This document shows, one piece after another, positions 1-64,000 of a stretch of DNA of 64,000 nucleotides. Origin of the DNA: Rebecca billardiae RCC1528 (Eukaryota > Protista > Haptophyta); contig OZ251234.1 of the NCBI GenBank assembly GCA_965240325.2, forward strand, positions 186,001 through 250,000. Reading direction: 5' to 3'. Every line of letters begins with the position of its first letter. Within the stretch, counting starts at the first letter, position 1. The position numbers and the translations under genes are program-made. The notes beneath the pieces are model-generated. The model worked only from the letters and a program-made list of their open reading frames with translations. It had not been told where the DNA came from and ran no database searches.

Positions 1-597
1 GGACGCCTCCGGCGTCGCTGCGAACGCGAGCTGCGTCGACGCGCCGCCGAGGTCGGCGACTGCGACGGAGCGGCCGTCGCGCGTGGCGGCGGCGGCGCCG
101 AGTGCGACGTTGACGGCGATCCAGTCGTACAGCGCCTCCTCCTCCCCGGGGATCACGCGCACGTCCGCGACGCGCAGCGGCGACGCGTCGAGCTGCGCGC
201 GCACCGCGCGCAGCACCGCGGCGCGCAACGGCTCGTCCAGTAGACGCATGCCGCCCGTGGCGAGGAAGTGCGCGCGCACGGCGTCGGGCTCGTCGACGTG
301 CGCGCAGGCGAACGAGATGAGCGGGGCGAGCGACGCGGCGGCCGCGGCGGCGCCGCTCGCCAGCGCGTGGCCGGACACGCCCGGCACCACGTCGCGCGTC
401 GCGACCTCGCGGATCGTGCGCACCGGGTCGGCGCGCGCCCAGCGGAAGACGTGCACGCGCGAGCCGCTCGAGCCCGCGTCGATGATGACGCCGGAGCGCC
501 AATCGTCCACGTCGGCGGACGCGCCGGCGGGCGCGGAGGTCACGCCGGAGGCGCCAGCGAGGGCCGCGAGCGCGGCGAGCGCAGCGCGGCGAGCCAT
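1..597 (-). CDS. GDA1/CD39-family nucleoside phosphatase (apyrase), N-terminal part; runs off the window edge
   Basis: Manual translation from ATG 597 gives a hydrophobic leader MARRAALAALAALAGASG, then apyrase conserved regions ACR1 VIIDAGSSGSRVHVF, ACR2 FLATGGMRLL and ACR3 VIPGEEEALYDWIAVN. Not in the ORF track. Confidence 0.9.
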   Translation of the reverse strand, partial: MARRAALAALAALAGASGVTSAPAGASADVDDWRSGVIIDAGSSGSRVHVFRWARADPVRTIREVATRDVVPGVSGHALASGAAAAAASLAPLISFACAHVDEPDAVRAHFLATGGMRLLDEPLRAAVLRAVRAQLDASPLRVADVRVIPGEEEALYDWIAVNVALGAAAATRDGRSVAVADLGGASTQLAFAATPEAS

Positions 598-1022
598 GCA
601 GGAGACGCGGTCCCAGCCGACGACGCGCCGCGCCCAAGCTGCGCGCCAGCGCTGCCTCTCGGCCGCCCAGGCCAGAGCGGCTGGAATTTATTCGACGCGC
701 GAAAATCTGCCACAGAGCCACAGAGGCTCCCGAGCAGACAGATGCGCCTGCAAACTGAAACTAGCGTGGTGTCAGAGCGCGCTCTCGAGCGCGTGCCTCC
801 GAGCGCGGGGCGGCCGCTTGCTGCAATGGCCGCCTCGATGAGGTGCGGCAACGCGCCCCTCACCTGCCTGCGCCGGTCTGTTTTGTGGCGGTGTCTTTGT
901 GCAGTGTTGGATGGCGTCAATCACGCCTTAACCAAGTGTGCACGTTAAAACATAGTAAACTGTAGCACTACTAGCAGTGAGGAACAGTGAGCACGGTCCG
1001 AATGGCGCGCGAAGCATCGGCC

Positions 1023-1964
1023 CTAGTAGTATGCAGGCGCGGGGACGCGCTCGCTAGCGGCGTAGCCTTCGCCAGCCGAGTCTGCGTCACCGGGCCAAGT
1101 CAAGATCTTTGCGCGCTGCTGCGCGCGCCGCCAGCGCGCGCGTGGCCGCGCGCCGCCGCATGGCGGGCACGGCGCTGCGGCGCACGAGGCCCTGCGGCGG
1201 CCGGCGGCGTCGCCGCCTCGGAGCGGCGCGGCGTCGGCGACGAGCGCGCTAGCGGTGCGCAGCGAGCCGATCAGCGCCGCGCCGAGCGGTGGCGCGCCAC
1301 GCGCGCCAAAGTAGCGCGCGTACACGTGCGCGTCCGCGTCCTCCGCCGCGCGCCGCGGGGGCGCGAGGGCGTGCGCAGCCACGCCGCCCGGTGGCGTCGG
1401 TGGCGCGACGAAGGACGAGCCGGCGTAGTACGCGCGCAGCGTGCGCACGCGCACGAAGCGCGCGCGCTCGTACATGCGCACCGCGGGCACGTTGCCGCGC
1501 AGCACGTGCAGGTACACGCACGCGCACTGCGCGAGCGCGTGCGCCTGCGCGACGCAGTGCTGCAGCAGCGCGCCGCCCAGCCCGCGCCCGCGCGCGCGCG
1601 GATGCACGCCGAGCGTGAGGATGTAGAGCACGCGCTGGTCGGCGGCGGGTGCGAGCGGGGCGAGGCGTGTGAAGAGCCGGCCGTCCTGCCGCACCGCGTG
1701 CCGCACGTCGCCCACCTCCCACACGGCGATGCCGACCAGCACCTCGGCCACGCCGCCCGGCGTCCCTAGGCCGCCCTGCGCGTACGCGCCGATCGCGCTG
1801 TAGCCGCCGGCGGCGAGGCGCTGGTAGAAGGCGTCGTCAAAGGCGATCGGGAAGATCGCCTCGTGCAGCGCGCGCAGCACCGCCTCGGGCTCGCCCAGGC
1901 ACGGCCGCAGCGCGACCGACTCGAGGAGGCCGTCGTCCTCGCTGTCGTCCGCGGCGGCCTCCAT
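1023..1964 (-). CDS. GNAT N-terminal acetyltransferase, Naa60/Naa50-like
   Basis: LHEAIFPIAFDDAFY, LYILTLGVHPRARGRGLG (acetyl-CoA binding) and VYLHVLRGNVPAVRMYERARF. Confidence 0.85.
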   Translation of the reverse strand: MEAAADDSEDDGLLESVALRPCLGEPEAVLRALHEAIFPIAFDDAFYQRLAAGGYSAIGAYAQGGLGTPGGVAEVLVGIAVWEVGDVRHAVRQDGRLFTRLAPLAPAADQRVLYILTLGVHPRARGRGLGGALLQHCVAQAHALAQCACVYLHVLRGNVPAVRMYERARFVRVRTLRAYYAGSSFVAPPTPPGGVAAHALAPPRRAAEDADAHVYARYFGARGAPPLGAALIGSLRTASALVADAAPLRGGDAAGRRRASCAAAPCPPCGGARPRARWRRAQQRAKILTWPGDADSAGEGYAASERVPAPAYY

Positions 1965-2143
1965 CGTGCAACGGCGGCAGGCAAAATGATGAAATTGGCT
2001 TTGCGCGCTTGAGCGAAATCGGCAACGCCATCAAAATAATCGGGCTCCGCGTCCGGTAGGTCGCGAGCGTCCGGGATGCACGGCATCGCTCGCCGCTCAT
2101 TGCTCGCCCGGCTCGGAAGGCTGCTCGCCCCCGATCGAGACGG

Positions 2144-2569
2144 ATGCTTGCCCTCGCCACCCGCGCGGCTCGGGCCCCCGGCCTCAGGTGCGAGGCGCGG
2201 CGCGATGGTCTCACGCTGTTCGAGCCGCTGATCGCCGCCCCCGCGCGCCGCCCCGCGCGGCGCGCGTTTTGCGCCGCCAGGACGCTCCGCGCGCGCGCTC
2301 TCTCGACCGCGGCGGAGGCTGCAGAGCCGGCCAAGCCGCTCATCGACGGCGAGTCGAGCCTGGTGATCGGCGCGTGCTACGTGGGCGCCCTGGTGTGGGC
2401 ATACAACGACGGCGTCTTCACCAAGCTCTATGGCGCGGACCAGCACGTGCACGAGACGCAGCAGGCCAAGGACCAGCTGAGCGCCATTGAGTCGGACGTG
2501 GCGGAGATCAAACGCTCGCTCGAGAAGCGCGCGATCAGCTCGGCGCTCAAGAAGCACTACAGCAAGTGA
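2144..2569 (+). CDS. Small predicted mitochondrial single-TM protein with a coiled coil; intron 2188-2280
   Basis: Arg/Ala-rich presequence (MLALATRAARAPGLR|TLRARALST), TM LVIGACYVGALVWAY, heptad-like C-terminus, strong GC3 codon bias, 93-nt GT-AG intron. Confidence 0.65.
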   Translation: MLALATRAARAPGLRCEARRDGLTLFEPLIAAPARRPARRAFCAARTLRARALSTAAEAAEPAKPLIDGESSLVIGACYVGALVWAYNDGVFTKLYGADQHVHETQQAKDQLSAIESDVAEIKRSLEKRAISSALKKHYSK

Positions 2570-3195
2570 GACGCTGGGCGGCGCGCTTCGCCGTGGTCCG
2601 TGGTGCCCGCCGTGCTCGCCGCGCGCCGCGCGTGCACGCGGACGCAGCAAGAGCCGCGCAACTGCAAAGGTGCACCAGGGCGGTGCTCTCGGCCTGCTCG
2701 GCTCTGCGCAGTCCACGGTGCCGCTGTGCATGGCGCGTCGCGCGAGGCCGACCGTCGCATTGGAGCCGTGCGACATTCTGGTGGCTGATTGTCACGCGGG
2801 CAGGCTGCCTGCCCGGTGCGTCGCCTGGGCCCTGCACAACGCTCCGCCGTGGCGTCATGGCCGCGCGGCGCACACCGGCCACACGTGATTCCGACGGCGT
2901 CAAGAACTCGATTCGCGGACTTGGCCGCGGTCCGTCGCAGTGGCGCGGCCGGCACGCCGGCACGCAGCTGCGGATGTACGGGACGCCGGCACGCCGCGGC
3001 CCGGGCGCCGGCGGGCGGAGCGACCGGCGGCGCCGACACAGCCTGCGCCCACGCCACGGTCGTCATGCGGCCCGGGACGGTCTCCGGCCGGCGCGGGCAC
3101 TCCGCCCGCGCCACTCCGGGCGGTCCGGGCCCGGACTGACTCTCAGTCTCAGACTGACGCCAGTGACGGGATGCGGCAGCGGACGGTCCGCGGCT

Positions 3196-3356
3196 TGAAG
3201 TCGCACACTGACTGCTGCCGCGGGTCTGCTCGCCTTTAGGCCGTTGTACTTCTACCAGCCTGGTAACAGGTAAGACCGGGCTGAAAGGGCATGTGAAAGC
3301 CCGAAGCGGGTCAGCAAAGGAAAGGTGGTGGACAAGCGTTGTAGGCTTTGACTTCA
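3196..3356. ncRNA. Candidate structured ncRNA of unknown family upstream of tRNA-Thr
   Basis: Nested complementarity TGAAGTC/GACTTCA, GCCT/AGGC, TTGT/ACAA, CTACC/GGTGG, hairpin CCTG-GTAA-CAGG and GACC/GGTC; lower GC than the flanks. Confidence 0.35.
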
Positions 3357-3386
3357 TATTCCATGCGCAAATGTGCCAATCGGTTT

Positions 3387-3458
3387 GCTCACTTAGCTCA
3401 GAGGTAGAGCGCAGCACTAGTAATGCTGATGTCGGCGGTTCAACTCCGTCAGTGAGCT
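3387..3458 (+). tRNA. tRNA-Thr(AGT)
   Basis: Acceptor GCTCACT/AGTGAGC, D arm GCTCAGAGGTAGAGC, anticodon arm CAGCA-CT-AGT-AA-TGCTG (AGT at 3419-3421), T arm GGCGG-TTCAACT-CCGTC. Followed by CCA and TTTT runs (Pol III terminator-like). Confidence 0.93.
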
Positions 3459-4350
3459 CCACTTTTGTCTTTTCCGCCCCGATTAGTTTCCGAGCCCTTC
3501 ATCCCACCCTCTTGCCCTCACCCGCGCTCTGCACAAGCACCCGCATGCCTCGCCTGACTCGAAGCGACACGCACGTGGCCAATGAGTGGGAACGACTTGC
3601 TCGCGACTCGCGTCCATCACCGTGCCGTGAGCGGGGTCAGCCTCGCCGAGTGCGCCGCGGCTGTCACGCCGATTAATCACGGTCGCTGTGCGCAGCCCCG
3701 GCACACTCGGCGGCGCCGACCCGGTCACGTCCAGCTGCCGCTCGGACGCGACGACGGGGGCTCGGCGGCTCGGCGCGTACAGTACGCCGCACCCGGCGGC
3801 ACCAAGCCCACCCGAGCGCGATGGCGGCCGCACCGCTGCGCGCAGCTCAATCAAGGGAGCGGGGACGGGGCAGCCGCTCGACTGCGACCCGTCCAAGCTC
3901 GAGATCAAGCTGTACCCGCGCCTGTGCGTCTCGTACGCACGGCACCGCGGCGGCTTGGATGCGCTCTCAACTCCGACCCGAGGTTCGCCCGTCCGTGCCA
4001 TGTGCGCATTCCGGCGTGCCAGTGAGCTGGACGCAGTCTGCCCGCAGCATCGTCCGCTGGGCGGGGAGGATGGAGCACACAGTGACGAGGCTGGGCGCTG
4101 ACCCTGTCCTGTCGGTGTCGTGAGCGCCCGTCACCCTCCTCGTCAGCCGCATGCGCCCGCGGCACGGGCGCACGTTTGCGCGACGGCTCAATCCGCCTGA
4201 CTGCATCTTGCGGCCAGCCGCATGCGCAAGTGCGCAAGCGTGCGCACACACTCGACAGGGTTAGTTAGCAGCCATGCTTGGGCTGGCCAAGCTTGGGCTG
4301 GCGAGCGCCGGGGCGCGGCCCGCCGCCGGGAAGGGAGAGCACGCGGCAGG

Positions 4351-6207
4351 ATGGCGACGACCAACGCGCCGAGCGTGGGCGGCGGCTCACTGCCGCTCGC
4401 GCTCGCGGACGAGTGCCTCGGCGTCTCGCCGCTGATCGCCGTGTCGGCGACGCCGCGCGCGGAGGAGGCGTGCGCGCGCGCCGGCCTCGCCTCCGCCGCC
4501 GAGCTCTTCCGGCCGCACGGCGACGCTTTGCGCGAGCTGTCGCTGAGCGTGCAGACGGTCGGCGAGCCGTACACGGCGCGCGGGATGCGCGTGCGCTTCT
4601 GCGACGTGGCGGCGATGCGCCCGCTCGCGCCGGAGGAGGCGGACGAGCGCGCGCTGCGCGCCGCCGCCGCCATCGACTCGGAGGCCGTGTGGCAGTGCTC
4701 GCCGAGCGGGCTGGGCGCGGCCGAGGCGGACACGGGCGCCCTCGACCGCGTGCGAGGTGCGCGCGCTGTGCGCCGCGCCGCGCCGCCGGCCCGCGCGCGC
4801 GCGCGGCTCACGCCCCGCCCGCCGCGCCCCCTCCGCCCGCTCCGCCGCCGCGCAGCCCTCTCCAGCCCCGCGCCGTGGTTCGACGCGTACGCGGCCGCTC
4901 TCACCGAGGGGCTTCGGCACTCGGGGCTGAGCTCCGTGGACCAGCCGGTGCTGTACGTGCGCGTGGCGGCGGCGGACGAGCCGGCGGTCGCGGAGGCGCT
5001 GCGCGCGCTCGGCGCCGCCGCCCGCCTGCCGCCCTCGCACGCGCCGCCGCCGCCCGACGCGCCGCCGCCGCCCGTCTTCTGGGTTCTGCTCGACGATCGG
5101 CCGAGCCGCGCGCCGGCCGCGCCGGCCGCGTCGGCGGAGGCGAGCGCGGCGGCGGCTGCGGCGGCGTCGGCGCTGCGCGAGGTGCAGGGCGCGTTCGGCG
5201 CGGCGCACACCGCGCTGCTCCCCGTGCCCGACGCCGCCGCCGCGCGCGCCCTCGCCCTGTCCCTCTTCCGAGAGCACGCGCTGCCGTCGATGCAGACGCG
5301 CGCGCGCGCTCTGCACGAACGCGTGTGCGCGCAGCGCAAGGGCCTCAAGAACACGCTCAAGCTGTGGGCGGGGTGGGGCGGCGCGGCGGCGGGCGCGGCG
5401 AAGCGCGCGGCGGCGGGCGCCGCCGCCGCCGTCTCCGCCTCCTCCTCCACCGGCTCGCTCGTCGCCGTCGGCGGCGGCGGCAGCGGCGGCGCGCTCGCGG
5501 ACGGCGCGGGCGGCGCGGCCGCGCCCGCGGACGAGCCCCCGCCGCCGCCGCCGGCCGTGGCGGCGGTGGGCTTCTTCGGCGGCGCGGGCTCGGAGGGCGG
5601 CGCGGCGCCCTCGCCCCCGCCCGCCGCGCCCGCCGCCCCCTCGCACCCCGCGCCCCGCTTCCACGGCGCCGCCCCCGAGTGGGCGGTGCAGGTGCTCGCC
5701 GACCTGTGCTGCCTGCTGCAGGACCATCGCACCGCGCATGAGTTTTACGGCCTGGCCGCGGCCGACTACAAGGCGGCGAAGGCGCCGGCGCACCACGCGA
5801 GCGCGCTCGCGCTGCGCGCGCTGAGCGCGGCGCTCACCGACGCGCCGCGCCGCGAGCTCGACGCCGCGCTCGAGGCCGCGCTCACCCACGCGCTGCACGC
5901 GGGCGGCGGCGCGCGCGCGGCCGCGGTCGGAGCCATGCATGCGCGGCTGGCGGCGAGGCTGCCGCGCGCCGCGCGCGCGCGCGAGGCGGCGGCGGCGCTG
6001 GTGCGCTGCTCGACGGAGGTGGGCTCGCTGCCCGCGGCGCTGTTCCTCGAGCAGGCCGCGCTCTGCCACGCCCGCGACGGCGCGCTCCTCGCACCCGGCG
6101 CGGGCGGCGGCAGCGTGCCGCTCGCAGCAGGCGCGCTGCTCGCCGCCGCCGCAGTCAGCGTCGGCGGCTCGGCGCGCGGCGGCGGCGCCCTCGGCGCGGC
6201 CGCGCTG

Positions 6208-6244
<37 letters not shown>

Positions 6245-6669
6245 TGGCGGAGCAGCCGGCCGGCTCGCGCGCGCGCCGGCGCAAGGCCGCGCTCCACCTC
6301 GTCCTCGCCGGCTACCGCTTCACCCAGTCCGGGCTGCGCGCGCACGCCGTCCGCTGCTACGCGGCCGCGCTCGGCGAATACGCCGGCAAGGGCTGGGCGC
6401 ACGCTGAGGACCACATCCGCGTCTTCCTCGGGCGGCAGGCGCACCAGCTGGGGCGGACGGACGCGACGGTGGGGTGCTTCCTCGGCGTGCTGCGCGGCGC
6501 GCGCGCGCAGCCGCCCGAGCGCCAGGCCACCTGCCTGCGCGAGCTCGGCGCGGCCGTGCGCGCCGCGAGCGCGGCGCGCGGCGGCGCGCCGCCGCCGCTG
6601 CCGCCTGGCGCGCTGCGTTTGCCAGAGGTCGACGAGAGCTCGGTGGCGCTGCTGCCGCCCGACGGCGAC

Positions 6670-6703
<34 letters not shown>

Positions 6704-8596
6704 GCGCGCCCGCCTCGGCCGCCGCCGCGGCCGACGCCGACGCGCGCGCGCGCGTCGCCGCCGCCTTCCGCGAGGCGGCGGCGGCCGGCGGCGGCGGCGG
6801 CGGCGGCGGCGCGGACACTTGGCTCTCGCGGGCGACGGCGGCGGGCGGCGGCGCCGCCGCCGCCGGCGCGGAGGAGGGCGCGGACGGGTGGGTCGTGGTG
6901 GGCGAGCCGCTGCAGGTCTCGGTGTGCGTGACCAACCCGCTCTCGCTGCCGCTCGAGCTGAGCGAGCTCGGCCTCACGTGCGAGCACGAGACGTCGCAGC
7001 CGCAGCCGCAGCCGCAGCAGCCGCAGCCGCACGGCGGCGGCGGCGCGGACGCGGCGGCGGCCGAGGGCGGCGCGCTCGAGGTGTCGACGCAGTCGCTCAC
7101 GCTGCCGCCGCGCGCGCACGCGCGCGTCGTGCTGCGCGTCACGCCGCGCGCCACCGGCACACTGCGCCTCACCGGGCTGCGCTGGGCGGTGGGCGGCGGC
7201 GTGCCCGCAGCGCACGCGTTTGGCGCGCGCGCCCGCGCCGCTGCCAAGGCGTCGGCGGCGCGCGCGCACGGCGCGCCCGCGCCCGCCGCGCGTCGCGCGT
7301 CGCGCGCGCCGCCGCCGCCGCGCGGCTTGGACGGCGGCGGCGCGCCCGCCTCCCCCTCCGCCGCCGCGTCCGCCGCGCTCAGCGCCCCGCCCCCGTCCGC
7401 CATCCTGATCGACGTCCGCCATGCTGAGCCGCTGCTCGAGCTCGCGCTCGGCGCGCCGGCCGACGCGGTGGCGGCGGGCGAGGGCGTGCGCTGCATGCTC
7501 GCGCTGAGCAACGGCGGGGCGCGCGCGGTGGTGAGCGCGCGGCTGTGCGCGTCGCACCCCGCGCTCGTGGCGCTCGACGACGCGGACGCGCCGCCGCCCG
7601 CCCCGTCCCCACCGCCGCCGCACGCCGAGCCGCGCGCGACTTCGGTCGCGCCGCCGCGCGCCGTGCGCGCGGTGCAGCCGTTGCAGCTGCCGCCGCGCGG
7701 CGTGGCGCCGGGCGCGACGGCGCGCGTCGCGCTGACCGTGCGAGCGCCGGCCGCGGCGGCGGGCTCGACACTGCGGCTGCTGCTCGGCGTGGAGTACGCG
7801 GGGGAGCCGGGCGCGGACGGCAAGCCCGCCGCGCGCCGCCTCGCCTGCGCCACGCTCACGCTGCGCGTCGCCCCCGCCATCGCCGCCTCTGTCGCTTTTG
7901 CCGTGCCGCGCGCCGCCGCCGCCGCCGCCGCCGCGGCCGGCGGCGGCGCGCGCGCGCCGCCGGAGGCCATCGTCGGTGCGCGCCGTGCGCGAGCGCGGCC
8001 GCGCGCGCCGCCGCCCCGCGCGCGCTCACGCGCCCGCTCCCCCTTTGTGTTGTCCGGCCGCCCTGCCGCCCTCCCACCGGCCGCAGCGCTCCGCCTCTGC
8101 AACTGCATGGGCGCGCCCGGCGGCGGCGCGGCCGGCGGCGTGCCGCCCGCGCCGCTGCTGCTGCAGCGTGCGGCGTGTGTCTCGTCGAACGGGTGGGAGC
8201 TGGCGGGCGTGCTCGGCGGCGCGGGCGCGCGCGCCGGCGCGGCGGTGGTGCTCCCGCCCGGCCGCGAGGCGACCCTCCTCCTCCGCCTGCGCCAGCGCGG
8301 CGCGCCCCCGCCCCCGGGCGCGCCCCCCTCCACCGTGCAACTGTCGGAGCTGGCTCTCCACGATGGGCCTCTGCCGACACACGCCGCCGCGAGCCTGCCG
8401 CTGCTGTGGTGCGCGCCGCGCGGCGCGGGCGCGCGCGGGCGCGAGCGGGCGGGCTGGGGGCGCGCCCGCCGCTCACGCCCGCGCGCCCGCCGCGCGCCCC
8501 CGCCGCGCGCGCCTCCGCCGCGCAGGCGGACGCTGGCGGAGCCGCAACTGCCCGCGGCGCACGCGCTCGACGGCGCGGCACTCGGCGCGGCGCGGC

Positions 8597-8627
<31 letters not shown>

Positions 8628-9459
8628 GGCCGTGCCGGCGTGGTTCGAGGGCGAGCACCTCGAGCTGAGCTGGCAGGTGGCGGCGCCCTCCGCCGAGCTC
8701 GCGCTCGTCACCTCCGCCGCGGCGGCGCGCGGCGCGGGCGGCGGCACGCCAGGCGTTGCGCTCGCGCGCGCGCGGCACGGCACGGCGGCCCTGCTGCGAG
8801 TGCGGCTGCCTGGCGGGGAGGCGAGCGCAGCGGAGCGCGCGCTCGCGGCGCTGGCGCACGCGCAGCCGCACGCGCCGCACCCGCCGCCCTCGCCCTCGCG
8901 CGCGCCCGTCGGCGGCGCCGCCTCGCCGCCCCCGCTGCCGCTGCCACACGCCCCCCACCACGCGCCGCCCTCGCACGCGCCCGCGCCCACCGCGGGCGCG
9001 CTCGCGCATCGGCTGGTGTGCGCGCCGCGTGTCGAGCACGCGTTCGGCGGCGGCGGCGGCGGCGGCGGCGCGCCGTGCGTGCTGCGCGCGACGCTCGAGC
9101 TGACCAACCTCTCCGCGCACGCCGAGCTCGTCGTGCGCGCGCGCGTGGGCGACCGCCCGGCCGGCGCGTCGGACGCCGAGCCGCGCGCGCCCGCGCACGG
9201 CCGCGTCGAATGGATCGGCAGAGTCGCGAGCGCGCCCATCAGGCTGGCGCCGCACGGCCAGGCGGCGCTCACGCTGCACGCGCTCGCGCGCGCGCCCGGG
9301 CTGTACGACCTCGGCGGCGCGGGCGGGTACGCGCTCGCCGTCGAGGGCGCCAGCGCGGGCGGCGCGCACGCCACGTGGGAGCGCGGGCGCGCGCACCTCG
9401 TGCGCGTCGTCGACGTGCCGGCACACGGAGGCAGGGCGGTGAGGGCGGAGGCGTCGTGA
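4351..9459 (+). CDS. TRAPPC8: Trafficking protein particle complex III subunit 8 (Trs85); introns 4757-4855, 7976-8086, 8409-8525
   Basis: PWFDAY, RKGLKNTLKLW, LADLCCLLQDH..YGLAAADYK, ALFLEQAA, RKAALHLVLAGYRF..GW..AEDHI..LGRQ and VVGEPLQVSVCVTNPL are typical TRAPPC8 blocks; canonical GTGCGC..GCTCAC..GCAG introns. Confidence 0.88.
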
Positions 9460-9691
9460 CGAGGCCGCTGCGAACGTGCGGGCCCCCTGCGGCCTGCCGG
9501 CTGCCACGCTCGCACCGGCCTAGCTGCGCGTGCTTGGAGTACGTGGCTGATGTGACGGTTCGACATATCATCACACTCGTCGGCGGATTGATCAATCAGC
9601 TACGACCGTAGTAACTATACTACTGATGCTACTATATAGACAGTTTCGGATCACGGTGCGCCGCGGCGCCGCCTGCCGCCGCTTATTTGTA

Positions 9692-11417
9692 GGGGGGCCA
9701 AAGTGGCACTGTGTCTGTCTGTGACGTGACTGACGGCTACGAGCGCTGGTCCTAGCGAGTGTTTAGCGCTGAATTGGGGCTGGATCATATGCCCTCTGGA
9801 GGGGTCTGGGCCAGCCAAGTAAAAACATCAGGTGTACATACCCTGAATATAGGGCGTAACGGCTAGCATATTTACTTATTAGAATGAGCCTGAACTTATT
9901 GGAAACGGCATGTAACGGCTGTCGTATATGTGACATATAGACCATGTCGACTTCACTTTGATAGAGCATCTCGGCGAGCCTCGTTCTGAGTCCCCAGCAG
10001 CAGCAGGTCCCAACATGCGATATAGGCTGTGTACTGGCAGGCTGTCAAACACGTAGTTTCCCGGAAGCCACTGGTCGTTACATACCCACCGTGTATATAG
10101 ACGCCATGCTGATGAATACAGTCTCGTCTGATCTCGAGCCGCGAGATACGTTTTCAGACTGTGTATACGGCCATGCGTACGGCGTATTGCAGATATAGTA
10201 GCGACCCGAGGCACCGGCCCCATGTCCTCAGCCCGGGAGTACTCTCGGGCATAATCAAGGTTTAAAGTCACTCGAGCCAACCGTCACCGCTCCATGGCCG
10301 AGACCTACGAGGCAGGTCAAATCTGTCGTCGTTGCAGTGCGGCACAGTGCCGAGCATGCGATTCGGCAGCAAACGCCTGCTCCAGGTGGTGGCTGGCGTC
10401 TCTGCACCAAACCAGGCCGGATGGGATCGGTCCATATATGTACGCCCTACCCTTTTCCGCGCTATTTCTGGGCGTTGGGGCGGATATTCGGCCTACAGAG
10501 GCTGATCCGGCGCTGTTCGGCGCTCCTGTCTGGCTGCGCGGAGCCGAATGGCAAGCGCCGGCGTGTGCAAGGTGTCAAGATTGAGACGGTCTCTGACGCT
10601 CCCGCCGGTCTTGGGCGCACCAGGGTGCATTGAGGCCCATCTGCGTCTGCTTCTGCAGGCATGCGCGTCACAGGGGCGCGCTTGTAGGCACGGTCGAGTG
10701 CACATCGGACCTGTCGAATGAGCCATCCGCTGCCTGCGAGCACGTCCGCGACGTCCTGAGAGGCGAATGGGAGGCGCCCCGACGCCATCTGGGGGCACGC
10801 GTGACCCATACCCAACGTGCTGACCATCGCAAGTGCCACGGCAGGTGCAAACACGGGCCCTACGAGCGGAACATGACAGTTGCGGGCTGCGCGGAGGTGT
10901 TGCGCGCGAGCTCGCGCCGGTCTGCTGACGGCGATTCCGGCGCAGCAGGGCAGGTTAGGCGAGCTGGGCATCCACGGATACACATGCACACTTGGGGCGA
11001 GCATCGATCTCGCCGGGGCGAGTTGATCTTGAGCCACAAGGAGGGGTAGCGTGACGGGCGTACGCAGCGCAGCAATTCAAGCCGGCCGACGCGCGCCGCG
11101 CACGGCGCGAGGTGGCCAAGAACCGGGTGGTGAGCCGCTGGTGGCGCAAAGACAAGGGTCAGAAGCGCCCACCAGCGTCACGCGCGCGCGCTCCCGAGAC
11201 CATCTCGGCGTATCATGGGACGCGAGCGCGCGGCGGTCCACTGCCTCCGGCCGCTCATGCTCGAGCGGAACCGAGCTCTGAGCGTCCGAAGGCGTCGGAG
11301 CTCGATTTTCGAGCGGGGTCCGAGAAAAAGGCTCCGCGCCACCCTAAAAGGCCGAGGGAGGAGCGAAAATGCGCCGCGGCTTTGATTTTCTTTTTTAAAT
11401 GAGCGGTTTGGCCCCCC
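9692..11417. mobile_element. Putative non-autonomous DNA transposon, 11-bp TIR flanked by TA
   Basis: TA|GGGGGGCCAAA ... TTTGGCCCCCC|TA. The interior has lower GC, is CpG-poor in its left part and has no credible ORF. Confidence 0.5.
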
Positions 11418-11859
11418 TATTAAATATTTGGATCGGACGCTTGATCAGGTCGGCGCGGGGCTGGTCGGGCCAGTCTGAGAGTCTGAGTGTAGATCGATGA
11501 GTGAGACTTAGTCGTCATAAGACGGCCTGCGCATAATCATATGGCGCGCTGCTACTATATCAACTGCTATATATGCTTATTGTCGTCGCGAGATCACGTC
11601 ATCAGCAGCATCAGACTCAGTATATTATAGTATCATATCCGATTCTGACATCGTCACACGACGTCCTGCATTCGGGCACGGTGGCGGCGGCGGCGACGGC
11701 GGCGGCGGCGGCGGGTGCGCGCTCGGGCGGCCAGCAGGGCCACACCTTCCCCTCGCGCGAGCGCGCCGCCGCGCTTACCGCGCTCAAGCTGCGCGCCGCC
11801 GTCGGCAGAGATTCACGATTCATCACGACGCGTATGTTGCTGAGTGCGCATGATCGTCG

Positions 11860-12603
11860 TCACCACACGAACGGAATCAGGCGCGGTGTACGCGCCGCCC
11901 ATTCGCGGAACTCGTCGCCATACCGCCCCTCCAGGTACGCGTCGAGCTCGGGCACGTGGTGGAAGGCGAAGCCGTACGCAATGGCAGCAGGCAGGCACGC
12001 TGCCCACGGGCTGCCGCTCAGCGCCGCCCAGCCGCTGAAGAGGAGGATGTCGCCGAAGTAGTTGACGTGCATGGAGAGCGCCCACAGGCCCTGCGTGTAG
12101 CAGTGGCCCTTGTTCTCCGGCCGCGCCTTCCACGCCTTGCGCTCCAGCTCGGAGGCGCTGTTGAGGTAGCTCCCACACAGCACCAGCGCACAGCTGAGCC
12201 AGTCGAGAGGCGCGCAGTCCGCAAAGTGCGGCCACGCCACGCCGCTACTCAGCAGCGCGGAGCCGGCGGCCCAGAGGGCCATGAACACGCCCAAGGGCAC
12301 GGCCTCCGCCAGCTTCACGCGCCGATGCAGCAGGTAGAAGAGAGTCAGCGCGTGCCGCGCCCAGTAGAGCAGCACGGCCGCGAGGCACAGCGCGCTGCGC
12401 AGCTCGGCGCGCGGCCTCAGGCCGAGCCGCGACACGCCGCCAAAGGCGACGAGCCACACGGCGGTGGCGACGCCGATGGTGTGCAGGGCAAAGAAGAGGA
12501 GTTTCACACCGAGGGCCCCACCGTGCTCGCGGTTGGCCAGCGCAGAGGAGAGCAGAGCGGCGCTGGGAACGTCGGCCTCGCGCTGGGCGGACGTCATGCT
12601 CAT
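11860..12603 (-). CDS. DUF1295 / steroid 5-alpha-reductase-like membrane protein, intronless
   Basis: Several TMs; YLNSASELERKAWKARPENKGHCYTQGLWALSMHVNYFGDILLFSGW, YLEGRYGDEF..W...TPRLIPF. Confidence 0.85.
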   Translation of the reverse strand: MSMTSAQREADVPSAALLSSALANREHGGALGVKLLFFALHTIGVATAVWLVAFGGVSRLGLRPRAELRSALCLAAVLLYWARHALTLFYLLHRRVKLAEAVPLGVFMALWAAGSALLSSGVAWPHFADCAPLDWLSCALVLCGSYLNSASELERKAWKARPENKGHCYTQGLWALSMHVNYFGDILLFSGWAALSGSPWAACLPAAIAYGFAFHHVPELDAYLEGRYGDEFREWAARTPRLIPFVW

Positions 12604-12850
12604 CGGCGTTCAATATCGCGGCTGTCGCCGTCGCCGACGGCGAAAAAAAAGTGAAGAACCCAACCGCCGATTCGATGGACGTCGGTGGGCGATGGCGGGC
12701 GCATTGCGGCGCACGCGCAACGGCCGCTCAAGAGCGCCGTGCGCACACGGTGTGGGTCTTCTGGGGGTCTATTAAGATCAGCTACGCACTCTCAGTTGCG
12801 CCGGCCACACTTGCTTCCGGCAGGCAGGAAGGCACATTGCATGCCGGATG

Positions 12851-15366
<2,516 letters not shown>

Positions 15367-15658
15367 GTGCGCGGTGCGCGGCCGAGCGGGCGCCGGCGGC
15401 GGCGAGCCCCCGCCCCGCGTCGGCTCCTCCCGGCTCGGCGTGTGCAGACGGCCCGTGTCCGCTTGACGGTCGGCCGAGCCGCGGTCTGCAATGCAAGCAA
15501 TGCCGGCCGGCTCAACGCTGTCCGCGTCGTCAGGCTGTGTCTCGTCAGCACTGCACGCGTGAGTGTGGCCCATCATGGACAACAGGCCATGCACTGTGAC
15601 GTCTCTCCCTTGTGCGTGCGCTGACGATGTATCATCATGTGCTGAGTCCTACTTATAT

Positions 15659-17817
15659 TAGAGGGGTCAGAGCCCAACTGGCGGGTGCGTGGCCCAAAAT
15701 CCAACTTCCTGACTGTCGACGACAGGTTGCACGGAGAAATGACCGCCCGCGACTGACAGATGTTACATTCACAGTGGACGCGACTTGTGACCTGTCCACC
15801 CGTCTTTCGGTACATCGCGCCCGTCCCATGGCGGCCGGCGCGTGGCGCGAGTGCTTGGAAACCACGGAGCACACGAATGCCGGTGGTTTCCGACCTTCGC
15901 CGCCACGGCCCGCCTCCCCGTTCGCCCGCAATCGGTACCGCAGTCTGGTGCCCAGTTCCTCTCACTCCCGCGTCGGCAGTGGCGCGAAGCCGAAGCGCAT
16001 CGGGAAGAAGCACAACTGGGACCTGGATACAGGTGGTAGAAAGAGCCTTCAAGGAGGCTGCCGTCGCGAACGAGCAGGATGCGCCGGTTGTAGTATGCGC
16101 GTGCACCCTTGCACGAACGTGTGCTGGTCTCCTGCTGCACTGCTCATACCGTACGCACGAGCACGCAACCGTGCGCATTCGCGCTCAGGTGGCTCGGACC
16201 ACACACGCGAGTGCTTGTGAAGCTCGCCTCACGAGGCCTTCGTAGAAGAAGGCGGGCAACCGGAGCGCGCTAAGGAAGCAGAAGACGATGCTCGCCAAAC
16301 GCGTCCAGCGCGCGAGGGCGAAGCTTGCTACGGCGCGCGCGGCCTCTGCTGTTGCAGCTCGGGCCGCTGCTCCGGCCGTGCAGGCGTCTGGCGCGGGGTC
16401 CTCGGACAAGCAGGCGAACTCTGGGCAGTCTGCCTTTGCCGCCGGCAAGAAGTATCGGAAGCGCACGCATTTGGTCGAGCGCGTGGCGCGCTCGCGCGCC
16501 GTGACGCAGCAAGCAGGCGATCCTTGACAAGCGCCTCGCTGACGCTCCGCAGGCCGAGGCAACGAGCTCGGCGCTCGACCACGCTGACAGGCACGCCCTG
16601 AGTGAGGGGGAAGGCACCTTTCGAGACAGCACTCAGGCGCTCGACGTTGAGTATCTCATTGATCGCGCGCGTGTGTGATCACGTCAGCAAGACTAAGTCG
16701 CGCGAGGTGGAGTAGGTGGTAGCGCGCCTCTTCGCCGCATCATCCGCAGCTGACTGGCGTGCACCCACCAGCTCGCTCACGTCGCGCGCGGCAGCGGTCG
16801 GCTTCCACCCTGTTCGCACAGCGCGGCGCCGGCTGCACCGCCCGTTCCGCTGGACGCCGGCTCGCTCGTCGTTGACGACTTCTTCTTCAACCCGGTCGCG
16901 CGGGCGCGGTGATGGTACACTCCGGCAGGCAGATGCGGCGCACTGTCTGATGCTCTATGCGTGCGTGTGCCTTTCCACAACGTTGACTCGGGCTGCTACG
17001 CGTGGCATCCAGCTCGAGGCGGAGGTCGCCAGGGCTCGCCCAAGGTCGAATCTGCCTTGCGTGTGCTGGGTCGCCGAGGTGCGGCCGCAGGGTGCTCGCT
17101 GGCTGACTCCTGACGATGACGAGGAGTTGCGCGCCGTCGCAACCTCTCGCACGTATCGTGCCGACCGCGAGTCGAGTGGATGACGCTCGTGGCGGCTGCT
17201 CTTCAAATGACGCGGTCGGGCCCTTGGCGAGCTTGGGAGGAGGGCTCGGTCTGCTACATGTGCGTCAGTAGTCACGGCCTAAACCGTGCGCAAGACTCAT
17301 TGAGTCGTACATGGCGCGGCAGCAACGGCCGCACCCGCGAGCGGGGCACCGTGGGCGGGCAGCCATGCTCCAAAGGGCCGAAATGTAACACCAAGGTCAG
17401 TTTCCCGTGCAACCTGTCCGACGTCGTCTTCGGAGATGAGGCTCTCAAACTTCGGGATGTCAATATTCGCCTGAAATGAGCTGGGGTCACGCTGACAAGT
17501 TTTGCGGAAAAATGTCACATACTGGAGATATACGACCTCAATCTCGACGCGATCTCGGCAACATTAGTACTATAGTAGGGGAGATACACGATCTCCAAGG
17601 TGATCTCGCTATTTGCACCAGAATCGCACCGTCTAGATCACATTTTGGCAGTCTGAAATTGGCACAGGCGGATTCTACACCCTGGAATTAAGCCTTAACG
17701 CCCGTACTAACTAGTTCGTCCAAGTAAATACCAGTGCGGATAGTTCATGCTAAGAGATTTCGGGAGATTATGAATATGGCACCCGAGAGTGTAACGGTCG
17801 GAGCTCTGACCCCTCTA
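15659..17817. mobile_element. Non-autonomous TIR element with 9-bp TSD (Mutator-like)
   Basis: TIR TAGAGGGGTCAGAGC / GCTCTGACCCCTCTA. TSD TACTTATAT at 15650-15658 and 17818-17826. Inverted subterminal block GACAGGTTGCACGG at ~15721 and ~17405-17418. Confidence 0.8.
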
Positions 17818-17825
17818 TACTTATA

Positions 17826-17827
<2 letters not shown>

Positions 17828-17879
<52 letters not shown>
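17828..17879 (+). repeat. (ATT)n microsatellite
   Basis: About 17 ATT units; source of the spurious poly-Ile ORF. Confidence 0.95.
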
Positions 17880-18152
17880 GTTTATAATAATAATAATAAA
17901 TATACTGCGGGCCGGCCCGTCTTATTAATTTTTAGTGGTGGGCTCGACAACTGCTTGATTTTTTCCTGCATCTGCAGGCATACGCTCAAACTACCCGATT
18001 TCGATCAGCCTTGAGTGTCGGTCCGTGTCAGTGCCCATCAGGCGGCCCGCGGCACCGCGCCACCGGGGCCGGGCCCCGCCGGCCACGGCTGGTCCCGGAC
18101 CGTCCAGCACTGATACTGATTCCATCACTTAACGGGCATGCCAAATATATTT

Positions 18153-19939
18153 AAACTCAGCCCTGGCGGGCGGGGGGGGTCGGCGGGCCGTGCCAGTGCT
18201 GTCGCAATATTTCCCCAGCGGGTTCGCGCCTTTTATTTATAGCGGTTTGACGGGCAGGATGACTACGAATAATAACAATGCGACATCATACCGAGATGAT
18301 TGTGAGCTACCCGACTCACTGACGAATAATAACGCGACAGATGACTCTGGTGCGAGCTCAGCGACAGTGTGATTGCGCGTGTATTCCTGCACCCACTGTG
18401 ATGCTACTCGTCATCGTGCCGAGCCTTCGACTGCGCGCACGCACTGCCAACTGATTGGCGTGCGACGGCGGCGTGCCCGTGTGCGCCTGACGGTGACGGT
18501 TTGTCCTTGGAGCTAAACACGAAAACAGTTCAAGTTGTGGCGGAGTGTGATGTTCAGTGCATCCTACCGATTTCTGTCTCTCTGTCTCTCTGTCTCTCTA
18601 TGTTGATTTCTAACGGTTATTATTATTTGAAATCAGTGTAATGGGCCCGGTCTTTATATTAAAATCGTACGTACCGTTTTACTGTCATTGACTACTGTCT
18701 AGTCATAGTATCTCCCGGCGACTGCACCCGCGTTGCGCCACTTCGGCGGTGACGGCGATGGCGTGCTGATCGCCCTCAACGCAAGGAGCGGTGGCGATGC
18801 TCAGGTCGACGTGTCTCTCGCGCGCGCGGTGGTGCGCAGCGCGCGCAGAGGCCCGTGCGGCGCTGAGGTGCTCCAGCTGGGCGGCGGCGCCGGTCGCGAT
18901 CAACGGTGGGCACGCGCTGCTCGAGCAGGCACACGAAGCGCAGCGCATGCGTCACCGGCTTCACGACGTCGGCCTCCTCCCGCAGCGCCCGTGCCATGGT
19001 GGAGGATGGCGCGGCGATCTTGCACGCTCGGCGACTCATTTCTCTGCGAAAGAGCGCTTTGGCTCGGTCATAGCGCGCTGTCGCCTGCGCCGCCGACTCG
19101 CGAAGATGCGGTTCCTGCCACGGCTGCAAACCCGGCAGGTGCGTGCGGTGCGCGTCGTACGCCGCTTTGCGCTGCCCCTCCGTCGCATTGGCCACTGTCG
19201 ACGCCATGCAGGCTGGACGTGGGCCCCCGAGCGCCGAGCGATCTTTGGCCGCGAGCTCGCGAGCGCGAAAGATGATCGCTGGTCAGGAGTCCTGTGCGGT
19301 AGCAAACGGATTTGCATGCGCCCGACCTTGCCAACCGGGGCACGCGACAGTCCGGTGTGTGGATTCCGGTTATGGTGTTCAGAAGGCCGCGCCAAATCTT
19401 GCGTCGCGTGCGATGGCGCTTCCCGCCCGCGAGACGCCTCGTGATGAGGGCCTTTCCGCACCGAACTCGACGCGCGACGGTGGATCGCTCGGAGTGGCTG
19501 TCGTGCGCAGCGCTTAATATTATGGCCCGTGCGAGCGCTCAACGTGCAAGTCGGGCGAGGACCGCCCCAGGTCGCACGATCGTGTCGACGCGCCGAGCGT
19601 GCCTCCAAACGCGTCGACTTTGGCCCCCGTTCGACCTGCACGCGAGACGACGAGGGCAGCAATCGCGAATCGGGCGAAAACACGTCTCGGGAATCCTCGC
19701 GCGATGTCTGTGCCGGCGTTGGATTCGGCGCGCGCCGCCCACGCGCTCCGCGCCATCCAGGACTCTCTTTCGGCCGAGCGTCCCCAGTGGGAGCTGCAAG
19801 GGCGCCCGGTAGTGAGCGAAGCGACCCGGCAGCGAGGGAGGCGATTTTCTTTTCTTTGCGAGGCGATTTTCTTTTTTCTTTTTCTTTTTCTTATCTTTTT
19901 CCCGGGCACTACAAGGGGCGGACCTACGGCCCGCCATAA
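18153..19939 (-). mobile_element. Non-autonomous Helitron2/Helentron-like element, copy 1
   Basis: About 1.79 kb, nearly identical to 20054-21841. Asymmetric inverted repeat GGCGGGCCGT (18182) / ACGGCCCGCC (19926), hairpins at both ends, A/T-run flanks, no TSD, internal CTGTCTCT microsatellite. Confidence 0.6.
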
Positions 19940-20053
19940 TAACCGTTACCGTACTCTGTCGTAGTCCGCAAAATACTATATTCGTCCGCCATCAATGATC
20001 AAAAATATAGGCGCTGACGGCTGAGTCACCCGGCGCTAAAAAGCCAGCAGCAA

Positions 20054-21841
20054 AAACTCAGCCCTGGCGGGCGGGGGGGTCGGCGGGCCGTGCCAGTGCT
20101 GTCGCAATATTTCCCCAGCGGGTTCGCGCCTTTTATTTATAGCGGTTTGACGGGCAGGATGACTACGAATAATAACAATGCGACATCATACCGAGATGAT
20201 TGTGAGCTACCCGACTCACTGACGAATAATAACGCGACAGATGACTCTGGTGCGAGCTCAGCGACAGTGTGATTGCGCGTGTATTCCTGCACCCACTGTG
20301 ATGCTACTCGTCATCGTGCCGAGCCTTCGACTGCGCGCACGCACTGCCAACTGATTGGCGTGCGACGGCGGCGTGCCCGTGTGCGCCTGACGGTGACGGT
20401 TTGTCCTTGGAGCTAAACACGAAAACAGTTCAAGTTGTGGCGGAGTGTGATGTTCAGTGCATCCTACCGATTTCTGTCTCTCTGTCTCTCTGTCTCTCTA
20501 TGTCGGATTTCTAACGGTTATTATTATTTGAAATCAGTGTAATGGGCCCGGTCTTTATATTAAAATCGTACGTACCGTTTTACTGTCATTGACTACTGTC
20601 TAGTCATAGTATCTCCCGGCGACTGCACCCGCGTTGCGCCACTTCGGCGGTGACGGCGATGGCGTGCTGATCGCCCTCAACGCAAGGAGCGGTGGCGATG
20701 CTCAGGTCGACGTGTCTCTCGCGCGCGCGGTGGTGCGCAGCGCGCGCAGAGGCCCGTGCGGCGCTGAGGTGCTCCAGCTGGGCGGCGGCGCCGGTCGCGA
20801 TCAACGGTGGGCACGCGCTGCTCGAGCAGGCACACGAAGCGCAGCGCATGCGTCACCGGCTTCACGACGTCGGCCTCCTCCCGCAGCGCCCGTGCCATGG
20901 TGGAGGATGGCGCGGCGATCTTGCACGCTCGGCGACTCATTTCTCTGCGAAAGAGCGCTTTGGCTCGGTCATAGCGCGCTGTCGCCTGCGCCGCCGACTC
21001 GCGAAGATGCGGTTCCTGCCACGGCTGCAAACCCGGCAGGTGCGTGCGGCCGCGCGTCGTACGCCGCTTTGCGCTGCCCCTCCGTCGCATTGGCCACTGT
21101 CGACGCCATGCAGGCTGGACGTGGGCCCCCGAGCGCCGAGCGATCTTTGGCCGCGAGCTCGCGAGCGCGAAAGATGATCGCTGGTCAGGAGTCCTGTGCG
21201 GTAGCAAACGGATTTGCATGCGCCCGACCTTGCCAACCGGGGCACGCGACAGTCCGGTGTGTGGATTCCGGTTATGGTGTTCAGAAGGCCGCGCCAAATC
21301 TTGCGTCGCGTGCGATGGCGCTTCCCGCCCGCGAGACGCCTCGTGATGAGGGCCTTTCCGCACCGAACTCGACGCGCGACGGTGGATCGCTCGGAGTGGC
21401 TGTCGTGCGCAGCGCTTAATATTATGGCCCGTGCGAGCGCTCAACGTGCAAGTCGGGCGAGGACCGCCCCAGGTCGCACGATCGTGTCGACGCGCCGAGC
21501 GTGCCTCCAAACGCGTCGACTTTGGCCCCCGTTCGACCTGCACGCGAGACGACGAGGGCAGCAATCGCGAATCGGGCGAAAACACGTCTCGGGAATCCTC
21601 GCGCGATGTCTGCGCCGGCGTTGGATTCGGCGCGCGCCGCCCACGCGCTCCGCGCCATCCAGGACTCTCTTTCGGCCGAGCGTCCCCAGTGGGAGCTGCA
21701 AGGGCGCCCGGTAGTGAGCGAAGCGACCCGGCAGCGAGGGAGGCGATTTTCTTTTCTTTGCGAGGCGATTTTCTTTTTTCTTTTTCTTTTTCTTATCTTT
21801 TTCCCGGGCACTACAAGGGGCGGACCTACGGCCCGCCATAA
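20054..21841 (-). mobile_element. Non-autonomous Helitron2/Helentron-like element, copy 2
   Basis: Direct repeat of 18153-19939 with only a handful of differences, separated from it by ~114 bp of unique sequence. Confidence 0.6.
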
Positions 21842-22002
21842 AGTGATGATATAACTAATATATAAAGTGGCAGTGCGTATTAGATCGACGACTGAGTCTG
21901 CTAATCGGATTCGTCGCGGATCGACTGATTGACAGACGAGCAGATCGATATGATACTACGACTCGTCATCAGTCTGATATCATAAAGTGCTGTCGTCATT
22001 TA

Positions 22003-23941
22003 CCAGGTCGTTCCCCCTGCACTGGGAATCCGCGGTTTCGCACTATTCAGAGCGCGAGGCCGCGGCATAGCAACGCAGATTTAGCGTTCCGCTTCCTCTA
22101 TCAGACCACTTGAACGATCTAATCAAGGTTTCCAATTGAAAATGACGAAACCAGATCCTCCATTCGAGAAGCCAAATCCCGAGCGCGGCAAAGCCGTGGA
22201 ACGCAGTAATCAGCCTCGTCAGCGATAGTCCGCTCACGAAATCGATGCGCTGGAAATGAGTTCTTCGCGTGCAACCGGAGCGGCGGGAGCCCTCCCGCGG
22301 GTGCGGAGCACCGATTCTGACCCGCCCCCTGCGGCTGGGCGGCGAGTGCGATGCAGCTGGCCCGGCGCTGGGGGGCGCGCCCGGGCCATGGCGCTGCGGG
22401 CGCGGATGTGCTTGCGGAGCCGGCGTGCGTGGACGGGCTGTTGCGGGAGAGTATCTGCCGCCCTCCTGCGCCGCGCGACTTGCGCCAAGCCTCTTTCGCC
22501 TCGGCTCAGGGCAGCGCGCACGCGCGCGCCGCCTCCGAGGCCAGCCTTCGGCCTGCGCCGCAGCCGACCGCGCGCGCGCCGTGCGCGGCGTGGTCGGGAA
22601 GGAACGGGCGCGGCTGCCGGGCGAGATGGCGATATCATGTGGGCACGCCATGCCGCCCCGCCACGCCTTGCCGAGCGTGTCGCTGGTCCGTTTGCACGCC
22701 TCTTCGAGTTGTCACAAATGGTGTGCACGGCCTCGCGGTCGTGACCGCTGGGGGCCGCGCCCGGGCCAGGGCGCTGCGGGCGCGGATGTGCTTGCGGAGC
22801 CGGCGTGCGTGGACGGGCTGTTGCGGGAGAGTATCTGCCGCCCTCCTGCGCCGCGCGACTTGCGCCAAGCCTCTTTCGCCTCGGCTCAGGGCAGCGCGCA
22901 CGCGCGCGCCGCCTCCGAGGCCAGCCTTCGGCCTGCGCCGCAGCCGACCGCGTGCGCGCCGTGCGCGGCGTGGTCGGGAAGGAACGGGCACGGCTGCCGG
23001 GCGAGATGGCGATATCATGTGCGCACGCCATGCCGCCCCGCCACGCCTTGCCGAGCGTGTCGCTGGTCCGTTTGCACGCCTCTTCGAGTTGTCACACTAT
23101 GAATGGTGTGCACGGCCTCGCGGTCGTGACCCTTGTCGGGACGATCATTGAGACACAGAACAGTGCCAAGCGGGCACGCGGGATACTCTTACATGAATGT
23201 TCATCACCGCGTGGTCGTGTAGAAGTGCTGGGTGCGACGCTTTCCTCGCGCGGATGCACTTTCATCATCTTCTTCGAGCTCCGAGGTCTGGCTTCAGGCA
23301 CGACAAGAAATCAGCACTCGTCAACAGCTGTGCGGATCCGTTATCGTGCCCTTTCGCGGCGCCGCGGGGCGGCATGGCGTGCGCACATGATGTCGTCATC
23401 TCGCCCGGCAGCACCCCCCGTTCCTTCCCGACCACGCCGCGCACGGCGCGCGCGCGGTTGCGGCTGCGGCGCGGCACGGTGCGGCCTGGCCTCCGAGGCG
23501 GCGCGCGCGTGCGCGCTGCCCTGAGCCGCGGCGAAAAGAGGCGTGGCGCGAGACGCGCGGCGCAGGAGGGCGCCATATACTCTCCCGCAACAGCCTGTCC
23601 ACGCAAGCCGGCTCCGCGAGCACATCCGCGCCCGCAGCGCCGTGCCCCGGGCGCGCCGGCCGCCAACGGCGCTCGGCCGCCTTCGCCTGCCCGCCCTGCC
23701 GCCGAGGGCAAAGGTCAAGATTTGGTCGGCCCTCGCCTGCCGAGCCGCCACCGGGGGGGCTCCCTGCACCATCTATCTCATTGCGGCTCAATTTTGGGAT
23801 TGCGAGACCAGCTCATCGATTGACGCACATCCGCACCCGCGAGACCTGAAATCTTATTCGCGGGTAGCGACGGGTGCGTCCTGCGGCTGTTTTTCTCTTA
23901 TGTCCAAACCGCGGATTCCCAGTGCAGGGGGAACGACCTGG
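22003..23941. mobile_element. Non-autonomous DNA transposon with 36-bp perfect TIRs and TA TSD
   Basis: TA|CCAGGTCGTTCCCCCTGCACTGGGAATCCGCGGTTT and its exact reverse complement ending at 23941|TA. Internal 380-bp tandem duplication plus an inverted third copy. Confidence 0.88.
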
Positions 23942-23998
23942 TAATCAGATCGATCGAATATGATCTCGAGACGGAGAGTCACGGAGCCTCATCGAGCC

Positions 23999-24011
23999 AG
24001 AGAGAGAGAGT

Positions 24012-24100
<89 letters not shown>
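23999..24100 (+). repeat. (GA)n microsatellite
   Basis: About 50 GA units with three interruptions. Confidence 0.95.
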
Positions 24101-24734
24101 GCTCGACACTTCATCATCACTCGTCCGATTATACTCATATCTGATTCGTCTGAATCGGGCAGCCGTACAGTAGTCACTCGTGACTCGTCAGACCGGTTTT
24201 AATATAATAGTTACTGACGCCCTATAATACGACGGTATAATATTGCTTGCTGATCCGCCGTGAGACGACTCTCAGCGAAAGTTGGTTGGCGCTTGGCTCG
24301 ACCCGGCGCAAACCCCGCGGTGATGGCTGATGCACACAAGCCACGAGAGCAGCTCGCTGGACGCCTTTCCGCCGCGCCGGCCGAACACGGCTCAACAGGC
24401 CGCCGGCGCGCCGCCGCGGTTAGCGCGCTCGCCGCCGCCGCGCTCCTGCCTCGACAGCTCGCCGCCCGCTGCTGCCGCCACGGCGCCGGCTGGTGGCGGT
24501 GCCGCTCGCACTCGGCGTGGCCATGCTCGCCGCACGCTGCATGCACGCCGCCGCTCGCTGCCGCTCGCCCGCAGAGGGGCGAGCGCGCGCCCGCGCAGCT
24601 CAACAACAGCCTTCTGCCGCGCCGTTGGCGCGCTCGCTGCCGCCGCACTCCTGCCTCGTCAGCTCGCCGCCCGCTGCTGCCACCACGGCGCGCGGCAGCG
24701 GTGCCGCTCGCACTCGGCGTGCACCCTACCGCTC

Positions 24735-25049
24735 GAGAGGCTCTGCCTCTCGCGGAGCGCAGCGCTTGCCCGACCGCCCCACCGCGCTCACGAGGCCCTG
24801 CCTCTCGCGGCGGGCGGCTCACGCCCCACCGCTTGCGAGGCCCTGCCTCTCGCGGCGCGCGGCTCACGCCCCACCGCTCACGAGGCCCTGCCTCTCGCGG
24901 CGCGCGGCTCACGCCCCACCGCTCGAGAGGCCCTGCCTCTCGCGGCGCGCGGCTCACGCCCCACCGCTCACGATGCCCTGCCTCTCGCGGCGCGCGGCTC
25001 ACGCCCCACCGCTCGAGAGGCCCTGCCTCTCGCGGCGCGCGGCTCACGC
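24735..25049 (+). repeat. 45-bp minisatellite, about 7 copies
   Basis: Unit GAGGCCCTGCCTCTCGCGGCGCGCGGCTCACGCCCCACCGCTCAC, recurring every 45 bp (24792, 24837, 24882, 24927...). Confidence 0.9.
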
Positions 25050-25494
25050 GCGCCACCTGTCGCGCGCGCCGCCCGCTCGTCGTCAGCATGCGCCGATACG
25101 CGCCGCTCGAGCCGGCTCTGCCGCTCGCGGCCCGGTCACGCCGCCAGGCCCGGCACTGCCGCCAGTGGCTCGCACCCGTCGCTCGAGCCGGCTCTGCCGC
25201 TCGCGGCCCGGCTCTGATGCGCGCCGCATGACTACCTTTGCTGCGCCGAGTGCGCGCGTCACGACCGCGCCGCGCGTGCGCCTGGCGCGCCTCGCCCATC
25301 ATCGGTGCGCGCCGGTGCCTGCCGCTCGGGCTGGCACTGGCGCTCGCGGTGCGGACCGCACCCGTCCCGGCCTGCTGCTGCCAGTGCCTCGCCCAAGGGT
25401 GTCCAACGTGCTCACCTCCCAGTGTTGGAGAGAGGTGATACTGTGTCTCTACCAAGCCTCGTAGCGTGTAGCGTGGGCGGAGGGTGCAAAGGGG

Positions 25495-25928
25495 TGATGT
25501 CGCCACGAGGTCGCTGCGAGAATAAAAAGAAATCAGTGTTGGAGTCTAAGCTTTCGTGGCGACCTCGTAGCGACCTCGCAGCCGTCGCCACGAGATCGTG
25601 GCGACTTCGCCACGATCTCGTGGCGACATCCGGATGTCGCCACGAGATCGCCACGATCTCGTGGCGACATCCGGATGTCGCCACGAGATCGTGGCGACAC
25701 TGTCCGATGTCGCCACGACGTCGCCACGATCTCGTGGCGACATCCGGATGTCGCCACGACGTCGCCACGACGTCGTGGCGACATCCGGATGTCGCCACGA
25801 GATCGTGGCGACACTGTCCGATGTCGCCACGACGTCGCCACGATCTCGTGGCGACGTCCGAATGTCGCCACGAGATCGTGGCGACGTCGTGGCGACATCC
25901 GGATGTCGCCACGACGTCGTGGCGACCT
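25495..25928. repeat. Dense palindromic array of GTCGCCACG/CGTGGCGAC with ATCCGGAT spacers
   Basis: Directly visible; more than 20 copies of the 9-mer in alternating orientation. Confidence 0.9.
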
Positions 25929-27889
25929 CGCCGGGCCGTTCACGGCCGGAAGGCCTCCGTGCAACGGACAGCTGTTCGTTCAGCTTGAATTCCGTGTCCT
26001 TCGACCGGACGAGAGCTCCGTCTGGTTCCGGAGCAAATGAATCCATAGTAGTAGTAGTACCGCCGTCATGATGGCGCCCGGCGCCGCCATCTATCGTCGA
26101 GCTTCATAATGGCGGCGATGAGGCTGCTCAAGCGGCGTCGCGCCTAGCCACAAGCCTCTGTAATGAGCAGCTCTTTGCCACAACCAACGCCGTGCAGTCA
26201 CGCACGACGCCTGCACCACGGCGCTGGCGTGGATAGAGATCGACGTCGATGCACAGGCGGCAAGCGCCGGCGCGCGCCCTTGAATGAGATCTGTCTAGAC
26301 CGATGCCTCGTTCGTGGCAGCACGCCGCACTGTCACGCGCTCGTGATGACCAGACAGGCTTCGAGCGCTGCACGTATGCTGGCGCTGTCCTGCGGCGGTG
26401 CCACTTCGGCACTGAACGGTCGCGCACAGCGTGAGCCCGCAAGGCAGTGGCAACGTCCATGCCAGCCCCGCCCGCTGCCTGCGCGGCCGACTCACGGCGT
26501 GATGACCGCGTCAACCAGTGGCGTGCCGCCACTCAGGCCGAGCACGCTGCCGGCCTAAGTGCCTAACTGCCGTCGGAGCCGCCTGCAGGCGCCGCCACCG
26601 CCGGGCCCGAGCCAAACTTGCGATGGCTGACTGGCACGGCGCCCGGACAGGCGGGCCACAGCGGCCGCGCTGAAGCTGATGAGTGAGATATGGCCCGGTG
26701 ATGATGACGATGCTGACGATGATGAACCCTGAGCGCCGTCACACTCACACTGAACAGACCGCGAGCCCGGACTGGCCCGTGACTGGCACTGATGATTGCT
26801 GATGATAATATAAGTGGCGTCACTCGGCCGGGCCGGGCCAGTCAGGCGGGCGTGGCCGTGAGTGGGCAGTATGACGACTGTCTGTGACTGGTCGTCGGAG
26901 TCGGAGACAGCAGTGCAGTCTCATCTGCAGACTGTGCCCGAGCGACACCGCCTGGCGTCAGTGACGTCATCACCTCGTCGTATATATATACGCGTACTAC
27001 AGCGCAGTAGAGTCTGCGGCTGATACTTACTTGATTCGCCGCCCGCCAGGCGCTGATCGTCGGGCTGCCGGCATCCGCCACCTATAAGTATCTGAGCTTG
27101 CAGTCGGATCGATCGCGACGTGGATGGACTCATCAACGGTCACGTCACTCACTGACGTACGACGACAGGCGTCACACTGACACTATACACTCAACTACGA
27201 GTGCCATCTCGGCCCGACTCGGGAGCCACTCCGGTCCGTGTGACCCGCCCGGCGGTCCAGACAGACGCCGGCGGCACGGGCGCAATGATCGAAGAACTCA
27301 TGACGCCCCGCCGCGCGACGCGCGGGCTGTTTGCTGACGACGACATATATTATATAAGTATATATCGTCATCATCGTCATTGTATACGGCGCCACCTACA
27401 GCGGCGCCGCCGCGCCGCGCCGCGCCGCGCGATTCCACAGCCTCGGCCTGTGTGCCGCCGAGCATGGCATCAGGCGCGGCCGCTGGGCTGCGCATCCGAG
27501 CGCCCGCGCCCGCCATCGAGTGCTCAGCAGTGTCAGCGCCACCGCGCCGCGCCGCGCCGCGCCGCGCCGCGCGATTCCACCTTAGCCTCGGCCAATGTGC
27601 CGCGCCCACGCAGCAGACATCATGTCGGTGGCGTGAGCGCTAGACGAGTGGGACGCGCGGGCACGGCGTCGACGCTAAGCTCGTATGCACCGCCAACGCT
27701 GCCGAGCGAGCATGTCAGCTCAATGCAGTGCGCCGCGGCCGAGCGCGCGTGCACAAGCGGCCGAGGCCGCGACTGCGCATGCGTGCGCACCGACGCCTCG
27801 GCAGAGGCAGCGGTGCGCGCGAGCACGCTCAGCCGGGGCCACCTCCACCATCGTCTCTACGCGTCAGTCTGCCACAGTCGACACGCGCC

Positions 27890-29885
27890 ACCGCCACGCG
27901 CCGCGCCGCGCGCCTGCCGCCTTCGCCGAGGCCGCGGCGCGGCGGTGCGGCGGCGCGGCCGTGTTGGCCGCGCGCGGGGGCGGCCGCGCATGGGCGCATG
28001 GCCGCGGCATCGAGCTAACACGCGTGCTCGACGGCGGCGCGCGCGAGCGCACTCGGGCAAGGCAACCAACGACTGCCATCACCGCCGCGTGCCGCCGCCG
28101 CGCGCCGCGCGCCGCGCGCCCGCCGCCTCCGCCAAGCCGGAGGCGCGCAAACACGCGGTCGCGTTCGCTGCGCGCGGCCAGCGCGCGCTCGACCGCGGCG
28201 CGCGACATCGAGCTGACATGCGTGCTCGATGACAGCAGCGGCGCGCGCGAGCGCACTCGGCCGATGCAATCTCCGCCATCGACTCCACGCGCGCGCGACT
28301 GCCGTCATCGCCGCGTGCCGCTGCCGCGCGCCGCGCGCCCGCCACCCCCGGCGAGGCGGCGGCGCGCCGCACGCGGCCGCGTCCGCGCGCCCAACCGCGG
28401 CGCGCGACATCGAGCTGACACGCGTGCTCGGCGGCGGCGGCGGTGCACGCGAGCGCACTCGGCCGAGGCAGCCTCCGCCATCGACTCCACGCGCGCGCGA
28501 CTGCCGTTATCGCCGCGTGCCGCCGCCGCGCGCCGCGCGCCCGCCGCCCCCGGCGAGGCAGCGGCGCGGCGCGGCGCGGCGCCGCACGCGGCCGCTGCCG
28601 CGGCCGCGCGCCCGGCCGCGGCGCGCGGCATCGAGCTGACACGCGTGCTCGGCGGCGGCGGCGGTGCACGCGAGCGCACTCGGCCGATGCAGTCTCCGCC
28701 ATTGACTCCGTGCGCGCGCGACTGCCGTCATCGCCGGGTGCCGCCGCCGCGCGCCGCGCGCCCGCCGCCCCTGGCGAGGCGGCGCGGCGCGGCGCGGCCG
28801 CGCGGCCGCGTTGGCCGCACGCGGCCGCGGCCGCGGCCGCGCGCCCGGCCGCGGCGCGCGGCATCGAGCTGACACGCGTGCTCGGCGGCGGCGGCGGTGC
28901 AAGCGAGCGCACTCGGCCGAGGCAGCCTCCGCCATTGACTCCGCGCGCGCGCGACTGCCGTCATCGCGGGGTGCCGCCGCCGCGCGCCGCGCGCCCGCCG
29001 CCCCCGGCGAGGCGGCGGCGCGGCACGGCGCGGCGCCGCACGCGGCCGCTGCCGCGGCCGCGCGCCCGGCCGCGGCGCGCGGCATCGAGCTGACACGCGT
29101 GCTCGGCGGCGGCGGCGGTGCACGCGAGCGCACTCGGCCGAGGCAGCCTCCGCCATCGTCTCCGCGCGCGCGCGACTGCCGTCATCGCCGCGTGCCGCCG
29201 CCGCGTGCCGCGCGCCCGCCGCCTCCGGCGAGGAGGCGGCGCGGCGCGGCGCGGCCGCGCGGCCGCGTTGGCCGCACGCGGCCGCGGTCGCGGCCGCGCG
29301 CGGTCGGCCGCGGCGCGCGGCATCGAGCTGACACGCGTGCTCAGCGGCGGCGGCGGTGCACGCGAGCGCACTCGGCCGAGGCAGCCTCCGCCATCGACTC
29401 CACGCGCGCGCGACTGCCGTCATCGCCGCGTGCCGCCGCCGCGCGCCGCGCGCCCGCCGCTTCCGGCGAGGCGGCGGCGCGGCACGGCGCGGCGCCGCAC
29501 GCGGCCGCTGCCGCGGCCGCGCGCCCGGCCGCGGCGCGCGGCATCGAGCTGACACGCGTGCTCGGCGGCGGCGGCGGTGCACGCGAGCGCACTCGGCCGA
29601 GGCAGCCTCCGCCATCGACTCCACGCGCGCGCGACTGCCGTCATCGCCGCGCGCCGCCGCCGCGCGCCGCGCGCCCGCCGCTTCCGGCGAGGCGGCGGCG
29701 CGGCACGGCGCGGCGCCGCACGCGGCCGCGGCCGCGGCCGCGCGCCCGGCCGCGGCGCGCGGCATCGAGCTGACACGCGTGCTCGGCGGCGGCGGCGGTG
29801 CACGCGAGCGCACTCGGCCGAGGCAGCCTCCGCCATCGTCTCCGCGCGCGCGCGACTGCCGTCAACGCCGTGCACCGCCGCCGTG
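27890..29885 (+). repeat. Tandem repeat, unit ~200-240 bp, 9 copies
   Basis: Anchor CATCGAGCT at about 28008, 28206, 28408, 28629, 28862, 29083, 29321, 29542 and 29763. Confidence 0.92.
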
Positions 29886-31836
29886 TGCCGCGCGCCCACC
29901 GCCTCCACCAAGGCGGCTGCGCGGCTGCGCACGCTGAGCTACACGCCGCCAATCGAGTCCGCCTCGAGGTAGTGCGCCACGAGCTCCGGGTGGCTCGAGT
30001 CGAGGCTGAGGCAGGTGGCGCAGTCGTCGGGTGTCACCTTACCAAAGCAGCACGGCATAGCTCCTTGTCCGCGGCGTGGCAGTGCCCTTGTCCGCGGCCT
30101 CGACGAACGCGGCGTCATCGTCGAGGCCGAGCTCCGCGCACGCCGTCCGGAGTTGCTCGGCCGCCGCGATCGGCGCCGTCCGTTCTGCCCTCGGCGGCGG
30201 CGAAGTGCTCGGCGTGCGTCCCGGCCCGACATGAAATGAATTCCGAGTCGGAAACGGCGACCGTTCCGGCCAAATGAATGTCGCCTGCCGCCGGCGCCCG
30301 GCGGTGGCAGCCAGAGCAATCTGAAATCGGTCTGAAATCCGGCCGACGCGCGCGACTCGCCCGTCAAGTTCCGGCGGAGCTCGCGCGCGAGATGCACGCG
30401 CCGGTGCTACACCCGCTCAAGCGCTCGCCCGCGACGTCCGTCACGCGCGAGATCCCGGACAGATGCTCTCTCGACTTCAGCAGCACGGTGGCTACGCGAT
30501 CCTGACCCTACCCACTGCGACGCACGGCCTGCTGGCCGGCGCGGGTCGCGCGACGCGCGTCGGCCGCCGGAGCGACGCCGGCCAGCATTGGAAATGTCAC
30601 TCAGGCGGCCGGGCGCGTGCGTGTCGACATCGAGGCGGCGAGGAGTGCGCCGCACGCGCAGTACAAGCGGCGATGGCGGGAGTACAAGCGGCGATGGCGG
30701 GGTGACGGCTGGAGCCCCGGGACGGACCAAGTCGTGGCGCCGGGGTACCGCCCGAGGACGCTCGTCGGCGCCTCTGCTCAGAGGACTTCGACGGATCCGT
30801 GCGCGGCGGCGGGGATGCCGATCGAGGCGCACGCCTCGCGTCTGCACGAGTGAGCTACAAGTACGTCCGTCCCGTTCCCTCTCGGGGTGGACACCGTGCG
30901 CGGCGCGGCGCGCCTCGCGCTGCGCGCGCGCGGCGGGCGGCGCGAGCCGCCGGCCACATGAGACACCGAGCACTCTGCAGTTACTAGACGCTCAGTGACG
31001 CCCTCGGAAGCACAGCCGCAGGCACGAGGTCCGGAAGACAGGCGCGCCAGCCACGAGGGCTCCGCGGCGGCGCGACACCGCGCCGTTCCGCCGCCGCACG
31101 GCGCGCGCCGCCCTCCTGCCTGACGACTCAGACGGAGTCGGACAGGTACTGTACGTCCGTTTGACGAGGCGTCGTCCGGAAGTGCGCGAATAAACGCGGC
31201 GGTTCAAGGCGAGGAAATCCGTCGAGCGGAGCTCTCGGAAATGGAGAGCGGAGCTCGGAAAATCGCGGCGGGTTTTCCGGCCTTTTTGGGCGGGCTTTCC
31301 GGTCGCCACGAGGCGTTCCGGAGTCCGCTCGCGTCGCAGCGACCTCGCAGCGGAAGGGCCTTCCGCCACGGGGCTTGGTAGAAACGGATAACGCCTGATC
31401 ACGAGTCCGAGTTTGGCCGTGCTCATTCCGGTCGGGGCGGTTGACCAACCACGGCCCCCCGGAAGGTTAAAATATGGTGGTAGTCGCGTCATTAGTTGTA
31501 AGTAATAATCGTCAAGGTGAATTTTCGCGAACCGATATTAACTTGCATCAGAAGATGTTGACGAGCACTTGAGCAGATAGAAGAATCTTCCAATATATCA
31601 TGACTTTCAGGGCGATACAATCTTGAGTGAGTGGAGATCGAGATCGGGCCAGTTCAATTACTCATTGTTCATATTTTACGTATTGACGAGAACTCATCAT
31701 CGAATTCGTCGAGAAGACGATGACGGTTAATATGTCCTTCTTCCCGCCCTTAAATCTTCGCAATAGTCAATGAACGGCCCTCGCTCGCTCGGGCGTCGCG
31801 ACGGGCCAGCCTCAATCAAGTGAGTGGACGCACGTC

Positions 31837-34800
31837 ATGTGGGCCTCCCCGATCGCCCTCGTCCTGCTCCTCTCGGCGCTCACTGCTCGCGCGCAGCTCG
31901 TCATCACCAGCGGGCCGTCGCGGCTTGTCGGGCGTGAGTTCATCGCGCCGCCATTCCGCTTCTCCCCGCACCCCTTCGACGTGGAGGCCGCGCCGGTGAT
32001 CCTGACCGAAGGCGCGGAGTGGTCGTACGCGTCGTGTCCGCCGGCGTACGTCGGGCCGCACGTGCTGCGCGGCGCCATCGTCATTCATGCGCAGCCAAAT
32101 TTTGTGCTGTGCTCACTCGAAGAGCACGCGCGGGGCGCGCGCGCGCTGAGCCGCGTCGCCGCGTGGGCGTTGTGGGTCGATGCAGCGGTGGTGTTTGAGA
32201 CGGAAGTCGGGTCTTTCAAGAACGTCTGGCTGCTGGGCGACGTGGGCGCGATCGCCTCTCCACCGGCAGTGGACCTGGGCGGCTGGCAGACTGCCCCACT
32301 CATCAAGGTCCTGCGCGAGGGCTCCGTCGTGAGCGCGAGCCTCAGCCCCTCCGTGTCGGAGTGGGATCGCATGCGTGCGTCGGGGTGGCTCTTCCTGTTC
32401 CAGATCAGCTTCGGGCTGCTCGCGCTGGGGCACGCCGAGTACGCGCTGGCGCGTCTCGCCGCCTTCGTGGGTGCGGACGGCGGTCCACGTCCGAGCATCG
32501 CACAGGTCATGCTCCTGCTCGAGGTGCTCGCCAACGCGATGCGAGCGGTGCAATCCGCCGACCCAAACTTTTCTCACGGCCTTTTCCCGATGCACGTCGT
32601 CCTCAGCTTCTTCTGGCTGCCCGTGGTGCTGGCGACGATCACGACGGCGCTGTTCCTCGTGCACTTTGCGCAGGCAGCCGCGCGCGGCATCGCTTCATTC
32701 CGGCTGACCGTGCCCGCGCTCCGCGTCGGGCTGTACGTCCTCTGCCTCACGATGGCGACCGTCTACCTCTGGTTTGAGATCAACCTGAGGCAGCCGTCGA
32801 GCATGAGCTTCTTCATCTTCGTCGCGAGCTCGCAGGGGTTCTACATCGGCTTCCCCGCGCTGCTCGTGGTCCTCAGCCTCGCGACGGACGCGCTGGTCCG
32901 GCGCCGGCTGCGAGACCTCCCGCTGCCCATGCTGCGCTCCCTCTCGGCGCGCGTGCGGCTCTCCGCGCTGCTCTCGGCCGCGCTCGTGGTGCTGGGGCCG
33001 TTCATGTACTGGAGCAAGAACGCGCCGTGGCGCATGCTCGGGATGGGCACGGCGTTCAACCTGCTGAGCCTCGCCGTCTCCAACGCGCAGATCGGCGCAT
33101 TCGCCCCCGCCGGCGTGCGCGTGCGCTACGGGCCGCTGTGCGCGCTCATCCTGCCGGCGTACAGCGCGCTCGAGACGAGGGCGCCCTCGCCGCGCGCGCA
33201 GGCGCGCTCCTTCCTCAAGCCGTCGGCCGTGACGCCAGCTGAGGAGCTGTCGAGCCCCGGCCAGGAGGCGGACGCGGAGGGTCCGACGGTGGGCGACGCG
33301 TTGCACCAGCACACGCACGCGAGCGAGGACGTGGACGACGAGCGGGTGCTCCTCGGCGTCTCGCTCCCGTACCTGCACGAGCTGGCGGAGGCGGAGGCGC
33401 TCACGGCCGAGCACTCCACCTTGCACGTCAGCGCGATCGTCCGCGAGCGCACGAGGGAGAGTGGCGTGTCGCTCGCGGAGCTCGAGTCCGCAGCAGAGAC
33501 GCAAGCGGCGGGCAGGCCTGCGGTGGCGCGGGCCACCCTGTTCGTCTCCCACGCGCAGAGCTGCTCCTTCCTCAAGCTCGTCGACGCGGTGCACGTCCAC
33601 TGCCGCACGCACGGCGTGGACATCCACACGGTGCACGTGTGGATCGACATCTTCTCGTGCGCGCGCGCGCACGCGCCCCGCACGCCGGCCGACACGCGCA
33701 CGCTCAGCCGCGCTGCCAGCCCGCGCCTTACGCGCAAGCCGCCCCGCGCCCCTCCCCTGCCCTCGCCGGCCCGCCACCCTCCCTCCGCGCCTGTGCTGCG
33801 CCGCGCAGCATCCGGCAGCACCACATCTCGACTGAGGTGAAGCGCATCGCCGCCATCGAGCGCGCGATCGGCCGCGTGGTCGTCGTCCTCGACCCGTGGC
33901 ACGACCCCGTCTGCCTGAAGCGGTGCTGGTGGTGCGCGCCCGCCTCTCGCGTCGCCGTGCGCCATCCGGCGCGCCGCTGTCAACTTGCGGGCCACGGCTC
34001 ACGCGCTTCTGCCGCGCGCCGTGCCGCCGCGCACTCGCGCGCTGCGCGCCGGGGCCACAGCCTCTTCGAGATCGCGCAGTGCTCCTTCGCCACGGAGGGC
34101 GCCGACCACTCGCATAGGACGGTGAAAGTGTCGCTCACGATGGCGGAGGAGGAGCGCGTCTCGCTCGTGCGAAGCCTCGAGCAGAACACGGGCACTCTCG
34201 AGCTCGCGCTCAAGCGCTTTGACGTGCGCACCGCCCAGGCGTCTGTCGAGAACGACCGGATCAGCATCCTGCAGCACATCCAGACGCGCGGCTGGCCACG
34301 CGTCGAGGGGCAGCCGTCGTGGTCCAAGCCCGCCCGCACTTCTCCCCAGCTCGTGCCGCGCCCGCGCGCCGAGCCCACCCTCGATCCCATGAACACCCCG
34401 GAGCGCGACGACCCGCCGCCGGACTTCGAGACGATGCGTGCGCACAGCCTGGTCGACGACACGCGGCCAGTGAGCGGCGTCGCGGCGGCTGCGTCAAGCA
34501 TGGACCCGCCGCTCGCCATGAACCACCGCCTCGAGCTGCTGCCCGGCGAAGAGAGCTTCAATCGCTTCAACGAGGTCGTGCGCGAGGAGCTCGCCAGGGC
34601 GGTGGCGGTCATGAGCTGGCAGCTGAGCCGCCCCACCCGCCATTTGCCCTCCGATGCGCGATCGCGCAAGAAGAAGCACCCGTCCGACGGCGCCGTCCGC
34701 CTGTCCCGCGGCTCCTCGGGCAGCTCGAGCCACACGTCGACGCCCGTGCTCATGGCGCGCAGCAGGCCCTCCAGTCACACGTCGACGCCTGCGCTTCAGC

Positions 34801-35084
34801 CGCGGTCGCGAAGCCGACCCTCCAGCCTCTCGACGACACCGGTGGTCAGGGCGCGCAGCAGGCCTGCTACGTTGAGGACCCTCGAGCTGGAGGAGGCCGC
34901 CACCGCCAACGCGAATGCGCAGCCTGGCACACGTCTCGCCTCGCGCACGTCCCCCCTTGTGCTGGCGCGAAGCAGCATCAGAGCCGGTGCAAGCAGCAGA
35001 TCTAATTCTGCTGACGAGGCACAGCTGATGCCTTCAGGCCCGATGGCGGCGGCTCTGACCGCGGCGGCGACTACGACGTCGTGA
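31837..35084 (+). CDS. Signal peptide + PA-like ectodomain + 7TM + cytoplasmic TIR/HET-like domain; exons 31837-33656, 33809-33931, 34061-35084
   Basis: Leader MWASPIALVLLLSALTARA and seven hydrophobic helices. The spliced sequence gives LFVSHAQSCSFLKLVDAV..VWIDIFS|IRQH..IGRVVVVLDPWHDPVCLKRCWC|LFEI..FDVRTAQASVENDRISIL. Confidence 0.8.
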
Positions 35085-35296
35085 CTCCGGCACTATCCGC
35101 GTCACTGAGGTCCCAGTGCTCGCAGACAGAAACGTGGGTGCTGACTGATGATGAAGGCCACGCAAGTCACGCGCTATATAGCTAGTATATAGTATCGTCG
35201 TCTGCGCTGCGCGCTGCCACGCGATGCGGCAGACTTCGTTCGTCATCACTACGCGATATCTGATGACGCGCCGGTGACGGCGTTCGACCGTTGACA

Positions 35297-38200
35297 CACA
35301 GTGAACAAAAACGGGATTATCGTCACCGTAACCTGTCCGACACGAGCCGATTTTCGGGGAAATTCTCGCATGGGCTGCACGAGCGCACAGAAGACGCTAC
35401 GGTGGTCGCGCAGGCGCTTGGTGAGTGCCCAGGGCATGGGACTGCAACATCCCAGCCAGCCTCCCCATCTCTCCGCCCCTCTCTGCCTCGCCGGGTTGCA
35501 CGCGGCTGGCCTGTCACGTAGCTCGTGAGCAGCCATTCGTGAGCGTGGAGCCCTGCTGCTCAGTGCGGCGATGCGGCGAGGCGAAGCGGCACGTACGATG
35601 GCGCATCTTACTCCAAAGGCAGTCTGCTGCCAGCACAGCCGCCCTCGCCGGAGTGCCTGGTCGTCACCTTCGTCGTGTGCACCTGTTGCGCGCGGCTGTC
35701 CACAAGCGTTTGCGCAGGCCTCCCCGGAGCCATTCAAGCACGCTCGTCCTCGACGAGACGTGCGCGAGGCACCGCGCGAGCGCGGGAACGGCCCTTCCCA
35801 GCATACTCCTGCACGGCCATCCACCTCGCCACAGCCTGCCATGTCACACTCCTCCCCGCACGCAGTGCCCGCGTGCCGCGTGCGAGGCCGGCCCAACCCC
35901 AGGCAGAAGGGTGCACAGATATTTTCGACTGCGAGGAGACGGCGGCGAGCACAGGCGCGCGGCGCCGTCCCGCGCTTCATTGGGATGTTCTAGACCAGTC
36001 GCGCGCCCGCGGCACCGCACCAGCCCTCTCCGCGTCGCGTGCCACTCCACACCGCGCGCGCCCTCTCGGGCGATGCGAGTCTCGCCATCGACGGCGATCT
36101 TGCGGCTGATTCGTACCCGCATGTATTCAACAAATACGACAAATCGCCGAGCTGAACGCACCTCGTCGCGCGATGGCATGGTCGCGCTGTGTGACGTCGC
36201 TCACCGCAGGAAATTCGGTACGCGACGAGAGCACGGCGCACGCGCACGGCGCGGCGTGGGAGGCGGGGCGGTGGTGTCCTCGAGCCATCCCGCCCGCGCC
36301 GCGGTGCGCCAGCCGCCACCTCGCCGCGCCGTGGCCCATGCCGCGCGGCAGGTGTCGACCACACCGACCTTGCCGCCCAAAAGAGGGCCGCACCGGAAAT
36401 TCTGTATTTGTTGAAGGGAAAAGTACCGTTGGTGGCACTTCGCCGAAAAATTGGTACCGTTGGTGGCGGGTACCGTTGGTGGCACTCCAGCCCAAATTTG
36501 GGCCCGTTGGTGGCAGTCGGCCGTGCGGCCGAAAACTTTCGCGCCTTCGCCGCGGGCGAGAAGGCCGGCGAGCAGGCCGGCACGCTGCGTTGGACGTGCG
36601 CGGCTCGCGCGCACGCGCGAGTGCAGGCCGTGTGTCAGTGGGCGCAGACTCAGCACGGCCGTGCGCGCCATGTCGCGTGCCGCCGCCGTGCATGGCGCTC
36701 GCACAGCGCCACCATCGCGCCGTCACATGCGAAAGCAGGGCGGCGGCGCGGCGCGGTGGTGGCGCGCGCCGGGTTGCGCGCACCGCCCCGTGGCAGTGTA
36801 CGCGGTGGGTGGCGACGCGCGTGGCCCTTGCGAGGCGCGCAGCCGCGCGCTCCGTGAACGCGCCGCAATTGCGCGCGCGCACGGCCGTGCTGCGGCGCTG
36901 CGGCCCCACAGGGCTGTGCGCATTGCGTAATGGTGGCGGTGATGCGCGGCTCGGCGGGCGACAGCGCGCGTGGCCCGCGCGGGGCGCGCAGCCGTGCGCC
37001 CCGTGGACGCGCCGCCGTCGCGCGGTGCGCGCGCGGCCGCGCCGCGGCGCGTGCTCGCAATGGTGGGCCGGCCACGCACGCGCGTGTGCGTGCGTCGCGC
37101 ATCAGCGCCAGAGCGCGCCGCCGGCGCGCGCAGGGCTGCGCGCACCACGTCAAGTGGTGCCCGCATGGCGGTGGTGATGCGCGGCGCGGCGGGAGACAGC
37201 GCGCGTGGCCCGTGTGAGGCGCGCAGCTGCACGTCCCGCAGAAGCGCCGCCATTGTGTGGGGCGCGCGCGGCCGCGCCGCGGTGCGCACTCCGCCCAACG
37301 CGGTGCGCGCAGCCCGGCCCGCACTGGCGCCGCGGCGCGGCCGTGCGCGCGCCGTGCGATGGCGATGCGCACGCGCAATGGCGGTGCTCCCGCTGGGCGC
37401 GCGGCTGCGCGTGGCTGCGAGCCGCGCGCGGGCCACGCGCGCTGTCGCCCACCGCACCGCGCATCACCACCGCCACGCGGGCACCACTTGACGCGGTGCG
37501 CGCACCCCTGTGCGCGCCGGCGCGAGCGCACCACAATTGCATGCGGTTAGTGCGGGCCGGGCTGCGCGCACCGCGCTGGGCGCTTCCCGTCTCTTGGACG
37601 TAGTGCGCGGCGACAGCGCGCGTGGCCCCGCGGGGTGCGCAGCTGCGCGCCTCGCTGACGCGCTGCTATTATTGGCTGTGCGCGGCCGCAACGTAGTGGC
37701 GCCGGCTCGCGCTGATGGCCTGCGCACACCACGCGGTGTGCCGGCGCCTGTGCCGACGCCTCCGCCACCGGTGCCGCTGCGCTCCGCGCAGCTGCTGCCA
37801 CCATCAGCTCAATCAACCACATCCGCCACCGCCACCGCCGTCGTTGCAGCCGCCCCCGCCGCCCCCGCCTCCGCCGCCTCGCTGCGAGCCGCAGCTGCTG
37901 CCACCCTGACTCACCTGAGCTCCACCACCGCCGCAGCCGGTGCCCCGGTGCCGCCGCAGCCACCCGCCGCGCAGCGGCTGCCACTTTCAGCCTCAGCCAC
38001 CGCCTTAGCCGGTGCAGCCGCCGCCGCCACCGCCGCCGTCACCCCCGCCCCCGTCCCCGCCGAGCGGCGCCGAGCGGCTGCTGCTGCCATCCTGAGCGCC
38101 GCCACCGCCGCCAATGGTGCCGCAGGTGCCGCCGTCGCCACGCGCAGCGCAGCGGCTGCCACCCTCAGCCACCACCTCAGCCGGTGCCGACGCCACCGCC

Positions 38201-41200
38201 ACTGCCGCCGCGCCGCTGCAGTCAGTGCCGCTGCCGCCGCGTGCCGCGAGGCAGCCCCCGTCCTCAACCTCCGTCACAGCAGCAGCAGCCACTTCAGCTG
38301 TGCCGCCGCCGCCGCCGCCGTTGCACGCAGCACTGCTGCCACCACAACTGCAGCTTGCAGCACCTGCTGATGGCTGCTCTGCAGGTCCAGCTGGCACGAC
38401 TGCAGGCCGTTCAGCAGCAAATCGCTTAGACTCGGGGTCGCTGCTGTCCAGGTTCTTCATCGTCAGGCTGCTGGTGCTGTTGCCGACACTGATGAGTCGT
38501 GGATGGTGATATACACCAGAGGCCCATTTTGACCACATGCTCACCGTTGCTGGTGCGCAATCGCCATCGTCTGAGTACAGTGCCCTCAACAATTGATTAA
38601 ACTTATTGTGTTTGACATACTGTTTATTATAATACCATCAGCTCTATCACTGCTCATGCCCACTGCTGCATGCTATCTGTCACTGCGCGTATAGCCCTTA
38701 CAGACCAGGTGGGTATATAAGCTGCATGGGCGGGTGATGTGTGGGCTCAGGCCCGTCAGGGCTGAGTCAGTCAGTAGAGAAATTGATGAGTGCTCAGGTA
38801 GTGCACAACCTGCTGACAGTGGGCAGGTGCTGTGAGGGGGCGCTGTACCACCACGATGGCAGGCAGGGATGGAAATAATCCACCCGGGCCCTGGCGCTGC
38901 AGCTGCATGGCCTTTGATACTGCCTAGCAGCCAGCCTAGCACTACAGCCTAGGGCCTGAGCAGTGCTACTTCAGTGCGCAGGCCACGTCTCTGCAGGGGT
39001 TGGTGGGGCGGAATGGCCCGGCCACAGTGCACTAGATGCACCTAGCCTGCCAGTGGCCCACCTGCTGATTGTTGTGTATGCCCTGTCGCACAGCACATAA
39101 GGCTCAGACGAAAATCAGCGGCGCACTGTGCTACTCTACACTCTGGGCTGAAAGAGGTGTGGGAGCCAACGGTCACGTCCGAGCTGGCCGGCTTCACATG
39201 CTGCCCAGAGGAGTCCTCCAATAGTCATCAACCCGGCTGACGTCATGATGCGTGGGTGGCTGGGTGCAGCTCGACCGAATGGAGAGTGCCTTAGCCGCAG
39301 GCGGTGTCCGTCATGCAAGCCTAGGCAGCCAGGAGTAGGTGTAGTGATGTGCAGGTGTGCTCTCCAGAGGGTAATCAATTGTTGAGAGGACTGTAGGTGC
39401 TCTTGCGGTAGCACATTGCGGGGATGGAAGGCAGCAAACGTGCGTTCATCAGCGGTGGGAAATGCAGTCAGCAGCTGCTGCCCCACATATGCTGCTCCAA
39501 ATGGGCTCTCTGGCTCAGCGCAGCTGAGCGCCAGGCTCCACCACTCCATGCTGCCAGCTGCACTGCACTGCAGTCCGAGCCAACATGAGGCATGCACAGC
39601 TGGTCGTCGTTCCTGTGGCCCACTCGAAAGTGGTCCCGCTTGAGACGCTTGCTCAGCTCTGCAGGAAGTGCACCACCCCTCACAAGCGACCGCTTAACTG
39701 CGTGCACCAACCGTCCAACGCCCGCAGCTGAGCCCACACCTTCAGGGCTGACTTGGCCTTGGCTGATGGCACAAGCACACAGTGCTGCTTCTGCACTTGA
39801 TTGAATGCCCTTGCAGCCTCCTGTTGCACAACATCGACGCCATCTGCTCTGCAGGCGAGCTCCACTGAAGTCAACGAGTCCACAGCAGAGTAGCCAACAG
39901 CCTTGAAGTGGGGCCCGCCTGCCTGCGTCCTCACAAACTATAGTGCCACCTCAGACTCACCAGCTGCACCAAATGAGAATGCATGCATGGCTTGTCTACA
40001 TTTCCCTGCCTCAGTCCCATGCGATTGCGGCGCGTCCACGGGGCGCACGGCTGCGCGCCCCGCGCGGGCCACGCGCGCTGTCGCCCGCCGAGCCGCGCAT
40101 CACCGCCACCATTACGCAATGCGCACAGCCCTGTGGGGCCGCAGCGCCGCAGCACGGCCGTGCGTGCGCGCAATTGCGGCGCGTTCACGGAGCGCGCGGC
40201 TGCGCGCCTCGCAAGGGCCACGCGCGTCGCCACCCACCGCGTACACTGCCACGGGGCGGTGCGCGCAACCCGGCGCGCGCCACCACCGCGCCGCGCCGCC
40301 GCCCTGCTTTCGCATGTGACGGCGCGATGGTGGCGCTGTGCGAGCGCCATGCACGGCGGCGGCACGCGACATGGCGCGCACGGCCGTGCTGAGTCTGCGC
40401 CCACTGACACACGGCCTGCACTCGCGCGTGCGCGCGAGCCGCGCACGTCCAACGCAGCGTGCCGGCCTGCTCGCCGGCCTTCTCGCCCGCGGCGAAGGCG
40501 CGAAAAGTTTTCGGCCGCACGGCCGACTGCCACCAACGGGCCCAAATTTGGGCTGGAGTGCCACCAACGGTACCCGCCACCAACGGTACCAATTTTTCGG
40601 CGAAGTGCCACCAACGGTACTTTTCCCTTGTTGAATACAGACTTACCCGCGTGCCCGCGGTGCGGCGGCGGCGTGGCGGCGGCGTGGCGCCGGCGGCGGC
40701 GGCGCGGGCAGCCTGACGGGCCAGATAGGGCGCGCCAGGTCGGGGCGATCGTGATGGGATGGTTCTATACGCACCAGCGCGTGCTCCTGTGCATCTCAAG
40801 AGCGCGCTGGGCGCCCTCTCTCGCGCCTATGCCCATCCCACACGGTCTGAGAAGCCTCTGGTTGGACACCGTTGGCTGCGCGCTCGGTCGTGGCTGCCCG
40901 GCGGGTCGGAGAGGTCGAGGCGAGCCGGGTCGTTCGCGACGGACGATGCCTATGGATCATGGCGAGTGCCAGCACGCAGCTCGGGCGCGCGCCCGGCGCC
41001 TCCTCGCCGCGCTACATCCACACCAAGATCTGGCCCAAAAACAGGCTTCAAGAGCGAAAGTCAGTCTGGGAGCTGCTCAGGCCGCTGTGTGCGGTTTGGC
41101 GTACCGCAAACTTGTGGAGCGGGTGCCCACATGGGTTGGGCACAATGCTACAGAACGTTTTTCCGCGAAACACCACTTCCTCGCCTCTCCGCGCGCGTGC

Positions 41201-41561
41201 CGCGCGGCCCCCGTGAACTCATCTCAACAGGTCACGTGTGGCCGCCAGTGGGGCGAGGGTGGGCGAGGAGGGGCGGGGGAGGGTGACGCCGCCCCAGGAA
41301 ACCGCCTTGGCAAGCCGGCCGACGCCTCGCAGCCCCCCTCGCGGCAGTCATGCGCGCACGCCCGCCGCTCGGAGCGCGCCATCGATTCGAATGGGCGTGC
41401 GCACGACCGACCATGCTCAAACGGCTTCCGGCGCCCGATCTTTCTCCACTGTGGCGGCGCGAAGTGCCGCGAACGGGGCATGAAAAAAATTCCAGCGCAT
41501 CCCCACTGGGCGGAAGTGCGGACAGGTTACGGTGACGGCTAAAATCGATTTGTTTACTGTG
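35297..41561. mobile_element. CACAG-ended (CMC/EnSpm-like) non-autonomous element, 2-bp TSD CA, hosting a nested insertion
   Basis: Ends CACAGTGAACAAA / TTTGTTTACTGTG. A perfect 19-bp inverted block CGTCACCGTAACCTGTCCG lies exactly 24 bp inside each end. CA flanks both sides. Confidence 0.72.
36416..40627. mobile_element. Nested element with ~600-bp TIRs and 8-bp TSD (Mutator/foldback-like)
   Basis: TIRs 36416-~37015 and ~40027-40627 (GGGAAAAGTACCGTTGGTGGC...), near-identical. TSD TTGTTGAA at 36408-36415 and 40628-40635. Confidence 0.9.
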
Positions 41562-41663
41562 CATGCTCCGTACAGCAGCCGGCCCTGGCGCGGAGTCATC
41601 GCGGCACCGACTCGGACCGTCGGACTGCTGTTACTGTGAGTCGTAGTCGCCAGATGGCGCGAG

Positions 41664-44600
41664 CTAAGCCGTCGCCATCGCGGCCGTCGCCGCGGCGCTG
41701 GGGTCGGCCGCGCCCGCTGCGCCGCCGCCGGTGGCCGCCGCCCTCGCCGCCGCGCCCGAGCCCGCGCCCGCGCCGCCGCCGCCCGGCGCGGCCGACGGCG
41801 TGCCGCCGAGCGCTGCGACGAGCGCGCCGAGCTCGGCGCGCAGCGTGGCCACCTCGCGCCGCACGAGCTGCAGCTCGGACGCGCCCACGTCCGCCTGCGC
41901 CTTCTCCGCCTCGTCGCGCGCCGCCGCGGCGCCGACGCGCGCGTGGTCCTCGTGCGCGCGCGCGTGCGACGCGAGCTCGTCTGCGAGCGCGGCGACGCCG
42001 CCGCCGAGCGTCACGTGCGCTGGCTGCTTGCTCGCGATCACGAAGATGCGGTCGCCGCGCTCGATCACGTCGTCGCGGCGCGGCGCGACGTACACGTACG
42101 CGCGCCGGCCCGAGTGCCGCTTGTACAGCCCGATGGCGAGGAGGCCGGAGCCGTCCTCGCCCAGCCGCGCGGCACGGCCGCCCGGCGGCGCCGCGCTGCC
42201 CGTCGGCGCGGCGCCCGAACCCCCGGCGAGCAACGTCTCGAACGCGTGCGCGAACGTGGCGCCGAGCAGCTGCGGCGGCGGCTGCACGAGCTGCAGGAAG
42301 GCGTGCGAGTCCGACGGGCTGAGCAGCACCTCGAGCAGCGCCAGCAGCTCGGGCACGAAGTAGAGGTGGCACAGCAGCGGGTAGAACATCGAGTCCGTGA
42401 ACACCGAGCCTGCCGCGTACGCTGGAGCGTCCAGATGCGAGCCGAGCTCGGAGGAGGAGGGCCACCACTCGGAGTGGTCGACCAGCCGGATCGCACCCGC
42501 CTCCTGCACCTCAGTCACCAGCCGGAAGGGCGGCGCGGACGCGGAGGAGGACGCGGACGCGCGGCCGCTCGCGCTCGCGCCGTCCGCCGCCGGGCTGGCG
42601 AGGCGCGCGCTGCTCGGCGCGCGCTGCTCGGAGGTCGGTTGGCGCCGCGCGCGCTCTCTCTCCGCCTGCCGCCGCAGCCGCAGGATGTGCACCTTGGCGG
42701 TGGCGATGACCTGCGTCGAATCGGACGGCTCCATCTCGGGCGACGAGATGCCGCCGTGCCCGCCGTGCCCGCCGTGCCCGCCGCCGCCGCCGCCCTCTGC
42801 GCGCCTCTGCGCCGCGCGCCGTGTGCCAAACGCCTCTGGCGTGGAGAAGAGGACACACCCGCTCGCCTCGAAGATGCCCGCGCGCACGAGGTCGGCGGAG
42901 ACCAGCGCGGAGCCGCGGACGTAGAAGGCGCGCGGGAACTGCGCGAGCAGCGACATGGCGCTCGGCGCCTCGGGCGGCGCGCTCGCGAGCACCGCGGCCG
43001 AGAGCCCCGGCTGCGACTCGAAGAGATGCGAGAGAAACAGGCCGAGGTCGCGCGGCCAGCCGCAGATCACGACGTGCGGCGGCGGCGGGTGCTGCGCCGA
43101 CGCGCCGCCCGCGCCGGCGGCGGCGGCGCCGGCCGCGGGCGCGACGCGCCCCCAGCCGCCGAACGGCCCGGCCGGCCCGGCGGCGGGCGGCGGGCTGCCG
43201 CGCTCCGAGACCTCCGCCTCCGCGCGCGCGGCCGCCTCTGCGAGCAGCCGCGCGCGCCGCTCGAGGTACGGCCGAAGGTCCGACACGCGCACGTCTGCCG
43301 CCGTGCGCGGCGGCGCGGCGGCGCGGCCGCCGGGCGAGGTGGCGGGCGCGGGTGCGGGCGCGCGCCTGCGCAGCAGCCCGCTCAGAGGCGGCGAGGCCGA
43401 GCGAGCGCCGCCGCCGCCGCCGCTGCCGCCATCGCCGCCGCCATCGCCGCCGCCGCCGGTGGCGGTAGTGGCGCCGCCGCCGCCCCCGCTGAGCCCGCGC
43501 GAGAGGCCAGCCCGGGAGAGCGCGCCCAGCCCCAGCGTGTCGAGCGCGGCGCGCATCGGCCCGGGCTCAGCCGCGCCGGGCTGCGGCGCGGCGGCGCCGT
43601 CCGCGTGCGCGGCCGGCGCGTCCGGCTCGTCCGCCGCCCCGCCGCCCTGCGCGCGCGGCGGCATGCCGACCTCCTCCAGCATGCGCATGTACCGCTCGAG
43701 CGCGCGCTTGGACGGCGCGAGGAAGAAACCGTCGGTGTGCCCGCCCGCCAGCCTGCGCGCGCGCTGCGTGAGGTGGATCTGGCCGCGCGTCGCGCGGCCG
43801 CTCACGCCGAGCAGGATGATGTTGAACCACTGGTACAGCAGCAGCGCCACCTCCGCGAACGTGTACCCGTCCACGGCGGGCGGCAGCGGCACGCGGTAGA
43901 TCTGAAAGTCGAGCCTGCCCGTGCGGCCGGCCGGAAGGGCGGAAGGGCGGAAGGGCGGCACGCACGGGGCGGGGCGTGCTGTGGGCGTGTGTGCGCGCGC
44001 GCGCGTGCGCGGTGCAGCCGGCGGCGGTGGGGTGCCGCGCGCGCGTCGAGGGCAACGACGACGCCGCGCGCCGCTCCGCGCGGGCGCGCCTCACCCGCGG
44101 TGGTAGGTTGTGCGCCACGCGTGCTCCGCGCCTGACGCGTCGTTGTTGCCCACCACCTTTGGCGCGTACAGCAGGTTGGAGAGGAGCGTGGCGCAGCCCT
44201 GGCACGTGGTGAGCGAGCGCGCGATCGCGCGCATCTTGAGCGTGGAGAGGTACACCTGGTTGGCCACGCCCATGCCTGCGCGGCGCGCCGAGCGCGCGCG
44301 CCGGCGCGGATGAGCGCGCGCGCCGCGCCGGCCGCGCCGCGCGGCGCCGCTCGGCGCGCGCCGCGCGCCGCGCGCCGCGCAGGCCGCCGCACCGGTGAGC
44401 AGCAGCCGGTTGGTCGTGTAGTGCGACTGGACAAAGACGGTGGGCAGCACAGGCAGCACCGCCCCCTCCGCCGGCCCCGCCGCCGCATCCGCCACGCCGC
44501 CCCCACCGCCCCCGCCCCCGCCGCCGTCCGCGAACGCCATGAACTTTTTGACGCCCACGACGCGCGTCACGGTGTCAAGGTCCGCGCGGCCGCGCTGCGT

Positions 44601-46997
44601 GTGCTCCGACACGTCCGACGAGACGAAGACGGCCTTGGCGCCGACGATGGCGTCGACGAAGGCCTCGGCGCGCGACGAGGCCACGTCGCCCTGCACGATG
44701 CACAGCCTCGCGCGCGAGATCCCCAGCGCCTCCACCAGCGCCTCGGGCTCGTAGCTCAGCGCGGGCCTTGGCGTGAGCAGCACGACCTTGGTCAGCTCCT
44801 CAGAGCCGCCGCCCAGCTCGACAAAAGTGGCGAGGAAGTAGCGCAGCTGCTGCGCGGAGAGCGGGCCGCAGAGCAGCACGTGGCGCGGCTCGCCCGGCCG
44901 CGGCAGCTGGCCGAAGCGCAGCCGGTCCTCCGCCAGCGCCGCCGCGAGCGCGCCGAACTGGCGCGGCAGCCAGCCGATGGTGAGCGCGATCGCGCCGATC
45001 GCAAACGCGCGCGAGAGCGAGGAGAGCGGGACAAAGTCGCCGTACCCGACGGTGGACATGGTGACGACGGCGAAGTAGACGTACGGGAAGAAGGCGCTCC
45101 ACGCGGCGGGCTCGTCCGTGTGCAGCGCGGGCGCCTCCTCGTTGAACACCGCCCCCGCGAACGAGAGCATGATCGAGAGGATGCCGAGACCGATCGCGAT
45201 CGCGCGCAGCTTGGCCGCGCTCAGCGAGTCGCCAAACACGGACCTGAAGATGGGCTGCAGCCCGTACAGCCGGAGGAAGCGGAGCCAGCCGAACTGGATG
45301 AGGAAGGTGGAGGCGTTGGCCTCGTAGAACGGCCGCGCGACGAAGTACAGCGCCACCTGCAGCCCGGGCATCGTGAGCAGGTCCACCGTCGACGCGAGTG
45401 AGGCGACGTACTTGAGCTTGTCGCGCGCGCCCAGCAGCTCTGCGCAGTACTCGAGGGTAAGCATCCAGAGGAACACCGCCTCGATGTCGTAGTGCCAGAC
45501 GGGGACGTCGTGCACGTGCCACGGGTGGCGGCAGCGCAGCGCGAGGCCCGACTCGTCGCGCAGGCACGGCCGCTCCCGGGTGATGAAGCTCGTCACCTGC
45601 ACCCACACGCCGCACCACAGCACGGTGCGCAGCATGCGTGACAGCTGGAACGCTCCGCGCCCGCCGCCCGAGCCGCGCTGCGCGAGCTCGAGCGCGCACG
45701 AGGCCGAGTCGGCGAGGCCGAGGCCGAGCGTGCTCAGCGCGCCCGCGACGAGCGCCGCGCACGACGACGCCGCCCCGCCCACGCCCGCCGTGCCGCCGCT
45801 CGCCGTGCTCAGCACGGGCGGCGGCGGCGGCGTGCCGAGACCGCCGCGCCCGCTGCCGCGCGCGCTGCCGCGCCCGCTGTCGCGCCCACTGCGCGCGCCC
45901 GAGCTCTCGTCCGCCGAGCCGCCGGCCACGCCGCCGCCCGCGGGGCGCGCGGCGGCGCTGCCGCCGCCGAGGGCACCGCCGAGCCGCCCGCGCGCCGACG
46001 CGCGCGCCGGCGAGGCCGGCAGCGAGCTCGCGCGCTCGAGCGCCGCGCCCGACCCGGCGGCGAGTGACGGGCTGCCGCGCGCCGAGTGCGCCGCCAAGCC
46101 GCTGCCGGCCGGCGCGTGCAGCGCGTCCGCGCCCGAGATCGAGCGGCGGTAGCCCATCGCCGCGCCGACCTGCGCGCGCGCGCGCTGCCTGCCCAGGTCG
46201 CGGAGCAGCCGCTCCGCCTCGCGCTCCGCCATCACCGCGTCGCCCGCGCGCGAGCCCTGCCGCACGAGCCCGAGTGCAGACAGGCGCTTTTGCGGCGGCG
46301 CGGCGGGCGCGCGCGGCTGCGCGGCAAACGAGCCGCCCTGCTCCGGCCACGCGCCGAGGGAGGCGGGCGCGGCGCCGCCGAGGGCGAGCTGCTGGCGCGT
46401 GAGCGCGCGCGGCACCTGCGTCACCAGCGCGGAGAGCACGTTGAGCACCAGGATCAGCAGCGCGTGCGCACCCAGCGCGATGGCCAGATAGACGAGCACG
46501 CCGCGCTGCCCGCGGAACGTGCCGCCAAACGGCGCAAAGTCCGCCTCGTCCTCGCCGGACTCCTCGGCGGACCAGCGCTCGACGACGACGAGCATCGGGT
46601 GCGCGCCGATCAGCGCGGCGAGCAGCAGCGGCATCAGCACCCAGCGCTCCAGCCACTTCCACTGCTCGTGCCGCGCGACAGACGGCCGGTCGGTCGCCCA
46701 TTCGTACGCCTGCGGCGGGAGCGAGCCGTTGCGGAGCGCGGGGGCGGCGAGCGTGTCGCCGTGCGAGAGGCGCTGGTGGCGGGCGACGGCCTCGTCCACC
46801 CCGCCCAGCCGCACGCTCGACACCGTCGCCATCCGGTCGATGCTCACCTTGTGCGGCGGGCTGGCCGGCGCAAACGGCCGGTGGCCGTCGGCCGCGCCCG
46901 CCGCGGCCGCGCCGCCGAGGCTCTTCGGCGGCGGCGAGGTTGGCACGCCATCGTCACGCCACAGCGGCGAGGGTGCGCGCCGACCCCACAGCTGCAT
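41664..46997 (-). CDS. Slo/BK-family K+ channel with tandem RCK domains; introns 44276-44392 and 43915-44094
   Basis: Pore YFAVVTMSTVGYGDFVP, S4 FGWLRFLRL, RCK1 HVLLCG, spliced YHRG|LDFQIY, RCK2 HVVICGW, YVRGSAL..DLVRAGI, AYAAGSVF, LLAIGLYK, YVYVAP. Confidence 0.9.
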
Positions 46998-47132
46998 CTC
47001 GGCCGCGCGCGGCGCCGCGCGAGGCTGGTTGTGCGGGGTCGCGCTGCTGCGGTGGGCGCCGCTTTCGCACCGGCCGCTGCCTCCGCGATGCCGCGGGGCC
47101 CGACGCGCCTCGGCCGGCCGGCCTTTCAAACC

Positions 47133-48083
47133 ATGGGGGCGGCCCGCGGCGCGGAGCTCGAGGCGTGGGGCCACGCGAGCGACGTGCCCCCGCTGATCGA
47201 GCGCAAGCTCGCGCACCTGCGCGGGCAGCAGCGCCTCGCCGCGGCCGCACAGGTCCCCGACGACGTGCTCGACACGCTCGCCGAGCGCCTGCGCCTGCAG
47301 CGCTCGCGGCTGCCCGCCTCGTGCCCGGCCGAGGCGCTCGAGACGCTGCCTGAGCTCTCGGCGGCGGAGGCGGAGCGCCGCGCCGTGTGCGCACTGATCG
47401 AGCGCAACGCGAGCCTCGCCGCTGCGCACCAAGCCGTGCTCGCCCGGCGCGAGCGCCGCGTCGACGCGCATGCCGCAGACCTGCCGCAGCTGATCGCAGC
47501 GCTCGCGCCGCACGTGCTCCGCAACCAGCCGGCGGCCGAGTCGAGCCTGACGCTGCCGCGCCGGGACGAGACGACGGCGCGCGACGCGCAGCTCCGGCTG
47601 GAGCAGTCGCGCCTCCTGCGCGCGCGCGCGAGCGGCCTCCTGGACGCGGCCAGCGCGGCGGCTGCCCCCTCGGCCGAGGGCGAGCAGCCGCACGACGGCG
47701 CGCGCGCCGATCACGCCGCGGCTGCGGCCGGGTGGGAGGAGGCGGAGGGCTCGGGCGGCACGCCGCCGCGTGCAGGGCGGGCGATGGACGCGCCGGACCA
47801 CCCGCTCGACGAGGCGGGCTGGGCGAACGCCAACGAGCTCGCGGCGGGCGTGGTCACTGCCTCGCAGGCCGTGCGCGCGCTCTGTGAGCAGCTCCTCGGG
47901 CCCGCCCTGGGCCCAGCAGCAGCGGGCGCGCACGGCAGCGGCGCGGACGGCGGCGCGGACGTGGACGCGGGCACGGGTGGGGCCATGGGCGCGGAGCGGC
48001 CCGACGGGGGCGACGGGGGAACGTCCCTGGCGCAGCCGGTTGGTACGGCAGAGCCGCGCCGGATGCCTGATCCTCGCGCATGA
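47133..48083 (+). CDS. Hypothetical helical protein (316 aa)
   Basis: ATG in AAACCATGG context, coding-like codon usage, head-to-head with the K+ channel; no recognised motif. Confidence 0.55.
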   Translation: MGAARGAELEAWGHASDVPPLIERKLAHLRGQQRLAAAAQVPDDVLDTLAERLRLQRSRLPASCPAEALETLPELSAAEAERRAVCALIERNASLAAAHQAVLARRERRVDAHAADLPQLIAALAPHVLRNQPAAESSLTLPRRDETTARDAQLRLEQSRLLRARASGLLDAASAAAAPSAEGEQPHDGARADHAAAAAGWEEAEGSGGTPPRAGRAMDAPDHPLDEAGWANANELAAGVVTASQAVRALCEQLLGPALGPAAAGAHGSGADGGADVDAGTGGAMGAERPDGGDGGTSLAQPVGTAEPRRMPDPRA

Positions 48084-48392
48084 CCGACGGCGCGGTCCGA
48101 CGGCCGGCGGCTGATGCGAGCCATCGTACTGTAATGTCATCAGCGCAAGATCGACATCTAATGCTGACCACACGTGGATGCGCGGTAGCCGCGCCGCAGT
48201 CACACCTGCCGAAGCCGCAGCTGAGGCTTCAGGCAACACGGTGTACTAAGCTGAGCTCGCGGCCTGCAGTGTGAGTGGCGCCATCATTCCGAGAGCTCGT
48301 CGGCTCAACTTTCCGCCCGCCGGCTTGATCGTCTCGATCGCGAGTCGCGATCTGGCGCCTCCAGCCGGCTCGGTGGGCGCGGGCGTATTTTG

Positions 48393-51300
48393 ATGGCGTG
48401 CGAGCATGCGACCGTGGAGGGCGCCGTGCCGCGGCTGCTGTTCGACGCGGCGTGCGTCGAGGCGCTGGCGGCGGACCCGGCGGTGCTCGCGGCCGGCCGC
48501 TGCCCCGCCGACGAGGTCGCCTTCTTCATCGACTCGTTCATGTCGGAGCTCAAACTGCATGTGCAGATCTTCAACATGGTGGTGCTGTTTGTCGTGCTCA
48601 CGGCCACGCAGCTCGGCGGCGTGCCGCGCCCGACGGGCGGCGTGCAGCGCGGCGCGTTCGCGCTGTGGCTGCTGATGACGCTGGTGCAGTGGACCTCCGC
48701 CGTGCTCTCCTTCACCTCGGTCGTCCTCTCGTACCGCGCGGTGCAGTCGGCGCTCGGCCAGTGCCTCGTGCCGCTGCGGCCGTCCGCGGCGGGCGCGGGC
48801 GCGCCGACGCTGCTCGACGTGCTCTTCTACAGCACGCTCGCGTTCCAGCCCGCGCTGACGTCCAAGCTGCTCGTGCTCACCATGTACCCGCTCGCCATCA
48901 GCTCGGGCTACCGCGGCGTGCTCCGGTTCGCCGAGGGCGAGGGCGGGCCAGCGCTCAAGGCGGCGGCGACGGCGGTCTACTGGCTGGCGGCGGGGTGCAT
49001 GGGCACGGTGATCGGCACGGCGGCGCTCGCGTACGCGGCGACGCTACTCGCGTGGTTCGTCACCGCCACCTTCGCCTTCGCCCCCGTCTTCCTGCCGCTC
49101 GCGCTGCCGGGCGCGCTCACCGCGGCGGCGCTCGTCGGCGGGCTGAACGGCCTCACGCGCGTGAGCGCGCGCGCGTCGGGCAAGCTGGGCGCGGCGGTGA
49201 TCCGCGACCGCGATCGGCGCGAGTCGATGGTGAGCATGGGCTCGATCGCGCCCGTGCCCACCGCCACCGAGCCGCGCGGCCGCGCCGGCGGCACCCTCGC
49301 CTCCGTGGCGATCGAGCGCGCGCGCGCGGCCGAGGCGGCCGAGGCGGCGTCCGCGCCGCTGCCAGTGCCCAAGTCAGCCAAGGCGCTGGCGGCGGTGGCG
49401 GCGGCGGCGTCCGCGGCGCACGGCGCCGCGACGTTCTACCTGTACTGGTGCGACTGGGCCGAGCTGCGCCGCGTCGAGCGGCTGCTCCAGCTCCGCGCCA
49501 AGGCGGCCGTCGTGCTGCGCGCGTGCGGCATCGTGCTCCTCGCCGCCCTGCACTTGGCTCTGCTGCCGCTGGCGGCGGCGCTCAGCGCGAGCGCCGCGTG
49601 CCGGGACGTGGTGTGGCGCGCGGCCAAGTCGCGCGGGCGGAGCTGCCTGCCGCGCGCCAAGCGCGGCGGCTCGGTGCGCGAGCTCAACGCCAAGTTCGTG
49701 CGCGCGTACGTCGCGCTCTCGCCGCTGCCGGCGCCGCGCGCCGAGCCGGCACCGTTAGAGTCAGAGCGCGGCGGCGCTTCGAGCGCTCGGTCCGCGCCCG
49801 CCGCGTCGCCGCGCACGCCGTCCTCGCCCGGCGGCGGCGGCGGCGGCGGGTTCGCGCGCGCGCGGCTGATGGCGCGCGCCGCGGCGGTGAGCGGCGGCGC
49901 CGCCGACGCCTCCTCGCCCGGCCGCATCGCCGGGCGCGACGGCGCGCGCACCGCGGTGGACGCGCAGGGCCGGTCAGTGCCTGTGTCCGACTACTACGCG
50001 GTGGTCAACCATCCCTTCTCCACCGCCTTCCTCGTGTTCGCGCTGGTGAGCGCGGCGGCGCCGATGGTGATCGCGAGCGCGTGGGCGGGCGCGTACTACT
50101 ACGGCCACCTGCCGCCCACCGCCGCCTCCACCGCCTTCGTCGCCGAGCTGTACGCGTTCGCAGGCGCCGAGTTCCGCTCGCTGCGCATCCCGGCGCTGGA
50201 CGGCGCCACGCTGCTCGAGGCGCTGGACGTGCGGCGCGCGCTGGCGGCGCTGTCGCAGGGGGAGTCGGCGGGCGTGCGCGCGCTGGTGCTCTCCTCGCGC
50301 GGCCTCGCCGCCGTCTCCGTCCTCCTCTCCGCCACCAAGCCCATCGCCTTCTTCCTGATGGGCCTCCTGTTTCTGTACGGCTCGGTGGGCGCGCGCAAGC
50401 TGGACATCGTCGAGCTGGGGATCACCGCGCGCATGGCGAGCGCCGTGCCGCCGTCGCACTTCGGGAGGCCGCTGTGCGACCTGGGCGGGCGGATACTGAG
50501 CGACGTGGAGTTCGCCGCGCTGTGCGCGACGCAGCTGCACGGCAACGGCCGCATCGCCACGCTCTCCCTCCACGGCACCGAGCTCTCAGACGCGGACGTG
50601 GGCGCGCTGTGCGCGGTGCTGCCCTCGATGCGCGCGCTGCGCTGCCTGCTGATGGGCGCGCAGCCCAGGCTGAGTGGCACGGGCGGCGGCGCGGCGCTGG
50701 GCAAGGCGGTGGGCGCGATCTCGCGCATCGAGCTCTTCGAGATCGACGGCGTCGAGTTCCCGCTCGGCGAGCCCGCGTGGCGCGGCACCGCCGCGGCCGC
50801 CGCGGCCGGCGGCGGCGGCAAGGCGGGTGGCGGCGGAAGCGGCGGCGCCGCCGGCGCCGGCGCCGGCGGCGGCGCCGCCTCGTTTGGCGGCGGCGGCGGC
50901 GGCGGGGCGGCCGGCGGCGCCAAGCACGCGCGGCCGGCGCGCCGCGTCGGCGCGGGCGTGGCCGCCTCGTTCAGCGGCACGGCGCGCGAGCGCGCGCCGC
51001 CCGCGGCCGAGCTGCACGCGCGCGCGCGCCCCGGCGCGGGCGAGGGCGCCGTGTACGCTCTGATCGAGCTCGTGCGCGCCGGCCGCGCGCCGCTGCGCAC
51101 GCTGCGGCTGGGCGGCGCGGCGGTGGGCGAGGAGGCGGCGGCGGCGCTCGCGCCGACCCTGGAGGAGCTGCACGGGCTGGCGGCGCTCGGGGTGAGCGGC
51201 GCGAAGCTGCCCAGCGTCGGCGCGCTCGGCCTCGTCCAGGCCGCCCTCCACCGGCGCGCGGGCGGCGCCTCGCGCTTTGAGCTGCTCGACCTGAGCCAGA

Positions 51301-52497
51301 ACAGCGCGCTCGGCGGCGCGGACGGCGGCGCATCGCTTACGCGCGCGCTCGGCGCGGGGCGCTCGCTGCGGAGCCTCAACCTGGCGGGGACGGGGCTCAA
51401 GCCGGACGCGATGCTCGCGCTGCCGCCGCTGCCCGCGCTGCGCGAGCTCGACCTGCGCGACAACGAGCTGGGCACGCGCGGCGCCGAGGCCCTCGCGCGC
51501 TCCCTCTCCTTCGGCGCGCTGCCGCAGCTGAGCCGGCTGCTGCTGGCGCGCAACAACATCGGCGCACACGGGATGGTGCGGCTGGGCGGCGCGCTGCCCT
51601 CGGTGCACCGCACGCTCACCGAGCTCGAGCTGGGCGGGAACGAGATCAGGGCGGAGGGCGCGAAGGCGCTCGCGAGCGCGCTGCCCCGGCTGCGCGCGCT
51701 GCGCAGGCTCGGGCTCGGCTCGGACGCGCTCGACGACGACGCGGCCGCCTCCCTCGCCGCAGGCCTGCGCTCCCTCCGCCTCGAAGCGATCGAACTGCAG
51801 GGGCTGGGCGGGGCCGCGGACGGCGCCGCCGCGCTCTTCGGCGCGGGGCGGCGGCGCGGGCGCGAGCAGCTGGGCGCGCTGCTGCGCGTCGACCTCGCGC
51901 CCAACAGCCTCGGGCCCGAGGGCGCGCGCGCGCTCGCCACCGCGTTTGCGCGCAGCGGCGCGGTGCAGCGCGCGCGGCTGCGCACCGTCTGGCTGCCGGT
52001 CGCGACCGCGCTCGGCTCAACTGCTGAGCTCGACCTGCGAGCGTCCGGCAGGTTCGGGCTGCTGGACGCGGTGGTGCTCGCCGAGCTCGTCGCGACCAAC
52101 ACCGGGCTGCGCCGCGTCATCTTCGGGTGCGCGCGCTGCCACCCTCGCGCGCGCCCTCCCCCTCCGGCTGTGTTGCCGTCCGCGACCGCGCACGTGCGTC
52201 CGCGCGCTCGTGCTCATCAGCGGGCGCGCCCCGACTGCCGCCGCCGCGCCGCGCCGCGCCAGGCCGGCCAACGCGCTCAGCCTGGACGCACGCGACGCGG
52301 TGCGCACCGCGTGGGCGCAGTCGAGCAGCCGGCACGGCGTCCGGCGTCGGGCCGCCGACCTCGTGTTCGAGGGAGACGCCGCCGATGCCGCGGCGGCCGT
52401 GATGGAGCCTGTCGCACCAGACACGGACAGCGACGACGAGGACGAGGCGGCTCGGCTCGAGGCCGCCGCCGCGCGCCGGCACTCCGCGCCCGTGTGA
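48393..52497 (+). CDS. Polytopic membrane protein with C-terminal RI-like leucine-rich repeats; intron 52127-52262
   Basis: About 8-10 hydrophobic segments, then LRELDLRDNELGTRGAEALA, LSRLLLARNNIGAHG, LTELELGGNEIRAEGAKALA, VDLAPNSLGPEGARALA; acidic C-terminal exon. Confidence 0.78.
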
Positions 52498-52973
52498 CCT
52501 CGGCGTGGCGTCAGCGGGCGGCGCTGCGACGCATCAATCACGGCGGCTGCGGCGGGTGCAGCAGCTGATGCAGCTGAGGCAGCAGCAGGCTATGCGGCGT
52601 GACTTGATCGGATGACGACGCAACGTTGCAACGACTACACTCGTCAGACGACGACGACGCGCCATGATCGACGACGACGCATATCACGCGCGCATCGGTA
52701 GCAGCGCGCTACCGCTAGATAACACACATATACATGTATAGATATATACATGCTGACGCGATGATGATGATTCGCTCATCATGATTCACGACGGCTGCAC
52801 TCTGCTGATGCGACGCCGACGCTGACGACGACGACGCCCCGCGCCGCGTCTGACAAAGGCTCCCACCCCGGACTTCCAGGCGGGCGCCAGCGGGGCCGCG
52901 CGGCCAAACGCGTCTGACGGGCCGCGCGCGGCCGCCCGTCACGCATACGCGATGCGGCGCGCCCGCCCGCCAC

Positions 52974-53579
52974 TCAGCAGCACCCCTTCTTCCGCGTCTC
53001 GTCCTCGAGGATATCCCTGTGCGCCATCGAGACGGTGCCGGCGTGTTTGTGTGCGCGGAACCTGGTGGCTGCCAACCGCTTGCTCACGTCCATGAAGAGC
53101 TGCTCGACGCCGATGTTCTCCTTGGCGGAGGTCTCGACGAGGATCGCGCCGATGTCCGCCGCGTACTGCGCCGCGACCTCGTACGGCACCGTGCGCTGCT
53201 CCCGCAGGTCCGCCTTGTTGGCGGCGATCGCGAGCACGAGCGGCTCCTCCACGTTCGCCTGCAGCTCGCGCACCCACTCCTTCATCTTGTCGAAGCTCTG
53301 CTCGTTGGTGATGTCGAAGACGAGGATCGCGGCGACGGCGCCGCGGTAGTACAGCGGCGCCATCGAGCGGAAGCGCTCCTGCCCCGCCGTGTCCCAGATC
53401 TGCAGCGTGATCTTGTGCCCGCTCACGCTCACCTCCTTCACGAGGAAGGACGCGCCGATGGTCGAGGCGATGTACGGCGCGAACTGGTTCTTGACGAAGC
53501 GGCACGCGATGCATGTCTTGCCCACGCCCGAGCTGCCGAGCACGACCACCTTCGCGTCGTGCCGCGCCGTGGCCTGCAT
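52974..53579 (-). CDS. Rab GTPase, Rab22/31-like (Rab5 group), intronless
   Basis: GSSGVGKT, effector TIGASF, WDTAGQERF, NKAD, ETSAK, C-terminal CC prenylation site. Confidence 0.93.
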   Translation of the reverse strand: MQATARHDAKVVVLGSSGVGKTCIACRFVKNQFAPYIASTIGASFLVKEVSVSGHKITLQIWDTAGQERFRSMAPLYYRGAVAAILVFDITNEQSFDKMKEWVRELQANVEEPLVLAIAANKADLREQRTVPYEVAAQYAADIGAILVETSAKENIGVEQLFMDVSKRLAATRFRAHKHAGTVSMAHRDILEDETRKKGCC

Positions 53580-53921
53580 CGCCCACGCTGCGGGTCGCCG
53601 CGGTGCCGCCGCTGCGGAGCGCTCCCCCAGCTTGCGCGACTCCCGGCGTCAGCTATTGGCTGGCGCGCGGTGTCGTCCTGGTCGTCGGTGTGCCGCGCGA
53701 GAATCTCTCGTCTATGGCTTTTCGTTTGAGCCCTCACTTTTCGAGCAGAGTGGCCAATCAGAACACGCAGCTGAGCGGCTGATCTATGGTCGGATACCCA
53801 TACCACTCAACCAGATAGGCGCGGAACCGCTCTTCCATAGGGAGGCCAGTCGCCCAAAGCTTGACAAGCACAAGGGCTGGGTAGGGCGGGGCAGACAGCG
53901 CGTTCAAAAGCGACGACATCG

Positions 53922-56900
53922 ATGGCGGCCGGCGCGCCCGTCCGCGGCTCGGACGGCGGCGTGGGCGCGAGCGCCGAGCTGTGGACGTTCCTCTCGCCCT
54001 CCGACCTGCCCGCGAACGACAAGCGCGAGCTCATCGACCGCCTCGTCGGCGCCAAGGTCACCGCGCGCATGCTCACCGACGCGGGCGGCTCGCTGCTCGC
54101 GCCGGCCGTGCTGCGCGATGAGCTGGGCGTGCACGAGCTCGGCTTCCGCCTCGCGCTCGCCGAGTGCTACCGGGCGGCGACCGGGCGCGAGGCGCCCGCC
54201 GCGTTCTCCAGCTCCGCGCCGCCCTCCTCCGCGCGCGCGCGCGCCGCGCCGCCCGGCCGGCCGAGCGCGCGGCACACGCCGCGCGCGCACGCTCGATTGG
54301 ACGCGCGCGGCGCGCCGCCACATACGCCGACGCCGGCGCCGGCGCCGGCGGTGGCGCGCGTGGTGCCGCGCATGCCGAGCCAGCGGCGCACCATGTCCCC
54401 GCTCCGCGGCGCGCCCTCGCACGTCGCGCTCGGCGCCGCGCACGCGCCCAACTGCACGGCGAGCGGCGCGGGCGTGCTCACGGCGGTCGCGGGCGCGTGG
54501 ACGGCGCTCACCGTGATCTCGCGCGATCTGGACAACCGCCGGCTGCTCACGGGGGGCTGCGTGCTGCGCGCGGCGCTGCTCGGGCCGGGGTCGTCGAAGA
54601 CGCGCGTCCGCGACCACGCCGACGGCAGCTACGCCGTCGCCTTCCTCCCCTCGATCTCGGGCGAGCACGCGCTGCGCATCACGCTCGCGAGCGCGCACCC
54701 GCACGGGGGGCCTCCAACTGAGGAGCACATCGGCCCCTCGCCGCTGCGCATCCTGGTGCACCCGCGCGGCGCGCGCGCGCTGCGGTACGAGCTGGTCGTG
54801 ATCGACGACGGCGGCGGCGCCACCGATCCCGCCAGGGCCGACGCCGACGCCCACGCCCACGCCGCCGACGCAGCGCGCGGCGCGCGCGCGCGCGCGGCGC
54901 GCGCCGAGCCGGGCGGCGCTCCGCAGCTCGCGCCGCCCGCGCGCGTGCACGCGCGCGCGGGCGAGCCGGTCGTGCTCGGCGTCGACGCGCGCGCGGGCGA
55001 GCCCGCGCCGGCGGGGCTGCCGCTGCGCGCGGTGCTCACGCCCGAGAGCGCCGAGCCCTCGCCGCGCGCCCTCCGCCACGCGGGCGGCGGGTGGGAGGAG
55101 GACGAGGCATTCGGCGGCTGGCTGCGCGCCTCGGCGGCCGAGCGCGCGCCGCGCGTGAGCGTGCGCGAGCACGCGCGCGCGCGCGGCGGCGGCGGGTGGT
55201 CGGTGTTCGGCGGGGGCGCGGGCGGGGGCGAGGCGGCGTTCGCGTACACGCTCTCCGCGCGCGTGTACGCCGCGGGCGTGCACCACCTCTCCGTCACGCT
55301 CGACGGCATGCACATTCACAACTCGCCGATCGAGATCCGCGTGCGTGCGGGGCCGCCGCACGCGCGCGCGTGTCTGCTCGCCGGGCGCGCGCTCAGCGCG
55401 GCGCGCGCGGGCGAGGCGGCGAAGATCCGGCTGCTCGCGCGCGACGCGTGGGGGAACGCGTGCGCGCGCGGCGGCGCGCGCGTCGAGCTGCTCATGGCCG
55501 CCGCCCACGCCCACGCCGACGGCGGCGCGAGCGCGGCCGCCGAGCGCGCGCTCGTGCGCGCGGCGCCGCGCGCCGGCGCGAGCCGCGGCGCCGCCGACGG
55601 CGGCTTTGGCGGCGGCAGCGGCGGCGGCGGCGCGCGCGGCGAGGACGACGAGGGCGAGGCGCCGTTCGGCCCGGGGGACGGGCTGCAGCCGCACTACCAG
55701 CCCGACACCGTCGCCGCCCCCACCGACCGCGCCTCGCCCGCCGCCGCGTCCGCCGCCGGCTCCGCCAGTGGCGGTGCCGCCGGTGGCACCAGTGCCATCA
55801 GGGCGCCCGCCATCGTGGAGTACGAGGTGGCGGACGACGGCGACGGTGCGTACACGCTGGCGTACCGGAGCGCGCGCGCGGGCGTGTACGCGGCGCGCGT
55901 GCTCGTCGACGGCGAGGAGGCGCGCGCGCCGCGCGCCCTCACCGTGCACGCGGGCCCGTGCGACCCGCTGCGCTCCGAGCTGGCCGCGGCCGCGCTTGCA
56001 AACGTGGCGGCGGGCGCCGTGGCGACGTTTGCGGTGCGCGCGCGCGACGGCTGCGGCAACGCGTGCGGCGGCGAGGGCGGCGGCGCGGCGGGCGCGTGGG
56101 CGGCGGCCGAGGACGACGCCGACGACGACGACGACGACGTTCAGCCGCCGCTCCGCTGGTGGTGGGGCGTGCGCGCGGCCAGCGCGCCGCGCGCGCCGCC
56201 GCTCGCGGCCGGCGAGTGCTCAGCCCTCGGCGGCGGCGTGTGGCGCGCGCAGCTCGCGCTGAGCGCGGCGGGTCGGTACGGCCTCGACGTGCGGCTGGGC
56301 GGGCCGGACGGCCCGGCGCTCGGCGCGTGCCCCGCGCCGGTGTGCGTCTGGCCCGGTCCTCCGCACGCGCCCGCGTGCGCGCTCGAGCTGCCGCCCGCTG
56401 GCGTGACGGCGGGCGAGCGCGCGCGCGTGCTCGTGCGCGCGCGCGACGCGCATGGCAACGCGTGCACGCGCCCGCCCGAGCGCGGCGGCGAGCGGCTGTT
56501 CCGGCTGCGGCTGGTGCGGCTGGGCGGCGAGGGCGGCGGCGAGGACGACGGCCCCGGCTCGTCCGACGACTCGGGCTCGGACGGGCCGGACAGCCCTCCC
56601 CCTCCTCTCCCGACGCGCGTGGAAGCGTTTTCGTTCGAGCTGACGCACAGCGCCGCACCCGACGGCGGCGCGGCCGAGCCGGCGGCGGGCGGCGGCGGCG
56701 GCGGCGGCGCGTGGGCGGGCGCGCTGCGCAGCGGCGTGCACGCGCTCGAGTTCAGCGCGCCGCGCGCGGGCGAGTACGGCGCGGAGATCGCGCTCATTGA
56801 GCCGGGCGACGACGGGCGTTGGCACGAGCGCACCGCCCCCGCCGCCGCGCCCACCGCCGCCGCGCCGTTCGGCAGCGTGGTGGCCGCCGAGCCGCGCCGC

Positions 56901-59729
56901 CCGCTGCTGGGGGGCGCGCCGTTCGCGCTGACGGTGCTGGCGGGGGAGGCCGAGCCGCGGCGCTGCCGCGTGCGCGCGCCGCCGAGCGGCGCGGTGGGCG
57001 CGGAGCTCGTCGCGCGGCTCACGCTGCGCGACCGCGCGGGCAACCGGCTGGCGCGCGGCGGCCACCACCACATCACCGCTCAGCTGGTGTGCGTCGAGGG
57101 GGGAGCCGCGGCCGAGGCCGCGGCCGCGGCCGCGCCGCTCGCGCGCGCGGCGGCGCTCGCGCAGTGCGCGCGAGAGCCGGGCGCGGCCGCGCTGCCCGGG
57201 ACGCACGGCGCCGGCGGCGGCGGGTGGTGGGCGGCGCGCTCCGCGCCCGCGCCCACCGCCGCCGTGCCCGCGCGCGTGCGCCACCTCGGAGGCGGGGAGT
57301 ACCAACTCATCGCCACGCCGCTCGCCTCCGGGGCGCATGAGCTGCGGGCGGCGCTGGTCCGGATGGAGGCGGTGGCGGCCGAGGGCACGCCGGGCGGAGG
57401 CGGCGGCGAGGCGATGGCGGCGGCGCGCGCCGCGGCGGCGCAGCCCGCGCACGGCGCGCCCGCCGTGCCGAGCGCGGCTGCGGGCGCGCGCGCGGGCCGC
57501 GCGAGCGTGCCACTGTCGCCCTCGCCCGCGCGCGCGCCCGGCGGCGGCGCGCGCGCGCCCTCGTCGGTGGGCGGCTGGGGCTGCGCCGGGCTCGGCGGCG
57601 GCGGCGGCAGCAGCGTCGCCGGCAGCGTGAGCAGCCGGCTCTCCGCGCCGACCGCCACCTCCGTCGCGCGCGCGCGCGAGCGCGCCGAGCGCGCCGAGCG
57701 GCGCGAGCGGCGCGCTCGCTCCGCCTCGCCGCCCTCGCCCGCGCAGCGGCGCGGCGGCGCGGGCTCGGCGGCGTCGCCGCCGCGCTCGGCGCTGCGCAGC
57801 CCGCGCGCGGGGCAGCCGCCGCCGCCGCCGCCGCCGCCGCCGCTGCGCACGCCCTCGCCACCGCGCCGCCGCGTCGCGCGCGCGCTCGGCCGCGCGCCGC
57901 CGCTCATCCTGGTCGCGGCCGGCCCTTTGCGGCCGAGCGCGTGCGTGCTGACCGGCGAGGCGCTCGCGCTCGGCTGCGTCGCCGGCCGGCCGGCGGAGGC
58001 GGTGCTGATCCCGTGCGACCAGGGGGGCAACGCGCTCGGCGTGAGCGCGGAGGGCGCGCGGGGCGTGCGCGCGGTGCTGCTGCCGCCGCGCGCGCCGCGC
58101 GGCGCCGCGCCGTCCGACGCCGACGCCGCCGCCGCGCCGCCCGAAGTCACGGTGCTCGCGCGCGCCGCGCCGCCGGACGGCGGGCCGGGCTGCTACGCGC
58201 TGCAATTCACGCCCACGCGCGCAGGCGCGCACGCGCTGCGCGTGTGGCTGGGCGAGGCGGAGCTGCCCGCGTCGCCGTGGCGCGTGCACGTGGCGCCCGG
58301 GCTGGCCTCGGCGCACGGCTCGCGCGTCGAGCCGCCGCCCGCGCCGCACGGCCGCGCGCACGCGCCTGATCCCGAGGTGACGGGCCGCGCGCACGCGGCG
58401 GTGGCGGGCGAGCGCGCATCGCTCACGCTCACAGCGCGCGACGGCTGCGGCAACGCGTGCGCGCACGAGGGCGCCGCGCTCGCGGCCGTCGAGTTCAGCC
58501 TCGAGCTGGAGGCGGCGGCGGAGGCGGCGGCGGAGGCGCGCGGCGGGGCGGGCGCGCCGCCGCGCGCCGAGGCGCACGCGGCACACCTGGGCGGCAGCGC
58601 GTGGGCGCTCTCCTTCTGCGCGGAGGCGGCGGGCACGTGGGTGGCGCGCGTGGCCGTGCGCGGCGCACCGCTCAGGGGTGCGCGCGCGCGCAGGCCGCGC
58701 GCGGAGGCAGCGCGCGAGCGAGCGCGCGCGCCCGGCTGAGGCGCCCCGTCTCCTCCTGTGGAGCGCAAGTCCGTGCCGCCACCCTGCCTCCTCACGCGCC
58801 CGCCCGCCGCCCTCGCCCGCCCTCGCCGCGCGCGCCGCGCGCGCAGGCCCTGCGGCGCGCGTGCGCGTCGTGCCCGCGCGCACCTGGCCTGCGGCGTGCA
58901 CGCTGCAGCAGCAGGTGAGGAGGCGGGCGGGGCCGCGGCGGGGTGAGGGCGGGCACGCACAACGCGCGCGGGGGGGGGGGGCTGGCGCGTGGCGCCACGC
59001 GCGCCCTCACCCCGCCACGCCGCCCCCGCCTCCTCCCACGCCCCCTCGCGCGCGCAGGCCGGCTTCCCTCGCGCCGTGCGCGCCTCGGAGCTCGCCGAGC
59101 TCACGCTGGTCGCTCGAGATCGGTTCGGCAATGCGCGCGCCAGCGGCGGCGACCGCGTGCTGGCGAGCGTGCTGCCCGAGCCCGCGGTGGGCGCCACCGT
59201 CACCGACCGCGGCGACGGGAGCTACGCGGTGCGCTTCGTGCCCGCGAGCGTGGGCGAGGCCGTCCTGAGCCTCTCCGTCGGCGGCGCGCCCGCCGGCTGC
59301 TCGCCACACCTCGTCGAGGTGCGGGCGGGCGCGCCCGACGGCGCGCGCTCGACCGCGGCCGGGCCGGGGCTGGGCGCGCACGTGCGCGTGAACGAGCTCG
59401 CGGCGTTCGCCGTGTGCGCGCGCGACGGCGCGGGCAACCCGACGCACGCGGGCGGCGACCTGGTCGACGTGCGCATCGAGGGCGGCGACGCGCGCATCGT
59501 CGAGCTGCGCGACCAGGGCAACGGCGCGTACGTGTGCTCGTACGCGCCCTTCAGCGCGGGCGCGCTCGCGGTGCACGTGCAGCTCAACGGCGCGAGCATA
59601 CAGGGCTCGCCGTTCGAGGTGCGCGCGCTGCACGCGCACGAGGCGGAGCGGCTGCGGCTCGAGGCGGAGCGGCAGCAGCAGCGCGACGACGACGACGACG
59701 ACGGCGACGGCGACTACACCACGCTCTAG
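53922..59729 (+). CDS. Filamin/ABP280 Ig-repeat protein with N-terminal SAM-like domain; introns 58678-58846, 58915-59057
   Basis: Repeated ARD.xGN...GG, D..DG.Y.V.F/Y.P...G.H.L.V, I.GSP motifs; N-terminal helical LRDELGVHELGFRLAL segment. Confidence 0.82.
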
Positions 59730-60116
59730 ATCGAGTCCGCCAGTACGACTTAGAGTCTTAGTTAGTAGCAGCAGCGTGGCCGTACGCAGTAGTACGCTGA
59801 CGCATGCAGGCGCAGCTGTTGTCGCGTCACGGCGACTCACTGTCCCCGCGCGCCGGCGTTAAATAGCCGTTATAAACGGTAATTATGCCCGCGGAGCCCG
59901 TGCTGCAGTAGTAGCATCAGCTGCGTCGGCTACGCAATCTGCTTCAGCCAGGCGCAATTGGCTTCGATATCTATCGTCATCGGATGATCGAGCTAGCAGT
60001 ACGCATCACGTGATCAGCAGTCGCGGCAGTATAAGAGTTACCGGACAGTATAGACGTCGGCTCTCTCTCTCTCTTGATCCGGCGTCATCATCAGCATCAC
60101 TTCGATTGCGGATTGG

Positions 60117-61675
60117 TCAGTGCTCATCGGGTCGCGCCGTCGCGTGCACTCCACACCGCTTGCGGTGCGTACGCCAGTCGCGCCGCTGGCACTCTTCACT
60201 GTGAATCCGCGCAGGAGCGCCGCACGCGGGTACATCGGGTAGGCGGGGCAGCGCGCACGGGACGCGAGTCAGCACTACCAACGTTGTGCACCGCCACAGC
60301 GCGCGCACGGCGCTCGCGCGCCCGCAGCGCCGCACCTGCAATACACCACCGCCTTGCAACGCCCGCACCGACGGCCGCCGCAGCCGCCGCACGCGGCGCA
60401 TGCGCGCGTATCTCGGTGCAGCGGCGCGTGCCCGCGCTCGACAGCATGCGGCAGCACGTTCTCCACCCACAGCTGCTGCATAGCGCCCGATTGCTCGCCG
60501 CCACACCGCGCGTCCGCGGCCAGCTCGTACCCCAGCGGCAGCAGCTCCACAGCGCGCGCGCGCGCGGGGGCTGGGAAGAGGTGGTGGGTCTTGGGGCTCC
60601 ACGGGCCGGCTGCGGCGACCACGACCGCCGCGGCGCCGTGGTGCGGATCGGTGGCGAGCGCGGCGTGGGCAAGAGCGAGGGGCGACGACTCGCCGCCGGC
60701 GCTGAGGGCGTCGGTGTCGGTGAGCGCGCGCAGCTGCGCCACGGCCTCCGCCTCGCTCAGCAGCTCGACGTGGTGCAGGGCAGTGAGCCAGTGACACGCG
60801 CGCTCGAGCCAGGCCGAGAGCTCTGCAAACTCGCCACCGACCATCCGAGTGACGTCGCTCATCTGTTGCCGTTCACGGAGACGATCGAACACACTACGTC
60901 TCCCGCGCAGCGCTTGGGCCTTGCACAGCAGCTGCACCACCTGCAGCCGCTCAGCGGGCGTGTGGTCGGTGCGGGATTCGGGCTCTTGGGTGACGGCTTT
61001 TGCCAGCAGGGTGGTTGGGAACAGTGTCGACGGCTCACTGGCGTCAACATCTGCATGCACCTCGAGCAGCAGCTGCACGCAAGGCGCGCGCAGCTCGCGC
61101 ACCGCCGCAGCGATCGGCAGCGGCACGGTGTCACTATCACCGTCGATGCGGTTGAGGTCTGTGCGCGCAGCGATTAGTAGCTGCGCGCACTCGGCGTGGC
61201 CGGTGTTACAGGAGACATGGATTGCTCGAGCCCCCTCAAACCCATGCTGATCGACGCTCGCGCCTGCATCGAGCAGGACGCGCACGCACTCTGCATGGCC
61301 ATGACCGGCCGCGAAGTGGAGGGCTGTAACCCGGGTGTCGGTGAATAGAGCATCCCCGTCGGTGAAGGCATCCGGGTCGGCGTTCGCCTCGAGGAGGAGC
61401 TGCGCGCACTCGGCCCGTCCATGGACGCATGCATGGTGCAACGCGTTGCCACGAATAACCGTCCTCGTGTCCTTGATGTGAACGTCAGCGCCCGCCTCGA
61501 GGAGCAGCCGCGCGCACTCGGCCTGTCCTTTGTTGCATGCCCACGTGAGAGCGGTCCATCCGCGCGCGTCGTGGCGGTTGGGATCGACACCCCGTGCCAG
61601 GAGCGACCCGAGCGTGTGCACATCGCCACTTGTGCACGCGGTCGCCATGTCCCGCGTCAGCTCCTCGTGAGTCAT
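60117..61675 (-). CDS. Ankyrin-repeat + MYND zinc-finger protein; intron 60199-60335
   Basis: GWTALTWAC, GNALHHAC, TALHFAAGHGH ankyrin repeats; spliced CAACG..RRCGRCKAVVYCS|EECQRRDWRTHRKRC. Confidence 0.9.
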
Positions 61676-62406
61676 CGCCTCGGGGCAGAGCCGCTGTTGC
61701 ACTTCGCGCGGCGCGGGGCGGCGCCACGCTTTCTGGGTAGTGGGTTTGTGGCGGGAGAAGGGCGATCACTCGGCGCCTTCCGGAGCAAGCTTCGAGGACG
61801 TTCCGGCCCGGGCGGCCCCGCTGGCACGAACTCGAAGGGGTTTAGCCCCGCGCTGATGCGCCGGCGGCGGCTGCTACTGTCATGGGCGGTGACAGTTGGC
61901 GCGCGGGCGTCAATCTCGCCTGCCTGAGCTGTGTGCGTCTCTTAGTTCTTAGTAATAAACTGTAGCAGTATGATCTTCTTCGTCGTCCGCGGTCCTTTAG
62001 CCCGCTACTTCAGGAATTAGGAGCCGCCATCCGACGGACTCTCAATGATGTCCGCATCGTCAGTCACCTCAGGAGTCAGGTGAGCGCGACGACTGCGAAG
62101 TGTGAGACGCGAGTGGCGTCGCACGACGATCCATGATGAATGAAGAATGATGGCGATATCGCGATGCACGCATGATCTGTCGGCCGCCATGACCGCGGCG
62201 CAGCTGCCGCAGCGTCATCGGTAGTCCGACGGGGTCCGGGCACCGGCCGCACTGACACACCGTGGTAGATGCGCGCCGGGCGCCGCTAGCCCGTGCCGGC
62301 CACCCAGGGCCAGTAGGGAGAGGGGAGGGCGAAGGTTGCGCCGCGAGTGGATGAGTACAGTGCGCGCAGCCGCCAGCCTCCAAGTCAGGCCTCAGCCCCT
62401 AGTCAG

Positions 62407-64000
62407 TCAGTCGAGTGCGAGGAGCCCTTCCATCTGCTGCCCACCCGCCTCCTCCGCCTCCGCCGCCTCCGCCTCCGCCGCCTCCGCCTCGTCCGACGTG
62501 TCGAGGGAGCTGTCGTACTCGCCCTCGGCGCCGCTGCTGCTGCCGGCCTCCGAGCGCCGCGCGTCCGCGAGCTGCTCCGCATCGGCGTCGGCGCGCGGCA
62601 GCGCGAGGGGCCGCGGGCGGACGTCCTGCGGACGCGCCGCGCGGCCGACCGGCGGAGGCGGCGGCGCGGCGGGCTCGAAGCCAAAGGCGGCGGGCGGCTC
62701 GGCGAGCGCGTCGTCGGCATGGGCCCCGGCGTCCTGCGCGGCGGACGACGCGGCGCGCGCGTCGAGCGGCAGCGCCGGCGCCTCGCGCGCCGCGGCCACC
62801 CGCAGCGCGCCGCCCTCGCCGAGCGCTATGCACGACGTGACTAAACCGAACCTTCCGACTTGGTTCTCGTTGCGGGCGCGGCGCGAGCGGTCGGTGACGA
62901 ACTTGTAGCCGACCTCCTTGCCGCACGCGCAGTGGACGTGCGCCATCTCGAAGAGGCCCTGCGCAAGGTGCTCCTCGTACGGCGCGGACACGACCACCTG
63001 CGCGCCCACCACCGAGTTGACGTAGCAAGCAGGCTCGGGCGGCGCGCCGCCTGTGAGAGCGAGCGTCCGAGCAGGCGCGCGCGCGCGCGCGCGCGGGGGC
63101 GGGCGGGCGGGTGGCGTGGGGAGGGCGGCAAGGGCGCGTGAGCGAGCGGCGGGCGCACACCCCACCCCGCGCGGCGCGCCCCGCGCCCCTTTGCGCGCGC
63201 GTGGCCGCGCACCGAAGCCCCAGCGCCGCTTGGTGCACAGCAGCTGGTCGGCGTAGCACAGCGGGCTGCCGCAGCCCGCGCAGCACAGCGGGGCGCCCGC
63301 GCACAGCGGCTCCAGCTGGGAGCGGGGCGAGGGGGAAGGGGGCGGGTCAGCGGCGCGGTGCTGACGACCGCGGTGCTGCCGCGCGGCGTGCGGCGCGTGC
63401 GCGCGCGCCCGCACCGTTGTCGAGTGCGTGCGCGCGCCCAGCAGCCGAGTGTAGCGCAGGCCAAGGAACGTCTGCTGCACGCGGACGGTGACGGCGGCGT
63501 GCTCGGCGAGGATGCGCGAGACGGAGGGCGTGACAGGCGCGGCGGGCGGCGGCGCCGGCGCGGCGGGCGGCTCGGCCGCCGCGGCCTCTGCGTCTGCGGC
63601 CGCGCCGGCCGCGCGCGCGCCCGCTGGCGCGAGCGCGCCCGCGCCGTCGGCGCCCGCGCCCGCGGCGCCGTCGGCGCGCGCGGGCGAGCGCGCCGGGGCG
63701 GGCGGCGGCGGCTGCGGCGGCGGCGAGCGGGGCGAGCGGCGCGGGAAGCAGCGGCGCGACGACGCCGAGTCGTCCTCCGCGCTCGACGACGAGAAGGACG
63801 ACGAGGCGCCGGGCGTGAGCGAGTGGCGCGAGCTGCCGCCGCCGCCGCCGGCCGAGCCGCCGCCGCTCGGCGTCTGCGGCGGCGGCGACGCGCCGCGCGG
63901 GGTGGGCGGCGCGGAGGCCGAGGCGCCGGCGGCGTGCGCGGGCTGCTGCCGCGGCTGCTCGGACTGCGACGCGCTCGCCGCGCGCCGCCGCGGCGGCGCG
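62407..64000 (-). CDS. Yippee/Mis18-type Zn-binding domain protein, 3' part; introns 63051-63212, 63316-63414
   Basis: LCCAGCGSPL ... YEEHLAQGLFEMAHVHCACGKEVGYKF ... QVGRFGL; low-complexity N-terminal part continues beyond the window. Confidence 0.75.
   Translation of the reverse strand, partial: APPRRRAASASQSEQPRQQPAHAAGASASAPPTPRGASPPPQTPSGGGSAGGGGGSSRHSLTPGASSSFSSSSAEDDSASSRRCFPRRSPRSPPPQPPPPAPARSPARADGAAGAGADGAGALAPAGARAAGAAADAEAAAAEPPAAPAPPPAAPVTPSVSRILAEHAAVTVRVQQTFLGLRYTRLLGARTHSTTVRARAHAPHAARQHRGRQHRAADPPPSPSPRSQLEPLCAGAPLCCAGCGSPLCYADQLLCTKRRWGFGARPRARKGARGAPRGVGCAPAARSRALAALPTPPARPPPRARARAPARTLALTGGAPPEPACYVNSVVGAQVVVSAPYEEHLAQGLFEMAHVHCACGKEVGYKFVTDRSRRARNENQVGRFGLVTSCIALGEGGALRVAAAREAPALPLDARAASSAAQDAGAHADDALAEPPAAFGFEPAAPPPPPVGRAARPQDVRPRPLALPRADADAEQLADARRSEAGSSSGAEGEYDSSLDTSDEAEAAEAEAAEAEEAGGQQMEGLLALD

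Follow-up and report, generated by a model that had tools for sequence, protein, structure and literature searches.

Receptors that join a seven-helix membrane domain to an effector are known from oomycetes and other protists as the GPCR-bigrams, described so far as GPCR-PIPK, GPCR-TKL, GPCR-INPP, GPCR-AC, GPCR-PDE and AP-GPCR (PMC5784254). They occur in protists that include haptophytes (GPCR-PIPK), and a direct link from sensing to an effector is the role proposed for them (PMC5784254). The Rebecca billardiae protein analysed here resembles them in that one polypeptide carries a seven-transmembrane (7TM) part of predicted GPCR fold at its N-terminus and, at its C-terminus, a domain with a putative catalytic or signalling role. 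It differs from them in that all six described types are without a TIR/HET-like domain. Further differences are the PA-like ectodomain of the Rebecca billardiae family and its 7TM part without a GPCR Pfam match. The combination that defines a GPCR-bigram, a GPCR joined to a catalytic accessory domain and found across species, is present, with an accessory domain whose catalysis is putative.

The cytoplasmic domain has likenesses to several described families. The fungal HET domain serves heterokaryon incompatibility proteins as their cell-death module, and in 2014 non-fungal homologues were recorded from Haptophyceae (PMC4986451). HET (PF06985) is the best recurrent Pfam match of our family, in which two of its blocks, W-I-D-x-x-[CS]-I-x-Q and R-x-W-[TC]-x-x-E, can be recognised. 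The first block differs, however (FVSHA vs LSYxWG), an N-terminal helical extension and a terminal helix are peculiar to the Rebecca billardiae family, and HET is undescribed on 7TM receptors. With the canonical TIR NADases (SARM1, RUN1/RPP1/RPS4, ThsB/SpbK), which provide the top structural matches, the domain shares the beta-alpha-beta order as well as F-x-S-H at beta-A, W-x-D at beta-B and a W-C-x-x-E glutamate starting alpha-C, but it has no significant TIR or TIR_2 sequence match, reaches modest Z-scores, and carries other invariant residues and extra elements.

In Gephyrocapsa huxleyi, membrane-anchored TIR genes are induced in virus infection and have been proposed as receptor-like immune genes, and TIR proteins of haptophytes that carry transmembrane regions at the N-terminus have been described in a general way (PMC12489294). 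Like these G. huxleyi proteins and the Toll-like and IL-1 receptors, the Rebecca billardiae protein has an outer region and a transmembrane part and, behind them, a TIR-type domain in the cytoplasm that carries the conserved glutamate. Unlike the G. huxleyi proteins, which were chosen by Pfam TIR models and of which the example shown has one transmembrane helix, it combines a domain of a HET-like branch with a predicted GPCR-fold 7TM part and a PA-like ectodomain. TeTIR (TEP1/NWD), a NADase by experiment (bioRxiv 10.64898/2026.09.21.753143), is likewise a divergent, extended TIR-like family that is recognised solely by profile and structure and retains the catalytic Glu, although it always lies upstream of a NACHT ATPase and its BB region contains an RWG loop, both of which are missing here.

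Our literature searches found no description of a 7TM-HET/TIR-like architecture, in agreement with the earlier note on this DNA, which had regarded the architecture as uncharacterised in algae. We consider it fairly probable that the locus encodes a new type of GPCR-bigram, a one-component sensor-effector in which a sensor part and a domain from a HET-like branch of TIR share one polypeptide.

Organization of the locus

The gene lies on the forward strand of the window, by which we mean the whole stretch of 64,000 nucleotides that was analysed. Its features are given below, with the basis of each in brackets; P0002 is the Diacronema lutheri protein KAG8458467.1.

31837-35084, + strand: gene, 3 exons, 988 aa (ORF list and splice model)
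31837..33656, + strand: exon 1, aa 1-606 and 2 nt of codon 607, holding the signal peptide, ectodomain, 7TM, linker and first HET/TIR-like half to VWIDIF (ORF list, splice model, P0002 alignment)
31837..31893, + strand: signal peptide, aa 1-19, MWASPIALVLLLSALTARA (hydropathy; similar start in homologues)
31894..32361, + strand: PA-like alpha/beta ectodomain, aa ~20-175 (AF2 model, Foldseek, Atlas)
32383..33099, + strand: seven transmembrane helices, predicted GPCR fold, aa 183-421 (AF2 model, VIA-align)
33133..33177, + strand: helix 8, aa 433-447, behind a conserved AF.P.G.R...GPL motif (AF2 model, A2 consensus)
33334..34286, + strand: HET/TIR-like domain, aa ~500-723, split by both introns (family search, alignments A1/A3, fold searches)
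33657..33808, + strand: intron 1, 152 nt, GTGCGC..CAG, within codon S607 (splice model)
33809..33931, + strand: exon 2, aa 607-648 in part, IRQHHISTEVKRIAAIERAIGRVVVVLDPWHDPVCLKRCW (splice model, P0002 alignment)
33932..34060, + strand: intron 2, 129 nt, GTGCGC..CAG, within codon C648 (splice model)
34061..35084, + strand: exon 3, aa 648-988, with the stop TGA at 35082-35084 (sequence, ORF list, splice model)
34068..34070, + strand: GAG codon for E651, the WCLFE glutamate (sequence)
34551..34631, + strand: conserved terminal helix, aa 812-838, ESFNRFNEVVREELARAVAVMSWQLSR (P0002 alignment, family alignment)
34632..35081, + strand: Ser/Arg/Thr/Pro-rich tail, aa 839-988, unconserved vs P0002 (translation)

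By ORF list and hydropathy, all the elements that the earlier note had placed along this stretch, FVSHA and VWIDIF included, were found at their positions.

A HET/TIR-like cytoplasmic domain

The cytoplasmic region is ~340 residues long. Its HET/TIR-like domain consists of an N-terminal helical extension (aa 500-560) followed by an alpha/beta core, with the motifs FVSHA, VWIDIFSIRQ, VVVLDPW and KRCWCLFE and the core residues H572, W602, D604, Q610, R645, W647, C648 and E651. An exhaustive representative search brought to light an unnamed, eukaryote-wide family of 2228 representatives at E<=1e-3, the word-indexed protein searches being nearly empty (a single match, P0001, with exon 1 as query, and 14 proteins, mainly TPR fusions, with profile A1). 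In the family alignments A, H, W.D, P, P, L and R.WC..E are near-invariant, and since the motif residues are conserved to at least about 90% over 93 members, the motif set goes beyond a chance pattern. Within WCxxE the Trp is found in 90/93 members, the Cys in 83/93 and the Glu in 84/93, which bears out the expectation that the Glu would be conserved, and the Glu is present in 14 of the 17 7TM-fused rows that were checked. Soluble proteins that bear TPR_10/TPR_12 repeats are another abundant source of the domain. The terminal helix has a family-wide motif, aF..FN..VR.AL..AL..SW, which forms the extreme C-terminus in many homologues; the tail that follows it in Rebecca billardiae (aa 839-988) is probably disordered.

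HET domains have three conserved blocks, LSYxWG, WIDxxCIxQ and RGWTxQE. Blocks 2 and 3 are recognisable in our protein (VWIDIFSIRQ; KRCWCLFE), and FVSHA stands at the position of block 1. The motifs that had been put forward as hallmarks of TIR_2 and HET are thus present, but the Pfam gathering scores of both models are missed, and the domain is therefore not a formal member of either. No match above the gathering score was obtained to TIR (PF01582) or TIR_2 (PF13676) with the Rebecca billardiae exons or with P0002, and the P0002 core scores 14 bits (E 0.065) against HET (PF06985), under the gathering score of 22.5 bits. Sub-threshold matches occur to HET in 14 of 86 family members (best E 4.5e-5) and to TIR_2 in 5 of 86 family cores (best E 0.0097), and with PADLOC to SAVED_TIR and ThsB in the family. 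In profile searches of the PDB (A1; trimmed core A3) the best TIR chain was PdTIR 3h16, at a non-significant E of 0.8-0.9; this is the structure that HHpred linked to HET (PMC4986451). No significant Pfam, NCBI-type or PDB sequence match was found for the Rebecca billardiae protein. Membership in TeTIR/DUF4062 was rejected, as NACHT and DUF4062 are unmatched in the 93 members and the RWG loop is absent; the BB-region motif of the family is W-x-D-x-F-x-x-[RN]-Q-H.

We approached the fold through the D. lutheri orthologue as a proxy (P0002:600-850, 64% identical in the core). Its AF2 model has a pLDDT of 91.6 and a beta-alpha-beta order, with a helix that begins exactly at the WCxxE motif. Among 48,161 chains, six reach Z>=5, all of them TIR domains (MyD88, SARM1, RPP1, Hydra TRR-2, SpbK and IL-1RAcPb). 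In a second fold search 25 chains do so, all among the matches listed contain a TIR, and the alignments cover entire TIR domains, e.g. RUN1 26-158. The TIR-like alpha/beta fold suggested earlier thus agrees with the P0002 model, at modest Z-scores of 5.0-5.7 that lie under the tool's own level for more than a common arrangement. By Foldseek the same model has E of 0.5 or worse, and an Atlas HET cluster matches the domain at TM 0.43. Judged by motif position and secondary-structure order, E651 is predicted to occupy the position of the TIR catalytic Glu, and our reading places the domain family on a HET-like branch within the TIR (STIR) superfamily.

Proposed activity and its alternatives

We propose that the PA/7TM part would sense a ligand or a perturbation, that sensing would shift the cytoplasmic domains into another conformation or oligomeric state, and that this shift would activate an N-glycosidase-type site made up of E651 with H572, W602/D604, R645 and W647. 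[quoted passage not shown] NADase activity, ligand gating and G-protein independence are what we infer for this receptor. Divergent TIR-like families with this Glu, e.g. TeTIR, are NADases (bioRxiv 10.64898/2026.09.21.753143), and enzymatic activity is known for none of the HET domains (PMC10197012, PMC12881547). In its widest form, which we offer tentatively and think on the whole unlikely, the proposal would extend to haptophytes and other protists: G-protein-independent GPCR-fold receptors, each a surface immune receptor and an enzyme in one polypeptide and with copies taken up by giant viruses, would directly gate a HET/TIR-type NAD(P)+/nucleotide glycosidase, and the near-invariant H/D/Q/R/E set would show the activity of the fungal HET cell-death domain.

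Two alternatives concern the cytoplasmic domain, and to both we give the same rather low likelihood. One is an enzyme with a substrate other than NAD+, either a nucleotide/nucleoside N-glycosidase on the model of DNPH1/MilB, LOG and the nucleoside 2-deoxyribosyltransferases, or a nucleic-acid-directed 2',3'-cNMP synthetase. In the fold lists the TIRs are followed, at Z 3.8-4.9, by nucleoside 2-deoxyribosyltransferases, LOG-type proteins, DprA and ThsB, these families have a common Glu-based mechanism (bioRxiv 10.64898/2026.09.21.753143), and the family-invariant H572, D604, Q610 and R645 differ from the residues of the canonical TIR NADases. TIR domains nevertheless top every search, and the context of WCxxE is that of TIR. 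The other is a non-catalytic adaptor, modelled on the Toll-like and IL-1 receptors, in which receptor clustering would gather the TIR-like domains and these would homotypically recruit soluble proteins with the same domain (e.g. TPR-fused). Such a role was put forward for HET by Dyrka et al. (PMC4986451); the adaptor TIRs MyD88, MAL, TRAM and TRIF are among the best structural matches, and the soluble TPR_10/TPR_12 proteins would be possible partners. Against it, the near-invariant polar H, D, Q, R and E lie at strand ends, which is more typical of an active site than of a surface used in packing, and the Glu of WCxxE is retained in 90% of members.

The sensor part

For the sensor half of the sensor-effector that we favour, the AF2 model of aa 1-448 has a pLDDT of 91.8, low at the signal peptide only; the ectodomain structure was taken from this model, and the fold matches were made on that basis. 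The ectodomain, with the sequence pattern CPPAY..LRGAIV..CSLEEHARGA..AAWAL, matches by Foldseek the PA-containing aminopeptidase 2ek8 (E 3.7e-3), the ZNRF3 ectodomain and VSR1, and in the Atlas it matches clusters with PF02225. What the earlier note had called PA-like is supported by these fold matches to PA proteins, but the sequence does not follow, Pfam PA (PF02225) being unmatched in the Rebecca billardiae exons and in P0002. Signal peptide and PA-like ectodomain are predicted to face outward.

Hydropathy gives seven helices and the AF2 model seven long ones plus helix 8, consistent with the seven transmembrane helices read from the sequence before; the bounds in the model are 183-213, 221-239, 252-283, 293-318, 325-357, 363-393 and 397-421. 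By VIA-align the 7TM part reaches Z 15-18 across 206-248 residues against GABA-B, GPR156, GPR174, P2Y and other GPCRs, the matches comprising class A and class C GPCRs and one designed GPCR-like fold. Pfam searches at E<=10 with exon 1 and P0002:190-480 gave zero matches to any family, the GPCR families (7tm_1, 7tm_2, 7tm_3 and others) included. The charged intramembrane residues E201 (TM1) and R236 (TM2) and the loops are kept in 28 sequences of 22-47% identity, and the cytoplasmic loops are rich in Arg (RRRLRDLP), consistent with an N-out/C-in topology. The modelled protein is thus a type I-oriented seven-helix membrane protein, with a predicted GPCR-fold bundle and helix 8.

One could instead speculate that the PA-7TM part serves as a membrane anchor or for sorting within an endomembrane compartment, with no ligand gating and a constitutively acting domain: PA domains occur too in vacuolar sorting receptors and PA-TM-RING ligases, VSR1 and ZNRF3 are among the ectodomain matches, and the 7TM part matches no GPCR Pfam family. 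We find this very unlikely, since the GPCR-fold match at Z 15-18 takes in all seven helices and helix 8, and since the conservation of E201, R236 and the loops over the 28 sequences suggests more than an anchor.

Splicing and conservation of the architecture

The unspliced ORF (31837-33840) begins with MWASPIALVLLLSALTARA, followed by QL, and its frame ends at the stop at 33838-33840. KRCWCLFE becomes readable solely once 33657-33808 and 33932-34060 are excised, just as had been noted of a motif hidden by two introns. The spliced 988-aa product aligns end to end with P0002, gap-free at both junctions. On the D. lutheri genomic contigs WIDVFAIRQ is uninterrupted, i.e. the homologue is without intron 1, and a D. 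lutheri intron (GTGAGC..CAG) lies one codon downstream of Rebecca billardiae intron 2. Sequence comparison with D. lutheri thus backs the placement of both introns and points to a real, intact three-exon gene. Run listings gave no RNA set for this genome, and the one run compared with the gene, of low share and with a few 151-nt contigs, showed no splice joints. No second copy was found in the rest of the window, and no tandem repeats of note inside the gene. Although both introns were positioned by inference, an artefact or pseudogene whose exons are not joined in vivo is hardly credible, as removal of two introns with identical GTGCGC..CAG ends leaves 988 codons open, the D. lutheri protein aligns without gaps at the junctions and its gene is without intron 1, and every family-invariant residue is intact.

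The whole architecture, with both halves, is common to at least 27 representative clusters, of which one consists of MMETSP transcripts (P0038/P0154). The joining of 7TM and domain exons in transcripts, on which the earlier note had made its case depend, is accordingly seen in homologues only (these transcripts, and D. lutheri without intron 1). In the tree all 20 of the 20 7TM-linked rows fall behind a single branch (SH-aLRT 96). With profile A2 the word-indexed protein search returned P0001 and P0119 only. One homologue, P0119, sits on a probable giant-virus contig of 131 kb, and patterns derived from P0119 had no match in IMG/VR. The fused architecture claimed before, with signal peptide, PA-like ectodomain, 7TM and cytoplasmic TIR/HET-like domain, is real, and by its recurrence among sequences the PA-7TM-HET/TIR-like arrangement is a conserved gene family, present in other protists, and not a one-off fusion.

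Implications

How HET kills in fungi has been an open question for ~25 years, its activity being undetermined according to reviews (PMC10197012, PMC12881547). The present family is intermediate between HET and TIR motifs, retains the TIR catalytic Glu and has an obvious input module attached, which makes it a tractable protein for testing whether HET-like domains are enzymes. It would be a seventh, immune-type class of GPCR-bigrams, and marine algae would gain a candidate surface receptor that signals via TIR-type chemistry. Since the TIR genes show a response to virus in G. huxleyi, and TIR proteins are also encoded by haptophyte viruses (PMC12489294), such a receptor may be relevant to the virus-driven collapse of blooms.

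Gene model and splicing

The window is very GC-rich (GC 0.59-0.84 in 2-kb steps), and the open reading frame at 31837-33840 (667 aa) is closed by a TGA soon after VWIDIF, with the remainder of the protein lying in a second frame as far as 35084. By enumerating GT/GC..AG pairs and requiring a single open frame, we obtained a splice model in which removal of 33657-33808 (152 nt) and 33932-34060 (129 nt), both starting with GTGCGC and ending with CAG, restores the family motifs and gives a product of 988 aa, with split codons at S607 and C648. KRCWCLFE thus emerges only once two introns are removed, as the earlier note had claimed, and its Glu is encoded at:

34068-34070, + strand, GAG codon of E651 in the spliced sequence

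The window protein has no entry in the protein collections searched, and the sole match of a word-indexed protein search was P0001, whose ORF is a truncated form of Diacronema lutheri KAG8458467.1 (P0002, 1115 aa). This homologue aligns with the spliced product from the signal peptide to the C-terminal helix, gap-free at both junctions. The D. lutheri genomic contigs carry WIDVFAIRQ uninterrupted, i.e. without an intron at the site of intron 1, and have an intron a single codon downstream of our intron 2:

L001:4374-4481 and L002:3260-3367, D. lutheri intron GTGAGC..CAG

Judged from these sequences, the two pavlovophyte-type genes appear to differ by loss or gain of intron 1 and sliding of intron 2, and the predicted two-intron splicing is backed by the comparison with the homologue. 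The low-share run X1, with only a few contigs of 151 nt, showed no splice joints. A 317-aa D. lutheri protein (P0003; KAG8458474.1, KFE25_004352) is near-identical to the C-terminal third of P0002 (KFE25_004345) and lies seven locus tags away, as if part of the gene had been duplicated locally or its model had been split. A 192-nt environmental contig (run X1, record 4) matches window 33880-33916 over 37 nt and then runs intronless into ...RAWCLLEIA; it comes from a relative of this gene, either a further copy or that of a different organism, as gene or as transcript. The sole tRNA in the window is a tRNA-Thr (AGT) at 3387-3461.

Ectodomain and membrane part

The predicted model of residues 1-448 (pLDDT 91.8, pTM 0.88) contains the signal peptide, ectodomain and seven TM helices that had been read from the sequence:

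N-terminus, signal peptide, at low confidence
aa ~20-175, alpha/beta ectodomain
aa 183-421, seven long helices
aa 433-447, helix 8

Compared with 48,161 chains by VIA-align, the 7TM part matched GABA-B, GPR156, GPR174, GPR6 and P2Y receptors and a designed GPCR-like fold at Z 15-18 (206-248 residues aligned), exceeding the level of about 13 that VIA-align gives for non-specific matches between helical structures. The PA likeness of the ectodomain is one of fold: Foldseek matched it to proteins with a PA domain, namely aminopeptidase 2ek8, ZNRF3 (its ectodomain) and VSR1, and an Atlas search returned PF02225 clusters and an unannotated eukaryotic cluster of the same PA+7TM shape (TM 0.69). By sequence, no Pfam model matches the ectodomain or the membrane part. 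Homologous N-terminal regions, 28 in our alignment, show 22-47% identity. On its predicted cytoplasmic side the membrane part has loops rich in Arg, for example RRRLRDLP; reading loop sequence against the model helices, we therefore expect the C-terminal domain to be cytoplasmic.

The inner domain

An exhaustive phmmer search with P0002:600-850 against 1.84 billion representatives returned 2228 proteins at E<=1e-3, 285 of them at E<=1e-10. The consensus of 93 aligned domains runs from a helical extension, LGVS..FLR.F...TT..V...T...S.AE, through A..FVSHA and [YF].W.D.F..[RN]QH to IG..VLVL.PW..P..L.R.WCL.E and more helices, with A, H, W, D, P, P, L, R, W and E near-invariant. The Glu of WCxxE, singled out in the earlier note, is kept in 84 of the 93, and the window protein keeps all near-invariant residues (H572, W602, D604, Q610, R645, W647, C648, E651). 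A further, short helix is conserved family-wide:

34551-34631, + strand, aa 812-838, terminal helix aF..FN..VR.AL..AL..SW

A variable insert parts it from the domain core and it often forms the very C-terminus of homologues; it is probably the integral last helix of the domain. The Ser/Arg-rich tail beyond it is not conserved.

With the P0002 domain as orthologous proxy (AF2 pLDDT 91.6, beta-alpha-beta core), an unbiased VIA search of the 48,161 chains gave only six at Z>=5, all of them TIR domains (MyD88 5.6, SARM1 5.5, RPP1 5.3, Hydra TRR-2 5.3, SpbK 5.3, IL-1RAcPb 5.2), followed by ThsB, SEFIR, nucleoside 2-deoxyribosyltransferases, LOG and DprA. A second comparison aligned whole TIR domains of RUN1, MyD88, SARM1, RPPT and RPP1 at Z 5.5-5.7. 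These values are modest, and Foldseek E-values were 0.5 or worse. Among 86 family cores, Pfam HET matched 14 (best E 4.5e-5) and TIR_2 five, other families matching one or two members apiece; in PADLOC, a few members matched SAVED_TIR and ThsB. The domain falls below the Pfam gathering scores of both HET and TIR_2 and is not formally a member of PF06985 or PF13676. The best TIR chain in PDB profile searches, PdTIR 3h16 (E ~0.8, not significant), is the same protein through which Dyrka et al. tied HET to TIR, reporting HET homologues in Haptophyceae (PMC4986451). In our reading the domain forms a HET-like branch, so far without a name, within the TIR superfamily.

The fusion as a family

At least 27 representatives among the 150 best domain matches also match window residues 1-480. 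In a tree of domain cores, otherwise poorly resolved, all 20 7TM-linked rows fall behind a single branch (SH-aLRT 96), in a clade that also holds short, possibly partial, proteins. Two 7TM-fused homologues (P0038, P0154) are MMETSP transcripts, and therefore both halves lie on one mRNA in at least one organism. By sequence comparison, the PA-7TM-HET/TIR fusion is a family, and the observation of a PA-like ectodomain, 7TM region and inner domain in one spliced protein is confirmed. Other proteins carry the inner domain together with TPR_10/TPR_12 repeats, methyltransferases, DUF285 or ankyrins, a pattern like that of a portable effector module.

One full-length homologue, P0119, lies on a 131-kb metagenomic contig:

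L005:10001-11923, + strand, P0119, PA-7TM-HET/TIR-like protein of 640 aa
L005:5273-9949 and L008:3430-6968, - strand, its neighbours

P0119 keeps RAWCLFE, has Gln in place of the beta-A His, and adjoins an intron-free Rpb1. The contig (coding density 92%, GC 0.52; most genes ORFans) also has Rpb2, a small ResIII/SNF2 helicase of 440 aa, DUF5832 and ClpP; the 42 kb of it that were read contain neither a capsid gene nor PolB. It is probably, though not proven to be, a giant-virus genome with a copy of the receptor family.

Proposed function

With the architecture, topology, fold resemblance and conservation of the protein established, the inner domain can be viewed as a putative enzyme that would use E651 as TIR NADases use their own Glu, and that the PA/7TM part may control. 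In favour of such a controlled enzyme we count the polar invariant residues, which look like an active site, the proven NADase activity of the equally divergent TIR-like family TeTIR (bioRxiv 10.64898/2026.09.21.753143), and the response to virus of membrane-anchored TIR genes in Gephyrocapsa huxleyi (PMC12489294). Against an enzyme we count that no activity is known for any HET domain (PMC10197012, PMC12881547). That the inner domain is an adaptor instead strikes us as improbable, and an enzyme with a substrate other than NAD+ seems similarly unlikely. A controlled enzyme, most likely acting on NAD(P)+ or a related nucleotide, remains our preferred reading, and the earlier interpretation is partly supported.

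A literature search found no 7TM-TIR or 7TM-HET protein, in agreement with the earlier note, which knew of no characterised example of the architecture in algae, and none of the six published types of GPCR-bigram has a TIR/HET domain (PMC5784254). The window protein is a variant of the GPCR-bigram and HET/TIR effector kinds.
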